Shown here: piece after piece, positions 1-64,000 of the stretch
Numbering within the stretch: position 1 is the first letter of the stretch
Layout: every line of letters starts with the position of its first letter
Source: Octopus vulgaris
Taxonomy: Eukaryota
Reading direction: 5' to 3'
DNA length: 64,000 nucleotides
NCBI GenBank assembly: GCA_951406725.2
Contig: OX597823.1
Coordinates: forward strand, 116,126,001-116,190,000
Notes under the pieces: generated by a model
Seen by the model: only the letters and a program-made list of their open reading frames with translations
The model's database searches: none
Told to the model about the DNA's origin: nothing
Made by a program: the position numbers and the translations under genes

Positions 1-364
1 GGTTTTTTTTCTTTTACTTATGCCTTTCATACATGGGATTTAGAGGCTTCACAAGACTGGTGCGATTGATATGATTAATGTTTCTCTTAAGCTGTGGCAA
101 GTGAATAGCTACAGGAAAACATGAAAGTCGAGAATTCTGGAGAGAGGATTTCCTGTGGAAGACAACCTGGGATAGTAATTTGAGTGGTGGGAGGACTCTT
201 ATAGGTTGATGAGAAAGAAGAGAAATGTATGAGTGTGCAGTTGCCGTGTGTTGTGGCATAAAAACCAACCAGCTCTGAGGAGTATAAGTAAAAAATAGAC
301 TAAGAGTACACCTTATGCACAAGATACTGACATGTGTTTTCACATATGTATATATATATATATA

Positions 365-582
365 TATGTGTATGTATATGTTTTTGTGTCTGTGTTTGTC
401 CCCCCAGCATTGTTTGACAACTGAAGCTGCTATGTTTACATCCCCATAACTTAGCAGTTCAGCAAGAGGGACCTATAGAATAAGTACTAAGCTTACAAAA
501 AATAAGTCGTGGGGTTGATTTTCTCGACTAAAGGCGGTGCTCCAGCATGGCCGCAGTCAAATGACTGAAACAAATAAAAGAA
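365..582 (+). mobile_element. SINE family A, 3' half only
   Basis: Matches the 3' part of the full copy at 37984-38382 (gtttgtcccccc...agaataagtact...ggtgctccagcatggccgcagtcaaatgactgaaacaa). Confidence 0.8.
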
Positions 583-871
583 TAACAAAAGGACCATATG
601 TAGAGTGGTACATGTATGTGAAATATTTTGTTGTTTCTGGTGTTGTTGCTGTTATTCAGTTTTGAACCCAATGAATAATTGTTGATATTTCGTGCAGACA
701 CAAATACAAGGAAAATTTCTTTGAGGTATTCGTACCTTCTCTTTATTGATTGAAATCCTATTGAGGTCAGCCAAGATTCTCATCTCTCTGGATTTCATGA
801 AATAAATTACTTACCTCCTCCCTTCAAAACTGACAGCTTGTACATAAATTATTATTATTATTATTATTATT

Positions 872-1100
872 GTTCGAGTGAGGTCATTGCCAGTACCACC
901 AGACTGGCCCTTGTGCAGGCGGCACGTAAAAGCATCCACTACATTCTCGGAATGGTTGGCATTAGGAAGGGCATCCAGCTGTAGAAACTCTGCCAGATCA
1001 GATTGGAGCCTGGTGCGGCCATCTGGTTCGCCAGACCTCAGTCAAATCGTCCAACCCAAGCTAGCATGGAAAGCAGACGTTATAGGATGATGATGATGAT
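872..1100 (+). mobile_element. Family D RTE-tailed retroposon, 5'-truncated
   Basis: tggttggcattaggaagggcatccagctgtagaaactctgccagatc...ccaaccc...gcatggaaagcagacgtta followed by a (gat)n tail; more than ten copies in the window. Confidence 0.8.
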
Positions 1101-1101
1101 G

Positions 1102-1142
<41 letters not shown>

Positions 1143-1145
1143 GAT

Positions 1146-1750
1146 GAGATGGCAGAATCATGAGAGTGTCAGAAAAATGTCTTAAAGTTTCTGTTAGAGC
1201 TCTTTATGTTCTGATTTCAAATTCCACCAAGATCAGTTTTGCCTTTCATCCTTTAGGAGGGTGTTGATGAAATAGGTACCAGTTGAGCACTGGGGTTGAT
1301 GCAAATTGCTGGCTTTGTTCTAAAATTTAGAACCATTATTATTATTATTATTATTATGGAGAGCTGGTAGAATCGTTAGCAAGCTGTCTGTCTTCACGTT
1401 CTGAGGTCAAATTCCACTGAAGTCGACTTTGCTTTCATCCTTTCGGGATAAAATAAGTACTATTCGGGTACTGCGGTTGATCTAATCAACTGGCCCCACC
1501 TGTCCAAACATTTCAGGCTTTATGCCTAGAGTAGAAAAGATTACTTTTTAAGGTGGCAAGTTGGCAGAATTGTTAGCAATACTTCATCTGTCTTCACGTT
1601 CTGAGTTCAAATTCTGCCGAAGTCAACATTGTCTTTCATCTTTTCAGGGTTGATAAATTAAGTACCAGTTGCGTACAGGGTTCAATCTAATCGACTGGCC
1701 TTCCCACCCCCAAATTTCTGACCTTGTGCTTAGAGTAGAAAAGATTATTA

Positions 1751-1817
<67 letters not shown>

Positions 1818-2030
1818 GGTGGCAAGCTGGCAGAATCATTAGCATGCGGGGCAAAATGATTAATGGTATTTCATCCATCTTCACGTTCTGAGTTCAAGTT
1901 CCACTGAGGTCGACTTTGCCTTTCATCTTTTCGGGTTCAATAAAATAAGTACCAGTCAAGTACTGGGGTTGATGTAATCGACCAGTCTCAGCCTCCAAAA
2001 TTTCAGACCTTGAGCTTTTAGTGGAAAGGA
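1146..2030 (+). mobile_element. Tandem run of four SINE family B copies separated by (TTA)n
   Basis: Repeated ggcagaatc.ttagc (A-box-like), gagttcaaattcc (B-box-like) and ttgcctttcatcctttcgggg..gataaa..aagtaccag at about 1146, 1357, 1550 and 1817. Confidence 0.85.
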
Positions 2031-2049
2031 TTATTATTATTGTTGTTGT

Positions 2050-2250
2050 CTTCTTCTTCTTCTTCCCCTTCTTCTTCTTCTTCCTCTTCTTCTCCTTCTT
2101 CTTCTTCTTCTTCTTCTTCTTCTTCTTCTTCTTCTTCTTCTTCTTCTTCTTCTTCTTCTTCTTCTTCTTCTTCTTCTTCTTCTTCTTCTTCTTCTTCTTC
2201 TTCTTCTTCTTCTTCTTCTTCTTCCTCCTCCTCCTCCTCCTCCTCCTCCT
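2050..2250. repeat. (TTC)n/(CTC)n microsatellite, probably the 3' tail of the adjacent minus-strand SINE E
   Basis: About 200 bp of near-perfect trinucleotide repeat abutting the SINE E 3' end. Confidence 0.95.
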
Positions 2251-2726
2251 CCAATCAGGACTCACACCATTAGCCACAAAGAATAATCTCTAATTGGAGC
2301 CTACTCTAAGCTACTAAGAATGCGTGTGGCAACTTGAAGATCCACCCACCACACACGATAGACTGGCAGTTGCATGGACGCAAAAGTTACGTTGTTATCC
2401 TCATTCCGTAAACGGTGGCTTTTAACGGGTGGAGAGCTGAACCATTCTGGGGTACAGAGGATTCGCAATCTAGACTAGGGTCTGAAAGGTTACCACACCA
2501 TAGTGGATTACACCATGGTCCCTCTGCTTTGTGGCAGAAGTAGGAAGAAAGATTGAGAGAAAGTTGTGGTGAGAAAATACAGCAAGGTCTCCCTCCCCAC
2601 GCCAGAGCCTCATGGAGCTTAGTGTTTTTGCTCAATAAACACTGATAACGCCCAGTCTGGGAATCGAAAAGGTGTTCTTACGACCACGAATCCGCTGCCC
2701 TAACCACTGGGCCATTGTGCCTCCAC
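2251..2726 (-). mobile_element. SINE family E (tRNA-derived head), near full length
   Basis: The minus strand begins gtggaggcacaatggcccagtggttagggcagcgg...ttcgattcccagactggg (A and B boxes). The body recurs at 24045-24905 and the head at 25340-25490. Confidence 0.8.
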
Positions 2727-4177
2727 TATTGTTGTTGTTGTTGTTATGCTGTTGGATTGATGGAATCATTTTTGCATTTGGGTCGTTGTTCTGATTTTAA
2801 ATCTTGTTGAGCTTGAATTTGCCTTTCATTCTTTCCTGGGTTGATAAATGGAAGTACCATAGAAGCACTGACAGCAAACCCCCTCCCCTCAAAATTTCTA
2901 GTTTCCTCGAAATATTAGAAACAAATACTATTGTTGTTGTTGCTGTTGTTTGTTGTAATGGCATGGCACTTCCTTTCTGAGTCAATCAATTCAATGATAT
3001 CACATAGTTTCACAATTTATGTGAATTGTGTTTGTGAGAAAAAGCAAAAGAATCATCATCGTTTTTCACTTTGCTTCTCTCATCTTGAAAAAATCATTTC
3101 TACGTAAGAAAACATTCCTTTTTGATTTTTCATTATCACCAAAAAGATTACCACCACCACCACCACCACCGTCAACATCATCATCATCATCATTATTATT
3201 ATGAAGAAAATATTATTGTTATTATTGTTGTTATTGTTATATAAGTGAAAATTGTGGACATAAAAAGAAGCAAAGACAGCAGATAATTAGGCAGCTATCA
3301 TGAAAGTTTTAATTTGCAATTACTACTTCTACTTATTACATTTGTAGCAGCTTGTAATTATGTAATTATTCTTTTAATTGTCTTACATATTTTGATGTCT
3401 CTTCACCAAGGAAAATGTTGATCTCTCTGTGATTGGTCTTTTTACTCGTTAGTTCAAACTTTATTGTACTTTCATTAATAATTCTCCTCCACAAACTCAA
3501 TGAATATGGTGAGTGCAGTGAGAGCACTGGTAAAGGGTGCAGCCACGAGAGATATGAATAAACATGTTATGCAAATGAGAACCTGCTGGAGAAATATTTG
3601 ATTAAATTTCAGATATGAAATTGATGTCTTGAACACATCTCTAATAATTGTCAAGTAGGGCACCATTAATAAAACTAAATTACTCTCTTGTAGTTTTACT
3701 AACATCCTTTCAATTTCCACCATTTATTTCTTAAAGAACAACGTGGTATAAAGAAGGAAAAGAACTAGAAATATTTTTTTATTAAATGGAATACGATATC
3801 CATTTTTTAAAAAAATTCTTGTGGCGATATTCTTTGATAAGACAACTACAGAATTATCAAATGTTCTTTTTTTTTTTGTTATACATTGCCTTTTTGTTTT
3901 TTTATTATCCTTATTTGCTTTCAGTAATAAACCAATATCTGAAACAATTATAATAAGCATCATTATCACCTTTAATAATTTTTGTCATTGTTATAACGTT
4001 TTTCATTTCTGCTTACTTTATTTAATACCTGTTTTAATATACCTGCACCTATTACACTGGAGTGTGAGTCTATAAAAGATACCTTACCGATTCTATAAAG
4101 TCTAAAGTGTATATTTAGTAAAAGTTTATCTTACACTTAAAATTATCTTTGTAAATGTTATGTAATAATCTGTTAGT

Positions 4178-4415
4178 GGAGGCACATGGCTTAGTGGTTA
4201 GGGTGTCAGCATCTTTATTGTAAGATTGTGGTTTCGATTCCTGGACCAGGTGACACATTGTATTCTTGAGCAAAACACTTCATTTCACGTTGCTCCAGTC
4301 CTCTCAGCTGGCAAAAATGAGTAATGCTGTGATGGACTGGTGTCCCATCCAGCTGGGGAATACCATTGAAACCGGGAAACTGGGCCCACGAGCCTGGCTA
4401 TGCTTTAAAAGGGCA
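4178..4415 (+). mobile_element. SINE family C (tRNA head plus CORE-like domain), short-tail variant
   Basis: ggaggcacatggcttagtggttaggg...gtttcgattcc, then ttcttgagcaaaacacttcatttcacgttgctccagt..ctcagctggcaaaaatgagt, which resembles the CORE-SINE central domain. Confidence 0.75.
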
Positions 4416-4982
4416 CATTTATTTTTTCAGTACTCTGTTAAGTAATTAATTCATGCACATTTACTATTATGTATGTGTGTGTGTGTGTGTCTGTGTGTGT
4501 GTGTGTGTGTCTGTGTGTGTGTACGTGCGTGTATATGTTGCTCTAAAAAGCTTTTATTTTATGATGTGTTCCTTTATGTCCAGCAGTTCAACAAATGGGT
4601 TGCTAAAATAATTGCCGGACTAAAATAAATTTCGAGGTTGATATAATTGATTAAACACTTGTTAATTGCACATCAGTATGGCCACAGTCCGTCCTGTGCT
4701 GGGAACCAGCAAAACAAAGTGTCTGCTTATATGTATGTTCATGTTTGTTAATTTACATATGTGTGTGTGTGTGTGTGCTTGTGTGTATGTACATGTCTGT
4801 GTATACACCAACAATGTCAAATTTCAATAACAATAAATGGTGAGGTCGACTTCAATGCTGAAGTTGAAAAAAATTACAAGAAAATTCTAAATAAGCTTTA
4901 ATCACTGTTATCTTGTCTGTAATCCTGGCACATACATTGTATAACTATATTTCACAGTGAAGGCACAGTGAAGGCGCACATT

Positions 4983-5316
4983 GAAGGTGCATGGCTCAGT
5001 GGTTAGAGCATCAAGCTTGTGATTGTGAGGTTGTGAGTTCAAATCCCAGACTGGGCTGCATGTTGTGTTCTTGAGCAAGACACTTTATTTCACGTTGCTC
5101 CAGTTCACTCAGCTGTAGAAATGAGTTGTGACGTCACAGGTGCCTAGCTGTATTGGCCCTTGCCTTTCCTTTGGATAACATCAGTGGCATGGAGAGGGTA
5201 GGCTGGTATGCATGGGCGACTGCTGGTCTTCCATAAACAACCTTGCCCGGACTTGTGCCTCAGAGGGTTACTTTCTAGGTGCAATCCTATGGTCATTCAT
5301 GACTGAATGGGGTCTC
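4983..5316 (+). mobile_element. SINE family C (tRNA head plus CORE-like domain), full length
   Basis: gaaggtgcatggctcagtggttagagc...gagttcaaatcc...tgtgttcttgagcaagacactttatttcacgttgctccagttcactcagctgtagaaatgagt; flanked by a tatttcaca(g/c)tg duplication; close to the copy at 62599-62933. Confidence 0.85.
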
Positions 5317-5523
5317 AGCATATTTCACACTGTGTATACTATATTGAGTTCCTACCTATTTTCTCTCTGCAAATCAAGGACAGCCATTTCCCTGATAGCA
5401 GTATGGTCCTTCTCCTTTGCTTATAATAATTTTGGTCTTTGCAAAGTTTATCCTAAATTCTCTCCGTCTTAGACTTTGCTTCCATGTCTGGAATCTTTTT
5501 TAGTCTTTCACAAAATCTTCTTT

Positions 5524-6327
5524 TGTGTTGAGCCAAAAGTTTTGCAATATTTTGGTAACTTATTTGCTTTATTCGTCTCCTACAATAAAAGCAGCCTAGC
5601 ATCCAAAGCAGAGGCCATCATATTGCACTGTCTGAAGCTTACTTTCTGCTACTTCTCTGATCCCATGCTGATTATTACTCCCTTGGATTATTACTTGCTC
5701 TGATCCATGGCTCACTTCCTGGGCTCATGACACTTCATCTACCAAGAGGTGGTGGAAGATATTCAGTGAAGACATTTGCCTCAAAGGAACAAGAACAGGT
5801 ATCTGTGTAGGATCAAAGATCTGGCAGAAAGTTGGCTTCACACAATGCAACATGATGGCCTCCACTTTGAGTGCTAGGCTGATTTTGTTGTAGCTTTGAG
5901 TGGCTGTGTGGTAAGTAACTTGCTTACCAACCACATGGTTCTGGGTTCAGTCCCACTGCATGGCACCTTGGGCAAGTGTCTTCTGCTATAGCCTCAGGCC
6001 GACCAAAGCCTAGTGAGTGGATTTGGTAGATGGAAACTGAAAGACGCCTGTCATATATATGTATATATATATGTGTGTGTGTGTGTCTGTGTTTGTCTCC
6101 CCAACATCGCTTGACAACCGATGCTGGTGTGTTTATGTCCCCGTAACTTAGCAGTTTGGCAAAAGAGACCAATAGAATAAGTACTAGGCTTACAAAGAAT
6201 AAGTCCTGGGGTCGATTTGCTCGGCTAAAGGTGGTGCTCCAACATGGCCGCAGTCAGATGACTGAAACAAGTAAAAGAGCAACTATAGATAGTTCACAAA
6301 ATATTGCAAAACTTTTGACTCAGCACA
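5524..6327. mobile_element. MITE with long imperfect TIRs (mariner-like), interrupted by SINE A
   Basis: 5524-5561 tgtgttgagccaaaagttttgcaatattttggtaact is the inverse of 6291-6327; 5580-5665 is the inverse of 5807-5893. Confidence 0.7.
5896..6280 (+). mobile_element. SINE family A
   Basis: gagtggctgtgtggtaag (A box)...gggttcagtccc (B-box-like)...internal (TA)/(TG) tract...gactgaaacaagtaaaagag tail. Confidence 0.88.
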
Positions 6328-6832
6328 ATATTAGGACCACATCATCAGTATATTGGAATTCCCGTAGAAGTCCTTGTTATAGTTTGGAAGAAGGGGACTG
6401 TGCTAAATTCCTCACTGAACTCATTGCCAACTCTCTCTTTACTGACTGCATACCTCTACACGACTTGTACTATTCTCGCACACTATTTATCTACTCCTAG
6501 TTTTCTTAATGGCCACTAGACTAAAGATCATAACACTTTGTCAAATGCCTTCTTGAGATTCCCAACTGCTCCTTAAAGAGGCTCACTGTTAGCTAAAAAC
6601 TTATTTTGCAGTAGTTTCATAATGAAAAAGTCATCAGCAGTACTGCAACCTGACACGTATAGGAACAGTATCCTTTATTGAGTTCATTCTGTTGCCACGA
6701 TAACACCATTTCTATGAATTTCACAGCATGATTTGTTATGAGTTCATGAGAACATTCTAGAAGTACTACTGTTGCAATTTGACTATGATTTAATGAAGAT
6801 CATCAGAGAATATGCTATTTAACTAATTAATA

Positions 6833-7214
6833 CTCTCTCTCTCTCTTTTACTTGTTTCAGTCATTTGACTGCAGCCATGCTGGAGCACCGCCTTTACTCG
6901 AGCAAATCGACCCCGGGACTTATTCTTTGTAAGCCCAGTACTTATTATATCGGTCTCTTTTGCCGAACCGCTAAGTAACGGGGACATAAACACACCAGCA
7001 TCAGTTGTCAAGCAATGCTAGGGGTACAAACACAGACACACAAACACACATACATACATACATATATACGACAGGCTTCTTTCAGTTTCCGTCTACCAAA
7101 TCCACTCACAAGGCTTTGGTCGGCCCGAGGCTATAGTAGAAGACACTTGCCCAAGGTGCCACGCAGTGGGACTGAACCCGGAACCATGTGGTTGGTAAAC
7201 AAGCTGCTTACCAC
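6833..7214 (-). mobile_element. SINE family A, slightly 5'-truncated
   Basis: Reverse complement of the 37984-38382 copy, lacking the first ~15 nt. Confidence 0.88.
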
Positions 7215-7229
7215 ATATATATATATATA

Positions 7230-7617
7230 TTTTTAATAATATATTATTATTATTAATATAAGGAAATAAATATCCAAATTCATCATAAAGATATACCTGT
7301 GTGAAAATACTAATTGTATTAAAAAATATAGAAATAAATAAATATAAATATATATAAAAAATATATGTATAAATATAAATATAATGTATAAATAAATTTG
7401 ATAGCTTAAAAGTTTTGAATTAATTATTTAATTCAAAACTTTTAAACTATCAAATTTATTTATATATTATATTTATATTTATACATATATTTTTCATATA
7501 TATATTTATATTTATATACATTTTTAATACAATAAGTATTTTCAGACAGGTATATCTTTATGATGAGTTTGGATATTTATTTCCTTATATTAATAATAAT
7601 AATATATTATTAAAAAA
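7230..7617. repeat. AT-rich palindrome with ~190-bp arms and a 4-nt loop at 7424-7427
   Basis: aggaaataaatatccaaattcatcataaagatatacctgt...agttttgaattaa | ttat | ttaattcaaaact...acaggtatatctttatgatgagtttggatatttatttcct. Confidence 0.95.
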
Positions 7618-8204
7618 CATATGTATATATTGCTCGTATTAAATATATAAATACTTTAATAGTATTAATATTTTGATACAATTGAGCACTCAGTATAAAT
7701 TCAGTATATAATATTCTCATTGAATATATTTAACTAATTAACGTATGACATGTTCTGTAGATGAAGAGAAGAAACACGTGTCTGTTACATAGTGAAATTA
7801 TCAGCGTGTAGGCATATAAGAGATGTCATGATGGAATACAGGACAGTTTTAATAACAATGATAGTAATGTATACAGGGATTGTAAGGAGAACAAGAAGGA
7901 ATATGTTAATAGCTCAAGTAACTGTTTACTACACAATCACAGTAGTAGTAGCAGCAGCAGCAGTAACTATAGCTAATATCAATATCATCATCATCATCAT
8001 CATTATTGCAGCATATCCCTAGCAACAAGAAGAGCAGCAGCAAGCGAGTGAACAACAACAAAAAACAACAATAGCTATAACAATATTAGCAACCTCTCTC
8101 AGCAACAGAAATAAAAAAAAAAAACAACAATAAAACACCAACAAAAATAAAGCACCAACAAGCAGCTCTAAATCAGCACTGTAGCAACAACAACAACAAC
8201 AACA

Positions 8205-8240
<36 letters not shown>

Positions 8241-9277
8241 GCTATAGACAAAAGAAATACTAAATACCAGGATATTGATTTTCAAAAATTAGGAATTTTA
8301 GATTTGGTTTTATCTGGCATCACTTCACCATTTGCCGCTATTGTAGCAATATCGCCTCATTTCCGTTTATATTTATAATAATTTCAGCATTTTTTAATGA
8401 TTCTAGGAGATGTCTAAAGATAGAATATTGGTTGGTTCACGACTAACATTCTGTTCTCTTATTCAAATTAGGCTTCAGTTTAATTACCTAGATTCATGAC
8501 AAGAAATTCCATGCAGGAAATGAATATATAAATATAAATAAAATTATGAACCAAAGTTATAAAAGACAAGTTACTATTTGACCAAGTTCATGGAATGATC
8601 CGTGATTATGGATTTCCAGTTTTATGGTTTTTATTCCAGTTTCTGAGTCGATAATATTTCCTGTGAACTCTGTGTCTGTGGCTGGTGAATAGTCAGGCTT
8701 GTAACTATAATTGGTCACTCAGCAGTTTGACTGATACTAAATAGATATTGCAGTTCTCAGTGGAACCAAATTCTTGGTTGAGTGTAATCCACTAATTACA
8801 CTTTCCACAGTCGGTAATGTCTCAGAGAAAGACCATTCCCTACCAGTGAGAGAATTTTACCCTGCATCTGACATTCACATGCCTCAGATATATACTCTGT
8901 GTGTGTGTGTGTGTGTGTATGTCTGAGTGTGTGTGTGTGTGTTTGTGCACACCAAAATGTCATGTTTTGACAAGACATTCGTAATGATTATCATTCAACT
9001 TGGTGGAAGAATTCAATGTCTAAGCAAAGACTTACTTTAGTCTTTTTCTTTTTTTACACATTTCAGTCATTTGACTGCAGCCATGCTGGAGCACCACCTT
9101 AAATGGTTTTTCAGTCTAAGAAATCGACCCTGTGACTTATTCTTTGTAAGCCTAGTACTTACTACTTATTCTGTCAGTCTCTTTTGCTGATCTGCTAAGT
9201 TATGGGGACATAAACAGACCAACATCGGTTGTCAAGTGATGGTGGGAACACAAACACAGACACAAAGATACACACAC

Positions 9278-9315
<38 letters not shown>

Positions 9316-9319
<4 letters not shown>

Positions 9320-9490
9320 GTAAAAAGCACCCACTACACTCTCGGAGTGGTTGGCGTTAGGAAGGGCATCCAGCCGTAGAAACACTGCCAGATTTGACTG
9401 GGCCTGATGAAGCCTTCTGGCTTCACAGACCCCAGTAGAACCGTCCAACCCATACTAGCATGGAAAACGGACGCTAAACGATGATGATGA
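9316..9490 (+). mobile_element. Family D retroposon 3' end inserted in a (TA)n tract
   Basis: cacgtaaaaagcacccactacactctcggagtggttggcgttaggaagggcatcc...gcatggaaaacggacgctaaacgatgatgatg. Confidence 0.85.
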
Positions 9491-9545
9491 TATATATATA
9501 CATATAAATATATATATATATATATATTTATATACAAACATATAT

Positions 9546-9743
9546 ATCCTAAATTATAATTTTATATATATATATATATATAAAATTATAATTTAGGATA
9601 TCTAAGAGATACCACCATGCTGGAAATAACAGCCAAAACTTGACTCTAAAACCACATTAAATATTCCTACACCACCAGGAGCTGGTGCTGTATGAATATT
9701 AAAGTGTGGTGGTATCTCTTAGATACCCTAAATTATAATTTTA
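9546..9743. repeat. Nested inverted repeats in a (TA)n tract
   Basis: tatcctaaattataatttta-(ta)n-taaaattataatttaggata; also taaaattataatttaggatatctaagagataccacca (9581-9617) versus tggtggtatctcttagataccctaaattataatttta (9707-9743). Confidence 0.9.
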
Positions 9744-9846
9744 ATAATAATTATTACCTTTGAAAGATTTTATTCCCATGCTGGTCACTTGATAAGATCA
9801 ATATTTAAATTAATGATCTTATCCTTATTTACATAAATTTATACAT

Positions 9847-9918
<72 letters not shown>

Positions 9919-10759
9919 CAAAGGAATTCCAACTTTGTCTGTTTTTTATGTTATATTTATATTCTTTATAACATTAATGTAGAACATAGAATATATTGTA
10001 TAAATAGTGTATATAGTAAAATGAAATGAAGTATTGATTGTCTTATTGAATAGATGAAAAAAAAATATATATATGTATATATGATGGGCTTCTTTCAGTT
10101 TCCATCTACCAAATTCACTTACAAGGCCTTGGTTGGCCCAAGGCTATAGAAGAAGACACTTGCCCAGGGTGCCATGCAGTGGGACTGAACCTGGAATCAT
10201 GGTGGCTAGGAAGCAAGCTTCTTACCACACAGCCATGCCTCTCAATAGTAAATGTTCTTTCATTTTCAATTTTGCTTCAGTCATTGGACTGAGGACATGG
10301 TGGAGCATTGCTTTCTAGCATTTAGCCAAATATGTTGACCCCCTATTTTATTTTTCATACTAAGTGTGGTACCTATTCTATTGATCTCTTCTACTGAACT
10401 TCTAGCTTACAAGGATGGAAACCAACCAACTCCAGTTGTCAAGTGGTGGGAGGATAGTGATCAAGGGACACACATACCCATATACACGCATATACTCATA
10501 TATACATGCATATACAATTTTATGTATCTATATACACATATATATGTATGCCATTATTCAGTTTTATCTCCAGATTTCTTGCCATTAGAAGAGCCAGCTT
10601 CTAACCTAGATCCAAAGCTCCCTCACTGGAATTTCAGCAACATCAGCAGGGTATTTTTTTTGTATGTATGTATGTATGTATGTATGTATGTAGGTATGTA
10701 TGTTTGTGTGTGTATGCGTGTATGTATGTATGTTTGCAGATTCATATGTTTCATTTTAA

Positions 10760-11420
10760 CTATGCATTCTCATGCATATAGCTGCATACCTAGACATGCT
10801 TGTATATACTTAAATGATAAACTTCTGGAAAGTTGTACAGATTTTTACCATTCTGCTGATGACTCAGATGTGTAGTCTTTGAATCAGCTTTCTTTTTTCT
10901 GATTCTGAGAAGCCTAATTTCTCGAGATTGGTATTTAGGCAATGTGATACATATCCCAGTGCCCCAATAATTACCGGTATAAACTTGTAATCTGGATAGA
11001 GTAAATGTAAATTTCTCAATAGTTCTGCATATCTATTTTCTTTCTTGCTGATCTTTAGCTGTATGTTAACATCACAGGGCAGCTGATTTTCACAACTGTA
11101 CACAGCTTCTCTTCTCTGTCCCAGATCATTATGTCAGGTCTATTGTGTTTACATTTTATTGAGGTTTCCACTGGGACAATCCACCAGTATTCCTGTTACT
11201 ATGAGTGGCTATAGCTTCCACCATACTGTGAGTTGTTATTTCTTTGTCCTCAGGGTTATCCTTCCAATAGATCTTATTATACAGTGTCCTAGCGACGTCA
11301 TGTCTAATTGGCATATAATACCATAATGACATTTTCATGCAACTACTTAAGATGTAGGTGGTAACTCCACAAAATCTGCATCGATTGTCACATTTTGTTC
11401 CTTTACCTGCATCTTTGTCT
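10760..11420 (-). pseudogene. R4/Dong-like non-LTR retrotransposon 3' fragment (CCHC knuckle plus restriction-like endonuclease)
   Basis: ORF pieces KCDNRCRFCG..ILSSC..PIRHDV, then KCKHNRPDIMIWDREEKLCTVV, then DVNIQLKISKKENRYAELLRNL..FIPVIIGALGYV: the CCHC / RHD / PD..(D/E) / K..Y order of RLE elements, with frameshifts. Confidence 0.85.
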
Positions 11421-11647
11421 CTGTGTGTGTGTGTGTGTGTGTAGGGGGGTGTATACATGTACATATGTACAACAAGCTTTCACACTGCTTCCATCCACCA
11501 AGTTGACTCACAAGGTATTGGTTGACCTGGGGATACGGCAGAAGGCAATTGGCCAAGTTGTTGCACAGTAGAATCGAACCCAAAACCACCTGATTGGGAA
11601 GCAAACTCTTTAGCCACACATCCATGCCAGTATACTCTTTAATCTTT

Positions 11648-11861
11648 ATACTCTTTCACTTGTTTCAGTCATCTGACTGTGGCCATGCTGGAGCACCACC
11701 TTTAGTCAAGCAAATTGACTTCAGGACTTATTTTTTGTAAGCCTAGTACTTATTCTATTGGTCTCTTTTACCAAACCGCTAAGTTATGGGAATGTAAACA
11801 CACCAGCATCGGTTGTCAAGCGATGTTGTGGGGTCAAACACAGACACGCAAACATATACAT

Positions 11862-11922
<61 letters not shown>

Positions 11923-12095
11923 CATATATACGATGGGCTTCTTTCAGTTTCCGTCTACCAAATCCACTCACAAGGATTTGGTCAGCCCAAGGCTATAGTA
12001 GAAGACAGGTGCCCAGGGTGCCATGCAGTGTGACTGAACTCAGAACCATGTGGTTCATAAGCAAGGTACTTACCACACAGCCACCTCTATGCCTA
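11648..12095 (-). mobile_element. SINE family A
   Basis: Full reverse-complement copy with an expanded internal (TA)n. Confidence 0.85.
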
Positions 12096-12110
12096 TATGG
12101 AACTGATAAA

Positions 12111-12342
12111 AGGCGGAGAGATGGCAGAAACGTTAGCGCGCTGGGTGAAATGCTTAGCAGTATTTCGTCTGTCGCTACGTTCTGAGTTCAAATTCCGCTG
12201 AGGTCGACTTTGCCTTTCATCCTTTCAGGGTCGATAAATAAAATACCAGCTACGCACTGGGGTCGATATAATCGACTTAATCTGTTTGTCTGTCCTTGTT
12301 TGTCCCCTCTATGTTTAGCCCCTTGTGGGCAGTAAAGAAATA
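12111..12342 (+). mobile_element. SINE family B, long-tail form
   Basis: aggcggagagatggcagaaacgttagc...gagttcaaattccgc...tttagccccttgtgggcagtaaagaaata; flanked by an atatggaactgataa direct repeat (target-site duplication). Confidence 0.9.
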
Positions 12343-13493
12343 TATATGGAACTGATAATTTCAAACTGAAATGAAAAATTATTAGTCTTCTCCTGTAATC
12401 AATTCTGACTCATTGAGAATAACTTCCGCTATAAGAACTGGAGAAGAATGACCATGTTCATGTATCTCAAATAAGGAAATGGCATTCCTTTGATTCTATG
12501 TCATTGCTAGACAATGTGACATAAACAATATTGGAACGAGGAAAGAAATGAGAAACACTTCTAGCATTTTATTGTTTATTGCTTATCTTGCCAAAAGACA
12601 ATACGAAATAATATCTGTAGTGGAAGGGACACCAAGTGAATGGGCGACATGATGCTGAGGGCAAGATTCTTCAGCAAAAGATTTAACCATTTCAAACCAT
12701 TGATAGGTACTGTTTTTATGAAATAGTGATGTATGGAAAGTGCACGGCCTATATATGAGTCAGTCTAAGAGCAATTTAAGGTATTTGGTCAATCAATAGA
12801 TAAACTCATTAAATAAACTGAAATATCTGATAATAGATTACTTACTTTCTAGATGAAGGGAAAGTAGTTGAGATGCAGGCATTTGAATTTGGTTGAAAAT
12901 GTATTTTAGAATCAATCTCAGATTAAAGAGATGTTTATAGGTTGGTAACTGTTGCTGTTACTGTTCAGTCCCAGGTTAGATTCGATAAGACAGGTATGTA
13001 ATCAAAGGTATTCAAACCATGGACATCCTGCATTTATCCTGTGTTCAGGAAGCCCAGGACAACACAATCCAATGTATCACTTTCTAAGATGGCAGGATGT
13101 AATTTGAGAGATATTTGATTGCTGTTTCTAGGAGGTTGAGTAACCGCATAGAGGCTCTGATCTGTCTGCCTTTCAGTTTGTCTTTCTTCCTACTTCTCTC
13201 TCTCTCTCTTCCACTCTTTCTGTCTCTCTCTCTCTCTATTCCTCTCTCTCTCTCTTCCTCTCTCTTTCTCTCCCTCCCCCTCTCTCTCTCTCTTCTGTTG
13301 CTATTCATCATATCAAATGCATCAAGAGATTTTTCTTATAATCTCGGAGAAGGAATTTGAGCATGTAACAGCAGAATTTTGGCTGGGTGATGAATGATGA
13401 TAGAGTTTTTCTCTAAAACAGAGGTCACAAATCAAACTTAGAGTTATGGGAGGTGGCTTGTAATTCCACACGTCTCCCTTCTTCATCATGCTC

Positions 13494-13524
<31 letters not shown>

Positions 13525-13714
13525 CATGCAAACACACACACATGCACGATAGTTTAGTTAGCAAGTTGGTATATGAAAATAATATCCAAATATAGTTAGT
13601 AGCTTGGTAATGTTAGTTAAGTATATGAAAATAATATCCAAAGCTCAGTTTGGTTTGAACAAACAATAAAACATGAAACTATTCCTCCTCCTCCTCCTCC
13701 TCCTCCTCATCATC

Positions 13715-14060
13715 ATCATTGTTTAACATCCGCTTTCCATGCTAGCATGGGTTGGATTGTTCAACTGGGGTCTGGGAAGCCAGGAGGCTGCACCAGGCCC
13801 AGTCTGATCTGGCAGAGTTTCTACAGCTGGATGCCCTTCCTAACAGCAACCACTCCGTGAGTGTAGTGGTTGCTTTTTACATGCCACCGGCACAGGTGCC
13901 AGACGAGGCTGGCAACGGCCATGATTGGATGGTGCCTTTTACGTGCCACCAGCACGGAGGCCTGTCGGGGCGGCGCTGGCAACGGCCACATTCGGATTGT
14001 TCTCTTACGTGCAACCGGCACTGGTATCACAACTACAATTTCCATTGATGTTGATCGATT
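13715..14060 (-). mobile_element. Family D retroposon
   Basis: (cat)n tail, then gtttaacatccgctttccatgctagcatgggttgg...ggatgcccttcctaac and internal ~60-bp repeats. Confidence 0.85.
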
Positions 14061-14849
14061 TTGATTTTTTTTTGTACTATAAATCGGTGTACAATAAATT
14101 ATGTACTATAAATTGGCATGCAGTAGTCTCTGTCTTCTTTTGCTGCTCACAAAACCCATTTTCAGGGTAATCTATTTGCAGATTAAAAAGCAAACCTCAT
14201 AAAAACACAAGTGTTTCAGACAGCCACTGATTAGGTCCATGTTATTATATTCTATTTCTTCTCATTGGTCAACATTGCTTTCCATCCTTTCAGGGTCAAT
14301 GAAATAAGTACCTGTTACACACTGGGGTTGATGTAATAAAGTAATAAAGTAACTCCCTTCCTTGTCAGGCCTTGTGTCGATGATAGAAAGGATTCTTTAT
14401 TCTTCACTCTGAATTGGTTTACCGTTCATTTCTAATTAACAAACACTAAAAAGTATTCACACACAGAAGGAGAGACAATGGTTCTGTCCATCCGGTCACA
14501 CAGCTTCCATGGATTTCCATGACTCCCTGTTCCCACCCAATTCCGTTATTCATATTTGAATTGTGAGCGTGAGCCAGGATGAATCTTTCTATTAGCTGAT
14601 TATAAAACCATGGACGTTGCCCCTCTGGATGCATTGTAGTTACTCTCTTGGCAGAGCTTCATAATCCTGAGTGTTGATCTTCAAAGATTTCTCTGCTCAG
14701 ACTCAATGTTGAGCTCTTCTACTGCTTCTTCACAATTTGCCATGCTGCAGTTCTATGACTTTGTTCTATCCGAACGGGTGCAATGCCTTGCCACAGGATG
14801 ACCTGTGTCTATGCAGTGTACAGTCATCACTCCATCAGGTGTTTTCAAA

Positions 14850-15212
14850 TGTGTGGTAAGTAGCTTGCTTCCCAACCACGTGGTTCTGTGTTCAGTCCCA
14901 CTGCATGGCACCTTGGGCAAGTGTCTTCTGCTATAGCCTCGGGCTGACCAAAGCCTTGTGAGTGGATTTGGTAGACAGAAACTGAAAGAGGTCCGTCGTA
15001 TATATGTTTGTGTGTATATGTTTGTCCCCCCAACATCGCTTGACAAATGATGCCGGTGTGTTTACGTCCCCATAACTTAGCGGTTCAGCAAAAGAGACTG
15101 ATAGAATAAGTACTAGGCTTATAAAGAATAATTTATGGGGTTGATTTTCTCGACTAAAGGCGGTGCTCCAGCATGGCCGCAGTCAAATGACTGAAACAAG
15201 TAAAAGAGTAAA
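14850..15212 (+). mobile_element. SINE family A
   Basis: Matches the family A copies throughout. Confidence 0.88.
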
Positions 15213-15289
15213 ACAAAAATGTTACCAAAATATTGCAAAAGTTTGGTTATTCCATTGCTTACAACAAGAAAGCTTCCAAATGATGTGAT

Positions 15290-15569
15290 TAATGGAACAG
15301 CCCGTTCATGAAATTAACATGCATGTGGTTGAGCCCTCCACAAATGCATGTGCCTTTAACGTAATTCTCAGGGAGATACAGTGTGACACAGAGTGTGACA
15401 AGGCTGGCCCCTTTGATATATGGGTACTACTCATTTTTTCTAGCTGATCGAACAGGAGCAATGTGAAATAAAGTGTCTTGCTCAAGGACACAACACACCA
15501 CCAGGAATTGAACTCATGACCCTACGATCGTGAGCTGAATACTCTAACCACTGAGCCATGTGCCTTCAC
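15290..15569 (-). mobile_element. SINE family C variant
   Basis: The minus strand begins gtgaaggcacatggctcagtggttagag, followed by the CORE-like ccttgagcaagacactttatttcaca. Confidence 0.8.
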
Positions 15570-15579
15570 ACTGTGATAC

Positions 15580-15940
15580 TTCATTGTAGCAAAATGGATG
15601 CAATGATTGTTGATGATGTACAAAGGGTGAGGAAAATAAAGGTGAGCAAGGTGTGTTGAATGGGTAATGTTACTGCACACGAATGACAGGAATGAGATGG
15701 GAGAAGAACAAAGAATAAGTGGAATCAGTTGTAAAGAAGGCACTATTACGGACATGTGATGCTTATGGAAGATGATAGATGGGTAAAGAGGTGCCAAAAT
15801 AGAATACAAGAATAGGAAGTCATGTGAGGAATCAGAAAAGACTGATTTCAGGAGGTTGAACTTCTCAAAGATGACAAGTATCCATGGTAAGTGGAGAGAC
15901 AGTGTATTGTAGAAAACCTGTACAAACATGGAAAAATGGG
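15580..15940 (+). pseudogene. Decayed RTE LINE 3' end
   Basis: Residual YYGHVMLMEDDRWVKRC (RTE 'WYGHVMRM..D.WVK.C' motif), ending aaacatggaaaaatgg like the family D tail. Confidence 0.65.
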
Positions 15941-15956
15941 TATAAATGGGACTGTG

Positions 15957-16009
<53 letters not shown>

Positions 16010-16447
16010 TCATCATCATCATTTAATGTCCGCTTTCCCTGCTAGCATGGGTTGGACGATTTGATCGAGGCTGCACCAGGCTCCAATCTGATCTGTCAGA
16101 GTTTCTACAGCTGGATGCCCTTCCTAACGCCAACCACTCTGAGAATGTAGTGGGTACTTTTACGTGCCACCAGCACGAGGGCCAGTCAGGTGGTACTGGC
16201 AATGACCATGCTCAAGTGGTGTTTTTTATGTGCCACCTGCACAGGAGCCAGTCCAGTGGCACTGGCAACAACCTCACTCAGATGTTTCATCACATACCAC
16301 TGGCACAAGTGCCAGTAAGGTGATGCTTATAATGATCACGCTTGAATGGTGCTTTTTATGTGCCACTAGCACGGAAGCCAGTCAGCTGCTCTGGCAATGA
16401 CCACGCTCGGATGGTGCTCTTAGCGCTCCACTGGCATGGATGCCAGT
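16010..16447 (-). mobile_element. Family D retroposon with about five internal ~60-bp tandem units
   Basis: Repeats of gtgccac..gcac.gg.gccagtc.g....ctggcaa.gacc.cgctc.gatggtg upstream of the conserved 3' end. Confidence 0.85.
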
Positions 16448-16568
16448 CTACGTATATGAGTGTGTGTGTGTGTGTGTACTAATAATCACAAATATACATG
16501 CACATATATGACTATATGTATATATATATATATATGTGTGTGTGTATATATATATATGTGAGTGTGTG

Positions 16569-16614
<46 letters not shown>

Positions 16615-16615
<1 letters not shown>

Positions 16616-16985
16616 GCGTGTGATAAGTAGCTTGCTTACAAACCACATGGTTCTGGGTTTAATCTCACTGTGTGGCATATTGGGCAAGTGTCATCTACTA
16701 TAGCCTCAGGCTGACCAAAGCCTTGTGAGTGGATTTGGTAGATGGAAACTAAAGGAAGCCTGTCGTATATACGTATATAGGTATATGTGTGTCTGTGATT
16801 GTCTCCCCAACATTGCTTGACAACCGATGGTGGTGTGTTTACATCCCCGTAACTTAGTGGTTCGGCAAAAGAGACTAATAGAATAAGTACTAGGCTTACA
16901 AAGAATATGTCCTGGGATCAATTTGCTCAACTGGTGCTCCAGCGTGGCTGCAGTCAAATGACTGAAACAAGTAAAAGAGTAAAAG
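16615..16985 (+). mobile_element. SINE family A
   Basis: Matches the family A copies. Confidence 0.85.
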
Positions 16986-17476
16986 GGTATATATATATAT
17001 ATATGTATATGAATGACATATGCATTTGTATGCAACGACACATCTACTTTCACATAAGCATTTTGCTGTGCAGATAGAGAGCAATTATAAAATTCTTTTA
17101 ACTATTATTATTGCAGAATTTTGTTATCGCTGTAATAAAGTTAATAACGAGATAGATGGAAACAGGTTAGGGATTAAAATTTATTCAGTGTTCAAAGAAA
17201 AACATTTCATTTCAGCTTTTAGAAATAATTGCTTTTGACAAATGTAAATGTAAGCGAACACTTTGGAATAACATAGATGTGGTCTGTATTGCCGTAAAGC
17301 ACACTCACACACACGTATATATATTTACATATCTATTCATGTGTGTGTATGTTTGTGTGTTTGTGTGTACATGTGTACGTGCAAATGTGTGTATCAACAT
17401 ATAATTTCACTCTCTCTCTCACACATACAAATATATATAAATATATATACATACCTACATACATACATAGGCACAC

Positions 17477-17524
<48 letters not shown>

Positions 17525-18154
17525 CTAAGCATATTGGAAGACAATGTTGACGATAATGATATATATATATATATCATCATCATCATCATTTAACATCCGC
17601 TTTCGATGGGTTGGACAGTTTGACAGGAGCCAGCCAGATATATACACATATGTATATAGTCAGGCAGACAGATAGTTAGCTATAGATATAGATATATGTA
17701 CTTTCACACTTGAAAATATATAAACATGTATAAGCACCCTCATACATACAGATATATACATATGTATATATCCTCATCATCATCATCACCACCATCATCA
17801 CTATCATCATCACCACCATCATCACTATCATCATCACCACCATCATCATCATCATCACCACCATCATCACCACCATCATCACTATCATCATCACCATCAT
17901 CACCATCATCATCATCGTCGTCATCATCATTTTAACCTTGATTTTGCCATGCTTGCATATTCCTGGCAGAATTTGCCAAAGTAGATTTTCTACAGCCAGA
18001 TGCTCTTTTTGTTGCTAACCCTCACCTGTTTCCAAGTAAGGTATTGTTTACCCTTGGTCAGACATGCCTACATGAAAGATTGGCAAAAAAGGACACCACT
18101 TGTGTGAAGGTGACACCTGCTTGCTACATCCATGTGATGGGGAAACAAAGAGAC

Positions 18155-18203
<49 letters not shown>

Positions 18204-18322
18204 TGCATATGTATATATGACAGTCTTCTTTCAGTTTCTGATTAACAAATCCACCCCGTCCCCGAGACTTTGGTCAGTTTGGGGCTATAGAAAAAGACAT
18301 TTGCCTAAGGTGCCACACCTAC

Positions 18323-18361
<39 letters not shown>

Positions 18362-18424
18362 ACACACTCACACACACATATGCATTATCACAAACACTGA
18401 CACTATCTCACACACACACATGGC

Positions 18425-19221
18425 AATACGTTTCTGCAGTAATGATTTTTCTGGGTTTTAAGAAGTTATAGTGGATGAGTCCAGTTGTACACAACCAAAC
18501 AGTCACCAAGACCTTCTTTTTGAAGAGCTCAGGTTTAGGAAAGGTGTTCAGTGCTTCATTTTGGCCCCACCACTGCAAAGAACATTTTTCATTATTGTAT
18601 GATTTCCACTTTTCTGGTAACAGAAAAGGAGCAACGTGCAACTTTCATATCTGTACATTGTCTGATTTTCATTTAAATCGTGTGGTACCCTTTTGTTAGG
18701 CTTTTTTGATTTTCCAATCGCATGCAAATGGTTGCAGGCAGTTTTCTGGCTAACTTGAAGTCCTTTTGCCAGTTCTCGAGTGGTTTAACATAGATCTTTC
18801 TTAATGAAGTGCTTTAATTGACTGTTACCAATGACAGGCAGACATCCGCTACTCGCACAACCTTCAAGGCTCAGGTCTCCACTGCAAAATCATTTAAACC
18901 ATTTTCAAGCTGACCACTCACTGGTCATTTACTGACCAAACATTTCATTGATATTGCAAGCAGTGTCAGCTGCTTTACATCCTTTTTGAAGTTGAATAGC
19001 AAAATTGCTTGAATATTGCGCTTTGACAGTTCCATTTCAGATGACTGTAAAAACGGTGAAAACATCTCGATGTTAATTTATTGATGCATTTGGGCAAGTC
19101 TATGTCTGTATTATCAAATAATTGCAAAAAAAAATGTTTAAAATAAATTCAAAACGCGGCAAAAATCCAGTACAAATTCTTCATGGTTCAAAACGTTGCT
19201 TACTTTTAACTCAATCTGATA
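18425..19221 (-). pseudogene. Mariner transposon 5' half: TIR plus decayed transposase
   Basis: ATG at 19035 opens MELSKRNIQAILLFNFKKDVKAADTACNINEMFG..KWFK*FCSGDLSLE..TTRELAKGLQVS..RVPHDLNENQ..PKPELFKKKVLVTVW..GLIHYNFLKP..ITAETYC. TIR-like tatcagattgagttaaaagtaagcaacgtttt at ~19190-19221. Confidence 0.9.
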
Positions 19222-19955
19222 CCTGTAAATCCTAGGCTTGGCATTATCCCATGTTGTGTCCTATTCAATTTTACCTGACAATTATGTTCAAAATAAGGCG
19301 ATGATCAGGTGAAATAGTTAGCACACCAGGCAGAATGTTTCGAGGCATTTCATTCCTTTTTACATTCTAAGCTCAAATTCCACAAACATTGACTTTGTCT
19401 TTCATCCTTTTTGGAGTTGATAAAAGACAGTACCAGTTGAACAGTGGAATTGGTGCATTTGACTTACTTCACCCTGAAATTGGTGACTTTGCACCAAAAT
19501 TTGAAGTTAGTTAAATTCAAAGCACACTTGTCACAGGAATATTCAGCCACTTAGGCTATAATTCCATGAGTAGGTAGTCCAACTGATTGAATCACTAGAA
19601 TACTTGTTGTTGATTCCAACAGAGATTCCATTTAATTATATATACTTATATACACTGTCACATATATATATGTATACACTCACAGGCTTAACACATACAT
19701 ATTTCATACAAACATGTCCATATTCTCATTTATATATGCACTTACACACACTTACATGCTTATATACACTACTTTAAATTTATATTATACATGGCATCAA
19801 CTAAATATATAATATTAATAATACAAAACAAAAACCTACGTTTTTAAGATAAATGCTTTCCTGGCATTTGATAAATTGAAACATTCTTCTGGTTGTGTGT
19901 GTGTATAGGTACATTTAGAGTGTATTCTGTGTGTATGTGTTTGTATATGTGTTCA

Positions 19956-19998
<43 letters not shown>

Positions 19999-20032
19999 TA
20001 CATATATATAGAGAGAGAGAGATACATACATC

Positions 20033-20087
<55 letters not shown>

Positions 20088-20845
20088 TATAGCATCTTTT
20101 GCTTCTTCAACTTAGAAAACATAATTGATGGCATTAATTATTGAATGGAATAAATGTTGTGCATGTAGGTCTCTCTCTGTCTCTCTCTCTCAATATGTAT
20201 ATATATGACATGTCCATAGAAATGAATGTGAACATTTACACACACACACACAGAGTAAGATGTGTATGTATGTATGTATGTATTTATGAATGTCTCTATA
20301 CGAACACACACACACACACACAAAGATAATTGTATAATTCCAAACACAGACATGCATACACGGTGATGGATATGCAGACTCATTTTTAAAGTTATTGCTT
20401 CGAGTATTCCTAAGCTGCTTGTCTCACATCAGTTCAGCTTGTCAGTATCTTTACTCTGAAGCTTTCAGCTTGCCAACTGTATAATAATGATTATGTTTCT
20501 TATGACACTCACAGAACTAAAATTTCCAGGTTCAGTCCTCACTGGGATATATATGTACTGTTTTACAGCAATTGGACATCGGAGTGATATATTTTTATAT
20601 TTAGTTTCTTTTTCTAATTAATGACACATGTATAAAGAGCACTCGGTATATTCTTTGAAGAGGTTGATGTTAGGAAGAGCATCGAGCCATAGAAACCCTG
20701 CCAAAGCAGAGAGTGGAACCTGGTGTGATTCCTAGCCTTGCCAGATCCTGTCACACCAGCCAACCCATGCCAGCATCGAAAACAGATGTTGATAATAATA
20801 ATGATGATGATGATTATGATGATGGTGATTGTTGTTGTTGTTGTT

Positions 20846-21045
20846 GTTAAGCAACAAGACAGGTAAGGGTGATTAGGTGATGGGCTAGGGCTTAGGGGTG
20901 AGAGACCCCAGACCTTGGAAAAAAAAAAAGACTTTGGTCGTCTTGTTATAGTCGAGGGCTCGTCGTTGATGCCCGACACCCCTGGGAGGTGGCCCTCGAA
21001 GTCGCTGGAAATGGAGATCTCCAGGTCCAAATTCTTGAACGGCTG
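20846..21045 (-). mobile_element. Unclassified ~200-bp repeat (family X) with a (CAA)n tail
   Basis: Inverse of 36634-36845; both copies are embedded in trinucleotide microsatellite. Confidence 0.7.
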
Positions 21046-21729
21046 ATGATGGTGATGATGATGATGATTATGATGTCTTTTATCTTTTACATGTCCCCCT
21101 GACACACACACGTGATGGGCTTCCACCCAGTTTCTATCCACCAGTTTTACTCACAGGGCATTGGTCAGTTTGAGGCTATAGTATAACAGGCCCAAGGTAG
21201 CACAGAGTGAAATTGAGCCCAAAACTACACGATTGCAAAGCCAGCTTCTTCTCCTGCATCTTCAAGTCCTCTCACCATCACTCAGAACGCATCACTATTT
21301 CTGATTCTGTTATCCCATCTCCTTTATATTTCAAACTTGCAATGTAAATAGACATTATTAATTTAGTATTGTTTCAATTTCTTTTAGTCTTCCCACACTT
21401 ACTGCCTTTATTTCTCTCTAGTAAAATATATAATCCACTTGTCACATCCTTGTCTATTTCATTCATTTCACAGATGTATTTTCATTGTGCACAGTCTTTG
21501 ATTGTTGATGCTTAAAATAGTATTCTGTACCTTTTTCTTAACATAGAGAACTTGCAGAAAGCCACACAGCTATGATGTTCCTCTCAAGACAGCATCCTTT
21601 ACAGACATATAGAGCTAAAAAGTACAGAAGAATATCCATGGTTGATGAAATGAATTCAGCAGAGGCAGTGGAATTCCTCAATCTAGATTTCTGCTTATTT
21701 ACATGTCATCAGTATCAAGCACTAACTGA

Positions 21730-22392
21730 GTCGGCAAGCTGGCAGAAACATTAGCACACCAGGTGAAATGCCTAGCGGTATTTTGTCTGTCTTTACGTTT
21801 TGAGTTCAAATACTGCCGAGGTCACCTTTGCTTTTCATCTTTTCAAGGTCGATAAAATAAGTACCAGTTGCATACTGGTGTCGATCTAATTGACTGGGCC
21901 ATCCCCCAAAATTTCAGGCCTTGTGCCCAGAGTAGAAAAGATTATTTTTTAAGGCAGCAATCTGGCAGAAATGTTAGCATGTCGGGCAAAATGCTTAGTG
22001 GTATTTCATCTGTCTACATTCTGATTTCAAATTTCGCCATGGTCCACCTTGTTTTTCATCCTTTTAGGGTCGATAAATTAAGTACCAGTTGTGTACTGGG
22101 GCCGGTCTAATCTACTAGTCCCCTCCCCCCAACTTTCAGGCCTTGTGCCTAGAGTAGAAAAGAATATAGTGCAGATAGAAGGTGGTGAGCTGGCAGAAAC
22201 ATTATCATGCAGAATGAAATGATTAGTGGTATTTCGTCTGTCTTTGTGTTCTGAGTTCAAATTCCACTGAGACTGACTTTGTCTTTCATCCTTTTGGGGT
22301 CGATATATTAGGTACCAGTTGCATGCTGGGGTCGATCTAATCGACTGGCCCTCTCCCCAAATATTTCGTGCCTCATGCCTAGAGTAGAAAAG
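21730..22392 (+). mobile_element. Three tandem SINE family B copies
   Basis: Units start near 21730, 21952 and 22180; each ends ..tgcc(c/t)agagtagaaaag. Confidence 0.85.
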
Positions 22393-23017
22393 TATCAAGC
22401 ACTCACTAGCAGCTGCATGTGTAAACAAATTTAGCTTCTATTTGTGACACAAGTTATTTGTTAATCACTGTTTTACTATGTCCGTAGAGGCTAAATTTGT
22501 CTAAGCTTGTTGCTAATGGATACTCGCTACTAATGACATACAAATACACAGTAATCTAAATTTAACAATTCCAACACCACTTCTGGACACATTTTGTCGG
22601 TTGCTAATATACTCCCATACTTTTTATCACTATATGCTGTGATGTATAGTAGCTGTTGTACTGGGTGAACTGCCTCACACAAAACCTCCAAATTTTAAGC
22701 AGGGGTTATAACAGAAGTTTTCCATTAAGATTTATGGTTAAATTAATGAGTAAGGCTAATATTTATTATAAATTTGCCATTTCTGATGTGTCTGCAGTAT
22801 ACACCTAGCACACCCAGAATAAATGCCTCTGCCTTATATGCAGTTTTCTACATGAGAAGAAAACTGCAGCTGTGATGAATACTGCAGTTATGTAGCTTTC
22901 TAAAGTACTAGCTGACCACGTGCTGTCACTAATGATGGCTAATTGTAGTATTTTATTTATAAATAAGGTACAAAATAAAGTACCTAATAATCACTCATAC
23001 AAACATTCACATACTTC

Positions 23018-23050
<33 letters not shown>

Positions 23051-23514
23051 CATACATATACTCACACACAGTAGAAATGCTGATTTTTTTTCACCCCTTC
23101 CTTCCTTATTCATCCATCACCCCTTCCTTTCTCTCATTGCAGTTACTTTCTCTCACTCCCTCTCAGTCAGGGCTATTACTCTCACTACTTCTCCTTCACT
23201 GAATTACTATTTTCTCTCCTCCTCTGCATCCCAACGTGAATATGGACAAATATATATATATATATGCAAATATATATAAACACTATGCTCATAATTATAT
23301 TATTATATTAGGAGATATGCAAATTAAGTAAGACATACAGAATGCTATTTTGAACTAACGCTGCTTCTGTTGCTCATAAGAAATTCTTAATGTTTCATTC
23401 AATTTTCCTCTGCATTTTTCATCGTGTTTCATTTATCTTCATTTATTATTTACTTCTTTTCTCAGAATCTTTCTTTATTTGTGTTTTTGACCTACTACTT
23501 ATATGTGTGTTCAT

Positions 23515-23835
23515 ATGTGTGTGTGTGTATGCATGCATGTATGTGTGAGTTTGTACATATTTGTGAGTGCATGTGTGTGTGAGCTCGTACATATGTGTGT
23601 TTGCATGTGTGCATGTGTGTGATCATGTGTGTGTATGAGTGAGCTCATGTATATGTGTCTGCATGTGTTTATATGTGTGTGTGTGCATGCATGTGTGTGT
23701 GAGCTCATACATATGTATGTCTGCATGTGTGTATGTGTATGTGTGTGTGTGTGCATTTGTGTGTGTGTGCATGCATGTGTGTGTGTGTGTGAGCTTGTAC
23801 ATATGTGTGTCTGTGTGTGTGTGTATGTGTGTGTT
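23515..23835. repeat. (TG)-based minisatellite
   Basis: Recurrent gtgtgagct(c/t)(a/g)tacatatgtgtgt..gcatg units. Confidence 0.8.
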
Positions 23836-24044
23836 TGAGGTGCAGACACAGCTGTGTAATAAGAAGTTAGCTTTCAATCCACATGGTTTCAAGTTCCATC
23901 CCACCTTGTGTACCTTACTCAGGTGTCTTCTATGCCTTTGGGGTGACCAAAACTGAGTCAATGGATTCGATAGATGTAAATTGAAAGAAGCTGTCATGTA
24001 CATATGTGTATATATATATATATGTGTATGTGGGCTGCAGTTCT

Positions 24045-24106
24045 TCTTCTTCCAATCAGGAATCATCCAATTAGCCACAAAGAAAACTTTCTAATTCGAA
24101 TTAAGG

Positions 24107-24151
<45 letters not shown>

Positions 24152-24179
24152 TATTATTTATTATTATTATTATTATTAC

Positions 24180-24225
<46 letters not shown>

Positions 24226-24435
24226 TAGATGGCAAGCTGGCAGCGTTGTTAGTATGTTGGACAAAATGCTTAGCAGTATTTTGCCTGTCACTCTGTTCTG
24301 AGTTCAAATTCCACTGAGGTCAACTTTGCCTTTCATCCTTTTAGGACCCATAAAAAAAGTACTAGCTGAACCCTGAGGTCAATGTAATCAACTCATCCCC
24401 ACCTCCCCCAAGCTGCTCTTGTGACAAAAATTTAA

Positions 24436-24469
<34 letters not shown>

Positions 24470-24485
24470 GTAATAATTTTTATTA

Positions 24486-24532
<47 letters not shown>

Positions 24533-24905
24533 TATTTCACTTACACACAGCAAATTAGACTGTTGGAAAAACTCCTAGAACCTACTAAGAATACATGTGA
24601 CAACTTGAAGATCCACACACCACACACGATAGACTGGCAGTTGCACGGGTACAAAAGCTATGTTGTTGTTCTCATTCCGCAAATGGTTGCTTTTAACGGG
24701 TGGAGCGCTTAACCATCCTGGGGTACAAAGGATTCACAGTCTAGACTAGGGTCTGAAAGTTTACCACACTATAGTGGATTACACCATGGTTCTTCTGCTT
24801 TGTGGCAGAAGTAGGAAGAAAGAGTGAAAAAAAGTTGTGGTGAAAGAGTGCAGCGGGGTTCACCACCCCTCTCCGCCGGAGCCTTGTGGATCTTAGGTGT
24901 TTTTT
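24045..24905 (-). mobile_element. SINE family E copy interrupted by a ~490-bp duplicated segment
   Basis: 24045-24096 and 24584-24905 are collinear with 2251-2630; the interval between them copies 30562-30997. Confidence 0.8.
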
Positions 24906-25143
24906 ACTTAAGTGTGCTGCTGTTTCCTTCTTTTGACATCACTTGATACTTGCAAGTGATGTCATTCATCTTAACTTCAGTGCAAACATGTCTGGCCATG
25001 GAAAAATACTATGTTACTTGGAATTAGGTGAGAGTTGGTGACGTGAAGGGCATCCAGCCATAGAAAATCAGCTTCAACAAATTTTGTCCGACCCATGCAT
25101 ATATACCCAGACACAGTCTCATGCACACACAGTCACACATACA

Positions 25144-25176
<33 letters not shown>

Positions 25177-25624
25177 GTGTACATATATATTAAAAAAATA
25201 TTTTTTTCAAAAGATATTAAGTATTTAAAACAATATTTAGAGACCAGAATATCATCTACCTTTGGGTAAGATGTTTATATATGTATGTGTATATATATAT
25301 ATGTATGTATATGTATATATGTGTGTGTGTGTGTGTGTGTGTGGAGGCGCAATGGCCTAGTGGTTAGGGCAGCGGACTCGCAGTCGTAGGATTGCGGTTT
25401 CGATTCTCACACCAGACGTTGTTAGTGTTTATTAAGCGCAAACACCTAAAAGCTCCACGAGGCACCGGCAGGAGGTGGTAGTAATCCCTGCCAGCCACAA
25501 AGAAAAACTAAGCTAAGAGCATTAGATTCTTTGGAAGGAAGCAGCAAATGTATACGAAAACAAGGATGGAAAAAAATGGAGAAGGTTACATAAACACAAA
25601 TGACAGGACATAACAACAGGTGTC

Positions 25625-26045
25625 GGATCTTTTCAGTTTGAACGGCAGTTTTTAACATAATTTCTAGGTAACTAAAAAATTTTTAACTTCATATACTGGT
25701 AGAATGTGTTTATAAAACATCTTTTTCTCTTGGCTTTATTGAGAAAATTCTATAGTTTGTAAGATATTTGTTGTTTTTTTCTTCAATTTCTGCAATTTCA
25801 ACCAATCAGTTACGTCTATTGAGGTAAAAACATTCTGTGCCGTATGAATATGTCCCTCATTTAAGAACAGATTGGGTTTATTTACATTTGTGAAGAAAAA
25901 AAGATACTCTCCCCCCCCCCAACCCTAACTAACCCTAACCCTAAAACAGATTGAAATGCAATAGATCGATACTAGGGTCATAATTATGGGTGACAATTTC
26001 ATATGACACTGCTAGAAAAAACTGCCGTTCAAACCGAAAAGATCC
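25625..26045. mobile_element. Non-autonomous DNA transposon (MITE) with ~29-bp GG-starting TIRs and an 8-bp TSD
   Basis: Left ggatcttttcagtttgaacggcagttttt; right aaaaactgccgttcaaaccgaaaagatcc; caggtgtc is duplicated at 25617-25624 and 26046-26053. Confidence 0.92.
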
Positions 26046-26089
26046 CAGGTGTCTTTTGACTAAGGACGATATATATATATATATATAAC

Positions 26090-26520
26090 TTTGATGGGTT
26101 TCAACCAGTATTAGCCCAGGCCATGTCAAACTTAATAGCACCACCTGCTGATGTCTTTTAGTCATATATGGGGCACCATGGTCCACTCTAACAAACAGTT
26201 ATTATTGTTGGAGAATTATCCGAGTGTAGGAGGTTGGTGTGGGATTTTTTGAAGAAGTTTGCCCAGAGAACTTTTGAATTTTATGGAATCTGTTTTGACA
26301 TATTTTGGTATGGCATTAAAGAGAGCTGGACCGGTTGAGGTAAAGTAGTTGAAGCATAATGTTGTTATGAGTCCTCAGCTTGGTTTTGGTAGTGGGTCAA
26401 GTCTTGAGTGGATTTTACAATTGATCCCAACATCATTTGTGCAATATTGATGGAATACTTTCCACTTCACACAAATGATGTTGCACTCCTGGCAGCGTTG
26501 GAGAGGGTAGAGATGAGCTT
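26090..26520 (-). pseudogene. CR1/L2-group LINE 3' fragment
   Basis: Frameshifted minus-strand residues LYPLQRCQECNIICVKWKVFHQYCTNDVGI..NYFTSTGPALFNAIPKYVK..FKSSLGKLLQK resemble the 'LYSLQRRRERY.I..WKI' C-terminus of CR1-group ORF2. Confidence 0.7.
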
Positions 26521-26702
26521 TCAGTTTCCATCTACCAAATCCACTGACAAGTCTCTGATCAGCCTGAGGCTATAGTGGAAGACAGTTGTCCAAGGTGCCA
26601 CGCAGTGGGACTGAACCCTAAACCATATGGTTGGGAAATAAGCTTCTTACCACACACCTATACTTGTGCCTATATATGTGTATATATATCTTTTATCTGT
26701 AT

Positions 26703-26992
26703 TTGTTTCAGTCATTAGACTGCAGATGTCTTGGGGCATCCCCTTGAGGAGATTTTAGTGGAATGAATTGATCCCAGGGGTTACATTCTATTAAACGTGG
26801 CACTCTGTTATTGGTGGTGGTGGTGGTGGTGGGGGTAAGTCAACAACAACAAAACAAAAAAATACATCTTATCCAGTGAAAGATAAATATCAAATACATG
26901 GCCTGAATGATTGCTTGGTAATACACAACATGCTATACAAGCTCATCCAACTATTTGTATTGTCAGAGGCATGACCCATATTAGGAGCTCAC
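26703..26992 (+). repeat. Left arm of a local inverted duplication (partner 29853-30111)
   Basis: For example atccagtgaaagataaatatcaaatacatggcctgaatgattgcttggtaatac is the exact inverse of a stretch at ~29925-29978. Confidence 0.92.
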
Positions 26993-27104
26993 AATGTGTT
27001 TTATGTATGTGTGTGTGTCTTTGTGTATATGTATATATATACAAACAATATTTCTATACATATAGCTATCCTTTTAACTATCTAACTACCTCACGCTCTC
27101 TGAC

Positions 27105-27113
27105 TATATATAC

Positions 27114-27165
<52 letters not shown>

Positions 27166-27252
27166 GTATGTATATATATATATATATGTATATATATGTA
27201 TGTATATATATATATATATGTATATATATGTATGTATATATGTATATATATG

Positions 27253-27307
<55 letters not shown>

Positions 27308-27428
27308 ATATGTATATATATGTGTGTGTGTGTGTGTATATGTATATATATATGTGTGTGTGTGTATATGTATATATGTATATGTGTGTGTGTGTGTATA
27401 TGTATATATGTATGTATATATATATACA

Positions 27429-27474
<46 letters not shown>

Positions 27475-27533
27475 TAGATAGATAGATAGATAGAGAGAGA
27501 GATATACATAAATATACATACATATATATGTAC

Positions 27534-27564
<31 letters not shown>

Positions 27565-27690
27565 CATACATATACATACATACATACACACATGCACACA
27601 CCCACATATACATACATATGTACATATGTAAGCATGTCCAACCATGCATATTCATGTATATACATGCATGCACAGATATGCATATGATAC
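27105..27690. repeat. Compound (TA)n/(TG)n/(TATG)n microsatellite
   Basis: Direct inspection; source of the YIYI ORFs. Confidence 0.95.
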
Positions 27691-27784
27691 CTTTAATCAT
27701 ATTTAATAAATAATTTGAATAGACAATTACATTTCAGATGGTTTGAATTGAGGCCATACTTTTGTGCACAATGAAATCACTTAC

Positions 27785-27906
27785 GAAAAACAATCTTCCC
27801 CCGCTTCTCCGAACTTTGCTATGAGCACAGGAAGAAGAAAACATTTCGCTTTTAATACGCGGAGGGAAAGCGTTGTCATGTCTTTTGATCTGGTTCTTAC
27901 TTTGGT
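27785..27906 (-). other. Candidate spliced exon (122 nt)
   Basis: Minus-strand acceptor ctttaacttcttttgctgtAG and donor ttc|GTAAGT; unique, locally CpG-rich sequence; two frames open (TKVRTRSKDMTTLSLRVLKAKCFLLPVLIAKFGEAGEDCF or DQSKNQIKRHDNAFPPRIKSEMF..RLFF). No family recognised. Confidence 0.45.
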
Positions 27907-28023
27907 CTACAGCAAAAGAAGTTAAAGATATACACAGTGTAAGCAATAAATAAATAAGCAAATATATATATATATGAAAAAAAAATAAAAATCTCCAAAT
28001 GAAATGAAACGGAATGGAATTAC

Positions 28024-28045
28024 CTTTTGATAAGACAGAAGCAGT
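28024..28045 (-). other. Candidate 22-nt micro-exon
   Basis: Minus strand tatttcttccttAG|actgcttctgtcttatcaaaag|GTAATT; joins the 27785-27906 candidate without a stop in two frames. Confidence 0.3.
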
Positions 28046-28094
28046 CTAAGGAAGAAATAGTTGGAGATGTTTTAGTAATTTGGTAATGGCAATG

Positions 28095-28495
<401 letters not shown>

Positions 28496-29852
28496 TGGAT
28501 GTATATATCAGTTCCACTGCTTTGACAAACACAAAGAATTTTTCAAACAACAACAACAGTCGCTGCAACAACAGCAGCAACAAGAATAAGATTCAAAGTT
28601 GTTTGGTTTCAAATCAAAGCAAAACAAGACAGCATGCAAATTCAGATGCGTAGATCTTTGTCTTGTGCATGTGTAGTGATAAGTAACTAAGCCTGATTAA
28701 CACACTCACATTCACACACACACACACACACGCAAACACATATAGACACATATGCATCTGTTTGATATCGAACACCTAACATACACACTCCTACGTTAGA
28801 TGAGTGTGTACAGGTGTAGTATGTGATACTGCTGTAATAAATATATTGTCTACAAATACAATCAACTTGTACATTATATAAACAATGCACATGTACACAT
28901 ATACATATGCACCTCACCTGTATGCACAGGTGCAGAAAAGTTTACAATGATAAACATAGCTAATATTCCTCTGTATTGAATTTATAAGTATACATATATT
29001 CAGAAGTGTGTGCATAAATTATTGTAATTCTCTTCACCATCATCATCATCATCATTTTCTGGCTGTTTTTATATGTTGGCATTAGTTAGACAGTTGTCAC
29101 CAATTGTGCCGTGGTGTATGTTGTCATTTTGGAGTGGGTGCCACCATTGGATACCTTGCCCATTCCTAACCACTTTATGGTGTGAAGTAGATGCATTCAT
29201 GCCTTTATCGTGTTACCAATGCAATAGGGGTTGTTCTCAACAATGCTAAAGTATTACATCTATCCTACAATGTCTCAAACCTTTCTTTCTGTTTTAGAAA
29301 TATAACTGATTCCCCTTCCAAACACAAACCATTGTACAGCTTGAACTGAGGGCATTTTATACATATAATAAAACACATACATATAAAAGGGATGACCTTG
29401 TAAGTGGACATCCATTATGCCAGAAAAAGATCCGCAGTGGTTCTACCACTAAGAAAGGAATGTTCTCAAGAAAATTTAGCAAACACCAGAATGTAAGCGA
29501 GCAAGACAAATAAAAAGATACAAAATATAGATTAATCACAAACCAGGTTTCATTGTTAATGCTTATGTAATCATTTACATGATCATTTGCAAACTCGTTA
29601 GTGTGATCGTCTTAGAACTATAATTTGCAGAACTATACACAAGACGTCCACATGGAGATTCAACATGTATACAGTTCTAGCAATTGCAATTGGAGTCACT
29701 TTTCAAAAGCCTTAGTTTTGGCGCACCAAACTACCAGAAATATTTCTGCAGAAAATAATTCTCTGCAGTGAATTTTGCCAGTTAGAAAACATAGCTATTT
29801 AAATTATTTTAAATTTATAATAAAACACAATTAATATATACAAGATTTAAAC

Positions 29853-30111
29853 GTGAGCTACTATATATGGGTCATGCCCTTAACAATGCAAATAGTTGGA
29901 TGAGCTTGTATAGCATGTTGTGTAGTATTACCAAGCAATCATTCAGGCCATGTATTTGATATTTATCTTTCACTGGATAAAATATATTTTTTTGTTTTGC
30001 TGTTGTTGACCCCCACCCACCAATAACAGAGTGCCAGGTTTAATAGAATGTAACCCCTGGGATCAATTCATTCCTCTTCAAGGTACAGCTGCAGTCTAAT
30101 GACTGAAGCAA
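29853..30111 (-). repeat. Right arm of the inverted duplication (partner 26703-26992)
   Basis: Reverse-complement match that includes the same decayed SINE A end and unique flank. Confidence 0.92.
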
Positions 30112-30177
30112 TATGGAAATTGATTGCTATCAAACTTAAGAGCCTTCTTTACCCTGCCTTTGTCATTATTTTTACTG

Positions 30178-30790
30178 TGACGAGCTGGCAGTATCTATAG
30201 CATGTCTGGCAAAATGCTGAGTGGTATTTCCTCTGCAAGCAAGTTCTGAGTTCAAATTCCGCCATGGTTGACTTTGCTTTTCGTCCTTTCAGGGTTGATA
30301 AATTAAGTACCAGTTGAGTACTGGGGTCGATGTAACTGACTTGCCTCTTCCCCCAAAATTTCAGGCTTTGTGCCTATAGTACAAAAGACTATTCTTACTG
30401 CACATTTCATCTGTCACTACATTCTGAGCTCAAATTCTGCCAAGGAGGACTTTACCTTTCATCCTTTCAGGGTTGATAAATGAAGTACCAGTTGCATACT
30501 GGGGTCAATCTAATTGACTGAAACCTTCCCCACAAATTTCTGGCCTTGTGTCTATAGTAGAAAGGATTATTATTATTATTATTATTATTATTTAGATGGC
30601 AAGCTGGCAGCATTGTTAGTATGTTGGACAAAATGCTTAGCAGTATTTTGCCTGTTGCTCTGTTCTGAGTTCAAATTCCACTGAGGTCAACTTTGCCTTT
30701 CATCCTTTTGGGATGTACTAGTTGAACCCTGGGGTCAATGTAATCAACTCATCCCCACCTTCCCCAAGCTGCTCTTGTGACAAAAATTTA
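30178..30790 (+). mobile_element. Three tandem SINE family B copies
   Basis: Repeated ttctgag(c/t)tcaaatt(c/t)...ttt(g/a)c(c)ttt..tccttt units. Confidence 0.8.
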
Positions 30791-30924
30791 AAATATAATA
30801 ATAATAATAATAATTATTATTATTATGATTATGATGATGTTTTTTCTTTCTTTCTTCAAATTTTCTTCCGTTTCTCGACGAGTGTATTCCATACACCTAG
30901 GGCAGAGAAGGGCATTGCATGCAT

Positions 30925-31090
30925 TATTATTATTATTATTATTATTTATTTCACTTACACACAGCAAATTAGACTGTTGGAAAAACTCCTAGAACCTTCC
31001 TATCCTGGCTGTCCCAAATAATACTGTTTTCTGAAGCTGCACCAAGCTATGTTTTATGCCTATTTCCTCTAGCCATCTGTTCAAATCGTC
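30925..31090 (-). pseudogene. R4/Dong-like element extreme 3' end with a (TAA)n tail
   Basis: The minus strand reads DDLNRWLEEIGIKHSLVQLQKTVLFGTARI-RKVLGV (the 'LQKT.LLGTARILRKVL' C-terminus), then a short UTR and (taa)n. Confidence 0.75.
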
Positions 31091-31119
31091 ATCGTCATCA
31101 TTGTTGTTGTTTTTGTTGT

Positions 31120-32900
31120 TAAGATATCGCCAAGGTTTTGGCTGGCTGTATGATTGAGAGAGATGTCTTCAATGACATTTTTACAGCTTAACTTCATAAA
31201 TTTCTTAAACATCTCAAATGAAGGATGATGCATGTTTGCTCACTGTTTCTCCCAACATTGACCATTTCATATTGAAAGCACTCTGTTGCACCAGTGAAAT
31301 GTTGACAAGATGTTCATGTTAATATGTAAATATATACGTCATAGCTCTTTAGATATTCATCATATTGTAGGATGTAGTTACATACTAAAGATAAGATACA
31401 CTTTTAATTGCTAACTGTGTTTGATGAGACTTGATATAGATGGATCTGTTATCCACCATGTTTTGAACCTTTCATGATTCTACCCACAACTCTATTATTC
31501 TATGTAAATTGAAAAGCTAAACACTCCATGTCTAATCACAAAATATTTGCAAGAGTAAGAAAAATTTCAAAATAAAACAAATTTCTGTTTGATTAATTTT
31601 CTCTTCTTTCCTATTTATTACTTTGTAATTTTTATTCATGAGCAGAGCAAATAACGAATAAAAATCTGTCGTTTTTCCTCATGGCTTTTCCCTCTTCCTC
31701 TTCCATTTTATTTCCTCATTGAGAAGTGTTAGGTCGACCATCTTCTAATCATCTTTTCTATTTTACCTGGTATTTCAATAAGTGACGTAGCAGAGTCAAA
31801 GCTCATTGACAGAGTTAATTCATTACTTCCTCTTCAACTAATTCACAATGAGAGGAATCTCTTGTCAGATTTCTTTCAAAGACTTTACCGTTTCTTAGCC
31901 AGAACATCACTTCTGGCTACTTGTTTGGTTGCATTAATGAATTGTCAGCTGGTTGTGAGAACTTTTAGTGTTTCCTGGCAAAATTATTTTTAAAATATGT
32001 AGAAAGTAATTTAAAGAAGAATATCACCATTTCCATAGAATATTTCTTTTTTTACAGAAAATATTAAATATTTCAAATGCTGGCTTTATCAGTGTTTTAT
32101 ACACCTGTAATTTAAAGTGCTTTTAAATCACTAATTGCTTAAGGTTTCTTTTTAAACTTTCTGTTTCTTCCTTGACATTACTATTCACAACTTTTAGTAG
32201 AAATGAAATTTCTCCACTTTTAAATAGTTAGCAATACATATTGGAAAATATCACAAATAATCCAAATATATTTTTTCCACCCATAAATTTAAAGTAAGCC
32301 TTGGATTTAGCTTTCAAATTGCTTTTGTGTAATGCAGCAAAATATTCAAACTGTAAAGAGATTTTGTTATTAGTTGATTCCCTTTAGGTTTTTTTAATTT
32401 TTGTTATATCTTATTTTATATTATTAAACTATTCTAGAACAATTCATAAATTTTTTGAAAATTATTTAATTTCAATGTAATTTTCATTTTTCTTTATTTT
32501 TGGCGTCTAACTATGTCATTCAGAACAGAGAAAAATAACCAATAAATTTTAGATTTTATCTTTAGAAAATGTTATCTCTTAGTGAATTTTTCACTTTTTC
32601 CCAAAACTAATCAATGAAATAATGGCTTCTTTTTCACCAATTTCTGTTTGTGTTTTTTTAAATTTTTATTTTAAAGTTGTAATTGTTGTTTATATTTAAG
32701 TGTGCAAATGCTTAGTAAGATCGAAACACAAATTTTAGAAATCATCTCTAAATGCTCTGTCAACCACGAAATGGAGTTTAACTTTACCGAGTTAACATTT
32801 TTGTTGCATCAATTGATCAAAGATAACTGTAAACGTTAGAACAAACAAAAGATAACTAGAAATATTGTGATTAGTTTATTTTCTGCAGGTTTTAGGCACT
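31120..32900 (-). pseudogene. Heavily decayed DNA transposase, possibly Transib-like
   Basis: Microsatellite-free block. Minus-strand remnants in order: ELTLSMSFDSATS (31821->31784), NDRFLFVICS, CLAFQFT*NN, ILT*TSCQHFTGATECF (31326->31275). This parallels Transib GFDGSSG / D..LF / CRP..F..E / LT.T.S..C.ICGAT..F. Many stops. Confidence 0.45.
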
Positions 32901-33299
32901 AGTAATCTTTTAATTTAGATGGAGGAACGTGGAAAGGTTGCTATCAGGATATTTTGCCTTTCTTCACCCTTTTTCTTTCTGTTTCCTATTTTCACACCAT
33001 TAACGTTACTTACCAAAGATTCTTCTCTGATAATCATGTTTATTCATTGCATTCTGCAACTTTGATTCTTCAAATAGCAAGCAAATTACAGCTTCTGAAT
33101 TAAAATACATTTCTGCAATATGTGAGATATGAAAATAAAAGTGGAGATAGCAGTGGTGTTGGCACTGGTGGCTGTAGTGGTGGTCGCCGTGTGATGAGGT
33201 TAGCATGGTAGTGACGATGGTTGTTGTGATGACAGGGGTGTTATTGTGGTGAGAGGAGGGACTGGAGTGCTGCTAATAGTAGTGGTGATACTGGTGATT

Positions 33300-33338
<39 letters not shown>

Positions 33339-34146
33339 GTGATAGCCGTGATAGGGTGATGTTAGGAGTTATGGTAGCTGGATATTTATATGAATAAATG
33401 ATAAAAATATCAGATAATATATTTCTATAAACAACATCAAATTTTATGTTTGTGAAGAGAATCTTAAGATAGAAAAATAATGATGTAAAGATGTTACAAT
33501 GTACAACATATATATGTGTGTGTGTGTGTGAGCATATGTGTATATGTGTTATGTGTGTAAATATGCATATATGCATGTGTGTGTGTGTGTGTACATATGA
33601 GGCTGTACATATATATATATACATATATATATATATACATGCATGTGAGTGTGTGCATCTGTATATATATATATGTGTGTGTGTGTGTATGTATGCATGT
33701 ATATATATATATATATTTGTGTGTGTGTGTGTGTGTGTGCATATTTATACATACAAGTATATATGAATGTATATTTATACATTTATATACACCTTTACAT
33801 ACATATGGGGAATATATACACACACACACACATATATATATACATATACATGCATACATACCTGTATATACACACACACACACACACACATATTGAGAGA
33901 GAGAGAGAGAGAGAATAAAAGAAAGTGATGACAGATTTTTGTTTCTTTGTGTAGAAGAAACATGTGTATTTGTGTTGCTGAGTGAATGTTAAATGAAATA
34001 CATGGGGTATGTTTTGAGTTAAGCGGTTAATACCACATGTAGCCACACATGTAGACACTTGATATTTGTGCATGGGCATGTTAGAAAAAGAGAATAGCAG
34101 CACAGTCATAAGTTTGTTGTCATGTAGTAGCACCATTGTGCAATGT

Positions 34147-34745
34147 GGTGGCATGTGGTTTAATAGTTATAGCATTGGACGCATGATCCTAAGATTGTGG
34201 TTTCAATTCCTGGGCCAGGTGATGTACTGTGTTCTTGAGCAAAACACTTCCTTTCACATTGCTCCTATCCACTCAGCTGGCAAGAATGAGTAATCCCATG
34301 ATGAACCAGCATCCCATCCAGGTGGAGAATATGCTAAGACCCCCTTCGGTTATGACTGACCATGGGGTTGCACCTAGGAAGTTACCCTCCCAGGCACAAG
34401 TCCGAGCAAGGTGGTTTATGGAAGACCAGCTGTCACCCATGCATACCAACCTCCCCTCTCCATGCCACCATTGTTATCCAAGGGAAAGGCAAAGGGGCTG
34501 ATACAGTTTGGCACCAGCGACGTCACAACTCATTTCTACTGCTGAGTGAACTGGAGCAACGTGAAATATAGAGTCTTGCACAAGAACACAACACACAACC
34601 CGGTCTGGGATTTGAACTCACAACCTCGCGATTGTAAGCTTGATGCTTTAACCACTGAGCCATGTGCCTTCACTGGAGAATATATACGCCATGGAAATTG
34701 GGAAACTAGCCCTTATAAGTCAGTATGATTTGAGTAGGTAATTTT
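34147..34745 (+). mobile_element. SINE C (+) with a second SINE C (-, 34337-34672) inserted in its tail
   Basis: The inner copy is the reverse complement of the 62599-62933 type and is flanked by a tggagaatat duplication; the outer copy resumes after it. Confidence 0.8.
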
Positions 34746-34764
34746 ACCCATTTTGGAGGCATGT

Positions 34765-34990
34765 GGGCACATGGCTTAATGGTTAGGAGTGTTGGACCCA
34801 TGATCGTGAGATTGTGGTTTCGATTCCTGGACTGGGTGATGCTTTGTGTTCTTGAGCAAAACACTTCACTTCACATTGCTCCAGCTGGTAAAAATGCGTG
34901 ATCCTGTGACGGATTGGTGTCCCATCGAGATGGAGAATTTATATGCCATAAAACCAGGAAAACAGCCCTTATGAGTTGATATGGCTCAAG
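34765..34990 (+). mobile_element. SINE family C, short-tail variant
   Basis: ggcacatggcttaatggttagg...gtttcgattcctggactggg...tgtgttcttgagcaaaacacttcac. Confidence 0.75.
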
Positions 34991-35150
34991 ACAGTAACTT
35001 TACCTTTACTTATCATTGTGCAACCCCATAAATGGTGGTGCAGTTCAAAACTAATATCTTTACATGAAAAATTGTTTTTATTATCACAGATGCACATACA
35101 AACATACACACCCACATGTGTGCGCAGATGTCAGCTGACAGGAAAATGAA

Positions 35151-35482
35151 ATCTCCTAATATAATAATGAGATTAGTATTTTTATATGTTTGTATATATA
35201 AACATGTGTATTTGTGTTGCTGAGTGAAGAGGAGAGACAATAGTAATTCATTGAAGGAGAAGTTGTGAGAGTAATAGCCCTGACTGAGAGGGAGTGAGAG
35301 AAAATAGTAACAATGAGAGAAAGGAAGGGGTGATAGATGAATAAGGAAGGAAGGTGTGTGTGCGTGTGTGTACTAGGGAGGAACATGAATGTTTGTATGT
35401 GTGATTATTATGTATCGTATTTTGTACCTTATTTATATATAAAATTCTATAAATAGCTGTCATTATTGACAGCACGTGGTCA
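35151..35482 (-). repeat. Inverted copy of 22914-23317
   Basis: For example gtgagagtaatagccctgactgagagggagtgagagaaa is the exact inverse of tttctctcactccctctcagtcagggctattactctcac. Confidence 0.9.
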
Positions 35483-35574
35483 TCTTGTATCACATAACAT
35501 TTGACTATTTTCAAATCATTGATTCTCTTTATCTTCACTTGTATGTACCCCTCCTCCTCCTCTTCTCTTTTGCC

Positions 35575-35955
35575 TTTTACTTGTTTCAGTCATTAGACTG
35601 CAGCCAAGCTGGAGCACTGCCTTGGTGAATTTTTAGTTGAATGAATTTTTCCCCTTACTTTTTTACTTTTCAAGCCTGGGATTTACTCTATCAATCTCTT
35701 TTGCCAAACCGCTACACACCAACACTAGTTGTCAAACGGCAGCAGAAAACAAACAGATGCAAACACACATGCATGCATGTGCATGCTGCATATGCACGTG
35801 CATATATATGACAGGCTTCTTTCAGTTTCCATCTACCAAATCCACTCATAAGGCTTTGGTCAGCCCAAAGCTTGCTCAAGAGGTGGACTTGCTCAAGGTA
35901 CCACACAGTGGGACTGAACCCAGAACTATGTGGTTGGGAAGCAAGCTTCTTACCA
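35575..35955 (-). mobile_element. SINE family A, diverged
   Basis: Reverse-complement family A motifs. Confidence 0.75.
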
Positions 35956-36633
35956 TACATCCAGTCATATGCCTTACATGTCAAAGGTCATGTGTCTGCT
36001 GTTGGGATGCTTGTATCTAAATAGTAAGGAGCTCTTGTTACTTTGGAACCAAATCTACAGTCCTGAAGTACACGACATATCAGTTGGGTTTAACTTACCT
36101 TCAGAATCCATATTTCCTTTTCAACCTAAATCAAGGGATCTCTGTAGGTGGTTCTCTTTAGCTATATGCACCCATCACTTTGACCAAAAAAAAAAAAAAA
36201 AAAGATATCCATGATTTCGACAATTTGAATGAACAATGACACATCACGTTATTCTTCTCTAACTTGTAGGGACCTGCTGGGGCTAAGGTTGTGCTACATA
36301 ATTCAATGAAATTATGAGGTTAATTCTTTTACAAGCTGGTGCCAAGTAAAAACCACTCATGCTGAAACCGCATAAAAAGACCCATGCTGGTTCCACATAT
36401 AAAGTACCTATGCTGGTGCCATGTAAAAAGCATCCAGTACACTTTGTGAAGTGGTTGGCATTAGGAAGGGCATCAGGATGTAGAAACCTTACCAAAAGCA
36501 GACAGTTGGAACCTGTTTCAGCTCTCTAGATGGTCAGCTCCTGTCAAACTGTCCACCTCTTGCCAGCATGGAAAACTGATAATGATGACAATGGCGGTAG
36601 TAGTGGCAGTGGTGGCTATGGCAGCAGCAGCAG

Positions 36634-36845
36634 AAGCTGTTCAAGAATTTGGACCTGGAGATCTCCATTTCCCCCGACTTCGAGGGCCACCTCCCAGTGG
36701 TGTTGGGCGTCAATGAAGAGCCCTCGACTACAACAAGACAACCAAAGTTTTTTTTTTCCAAGGTCTGGGGTCTCCCACCCCTAAGCCCTAGACCATTACC
36801 TAATCACTCTTACCCATCTTGTTGCTTAACAACAACAACAACAGC
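36634..36845 (+). mobile_element. Family X repeat, second copy
   Basis: gttcaagaatttggacctggagatctccatttcc...ttgcttaacaacaacaac. Confidence 0.7.
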
Positions 36846-37112
36846 AGCAGTAGTGGCAGCAGCAGCAGCAGCAATAACAACATGCAATTATTCTAACAGA
36901 TTTGGTCACATCTGAGCTCCCTGGGTTACAGAATGTATTGTAGCATAGAATGAAGGAAAGACATGGCTGGTGTGACACAATAAGTTCACAAGCTTTTGAC
37001 TGCCTTTTCCTTTTATAGGTCCAGTTCCACTGTGTGATGTCTTGCTGTCCATTGCCTCAGGTCAACCTAAGCCTAGCGTGTGAAATCGGGTTGGCAGAAA
37101 CTGTGTGGAACA

Positions 37113-37490
37113 GAAGGCGGAGGGCTGGCAGAAACGTTAGCATGCCATTATATTCTGAGTTCAAATTCTGCCAAGGTCAACTTTGCCTTTCATCCTTTCG
37201 GGGTCGATTAAATAACTACCAGTTATGCACTGGGGTCGATATAATCGACTTACTCCATTTGTCTGTCCTCTCTGTGTTTAGCCCCTTGTGGGTAGTAGAG
37301 AAATAGATATTTTGTCTACCGTTACGTTCTGAGTTCAAATTCCGCCGAGGTCGATTTTGCCTTTCATCCTTTCGGGGTCGATAAATTAAGTACCAGTTAC
37401 GCACTGGGGTCAATGTAATCGACTTAATCCGTTTGTCTATCCTTGTTTGTCCCCTCTGTGTGTAGCCCCTAGTGGGTAGTAAAGAAATAC
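37113..37490 (+). mobile_element. SINE family B dimer
   Basis: Two head-to-tail units; the second lacks the A-box head. The same dimer form occurs at 52262-52685. Confidence 0.85.
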
Positions 37491-37983
37491 GAAACAGTGT
37501 GGAACATCAATGAATGGATTTTTACCTATGATTCATAGGTTCAGTTTTATCATACACTGATTCTGTCTGCAGACTATATCAAGAGTAAGCATGTCTGTGG
37601 AATACTCAGCCACTTGAACTGTAATCTTTCAGGTAAGACATAAGTTAATCTATTCCAGCAGATTAGCTTGCATCTTACCTGTAGTGGTTGGCATTAGTGA
37701 AGGGCATCAGGATGTAGATAATTACTTCGATAATTATTGGTATAATTACTTTTAACTTGTACAGAAAAGTTGTGGATGAAAATGAAAAGTTATTGTGATT
37801 AGCAAAATTAATATATTGTACAAGGAATAGCTTCATAATGCTAATTTCATTATATTAGACCTATTAGCAACTGTTCTCTGCAAGTTAGAGAGAAATATTG
37901 TAGCTTGGCATCTTTCAGTTGATTGAACAATGGAGTCTTCTTCACTGAAACTGAGGGAAATCCACTTTTACACTTTTTTATAC

Positions 37984-38382
37984 AGGCACAGGAGTGGCTG
38001 TGTGGTAAGTAGCTTGCTTACCAACCACATGGTTCCGGGTTCAGTCCCACTGCGTGGCACCTTGGGCAAGTGTCTTCAACTATAGCCTCGGGCCAACCAA
38101 AGCCTTGTGAGTGGATTTGGTAGACGGAAACTGAAAGAAGCCCGTCATCTATATATATGTATATGTATATATATGTGTTTGTGTGTCTGTGTTTGTCTCC
38201 CCAACATCGCTTGACAACTGATGCTGGTGTGTTTACATCCCTGTAATTTAGCGGTTCGGCAAAAGAGACCGATTGAATAAGTACTAGGCTTACAAAGAAT
38301 AAGTCCTGGGGTCGATTTGCTCAACTAAAGGTGGTGCTCCAGTATGGCCATAGTCAAATGACTGAAACAAGTAAAAGAGAGT
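37984..38382 (+). mobile_element. SINE family A, full-length reference copy
   Basis: aggcacaggagtggctgtgtggtaagtagc...ccgggttcagtcccactgcg tRNA-like head, internal (TA)/(TG) tract, aagtaaaagagag tail. Confidence 0.9.
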
Positions 38383-40429
38383 AATGATTTTAAGTAACAA
38401 ATGTGAATTTTTGAATAATCTTTTAATGTAATGGTTTTGTTTTGTGTGTGCGTGTGTGCGTGTGCGTGTGTGGTCTTCATTCTTAGATATATCTAACTCT
38501 GCCACTCCTTTAATTAACATTTATTTATTCTGCGACTCCTACCATAAACCGTTTATTTTGTCACATTGAAAGTTTAGGATATTTAACTTGTGTATTTTAA
38601 GACAGGTTCACATCTCAGCTTTCTTGGTTTCTTCTGGACTTTAAAATAGAGCTGAACAAAGGACCTCCTTTTGGCCATTTGTGAAAAATGCACTGACCAC
38701 ATTTAATATAAATGTCTGAAGAATAAGATAGTTAATGTATAGCAACATTGAGAAATAAATTTAACGATGGTAGAAAAATGGATAGATACCCATCAATACT
38801 TGTGAGGGTACTTTAACCTGCATGCCATTGAAAGCTCAGTAGTTGGGTAGGGATGAATCCAAAAGTAGCATAATCTATAGAAATGCATTCCATTGGCAAA
38901 CTAAAATACAGCTAAACTAGAATGGAAGCAAACATTTCCTGGCATTTTATTGGATTCTGTATATTGGCAGCCTCGGAAAGATATTTCACTTGGTAGCCAC
39001 ACCATTATGCCTGTGAAAGGTCATCTTATAAGGAGAATCACAACATTTCAGAGACGGCGGCCAGCTGTGAGGTGGCTAAAAGAGACTTACTGCTGACTAT
39101 GATAGATTTCTTTTTTTTTTTTCTAAAAGTGTTTTATAGTCTTAAAGGAAAGTAATATTTCTGCTCAACTTTATATCATCGTTGCCATCACCACCATTGT
39201 TGTCATCATCCTTATATTAACATGTTTTACATGGCTATTGTTGCTCCACCTAGCCAGAGAAATATGACAGTAATAGACACACAATGAATGGATAATCTTT
39301 TCGGAAGAGATTTAGAGTACAGGAAACTTTTGCTTAAAAAATTCCAGAAAATCTTATCAAAGAAGTCTATTTTTGTACAAAGGTGAAGTTGTAATAAGTA
39401 AAGATTAACTGCATGGTACTGTTGCAGGAATATTGAACTGTGTTGAAGATCTATGAAAGATGAAAAGAAATGAGTGAAGGTATATGTTTAAGATTAAGTA
39501 TGTATATATGAAATATCAAGAACAACTAACCTGAGAAAGTTACCTGAAAGGCCTCGGTGAAGTGAACAACAGAGATGACTGATAAGGAAAGTGAATGGTG
39601 AGTGTTGCATGGGGGTGATACCATAATGTGTCACCTTTGGAATAAAGTTGTGGCAGAGGAAGATAAAAGTGGTGTGGTCAGATCCCGTGATGGTTTGTGA
39701 TGTAGTTCAGACACAAAATCATAAAAAGTGGTAATACACAGAGAGGGAAGCAGGAAGCAGGACTGTACTGTGAACCTATCTGACACAATAATGGAGGCCT
39801 ATTACGGAAAGGTGATCGACTGTACTTTTGGCCTGTCTAATTGACTCAGAACCATGGACATAGAGATATTAGGACACTGAAAACAATGATGAATATAACA
39901 ATGTAAGCAGTATCTGGCTACTCATTATATACAATCTGTTTAATTACATCAGGTAGAGCAGGGTTTTTAAGGTGCTTCATATAGGCCCCTGGGGGTGAAT
40001 AAAATGCTACCTGGGTAAGTAAAAGTTTAGGGACCCACAAAAGTTTAGGGACCCACAAAAGATAAATTTACAAGTTTGTATTCATGAATCCCTTCATAAC
40101 ACGAGGACAGAAATCTCTGGATCACGGAGATTACTCGCAAGATATTGTACAACTTGCAAAATGTCTGATTGGATGTGATGACCACTAGTGTTGTGTCATT
40201 CACATACAATCCATTGAAATGAATGAATTATCTGGCTGATTGCAAAGGTCCAGATCTTTTTAATGTCTTTTTAATGTCTTTCACAGAAGAAGACACAATC
40301 AGTTACACCAGAAGATTTTTATATGAAATTTAAAGAAATAAAAAAGAGATTACAAAGAAAGCCATCAGAATTATTGAGGTTAGAGCTACTATTTTTGAAT
40401 TTCAGGCTAAACTTTGTTCATACAAATCT

Positions 40430-40575
40430 ATTGGGAGAATTCATCAAGGTATCTTTTTACATCATCCAAGGAACTGAAATTTTTACCATTAATACTATTC
40501 TGCAGAGACCTGAATAAGTGGAAATCCAAAGGAGCAATATCTGGGGAATAGAAATGGATAGAATACATTTAAAGA
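40430..40575 (-). pseudogene. Mariner transposase C-terminal fragment
   Basis: The minus strand reads HFYSPDIAPLDFHLFRSLQNSINGKNFSSLDDVKRYL (YSPDLAP.D motif). Confidence 0.85.
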
Positions 40576-40619
40576 ACTTAAGCTTTCAATAAATTCTGTA
40601 TGTTTTACTTTATTACATA

Positions 40620-40880
40620 ATCATGTGAGTGACCAGGCTATCAGATATTGTTACACATCGCTGGTCACAATATGTTTTGCATTGTTTTAACCTTCAAATG
40701 ACACCACTCCACTGGCAAGGCAAGCAGGCCAACACTCCCCACTGATCGAAAGGGGAACTGGAGCAATGCATAATGAAATGCTTTGCTCAAGAACAAAACA
40801 TACCACCCAGTCAGGGAATGGAACCCATGATCTAGTGAACACGAGTACAACAACCTATCTACTAGGTCACATGCCTTCAC
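40620..40880 (-). mobile_element. SINE family C variant
   Basis: The minus strand begins gtgaaggcatgtgacctagtagatagg, followed by ttcttgagcaaagc. Confidence 0.65.
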
Positions 40881-43304
40881 TTTTTACTTTACATGTTTAT
40901 ATATTTTAGATTCTATTATAGTAATTGTTGTCATTTTACTAATGTAGTTATATTGAAGTACACCAGTTGGGAGATCGTTAAGAATCCCCTTTTTGGTGTT
41001 ATCACAGACATTGTTGAGATAATTTATTCTGCACAGGATAGAAAATAGGTACCAGATTTATTTTTACCTGGAATAATTAATAGAAAATAGATACCAGATT
41101 TATTTTCACCTGGAATTCTTAATTCTTAAATGAACCCTTATCTCACCTTTTAGCCACCTACTAATGCAATGTCAGTGTTTGTTTGCTGTAAATGTCATTG
41201 AACTATATTTTTATAAACTATAGCGAGTCTAAAACTTCAAATTCCATTAGAAAATAATAAACAATAGTGATTTTAAATTAATCTGATTTTAAAAATCATA
41301 TTTTTCTTTCTATCAAATAGAGCAATATTCTACTGCAACTTTACGTTGTATAACATTTTTGGCTAAGAACAATAAAAGAACAATAAATATCAGATCTACA
41401 GTAAATAAAAGATAGAAAAATTTAATTGATATAAAGAAGTGAAACCTATATACTTGTATGGTTTTTATTATTAGAATTATTGCTTCTGTACTACTTGAGC
41501 AAGGATTTCTCAGTCATAATCTTGAGTTTAGCAAACTTTGTGAAGTTAAAGAAAGGAAAAAAAAAACTGAAGGATTAAATGTCTGGATAGGATAATCAAA
41601 ATAATCCTTAATGGCATCATATTATATCTTCTTATCTTCTAGGTATCTTGAGAAATTTATTTTATTTTCACATAATGATATAAAGAAATAATGAACTGTA
41701 AAGAAGCAAAACATGAAAATAGAGTAATGAATATTCGGCCAAAATTCTGAGGTCAGATTCTCTTGAAGATAGAGTTTGATTCAAATTATTAGAGAGAAGA
41801 CACTTTCAGAAAGTTTGGCAGAAACGGATTTAAATTGTCCAGACATCAAGTTAATCTGCCTGATATAGCAGAAGATTAAGTCTCCGCAAAAAATAAATAT
41901 TTTCTTATTATCGGCTACAGAAGTTAAAATCGGTGGATATCAGCATAATTTGAGTTTAGAATTGTAATCCCACACTGAGTGTCATAGAATCTACCATCAA
42001 ATCAGCAATGATTGCCGTCCAGTCTTTTAACAGTCTTGTCTTGTAAACTTAACTGTTTTCTTTTTTCTGGTCAAAGCTATTTTCAAACTTGTTTTTACCA
42101 TTATCTTCAATATTATTATTATTATTTTTTGTTTAGTTATTCTTATAATCATTTAATATTATCCATAATTTAGATAACTGAGACTGAAGATCCCCAATGT
42201 TCCACAATATTTAAGTTGTTACCATGTTTCTCAGATCAAATTTTACTGATGCCAGTTGTGCTCTTCACCCATCCAGTATAAATAACATTGGAATCGGTAA
42301 TACAGTTGTGTGGAAACATTTCATTATCACTGCTCTCCTTACCAAACTGACTTTTCATCTCACTTATCAAGTAATAACCAAAGTATATACCACCAACACC
42401 ATCACCGTCACCCGTCACCACCACTCTTATTGTTTTATGTCTTTAAGTTTCATCCTTCAGTATATTAAAATAATGACCAGTCAGAGAGAAGACTCTATTA
42501 AACTATCATCCTTCCAAAATTGTCCATTTCCTTACGATAAATGATTATAATAACCACTTACCTCTAATTTAATTGCAAAGTCTGGAGAAGGCTAAAACAT
42601 GACTACATTTTTGATAAAATGTAATTGTTCGTCTAAGATAGAAACTTGGAATTACAATTCTGGTAAACTAGTTGTCCAAAATATTATTTGTGGAAAGGAA
42701 TCATGTGTGTGTGCACGCATACGCACTTGCACACACACACACATAAACATACTCACTCACATACACACACTCACTCACATACACACACAGTTTGTAGATG
42801 AAAGAGGAAAATATAGCTCGTTACATGGGGTAAAGTTTATGAATATCTTTATTTGAATTGAGCTTTTGGTTCTACTGAAGTGCCACATTCTGTGGGTGAT
42901 ATTGAAGAATTTACATTCCTTTTCAGTTGCATTCTACCTATTCTTTTCACTGGCCAATTCATTTCCATTGTTGGCTGTGCTAATATAGCAAGGATGGTCA
43001 TTGCTACTGACGCACTGAGTCAGAATAATTACTGAAGGTAATTAACAGATCTTCTCTTTTCCTTTATGAATGTAACTTCTTGTTGGTTCTGTTAGTTGTG
43101 TTCATAAAACAAAAACCCTAATCCTCCTCTCCTCACTTTACCCATATTCATAGCAGTATGGCATGTGTGGTGCTTTGTTTCATTAGTTTGATGAGACAGA
43201 AAAAGGGCTCTGGTTCTATTACTTTCTTTGTTGAGGTTTTCTGTGTTTATTTTGTTAAAAACAATAGCAATACAAATAACCTGTTCTGTTATGGTGAATA
43301 TTGC

Positions 43305-43505
43305 GCCTGACTCGCCCTCGTGCCAGTGGCATGTCAAAGCACCCTCTACACTCTCGGAGTGGTTGGCGTTAGGAAGGGCATCTAACTGTAGAAACTCTGC
43401 CAGATCAGATTGGAGTCTGGTGCAGCCATCTGGTTCACCAGACCTCAGTCAAATCGTCCAACCCATGCTAGCATGGAAAGCGGACGTTAAATGATTATGA
43501 TGATG
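43305..43505 (+). mobile_element. Family D retroposon 3' end
   Basis: Matches the family D 3' end with a (gat)n tail. Confidence 0.85.
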
Positions 43506-43674
43506 AGGATTATTTTCTGTGGTTAGTTAACTTGCTGATACTAACTCAGAATTATTGCACATGAGTAGATAGAAGCAAGATGATAGCTTCACAGGAATGT
43601 GCCCTAAAGAAAAAATATTGATGAAGGTCTTCACTAGAACAGTCTAGATATGAAGTCACTGTGTAAGCAAAAGA

Positions 43675-44062
43675 AAACTCCACGATAATACAAAGCCAAA
43701 TGTTGCAAGAATGATGCTGCAGAAACTCACAGACTTGGGATATGAGACTTTACCACATCCCCCATATTCTTCTGATCTTTCACCCATTGACTACCATTTT
43801 TGAATACTTTACATTCAAACACGTTTTTAAGCGATAAAACTTTCAGGTCCAAACTAGAGGTGGAATCAGCTTTCAAAGAATTCTTAGCATCAAAGCCAAT
43901 AAGTTTTTATCAATAGGGTATAAATAATCTTGTTAATCAATGGCAAGGATGCATAGATGTTCACAGCTCGTACTTGGAAAAATCAAAACATTTCTATTGT
44001 GAATTTTTCCAGAATAAAATTATGTTTCTGAAATCGGCCATTATTTTCGCAACAACCTAATA
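43675..44062 (+). pseudogene. Mariner 3' fragment with right TIR
   Basis: LHDNTKPNVARMMLQKLTDLGYETLPHPPYSSDLSPIDYHF..VESAFKEFL..GINNLVNQWQGCI; ends ggccattattttcgcaacaacctaata (TIR plus TA). Confidence 0.9.
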
Positions 44063-44067
44063 GTACC

Positions 44068-44600
44068 AGGCAGTGGCTCTTGTGGCTTCTGATCTTAACT
44101 GATTGGAAGTGTTATCATGTACATTGTTTTGTCTTGGTATAAAAGATGGTCTACAGCAAATACTCTGTTCAATACCACAGATTTGCTTGTCAATTGTCTG
44201 ACTGCACATGTCCTTAGTGGTTGACGATATGTGCATCTCTGTTCACGAGCAGAAGTAGTGGGGGAGCATCATAGCCATGTGTTGAGAGGGATTCTTTGGG
44301 GTTTGGATAATTCACCTCTGGAAACATGGGTGTTTCATTCAAGGCCCTTAAACAACCTTTATCCAGGAACCTTTTGAGTAGAATGGGCTACTTGACCTGA
44401 AGGAAAATCTAACTGGGCCCCACCTACAAGGTCATGCGCTGTTTGTCTTGATATGAGATCACCATGTCACGCACATATGTAGTCATGAGGGGTATACTGG
44501 GCTTCATATATTTTACCCCAGTGTCACTTTGATGGCATGCACTGCTCTCTCACTCAATAGTAATAATAATAATAATATTAATAATAATAATAATAATAAG
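44068..44600 (+). mobile_element. Family F: 3' region of a non-LTR element with a (TAA)n tail
   Basis: Shares ~300 bp with 50682-51030; both end cactgctctctcactca followed by (taa)-type repeats. An R4/Dong origin is inferred only from the TAA context. Confidence 0.7.
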
Positions 44601-44618
44601 AAGAAGAAGAAGAAGAAA

Positions 44619-44653
<35 letters not shown>

Positions 44654-45197
44654 ATGGTACATCTTCACTGAACTATAGACTTCTTGGAGGTGATTTATAT
44701 TTCACTTCCTCTAGAATTGTAATTTTATTCATACAAGTTATTAAAATGAAATCAATAGTCGATAATTCAACCATAGATCGTTAATTCATTAATTGATTTC
44801 TAATCATTGTCATCATCAACATTATACGATATCATTAATGATATTGATGATATTCATGATACTGAAGTCTCCCCCTCCCCCCCAGCCACCTCTTTCAACA
44901 ACAGCACTACTGTTACCAACGTCTTCATTAGGATAAAGATATCATAATCATCATTTTTCATTAACTTTATCACCATCATCATCATCATCATTATTAATAT
45001 AATGACCATTGTATTATTGTCATTACTGTGGCCATCATAAACATGACCATCACTATTATATTCACTCGTATTATACTATAGCTATCGCCTCCTCCATCTT
45101 TCTAATCAACATGTTCATCACTCCACACTACTTCTCTATCATATCACTACCTCCATTATTATTATCATCATCATCATTATTATTATTATCATTATCA

Positions 45198-45228
<31 letters not shown>

Positions 45229-46349
45229 CAATCATTATTAATATAGTTTCCAGCCAACTTCAGGACAATTGCAGTCATTCTTATTCCTTTTACCAATTGT
45301 TGTAATTTGCTTTTGCTTCATTTCCTATTTTTTCACTGATTCTGCCTCGTTAATTTCAACCTTTCACCTCAAGAGTAATTAATAAATTGTACCAGCCTCC
45401 TGATAGATAGTTTCAAACAGACAGAATTAGATATTTACCGATTCCTTATCTCTTAACTGGCACCTGTGATAAACACAGTCGTTAGTTCAAACTTCTGTTA
45501 TTTTCTTAATGGTTTTCTGCTATTGTTTTAACATTTTTCTTTCATGGTTTTAATCATTAATGTCAAACTCAAAATATTCTAATAGTTTACAAAGTTGTCT
45601 TTTTCCCTATATAAATAGACTAATGGTTGAAAGACAAACAGAAACGGACCATTAGAATGGTACTTAAAATAGTAAAGGTTATTTAAACTATAATCGTTGT
45701 CTTTGATGTTGTTATTTATACAACTTTTAAATCATTGTAATCTAACGTTATCTCCAAATCTCTCTCTCTCTCTCTCTTTCTCTCCTTTATTTCCTCTGCT
45801 CTCTAAATTCTTTAACTTGATCATCAATTCATGAATCTGTTATACAACATAAGTTCATTATTTTTCAAGTCTAATAATGTTCCTATCTTCTGCATAACTA
45901 ATTCACAAAATACATTTCCAAAAGGGGGTGATGTTATTATCATAAATAATCTGTACTTATTTATGTAAAATTTTATGGTAAGATAAATTTCAATAATGTA
46001 ACTTATATGAAATACATTATTGTACTTACTCTAGTACAGCAATTTCAAAACTTATTTTCATATTGAACCCATTATACTATTTTCCTAATGTTGCAGAATC
46101 CATACTTATATTTTACAAACAAGACCTGCCACCTTAATTTTAGACATTAAATGGAACAAAAATTGTTTCAGAGAAAATTTATTCCAACAACAATATCTAG
46201 CTTATTTGGAAAATGGTGAAACATACTTGCTTATTAAAATGATTTTTTAAATTATATTTTATTAAATGATAGATTATCTTGCTGATTACAAAAAATTCTT
46301 TACCTGAAGTTCCTAGACACCTGCTTTGAGAAACACTCCTTTTGTATAA

Positions 46350-46960
46350 TAAACTCATGTTGTAATAGATTGAAATATATCTCATGTTATGGTAAATAAA
46401 TATCATATCATAATATCTCATATAATAAATAAATATATTATAATATCTCATGTTGTTCTAGATTAATATGCATTAAACCTCATGTTGTACGAGATTAATA
46501 TATGTCATTCTTAAATAAATATATTTTAGTATCTCATATATATTTCTTTACTGCCCACAAGGGGCTAAACATAGAGGGAACAATCAAGGGCAGACAAAGG
46601 GATTAAGTCGATTACATCGACCCCAGTGCGAAACGGGTACTTAATTTATTGACCTCGAAAGGATGAAAGGCAAAGTCGACCTCGGCGCAATTTGAACTCA
46701 GAACGTAACAACAGACGAAATACCGCTAAGCATTTTGTCCGGCTTGCTAATGATTCTGCCAGCTCTCCACCTAATATCTCATATTATAATAAAAATACTA
46801 AAATATCTCATGTTATACTAGATTAATCTACTTTAACATTTTCATGTTATAATAAATAAATTTACTACATCTCATGTTATAATAGATTAATATACCATGA
46901 TACCTCTTGTTACAGTATATTAATCTACTTTATTATTTTCTCCTCTAACAGATTAATAAA
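46350..46960. repeat. Degenerate ~30-bp minisatellite interrupted by SINE B (46541-46772, minus)
   Basis: Recurrent atctcatgttat(a)..tagattaat units; tatctcatat lies on both sides of the SINE. Confidence 0.75.
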
Positions 46961-47359
46961 CTTTAATAATTCATATTTCAATAGATTATTCTGCTAGTTT
47001 TTATCCTTAAATTTTGCAACATGAAATATTAATTAATATATATAATATCTCTCACCAGTGACATTTGATCTGGTCTCATTGATTTAAGATATCTATGATT
47101 GACACATATCCAGATATTTCAGTCTATTGAGAGGCCAGTGATGACATTGAGATAAGAGGCGTTTATACCAACATGGGATACCATAGAAAATATAGACAAC
47201 TGTCATATCTAATGAGATGTTTTATTTGAATGTTGTATCCAACATTGAAATTGTTACCTTTACCATTTCTAGCAAACTAGAGCAGTGGTTGGAAAAATAT
47301 AGGTTGTTTGTTGATCAGCAAAATTCAAGAACATAGCTTAAAATGTCTTGCTCCTAGTC

Positions 47360-47625
47360 ATCATCATCATCATCATCGTTTAGCGTCTGCTTTCGATGCT
47401 AGCATGGGTTGGACGGTTCAACTGGGGTCTGGGAAGCCAGAAGGCTGCACCAGGCCCAGTCTGATCTGGCAATGTTTCTACGGCTGGACGCCTTTCCTAA
47501 CGCCAACCACTCCGTGAGTGTAGGGAGTACTTTTATGTGCCAGACGAGGCCGGCAAACGGCCACGATCGGATGGTGCTTTTTACGTGCCACTGGCACGGA
47601 GGCCAGGCAAGACTGGCAACGAGTT
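47360..47625 (-). mobile_element. Family D retroposon
   Basis: Reverse-complement family D 3' end. Confidence 0.85.
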
Positions 47626-48187
47626 TATATATGAAGCTCAGCTGGTTATTTCTTGTCAAAGAATTGCTTTCAGACTTAGGAATTCAGAAAAAGTGTACAT
47701 GCATTGGCCATATTATATTGCTGCATCATAGTTGTTCTTACCAGCACAGTTGGACTCCACAAATGGCTGACTTGTCAACTGATGTGCCTAAATTTATGTG
47801 TTATTTTCTCATTCCGTTCATTTAATCTCTGTGAATAAATGAAATTCCAAAGAAGCAGTATTAGTGAATTTGTGTAAAATGTCACTCAGTGCATATCTCT
47901 AATCTTTTTTTCTTTCTTTTACTTGATTCACTCATTAGAGTGTGACCATGCTGGGCTATCACCTTGGTGCGTTTTAGTGGAACAGACTGCAATATTTGTT
48001 TTTTTTTAAGTCTGATATTTTTAGTCTGTTTTGCCAAATTGCTAAGATCTGAGTTATGGAGATGTAAACAAACAAATAGTCAAGTGGTGGTGGTGGTGGT
48101 GGTGGAGACAAATACAGACACAAAAACAAACATAAACACACACATGTACACAGATATATATATACATACATGTATATATATATGTAT

Positions 48188-48250
<63 letters not shown>

Positions 48251-48290
48251 TAAATAAATGGAGTTGGACGCAGATATTATTCAAATTCTT

Positions 48291-48382
48291 TTACTTTGGA
48301 CATATGTTTCGAAGACAACATTGGTTTTATTCCAAAGGAATAAACTGTGTAAAATAATGCAATCTTCTCATCAGCAAATAAT
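48291..48382 (-). ncRNA. Type I hammerhead ribozyme motif (Penelope-type, palindromic stem III)
   Basis: Minus strand: uuauuug-CUGAUGA-gaagauugcauu...aauguugucuuc-GAAAC-auau-GUC-caaaguaa. Core is canonical; stem I uuug/caaa (extendable past a bulge); predicted cleavage between 48299 and 48298. Confidence 0.8.
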
Positions 48383-48401
48383 GTCTTGTTGAGATAGATT
48401 C

Positions 48402-48500
48402 TCTTTCTCTCCTGATGAGAAGATTGCATTGTTTTACACAGTTTATTCCTTTGGAATAAAGCCAATGTTGTCTTCGAAACATATGTCAAAAGTAAAGGAA
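48402..48500 (+). ncRNA. Type I hammerhead motif, inverted partner copy with disrupted stem I
   Basis: CTGATGA at 48412-48418, long stem II, GAAAC at 48476-48480, atat, GTC at 48485-48487; the 5' and 3' stem I strands pair poorly. Confidence 0.65.
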
Positions 48501-48686
48501 TTTCAATAACATCTGCATTCAACTCCATTTATTTACTTATACTACACAAATTACTGCACATTAACCCGAAGTTTCTACCTTTGAATAGGTCGCTACATCC
48601 TTGTTACTTGTGTGAATTTTGCTACCGTGGTAACTGTTTATTGAATTTTCCATGTTAATGGTAAACAAAGGATAATTCATTCATCC

Positions 48687-48724
<38 letters not shown>

Positions 48725-48751
48725 GCATATAACACACACATATATATATAT

Positions 48752-48955
48752 ACACGGTGCAATGAATAAATTGTCTTCCAAATTATACAAAAAGGAAATT
48801 AACACTGACATCTCGTTTTAACTGATATGTTTGCCAAAGTTACAAAAAAATATCTTGAAATACTAAAGAGTAAATTTATTTAATAAAATCGCCATTGGCT
48901 TCGACCACAGCCTCCGGACGACTTTGGAATCTCCTGCAAATCTTCTGGACAGTCC
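48752..48955 (-). pseudogene. Tc1/mariner-superfamily 3' end
   Basis: The minus strand reads TVQKICRRFQSRPEAVVEANGDFIK*, the typical 'C..F..RL.AV..A.G..I' terminus, and ends next to a TA tract. Confidence 0.7.
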
Positions 48956-48974
48956 GCTTGTTTAAGTTGTTTAA

Positions 48975-49378
48975 GTCCAAGTGCTGTTAGATCATGTGAA
49001 CTCAATGAAGCCATCCATACAGTTACAATGGAAAAAGAAAAAGACTATCAGCTAGCATTCCTGGATGTATTAATAACACACACCAAGTATGGATTCAGGA
49101 CATCCATATACCGCAAGACGACCTTCATGAGACGATACCTCAGCTTCAGTTCCCACCATCCACACAGTGTAAAGAGAGGGATTGCTCAGTGCCTAAAACA
49201 TCGAGCAATGAACATAAGTAGCAACCTTGATACCCACCACGAAGAAATGATTAAGCTCAGTAACAATCTATTTAACAATAACTAACCCAAAAGCATACTC
49301 TCCACTCTAATTATGAAGAAAAGAGAGGACGAAACCGATAAACTATCCACAGTCTATCTACCCTATCTGAAAGGCCTC
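48975..49378 (+). pseudogene. Penelope-like retroelement RT thumb/linker fragment
   Basis: VQVLLDHVNSMKPSIQ-TMEKEKDYQLAFLDVLI..TSIYRKTTF..YLSFSSHHPHSVKRGIAQCLKHRAMNISS..HEEMIKL..NN*PK..LPYLKGL, matching the PLE 'FT.E.E....LPFLD / VYRKPT / S.HP / LPY' series. Confidence 0.88.
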
Positions 49379-49411
49379 TACTACTACTACTACTACTACT
49401 CTGTACAATAA

Positions 49412-49685
49412 TTACTGGACTGACTCCTTTGCAGGTGGCACGTAAGAAAATGCCATTTCGATTGTGGCCATTGCCAGTACCACCTGACCAGTCTTTGTGC
49501 CACTGGCACGTAAAAGCACCCACTACACTCTCGGAGTGGTTGGCATTAGGAAGGGCATCTAACTGTAGAAACTCTGCCAGATCAAGATTAGAGCCTGGTG
49601 CAGCCATCTGGTTCGCCAGTTCTCAGTCAAATCATCCAACCCATGCTAGCATGGAAAGCAGACGTTAAACGATGATGATGATGAT
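49412..49685 (+). mobile_element. Family D retroposon
   Basis: Matches the family D copies. Confidence 0.85.
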
Positions 49686-49789
49686 CACAATACAATGACT
49701 GCTGAACTGAAAGTAGAGTGTCAGTGTGCTCCATGTTATTTAAAAAGTGCATCAACTTAACAGCCATATTTGTATTATATTGACATTTT

Positions 49790-49834
<45 letters not shown>

Positions 49835-49889
49835 CGGAGATGTACTCGCATAGCAAGTAATTTCATCTGAGATCGTGTGCTGAAACGAA

Positions 49890-50199
49890 AACAATTGCAG
49901 CGTGGAAGGTGTTTATAAGCCATTTAAGAAACACACAAAAGCCGTTCGATTCACTTCAACATTTAAGTTTAATTTGTCAAAATATTTTCGTCGCTAAAAT
50001 CGCGACCTGTTCACTGACAAAGTCCGTGCTGCATCTAAGAAAGTTACTTTCTTAGATGCAGCACGGATTTTGTCAGTGAACAGGTCGCGGATTTTAGCGA
50101 CGAAAATATTTTGACAAATTAAACTTAAATGTTGAAGTGAATCGAACGACTTTTGTGTGTTTCTTAAATGGCTTATAAACACCTTCCACGCTGCAATTG

Positions 50200-50201
<2 letters not shown>
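49890..50201. repeat. Near-perfect palindrome with ~155-bp arms, centre at 50045, inserted in (TA)n
   Basis: aacaattgcagcgtggaaggtgtttataagccatttaag...gcatctaagaaagt t actttcttagatgc...cttaaatggcttataaacaccttccacgctgcaattgtt. Confidence 0.97.
50069..50118 (+). ncRNA. Variant hammerhead-like motif (G3-C8 core); mirror copy on the minus strand at ~49973-50021
   Basis: tttgtca-GTGAACA-g-gtcgc ggatttta gcgac-GAA-aatatt-t-tgacaaa: 7-bp stem I, 5-bp stem II, self-complementary stem III AAUAUU, cleavage triplet UUU. Confidence 0.6.
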
Positions 50202-50242
<41 letters not shown>

Positions 50243-50623
50243 GGACAAACTAAGGTAACAACTTAGTTTGTTCTGAGAATTCGATAATATTTGGCTCGAC
50301 TCATTTTATTTTAATTGTGTATTTACAACTTGCAATGAAATATAATCTGACATTTCAACAATCACAATCACAAACAGTAATATTGGACATCACCATCACC
50401 ATCATCCTTATCCTCATCATCATCATCAACATAGTCTTACTCAACTCTTATTCAGAGTTTCTACCCTCCTAGATGGATCATACATTTAGTTTTTGATTTT
50501 GCTTCTAACAGCTGAATGCTCTTCATAATAATGCCAACAACAACTTTATAGAGTGTGATGGGTGTATTTCATGATGGCACCAACACTGGAGAGGTTACCA
50601 TGTTCTCAACAAGACAAAACTAA

Positions 50624-50679
<56 letters not shown>

Positions 50680-50681
50680 TA

Positions 50682-51030
50682 AGTGGGGGAGCATCATAGT
50701 TATGTGTTGAGAGGAATTCTTTGGTGTTTGAATAATTCACCTTTGGAAACATGGGTGTTTTGCTCAACATCCTTAAGCAATCCTTATTCAGGGACCTTTT
50801 GAGCAAAATGGGCTACTCTACCTGAAGAAAATTCTAACTGGGCCCCACCTGCGAGGTCATGCACTGTTTATCTTGATATGAGATCACCATGTCGCGCACA
50901 TATGGTTGTGATGCATGTGCCTGGTGTACCCTTATCAGATGGGTAGTCATGATGGGCATATTGGGCTTTGTATATTTTACCCCAGTGTCACTTTGATGGT
51001 ATGCACTGCTCTCTCACTCAGTAATGATAA
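50682..51030 (+). mobile_element. Family F 3' fragment inserted in (TAA)n
   Basis: Homologous to 44258-44560; preceded by a long (taa)n run. Confidence 0.75.
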
Positions 51031-52261
51031 TAATGATGATGATGATGATGATGATGATATGTCACACTATCCAGTTGCTGCACATAAAAACACACATGCA
51101 ATATTAGTATGATGTATAGCATGAATTTATCAGGATACAAACTTAAACCCCTTTAAATTGTTAGATTTATTGTGAATATATAGTGTCTCAATGATGATGA
51201 TCATGATGATGATCAAAGTTATTTTATTGCTTATGTCAAGAAAACATTACTTTTCTCTATGTACATGAAACTTTCCTTCAGTTTTGCATACATCTTATGC
51301 TTATTTAATTATTACTGAGTAAAACTCTATGTATGAGGGTGTATATGTATGTGTGTGTGGAGAGAGAGAGAGAGAGAGTTGTCTATATTTGGTGTAATAC
51401 ATGAAAATGAAATTACATTGGGGTTTTATCTGGCATGTCTCTATTACCATAAAGTATGAGACATGTTTCATGGCAGATTCTGACTGAGTATTTGCCGACC
51501 AATAAACAATAACAGTAAAACTGACATAAACATTCCAGTTATTTGATAACAACTAAATCTACTTAGATTTACTTGTAAAACTACAGTTAAATTGTTTCCA
51601 TCCAGTTAGCTTGTTTTAGTTAAATAGAATTTCTGTTCCATATATGGTCAAAATTAGCTCCATAAATGGTGATTTTATGTTTGTGTGAGTCTGTGTGTGT
51701 GTGGGTGGGGTATTAGTTAATAAATATGTGTGCGTATATACATGTATATATATGTGTATGTATGTATGTATGTATGTATATATGTATATTTGTATATGAA
51801 TACATATAAAATTCCACTGATGCATTCTGAGAAGGAGAGACACAGGTGTTTTGTAAATTAAATTTAGATTTAATGTACATTTTTTGTTGCAATAATCAAA
51901 AAATGTTCTGATCCCATGGAATAAACTGAGTTCACTAAAATAGTTATTGTTTTTAAAGTTAATGGTGGCTTGGGAAAGTGATAATGCAGTCAGTGAGTAC
52001 ATAAAATGGAAGGGCCTAAAATATGAAGAACTTTGGGAATTATATGAGGGCACAAAGTTGGCAATGAATAGTATATCCAGTGAAGGTGGAATATTGTGTA
52101 TTTGGAGTTAGAATCACAATATACTATCTGGCTGACTTTGGATTTGGAAAGAATAACTGAGTAGTGATTTCTGAATGGCAGAGAATATTGAAGCTGAGAG
52201 CAAAAACAAAAGACCCCTTCAAGTATTAGAACAAAGTTATTGTTGGGTGTTGAAGTTGTCC

Positions 52262-52685
52262 TTATTTCTTATTTCTTTATTTCCCACAAGAGGTTACACA
52301 CAGAGGGGTCAATCAAGGACAGACAAACGGATTAAGTCAATTATATCGACCCTCAGTGCATAACTGGTACTTATTTAATCGACCCCAAAAGGATGAAAGG
52401 CAAAGTCAATCTCAGGGGAATTTGAACTCAGAACGTAGCAGCAGACGAAATACCTATTTCTTTACTACCCACAAGGGGCTAAACACAGAGAGGACAAACA
52501 AGGACAGACAAACAGATTAAGTTGATTATATCAACCCCCAGTGCATAACTGGTACTTTATTTATCGACCCCGAAAGGATGAAAGGCAAAGTCGACCTCAG
52601 TGGAATTTGAACTCAGAACGTGACTGCAGATGAAATACCGCTATGCATTTCACCTGGCATGCTAACGTTTCTGCCAGCTTGCCCT
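52262..52685 (-). mobile_element. SINE family B dimer
   Basis: Reverse complement of the 37113-37490 arrangement. Confidence 0.85.
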
Positions 52686-52949
52686 GAAGCTGTCCTTGGT
52701 TTGGTAAGATGTGTGCATGAATGACAAGAGAAACAAAGAGATCACTGCCAGACAGGCCATTTTAACATGTTCTTTACTTCTAATTTGGGCAGTTAAATAT
52801 ACCCTCTCACTCCAATTGTGCTGATTTAAGGGAATTTATAGTTAAACGGTGAAATGTATTCTAAGACAGGTTTTAGTACAGAGTTTAATACAGACAAAAA
52901 ATGTCATACTCAAATGCAGTCACACCCTGCCAAATATTTTGCAATTAAT

Positions 52950-53235
52950 CCTTTTTACCTGATGGAATTGTAGGAAACTATAACTTATTAGGTTGGTGAA
53001 ACTGGAAGTAAATATATTTTACCTTGTAAAACTGTAGGTGACTTTATACTTCAGGTGATAAAACTGTAGCTAACCCATGTACTTTACCAAGTAAAACCTG
53101 TGTTAATTAAATAATTTACCTGATGAAACTGTTCTGCAGGTAGTTGTAATTTACCTGGTGAAACTGTAGGTAATTGTATGCTTTACCTTTTGAAACCATA
53201 AGCATGTTTTATCTCATAAAATTGTAGGTGATTAT
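52950..53235. repeat. Degenerate ~33-bp minisatellite
   Basis: About eight recurrences of tttacct.(g/t)tgaaactgtagg-like units. Confidence 0.7.
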
Positions 53236-54404
53236 ATATCATTTACTATCGCATAGTTGACATGAAAATATCTGCTTAAAAACAGTGTTTATGTTTGAGA
53301 AGCAACCAATCTCTGCCAGTCGGGAGAAATTTGCTGTAAAAATCATTTCAAAGAAATAAACAAAAACAAAAATGTCTAAAAGTATTTAAATATCTACTTC
53401 ACTGAGCTCAGAAGTTTTTTTGTTTTTTTTCCTCTTTGTAGGTTCTAAAATTTAAGCTTTGGTTGTAAATTAATATTCCAGAACATTGGCAGCGAACTAA
53501 AAAATTGTGTTATGATTCGTAAAGTATAAAATAAAAACAACAAAATTGTAGTGAACTCTGGCTCTGAGTCATGAATGAAAAATGTCAGGTATAAGTTAAT
53601 GAAGTGTAAATAAAAAATCAGGTTACAGTTAATGAACTATAAAATACAGTCTATGGATATGGAGGCGAATTTAGTATCAGTTTGTGGATTTTAATGTTTA
53701 AAAGTAGATTAGTGTTTGTGGAACTATAATCTTTTTGTTTGGTGGTTGAGCTATTAGAATTTGTCAAAGCAAGCAAAGTTCTGGATTTTCTTTTCATGCT
53801 TTTCCAGATCATGTGAGCATAATGATTTGAGAATAGACTTTTCTTTAAACTCAGCTAAATAAAATAGCTATCCAAATGAATTTTCGTTCAAGATCCTCAA
53901 GAATGTCATTACTCTATAACTCTGTATATGTAGTTCCGTGTCACTCAGTCAGTTCCAAAAGAGAAAATTGCAAGTATATTTTTGTGTTTTATCCATCAAA
54001 CCTTTGTAAATGAAGTACCTACCATATAATGATGTTGATTTGTTGTATGCAACATCTCTTTGCAAAAGATGAAGAACATCCAAATATATTAACTGTTTTA
54101 CTTCTCTTGACTCAAACCATGGAACAGAGAGGTAGAATTCAGTTATGTAAAAGCAACTCAATAGTACAGTGAAGTCTGAGAAGATTTAATTATGCAAAAT
54201 GATGTTTAGAATTGCCTCTGTTTTTGCTAAAAGACTCAGAATAAATTTAGTCATTCATGAATATTACTTTCTTCACTATCTCATTTATTTTCTTTCTAAC
54301 TTGTTGACAATAACTGCATTAAGTACAGTAAAAATTAACTTAAATATTTTTTTAGTGTGTGATGTATTCAGTTAGAAAATTCTATTGCATCATCAGTTTT
54401 TATG

Positions 54405-54780
54405 AAATGTGTTCAAAAAGTATCCAACTTTAATTTTTCCCACCAAAGCTAAAGTAAAAATCATTTGGGTGGGAGGTGATGCTTCATGTACATGCATTGA
54501 ACATTTTTGCACCGATTGGCCACGTCAATTCCTGGCTGTTATACCTTCAGTAGAGACATTGCTCACTGGATTTTTGTTTTCACTGAATGCGTTGAGCAAA
54601 GATATTGCATCACATTTTGCCAAAAGCTTTGTGATACTCAAGCTCAAACCATCCAGGAAATTCTCCAAGCCTTTGGCGATAATGCCAAGGGGAAAACTAA
54701 GATCAAGGAATGGTACAACCATTCACATATGACCACTCCTCAGTAGAGAGACAGATGTGCTCAGACAGGCCACCCACAAG
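54405..54780 (+). pseudogene. Mariner 5' fragment (TIR plus N-terminal HTH region)
   Basis: gtgttcaaaaagtatccaact TIR-like start; TECVEQRYCITFCQKLCDTQAQTIQEILQAFGDNAKGKTKIKEWYN, followed by a degenerate SVE..SDRP. Confidence 0.85.
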
Positions 54781-56981
54781 TTTTGGTGGGCTTGTAAAGG
54801 GTCCAGTCCACTGCCTTTTCCTCCCTAACTAAAAACTTTTAAAAATCTTGCATTATATTGTCCTACCTTTTGTTGTGATAAGGCATGAGTTAAAAGAGGT
54901 TTCACTTCTATTTCTAGCAATTCTGGTTACTAACTGAAGTTTTCTCAAAGTTCCTGCCCTTGTTTCTGATGTTAAGTGTATTTCTTCATATATTTTTTTA
55001 TTGTTTTCTTCAGTTTTAATTATTTTTTTGTTTTACCTAATATTAGGAGGGAAAAGCAATACCTGTGATCCTTTACAGGGTCTCCAAGAAGAAGCAAAGG
55101 AAGAAGTTATTCCCAAACCAGAGATCTAGCCCCACTAAATGCTTGCAACAAAGGGAACTCTACTAATGGCATCCAAAGGCAAGTTGGTGTTGTTAAACCA
55201 GACCACAGATTTGAGTCTTTCTCCTAAAAAATAGGGTACAAAGAGCTAGAGGAAGTAATACATGGCAAGTCCTCTATTATTCTAAAAGTTCTGCCTTTGT
55301 ATTGTCCTAGACTGGTACTCTATTATATTGACCTAACAAGGATGAAATGTAAGGTTAGCCTTGTGGGTATTTGAGCTCAGAAAAAAACAGAACTGGCACT
55401 TGTACCACAAAGTATTTACGCCTACACATCAATGATTCTGCCAATTTGCTAATTGTTAAGCTATTATTCTAGTCAGGCCATGTCTTCTAGACTAAGCTAT
55501 AGAATAAAATGACAGCACCAAGCTATTGAAATGAAGTGTGCTTTCCTTGAGTCATCTTCTCTGAACTATAATTTCCTTGGTTTTTCCTATCATATCTACA
55601 CAACACTTTTCTCAAGATCATCTATAATTTCCTTTTTATTCATTTTGCTTTAAAGCCATAGTTTCCTTGATGTATCCATTACAAAATCAAATTATGAACT
55701 GTATATCCACATATCTTATCAACACAACTGCCATTTCAGTCAAATATTCTTCTCATATATTCCATCATTGCTTAGGTTTGATATGCAACAAATTTTACAT
55801 CTTCACGCGTCAAGATAAAGTATAACTTTTTCTTCTTTCGGTCTTTATCATGTCTTTTCATTATTTCCCTGTTTGTTCTAAATCATCGTTGCTTAAGAGT
55901 TAGTCAATCCTTGCAAATATCTTCCTGATATTGAAGAAGAAAATAAATAGTGTACATTGTCGTGTATTCCTGTTAAATATTTGCCTTTCAAATATTTGAT
56001 TGCTATTCATCAATCATTTCCTAATTTGTAAAGCCTGATTTATAAAGCATTTCTTTCAGGAGATTAATTCATCCCAGCTCTCCTTGTTCCCGATAACAAG
56101 AAAACTTGGTCTTTATGTGAATGTTGGCCTTCTCAGTATATGCCACAGTGTGTTTATGTATGTGGGTCTGTGTATGTGTATTATGCTTAAATGTATGGCT
56201 TTGTGTGGCGTGCACGTCTGTCTGTATGTGTAAGGTTTCTGTATGTCTTTTCATTTTCTAGAGAAACAAATTTATTCTCAACTTGTCAAAACTTTTTGAG
56301 ACTTCTTTAACTCATAAAATATGCATTTCTCTACTTATAAAGCCATTTCTGATACTTATAGATGCACATACACACAAACACTACTACCATCACTCTAAAA
56401 ATCTTACACACATACACACGCATACACACAGACATATGCCCACACATGCATTCACACACACATTTATATGTATGAATGTGTGTGTGTGTGTGTGTGTGTG
56501 TGTGAGTATATATACACATACACAAACATATATTCACATCACTGTCACAACTTTAACCCCCTACAACATATAAACTACACAATTGCTGTATAACCCATTG
56601 CTGTTCCTACACCACTAAATATTAAATATCATTTTTGAAGTCTGATTTCATAGGAATATTACATAAACACATACAGCTTGTAGAACACAGCAGACACACA
56701 ATACGTCTAACAATATATGAATGTATATACATTTATTTATATATGCAGGCATAAAGAATGACAGAGCCATTACATGCCCCTGTCAAACTAATCTAATAGT
56801 CTTTCCATGTTCCTTCTCTGATAAATTTATTAAATTGTTACTGTCTGAATAAAATCAGAACTGTCAATAAGGGAGCTTTGTGTAGTTGCTAGAAAGAGAT
56901 GCCAAATCTCCTTCAAATTACATCCTACCATCTTAAAAAAAAAAAAGAGATATATCATATACTAAATAAACAAAAAGATAT

Positions 56982-57159
56982 AGGCCAAGGTGTGGCTGTG
57001 CGGTAAGTAGCTGGTTTACCAACCACATGGTTCCGGGTTCAGTCCCACTGCATGGCACCTTGGGCAAGTGTCTTCCACTATAGCCTTGGGCTGACCAAAG
57101 CCTTGTGAGTGGATTTGGTAGACGGAAACTGAAAGAAGCTTGTCGTATTTATGTATATG

Positions 57160-57190
<31 letters not shown>

Positions 57191-57388
57191 TTGTCCCCCC
57201 AACATCGCTTGACTACCGATGCTGGTGTGTTTATGTCCCTGTAACTTAGCGGTTCAGCAAAAGAGACTGATAGAATGAGTACTAGGCTTACAAAGTTTAA
57301 GTCCTGGGTTTGATTTGCTTGACTAAAGGCGGTGCCCCAGCATGGCCGCGGTCAAATGACTGGAACAAGTAAAAGAGTAAAGAGTAAA
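56982..57388 (+). mobile_element. SINE family A
   Basis: Full copy. Confidence 0.88.
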
Positions 57389-57811
57389 AGTATATGTCGT
57401 AGCCAGAATGTCTTTATCATAGTAGGTCTGCTTGACCATGACTAGCCCAGGGCTAAACAACAAAACTGGCATTAAAGCAAAAAGTGATTGTGTAAATGAA
57501 AGAAAGAGAAGTTGCACAGAATGGAATATGATGAAGTATCAACAAATAAACAGAGAAAATAGATATTGCATACATAATATATCTCGCTGGATTGACATGT
57601 TATGTATGTGATATCATGTAGCTGTTCTATTAAGTGGAACTTGGTTTTACTAGAGAGAGATAGTCATGACTAAACTCTCTTTTAAGTGACTTTATAGTGA
57701 GTCATAATTCTTGACTGTTTTAAAGTAATGTTTATAGATCCAGTGTAATCTGAGTTAAGAGTAATTTAAGAATCTAGAGGCCTGCATTAGTGTGGTAAAA
57801 AGAACCCAGTA

Positions 57812-58142
57812 TACAAGGAGTACTCCAGAAGTTTTGAGGCTGTATTTATTGATTTCAAAGGAGTACAAGATTCTGATCTTCTTCAACGTAAGAACCTATG
57901 ACTTCACTGCACTTGTTGTAACAGTCCAGCCAATTCATGAAGGCTCTGTGGAAGTTCTCTAAAGGAAAGGTATCCAGAACCCTTGTCTCTTCATTTTCTC
58001 CTTTGGCTTGGGGAACTACCAAAAGCCAAAGGGAGCATGGTCTGAACTGTAGGGAGGGCAAGGGACAATTTTAATGCCCATCTCAGCTAAGTTGTTGGTT
58101 CCCAGTGGGGAATTGCCAACTGGTGCATTGTCCTGGTGAAGG
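57812..58142 (-). pseudogene. Mariner 3' fragment
   Basis: Minus strand LHQDNAPV..., a degenerate PYS.D.AP..FW, then ..TRVLDTFPLENFHRAFMNWLDCYNKCSEVIGSYVE. Confidence 0.8.
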
Positions 58143-59199
58143 TGCTCTAGCCTTTTGCAATGAAATCACTTTCTGAACTCAAAAAACATAAATAACTGCT
58201 GAGATTGACCAGAACCCTTGACAGTGGTACCTCAGCAGGGCCACAGCCCACTGACCAAGACAGGTAAACGATAAAAGATATTAGCAATAGTACAGCTTCT
58301 AATATTTCATAAAAGCTTCATAAACTGCATCCACCAAATCAACCAAATGTTTGAGTGACACAGGTCATTCGTTAACCCTCTGCAATGATTGGAGTGTAAT
58401 TATACTCAAAATGATATGATTATTCTGATACACTAATACATGCACCAAACAACTACCCCATCTCCCCATCACACCATCACAAACATGTAAACCACATAGC
58501 CTAGCCCCAAAATCTGCCTTGCTAATATTGTCCAACACACAACTGATACACTGTTAAATTCAAACTGCATTTCACGCTAGAGAAAGACAGTTCCTCCTAA
58601 AAGCCAAAACAAATGGATGAAGGAATTAATATAGATTCATAACAACTTTATTAACAATAAAGAAAAGAATGACAATGGTGTGCAGTGATCTGAGAAATAC
58701 TCATCCTCAGGGTATACATACATTGCTATTAAGTAAGCATGCTTAGTGTACAAACAGAGATAGAAATCACTCAGCTGAATGCATACAGTCCTTAAAAAGA
58801 TTAACGTTTAATAGAAATTTTGCATTGCTTCAACTGCAAAACCTCCCAATGTCATTTGTATCACTATAATCCATTCAAACGAACACATATGCAAGTTTGA
58901 AAAAATATATAAACAAAATAAGTTTGATTTGGTTCAGCATGAATAGACAAAGTGAAAGGGAAATAGGTCACATCTTTTAGTATATGTATTCACAAGTTTC
59001 TTTTGTTGTAATTGCTGAAATAACAAAAATATTTAGTTAGGTGCATTGATTTGACTATATGGAACCAGTTTTAATCATGGCTTTAGTTGGGCTCTGACTC
59101 CCAACTCATGCTAGTGGTATGTATTTTACAGAATCTTTTAAAATTAATGAATAATAATAAAACATATTTTATAAAATTCATCTAGGAACCAGACTAAAT

Positions 59200-59418
59200 A
59201 TTCTTTTCTACTCAAGGGAACAAGGCCCGAAATTTTGGGGGATGGGGCCAGTCGTTTAGATCGACCCCAGTATGCAACTGGTACTTAATTTATCGACCCT
59301 GAAAAGATGAAAGGCAAAATCGACCTTGGTGGAATTTGAACTCAGAACGTAAAGACAGACGTAATACTGCTAAGCATCTCACCCAACATGCTAACATTTC
59401 TGCCAGCTCACCGCCTTA
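59200..59418 (-). mobile_element. SINE family B
   Basis: Reverse-complement family B; aaccaga.t.aatatt occurs on both flanks as a likely TSD. Confidence 0.85.
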
Positions 59419-59969
59419 ACCAGATTGAATATTGCCACAGACCAGATACAGCTTGAGGGGCTTTAGGTTTGCTTTTTTGTTATTTCTCCATTCTCTTACA
59501 GCTTATCTGTCTGAAAGTTCCTAGACAAGGATGAAAATATCAGCCACTCTGAAATATTCTGCCTTCACAAACAAAAGATTTCACTCTGAAAAACAAAAGA
59601 AAGCTATTTTAATTTCTCTCCCTTTTTTATATGTAGTAGCACTATGTACAGCTAATCCATTGTTCCATGTGCATGTGTGTGTGTGTGTGAGTGTGTGTGT
59701 GTGTGCGCAAATGTGTACCTTTGTGTGTCAGGTGCATACTTTGTGTTCTCACATGAAAGCATTGAGCAAAAAAACAAATGATGACTTTAAGTTGATATTC
59801 ATTGTCAGCAATGGATATCAGGAGCCCTTGATACTTGAAGATGAAACTCTCTTACTTGAAAGACAATGAGACCCTATGCCTGTAAGACATACACAAAGCC
59901 TTAATAAGCTATTGGTCCAACTCATGTTAGCATGGCAAAACAGTTTCAAAACTAATGAACAAATATATA

Positions 59970-60340
59970 TATAAGCACCATTCATGCGTGGGTCACTGCC
60001 AGTGCCACCTGACTGGCTTCCCATGCCAGTGGCATGTAAAAAGCACCATCTGAATGAAGTCGATGCCACCTACCCTGACTGGCTCCTGTGCTGTTAGCAC
60101 ATAAAAAAGCACCATCCAAATGTGGCCAATGCCAGTGCCGCCTGACTGGCTCCCGTGCTGGAGGCACATAAATAGCACCCGCTACACTCTTGGAGTGGTT
60201 GGCATTAGTAAGGGCATCCAGCTGTAGAAACATTGCCAAATCAGATTGGAAGTTGGTGCAGCCCCCTGGCTTGCCAGTCCCCAGTCAAACTGTCCACCCA
60301 CGCCAGCATGGAAAACAGATGTTAAACAATGATGATGATG
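59970..60340 (+). mobile_element. Family D retroposon with internal tandem units
   Basis: Three to four ~60-bp units, then the conserved 3' end and (gat)n. Confidence 0.85.
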
Positions 60341-60368
60341 ATACATACATACATATATATATACATAC

Positions 60369-60403
<35 letters not shown>

Positions 60404-60407
60404 CATA

Positions 60408-60511
<104 letters not shown>

Positions 60512-60663
60512 CACACACACACATATATATATTGTTTTTGTCTTACAGGCAAATGCCCGCATTGTTTTTCAAGTAAGAGAGTTTCATTTTCAAGTGTAAA
60601 ACTACTGGACTATTTGCTAACAATGAATATCAACTTTAAGTCCGAATCTTTTGCTCAATACTT

Positions 60664-60699
<36 letters not shown>

Positions 60700-60939
60700 A
60701 TATAATTCTAAAAAATGCATGTTTATTATGGACTTCCTGCAACTCATGTGCAATGATATACAGTAGTACCCAGCCAAAGTGAAGTACTTATATCTTTCAG
60801 CATGTGTAAATTACAATATCATTGGAATTTAATATGGAAAAAAAAAATATTAATAACTTAGTGGTCGTACACAGATATATACTGATACACATCAAAATTT
60901 GTTGAAATTTCAAGTTTCATTTTGTAGATATATATATTT

Positions 60940-61225
60940 GAGTGTGATCATTACCAACGTAGCCTTACTGGCACCTGTGCTGGTGGCATGTGTAAAAAGA
61001 TTCGAGCGAGGTCATTGCCAGTACCACCTGACTGGCCCCTGTACCGGTGGCACATAAAAAGCACCCACTACACTCTCAGAGTGGTTGGCATTAGGAACGG
61101 CATCCAGCTGTAGAAACTCTGCCAAATCAAGATTGGAGCCTGGTGCAGCCATCTGGTCCACCAGCCCTCAGTCAAAATCTTCTAACCCATGCTAGCATGG
61201 AAAGCGGACGTTAAATGATGATGAG
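60940..61225 (+). mobile_element. Family D retroposon
   Basis: Matches the family D copies. Confidence 0.85.
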
Positions 61226-61267
61226 GATATATGTAGATATATGTGATGTGTGCTTCCCACCTCAACT

Positions 61268-61962
61268 TGGTTTCCTTATAACTTTCACAAAATTAGACAT
61301 TTTTTAATGAAATTTTCCACATATATCCTTCAGATGGTGTAGATCATCATTGCTTATGAGTTAGCTAATCCTTTCAAATAATCTCATGCCAAAATTTGCT
61401 GTGAAACTATTTTTTTCCATAGGTGGGGAGAGAAGTTTCAGAAAATTCACACGAGGAACGTTTCTTTCATCATAAGTTTCAGAAAAATGGAATATTTTCA
61501 TGAAATTTTCTTCAAATACTTTTCACAGTGTCTGGATTACGATTATATTGGAATTTAATATGGAAAAAGAATTGGTGAGATAGCACACATACATACTGAC
61601 ACACATCACACATATCTATGAAATGAAACTTGAAATTTTGAAAAAATTCTTGGTGAGTGTCAGTAAGCATGTGTGAGTGCTCTCCATTCTTCTTTCAACA
61701 TCAAATCCTGATTTAATCATAATTTACATATTCTGAAAAGTATTTGCAAAAGTTTTCATTGAGAAAATACCCCGTTTTCACAAAAATTATGAGGAATCAA
61801 ACCTAATGCATGTTAATTTTCTGAAACTCTTTTCCCCACTCCTCTGAAAGAATTTTTTTTCAATGCAAATCCTGCTATAACTGGAATCTACACTATCTGG
61901 AGTATAAATGTAGAAAATATCGATAAAAAATATCTGTTTTTCTCAAAGTTATGAGAAAACAA
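61268..61962. mobile_element. Old fold-back/MITE-like element with internal repeats
   Basis: 61270-61348 is a diverged inverse of 61881-61960; a similar unit recurs at ~61462-61540; related sequence at 60820-60930. Confidence 0.6.
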
Positions 61963-62598
61963 AACCAGTGGGGCACATTTGTGTTTATTTGCCCTTTGCT
62001 TTAACAAAAGTTTAGTGGTTCAGTGTAAATAAAGATGTTACCACTAATTTTTTGTATGAAGAATGAAATAAGGAAATGAGACAAAGTTTTAACATTTTTT
62101 ATTTCGTTTTCGGATTTGGTTTGCAAGATTCTTTATATGAGTTCGTGTGTTGAAGCATATTCTGTTGTGTCTGGGGAGAGTCATTCTCTTTTTGTGCCTT
62201 ATAATATAACACACTCACCAGAAAAATTTCTACTTTTTTTTCTTATTTTTATTTTCCTAAAACTTCCGTTGTGTCTTGCAACCTTTTCAAAAAGAAAATG
62301 ACTCTCCCTAGACACAACAGAACTTTTTTTATGGTTGTGATTGAAAGCAATGAGCTACAGTGTCTCAGTCAAGATATATACAACACTCACATGGAGAGTT
62401 CATGAAGGGTTTAGTATACTTTGCTGAACATGTGGTGAGAGAAAAATAGCAGTAGTCAAAACATGTCAGTGTAGCTCTTGGATGCTGTCCTTGTTTGGGC
62501 AAACAGAGAGAGGGAAATTCATGCTTCTTGGCATCCAAGCAGCGGGAGAGAGAGATTCACAACCATCAGAATATATAGGTGTTAGCTGCAATGCTCAT

Positions 62599-62933
62599 GA
62601 AGGCACATGGCTCAGTGGTTAGAGCGTCGAGCTTACCATCGTGAGGTTGTGAGTTTGAATCCTGAACCGGGCTGCGTGTTGTGTTCTTGAGCAAGACACT
62701 TTATTTCACATTGTTCCAGTCCACTCAGCTGTAGAAATGAGTTGCGACATCACGGGTGCCAAACTGTATCAACCCTTGGCTTTCCCTTGGGTAACACTGG
62801 TGGTTTGGAGAGGGGAGGCCGGTATGCATGGGCGACTGCTGGTCTTCCATAAACAACCTTGCCCGGACTTGTGCCTGGGAGGGTAACCTTCTAGGAGCAA
62901 TCCGACGGTCAGTCATGACCAAAGGGGGTCTCA
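62599..62933 (+). mobile_element. SINE family C, full length
   Basis: gaaggcacatggctcagtggttagagcgtcgagctt...CORE-like domain...gtcatgaccaaagggggtctc. Confidence 0.88.
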
Positions 62934-63052
62934 ACTCAAGCTGTGATGCTACCTGGTGGTGTTTACCAGTGAAAAGGACATAATTCAGCTAACCTCGCTA
63001 GTCTACTACAAAAGTAATACTAAAACAGAAAGAAAAGAAAAGTGACCAGTAA

Positions 63053-63127
63053 GCCTCGACAGGGAATCGAACACGGCACCTCTCAGATTCTGACTGCATG
63101 CTCTGTACCATTAAGCTAAGACAGCCC
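63053..63127 (-). pseudogene. tRNA-like sequence (pseudo-tRNA or SINE head)
   Basis: Minus strand gggctgtcttagcttaatggtacagagc...gtgttcgattccctg with A and B boxes and a downstream T-rich run; the acceptor stem does not pair well. Confidence 0.5.
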
Positions 63128-63261
63128 TGAAAATAGATACAATCTTTTTAAATTGTTAAATGATAACTTTTGGAATGAGAAAATATTTTCCAAACAAACT
63201 TATAGGCTTATGCATGTGTTGGTGTTCTATAGAAAATAAAGGAATTCACCAAACGCATTAT

Positions 63262-63535
63262 TCTTTACTTGTTTCAGTCATTGGACTGCAACCCTGCTTT
63301 GGCACTGCCTTCAAGGGTTTAGTCAAATAAATCGATCCCATTACTTTTAAAAATCTGGCACTTATTTTATCGTGTGTGTGTGTGTGTGTGTTTGATGGGC
63401 TTCTTTCAGTTTCCGTCTACCAAATTTGGTGTGCTACAGTAACAGACACTTGCCCAATGTTACATGCTGTGGGGTTGAACTTAAACACCTGTAGTGGAGA
63501 ACTGAACTGTTCACCACACGGCCATTCTTGAGCCA
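63262..63535 (-). mobile_element. SINE family A, diverged and internally deleted
   Basis: tttacttgtttcagtcatt...gggcttctttcagtttccgtctaccaaat...gacacttgccca. Confidence 0.7.
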
Positions 63536-64000
63536 CAGGGAAAACAAGTGATGCTCTATATCAGCTAAAACTATTGATAAATGTGTAAATCTTGTTAAGT
63601 TCACGTGGCACTGAGGAAAGAATTTTTTTTACAAAACTCTTCTCTCCTTCTTTATGAAAACTGTTTTCTCTGTCCGTTATCCATGATAGTGTGCAAAGAC
63701 ATTTTTCCAAAACTCTCATGATGTAAGGATGGGGAAAAAAGACTCGTTTTTAATTTACCAAAGAAAGACTTGGTATGAAATGGTGGAAACATTTCGCTTA
63801 ATGGCATGTGAACTTTAAAACTCAATGCTTTCCTCATGTGTGTGTGTGTGTGTGTGTGTGCATGCGTGTGTGCATGTGTATGTGTGCATGTGTATATAAG
63901 TGCCTGTAAATCTACACATACATATATGTGTGTGTATGTATACACACACACACACACACACACAAACAGATTTTTGTAAGATGTTTGAATTTACACAATT

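What the first reader, a model, noticed from the sequence alone, without database searches (positions are those of the whole stretch)
49833..50201. Young palindrome carrying two divergent hammerhead-like motifs with a swapped G3-C8 core
Seen: a ~155-bp-arm, nearly mismatch-free palindrome in (TA)n. Each arm reads outward tttgtca-GTGAACA-g-gtcgc..gcgac-GAA-aatatt-t-tgacaaa, and stems I, II and III all close at hammerhead spacing. The core is GUGAACA instead of CUGANGA, with an extra G after A9 and a UUU triplet. Established: positions 3 and 8 form a tertiary Watson-Crick pair, so C3G plus G8C is a compensatory change, and Penelope-like elements carry minimal hammerheads with palindromic stem III thought to act as dimers. 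Inference: this is a natural core-variant ribozyme of a recently active Penelope-related family, which CUGANGA-based searches would miss.
Basis: partly seen in the sequence, partly recalled or inferred. Interest (0 to 1): 0.85.

Follow-up and report, generated by a model that had tools for sequence, protein, structure and literature searches.

The report
Swapped-core hammerhead in octopus retrotransposon
This palindrome is two back-to-back end pieces of a Penelope-like jumping gene present in thousands of copies, and each piece carries a likely self-cutting hammerhead RNA whose two paired core letters are swapped, a form known from laboratory mutants whose cutting here is untested.

Summary
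Observation confirmed; interpretation largely right but misplaced. The palindrome is an ordinary inverted pair of short terminal-repeat (pLTR) copies of a Penelope-like element with RT, Zn-linker and GIY-YIG ORF; 6,805 genomic sites carry the G3-C8 core. The motif is a homologue of the minimal PLE hammerhead: related elements have, at the same place and with the same anatomy, C3-G8 (6) or U3-A8 (3), and an old sister family also has G3-C8. Rfam misses it. Corrections: the arms lie on opposite strands and a transcript would fold into one 155-bp hairpin, so this locus is no ribozyme pair; the swap is old, not young. Against strict need for cleavage: 236 copies are mispaired G3-G8, and 84 of 98 sampled copies extend 5' of the cut site, many to one start with an extra, likely cap-derived G, so inserted templates were uncut. 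Cleavage is untested (about 55%). I found no natural G3-C8 core in print, but three key papers were unavailable. This scan noted similar G3-C8 motifs in two other genomes (unchecked).

The parts
49792..49832 (.). (TA)n target, left flank
49833..50045 (-). Left arm: 213-nt pLTR copy of the Penelope-like family (family A), ending at the distal of two 3' end sites
   Evidence: 98-99% identical over 213 nt to dispersed copies
49833..49889 (-). 57-nt 'tail' between the two 3' end sites; it encodes the first part of the element's ORF
   Evidence: 49 of 98 sampled copies carry the full tail, 47 stop at the proximal site, 2 in between; continues into the ORF in tandem copy L070
49973..50021 (-). Minimal type I hammerhead motif with G3-C8 core (G3 50014, predicted cut after U17 49980); loop II one base shorter than in most young copies
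50036..50036 (-). Inferred transcription start of the element's pLTR promoter (left arm)
   Evidence: 5' ends of copies pile up here with an extra G; inference
50046..50201 (+). Right arm: 156-nt pLTR copy ending at the proximal 3' end site
50054..50054 (+). Inferred transcription start (right arm), 22 nt before G3 and 58 nt before the predicted cut
   Evidence: inference
50069..50118 (+). Minimal type I hammerhead motif: stem I 50069-75/50112-18, core 50076-82 (G3, C8), extra G 50083, stem II 50084-88/50097-101, GAA 50102-04, palindromic stem III 50105-10, U17 50111
50168..50170 (+). Likely start codon of the element's ORF (about 57 nt after the predicted cut; 49923 on the minus arm); the hammerhead lies wholly upstream of it
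   Evidence: reading frame in tandem copy L070 and matching frame in family B
50201..50239 (.). (TA)n target, right flank

Best explanation
The palindrome is an inverted pair of short pLTR copies of an abundant Penelope-like retrotransposon, and each copy carries that element's minimal type I hammerhead homologue with the 3-8 pair swapped to G3-C8, which likely still cleaves after U17, weakly and only as a dimer or with the element's protein. Shown: element identity, copy number, motif anatomy, homology to C3-G8 and U3-A8 motifs at the same place in related elements, pile-up of copy 5' ends with an extra G. Inferred: transcription starts 22 nt upstream of the core and gives a capped mRNA; the element's RT starts at two internal sites about 146 and 205 nt downstream and copies back to the cap, making thousands of short pLTR copies inserted into (TA)n, often as inverted pairs like this one; templates that were inserted had not been cut. 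The ribozyme therefore would act on the mRNA or on tandem read-through transcripts (removing the cap and 58 nt in front of the ORF, or releasing units), not in making these insertions. At this locus itself it is most likely inert, because a transcript would fold into a perfect hairpin.
For: Element: upstream of the same sequence in other copies lies an 839-aa open frame with RT motifs, a Cys linker and a GIY-YIG-like end (L036); 7 and 4 of 23 aligned homologues match Pfam RVT_1 and GIY-YIG; best homologue is a second family in the same genome, 57% identical. Homology of the motif: 8 of 14 metagenome relatives with a complete ORF end and at least 150 nt of tail have the motif 90-400 nt behind the ORF, 5 with C3-G8 and 3 with U3-A8, with no 3-8 pairing demanded by the parser; the sister family B has C3-G8 (with C at 9); control 3 hits in 295,721 nt of reverse strands. 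On 14 hand-picked motifs the 3-8 pair holds in 14 of 14 rows (CG 8, GC 4, GU 1, UA 1), stem II 91% paired, 0 of 500 shuffles as high. Old sister family A2 has G3 in 12 of 24 and C8 in 21 of 27 rows, G8 in 0, with a changed stem I pair, loop II and stem III. Laboratory data: C3G/G8C partly restores cleavage of a PLE hammerhead, which needs the protein, and uncut RNA is the main insertion substrate (PMC11167929); the G:C swap is the only rescuing double change in this region (PMC9901934). Templates: 84 of 98 copies extend more than 3 nt 5' of the cut site, 40 end within -5..+8 of one position, 2 end within 3 nt of the cut; 15 of 22 flank junctions at that position have a G that read-through copies lack (12 of 19 after removing duplicates and one inverted junction; background 12%; p about 3e-7). 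Whole palindrome folds as one hairpin, -271 kcal/mol.
Against: No cleavage assay or raw RNA reads. 236 copies have the mispaired G3-G8 core, about ten times the ~20 expected from a control C, scattered over older subfamilies and in both arms of 4 of 7 palindromes, so likely dead cores were propagated. Another old family shows U3-G8 and C3-A8 subgroups and family B has C9, so the core is under loose constraint in this genome. The A-U-only stem III duplex is worth only -0.2 kcal/mol and unconstrained co-folding of two motifs does not give the active dimer; U17 sites and PLE minimal hammerheads are known to be slow (PMC4209133 for the latter; U17 from recall). The 14-row alignment was hand-picked and its rows are related. 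6 of 14 metagenome tails gave no parsed motif.
Confidence: 0.68

Rival explanations
1. The motif is a catalytically dead hammerhead relic kept for another job (promoter element, RT-binding or folding signal in the 5' UTR); the G3-C8 state is drift or reflects that other job.
For: Inserted templates are uncut; G3-G8, U3-G8, C3-A8 and C9 states occur in amplified groups; the motif lies 15-65 nt behind the inferred start, where Penelope has its internal promoter (PMC2377424 passages); cleavage is dispensable for insertion in vitro (PMC11167929).
Against: All other core positions, G10.1-C11.1, A15.1-U16.1 and the stems are kept across families whose flanks differ; all 10 parsed family motifs have a Watson-Crick 3-8 pair in three different forms; the youngest clade is C8 in 25 of 25 rows and G8 never has the youngest loop (0 of 34 against 20 of 72).
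Confidence: 0.25
2. The palindromic locus itself is a functional unit in which the two motifs work together as a ribozyme pair.
For: Arms are nearly identical and both motifs intact.
Against: The motifs are on opposite strands, so one transcript holds only one sense motif and folds into a 155-bp hairpin; 12 of 60 randomly placed copies have a second, inverted motif within 300 nt, and inverted 5'-truncated copies are typical of PLE insertions (PMC8557442).
Confidence: 0.03
3. The resemblance to a hammerhead is chance in the terminal repeat of a MITE or other DNA transposon.
For: Inverted repeat in a TA target; no Rfam hammerhead match; modest folding z-score.
Against: Copies are colinear with an RT/GIY-YIG ORF, mostly single-armed (48 of 60), and canonical hammerheads stand at the homologous place in relatives.
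Confidence: 0.02

Closest known systems
Minimal type I hammerheads (min-HHR) of metazoan Penelope-like elements (Cervera and de la Pena 2014, PMC4209133; read parts 1-2 of 4 and searched 2 supplementary files, one further file not searchable)
   Same: Location in the pLTR, extra nucleotide between 9 and 10.1, G10.1-C11.1, palindromic stem III, mostly solitary or opposite-strand copies; a covaried core (U3-A8) is already reported in Schistosoma PLEs.
   Different: Core pair is G3-C8; inserted nucleotide is G where their supplementary consensus has H; stem I is longer (7 bp); no octopus entry in the supplements searched.
Poseidon element PAc of Anolis (Frangieh et al. 2024, PMC11167929; read parts 1-2 of 4)
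   Same: Two internal RT start sites that define an optional tail, AT-rich targets, uncut RNA as insertion template, hammerhead near the ORF start.
   Different: There G3-C8 is an engineered double mutant; here it is the natural state. Tail is 57 nt rather than 30-40; the motif is wholly upstream of the likely start codon; the protein has a Cys linker.
EN+ PLEs with a Zn-finger linker, Nematis and Neptune clades (Craig et al. 2021, PMC8557442; passages and one supplementary part)
   Same: RT, Cys linker, C-terminal GIY-YIG; tandem and inverted insertions; microsatellite targets.
   Different: By eye the short linker resembles the Nematis rows of their Fig. S2 more than the Neptune rows; no tree with reference elements was built.
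Natural U3-A8 hammerheads (Perreault et al. 2011, PMC3088659; section 8 read)
   Same: Natural compensatory change at the 3-8 pair.
   Different: They report U3-A8 only; G3-C8 is not mentioned in the passages and section read.

Membership tests
Penelope-like elements (EN+) | Single ORF with RT and C-terminal GIY-YIG endonuclease | tested here: met
   839-aa open frame in L036; homologues match RVT_1 (7 of 23) and GIY-YIG (4 of 23); the query itself has no Pfam match at E<0.1
Penelope-like elements (EN+) | pLTRs from tandem organisation, inverted truncated copies, optional tail | tested here: met
   pLTR runs into ORF start in L070; 12 of 60 copies inverted pairs; two 3' end classes 49 and 47 of 98
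Nematis versus Neptune clade | Placement in an RT tree with reference elements | tested here: inconclusive
   Cys linker present; length resembles Nematis by eye; tree held no named references
PLE minimal type I hammerhead | Stems I and II around U4 G5 A6, A9, G12 A13 A14 with G10.1-C11.1 and A15.1-U16.1 | tested here: met
PLE minimal type I hammerhead | Literal core CUGANGA | tested here: not met
   GUGAACA in the window and in most of 6,805 G3-C8 sites; hence filed as a variant
PLE minimal type I hammerhead | Watson-Crick pair between positions 3 and 8 | tested here: met
   G3-C8; covaries with C3-G8 and U3-A8 in relatives; exception 236 G3-G8 copies
PLE minimal type I hammerhead | Palindromic stem III and NUH triplet | tested here: met
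   6-nt palindrome and UUU; palindromes of other sequence in relatives
PLE minimal type I hammerhead | Position in the pLTR | tested here: met
Hammerhead ribozymes | Site-specific self-cleavage 3' of position 17 | not testable with these tools
   Only assembled contigs were available; genomic 5' ends show no pile-up at the cut
Rfam hammerhead families | Score above a covariance-model threshold | tested here: not met
   no hammerhead match at E<=10; the canonical-core motif at 48412 was missed too

The most novel reading that the evidence does not exclude
This is a natural, active G3-C8 hammerhead kept through two octopus PLE families, and it serves as a decapping switch on the element's own mRNA; the co-amplified G3-G8 copies are a natural dead control, and the capped, uncut 5' ends of thousands of copies show in vivo that PLE hammerheads regulate expression instead of preparing the insertion template.
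Probability: 0.3. Interest if true: 0.72.

Novelty: new variant of a known kind. Interest (0 to 1): 0.5.

Why it matters
It completes, in nature, a core swap that I found in print only as an engineered rescue, shows that hammerhead surveys built on CUGANGA or Rfam models miss thousands of motifs in one animal genome, and offers a ready set of natural alleles (G3-C8, G3-G8, C3-G8, U3-A8) for the open question of what PLE hammerheads are for. The palindrome itself is ordinary transposon debris.

Tried and rejected
RNA evidence: no RNA holder listed; four runs of contigs were laid on the pLTR-ORF junction; they cover the motif in four coded organism labels but cannot show ends, strand or cleavage. 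Dimer modelling by co-folding gave a non-catalytic fold; the program cannot represent the active dimer well. G3-G8 as one ancestral subfamily: not supported, 18 changes for 27 G8 rows on a poorly resolved 149-column tree, 95 of 110 rows kept; origin unresolved. A tight stem II pattern for family A2 found 1 copy only. No ORF was found within 1.5 kb of any A2, family C or canonical-core copy tested, so their link to PLE proteins rests on pLTR similarity. A strict scan demanding A9 found no motif in 30 family B loci; the C9 motif was seen by eye in L042 and L043. The cluster of 5' ends at +15 is partly an alignment artefact of a subfamily indel. Solved-structure search gave only weak RT matches. 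Literature: searches for natural G3-C8 found only engineered uses; Lunse et al. 2016, Seehafer et al. [quoted passage not shown] MITE origin and a functional two-arm ribozyme were rejected (see rivals).

Full report
Observation. The sequence is as described. The arms (49890-50045 and 50046-50201) differ by two substitutions and one base over 156 nt, the left arm has 57 more bases, and both ends abut (TA)n. Read outward, each arm gives a 7-bp stem I, GUGAACA, one extra G, a 5-bp stem II opened by G10.1-C11.1, GAA, a palindromic six-base stem III and U17 (50111 on +, 49980 on -). A window-wide scan allowing any Watson-Crick 3-8 pair returned only these two sites. Rfam lists no hammerhead there at E <= 10.

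What it is. A search of the own genome (2.8 Gb) with one arm gave 684 candidates, the best 40 at 98-100% identity. Thirty fetched copies share 3' ends in (TA)n and extend variably upstream. Longer stretches hold an 839-aa open frame with RT motifs, a Cys linker and a GIY-YIG-like end (L036); among 23 aligned homologues 7 match Pfam RVT_1 and 4 GIY-YIG, the query itself none. The best database homologue is named as an Octopus vulgaris protein (57%) and is a second young family in this genome (family B); in the protein tree A and B are sisters with SH-aLRT 100. The element is thus an EN+ Penelope-like element with a Zn-finger linker; the short linker looks by eye like the Nematis rows of Craig et al., which I did not test with a tree. 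Inverted truncated copies, a tail at one end and microsatellite targets are described as typical of PLEs (PMC8557442), and 12 of 60 copies taken in genome order have a second inverted motif within 300 nt. The palindrome is therefore routine.

Is the motif a hammerhead homologue? Exact-pattern counts in the shared stem context are G3-C8 6,805, G3 with another base at 8 434, non-G at 3 with non-G at 8 241, C3-G8 12. The 12 are other families with the same stem letters and partly similar pLTRs. Family B has the motif at the homologous place with C3-G8 and C9. Of 14 metagenome relatives with a complete ORF end and at least 150 nt behind it (of 36 loci examined), 8 have a parsed motif 90-400 nt after the ORF: 5 C3-G8 and 3 U3-A8. 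The parser demanded the extra G and A or C at 9, but no 3-8 pairing; it gave 3 hits in 295,721 nt of reverse strands. On 14 hand-picked, related motifs the 3-8 pair is kept in all rows in four forms, and stems covary beyond 500 shuffles and slid controls. An old sister family (A2, copies about 75% alike) has G3 in 12 of 24 rows, C8 in 21 of 27 and G8 in none, with other stem I, loop II and stem III letters, so the swap is old. The motif lies upstream of the likely start codon, so coding does not explain it. In the laboratory, C3G and G8C each abolish and the double change partly restores cleavage of a PLE hammerhead (PMC11167929), and this swap is the only rescuing double change in the U-turn region in a full pairwise scan (PMC9901934). 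The extra base after A9 and the palindromic stem III are standard for PLE hammerheads, and U3-A8 is already known in them (PMC4209133).

Results against a strict requirement. 236 copies have G3-G8, more than C8-to-T and C8-to-A together (198) and about ten times the roughly 20 expected from a neighbouring control C (152 changed, 13 of the first 100 to G). They occur in older subfamilies only (0 of 34 with the youngest loop against 20 of 72), do not form one clade on a weak tree, and fill both arms in 4 of 7 palindromes. Another old family has U3-G8 and C3-A8 subgroups. The stem III duplex is very weak (-0.2 kcal/mol).

How it most likely works. I sampled 98 copies by a downstream anchor, in genome order, and mapped their 5' ends: 84 reach more than 3 nt beyond the predicted cut, 40 end within -5..+8 of one position 22 nt upstream of G3, 2 end at the cut (both arms of one A/T-rich palindrome) and 12 after it. 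At that position 15 of 22 flank junctions have a G where 34 of 35 read-through copies have C or T (12 of 19 after removing duplicates and an inverted junction, p about 3e-7). Copying of the mRNA cap as an extra G is recalled knowledge from other retroelements; Penelope has an internal promoter in its pLTR (PMC2377424 passages). The 3' ends fall at two sites 146 and 205 nt after that start (47 and 49 of 98), matching the two internal RT start sites of PAc; the window's right arm uses the first and its left arm the second. The inference is that short copies are cDNAs of the first 146-205 nt of a capped, uncut mRNA. This explains thousands of pLTR-only copies against 49 candidates for the ORF's 5' part. 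A working hammerhead would then remove the cap and 58 nt ahead of the ORF, or process tandem read-through RNA, as a dimer or with protein help; this step is inferred, at about 55% for any cleavage. At this locus a transcript would hold one sense motif inside a 155-bp hairpin (-271 kcal/mol), so the locus is likely inert. An array of 8 direct G3-C8 units, 166-192 nt apart, exists elsewhere and could pair in cis.

Novelty. Searches of the paper library found G3-C8 only as an engineered change; Perreault et al. report U3-A8 as the natural covariation. Three papers that could hold a natural case were not available. Papers seen: PMC4209133 parts 1-2 and supplement search; PMC11167929 parts 1-2; PMC8557442 passages, supplement search and one part; PMC3088659 passages and section 8; PMC6765202, PMC3884650, PMC2377424, PMC9901934 passages; PMC2920678 part 1; bioRxiv 10.64898/2026.07.22.740005 part 1. 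This scan holds two unchecked notes of G3-C8 motifs behind PLE RTs in other genomes, seen after my reading was formed. Verdict: a new natural variant of a known kind, well supported by comparison, untested in activity; interest 0.5.

Noticed in passing
window 48245-48541: A second PLE-type palindrome (137-nt arms, 91%) whose arms carry a canonical CUGAUGA hammerhead core (48412 on +), a long stem II, palindromic stem III and GUC triplet; related copies occur in 7 fetched loci. Rfam reports it only as a miRNA-like hairpin.
   Followed up: partly
G000, e.g. L203, L248-L273: 236 copies with a mispaired G3-G8 core, about tenfold over the mutational control, only in older subfamilies; origin unexplained.
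   Followed up: partly
L455:5632-6950 (G000 C28): Tandem array of 8 direct pLTR units with G3-C8 motifs, 166-192 nt apart, resembling a non-LTR retrozyme array; next to an inverted G3-G8 copy.
   Followed up: partly
L038-L067: Family B: a young sister PLE with many open frames of up to about 1,312 aa and a C3-G8 hammerhead with C at position 9; C9 also in metagenome locus L099.
   Followed up: partly
L335-L364: Old family with T or C at position 3 (15 and 12 of 28 rows) and G or A at 8 (18 and 9), apparently as U3-G8 and C3-A8 subgroups.
   Followed up: partly
pLTR 5' junctions, e.g. L442, L450, L256: An extra G at the common 5' end of copies, likely the copied mRNA cap.
   Followed up: yes
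window 47363-47543 and 49503-49685: Two inverted copies of another dispersed repeat (84-86% complementary) about 2 kb apart, enclosing the second palindrome.
   Followed up: no
window 50241-50277: Short hairpin-like inverted repeat directly after the right (TA)n flank.
   Followed up: no
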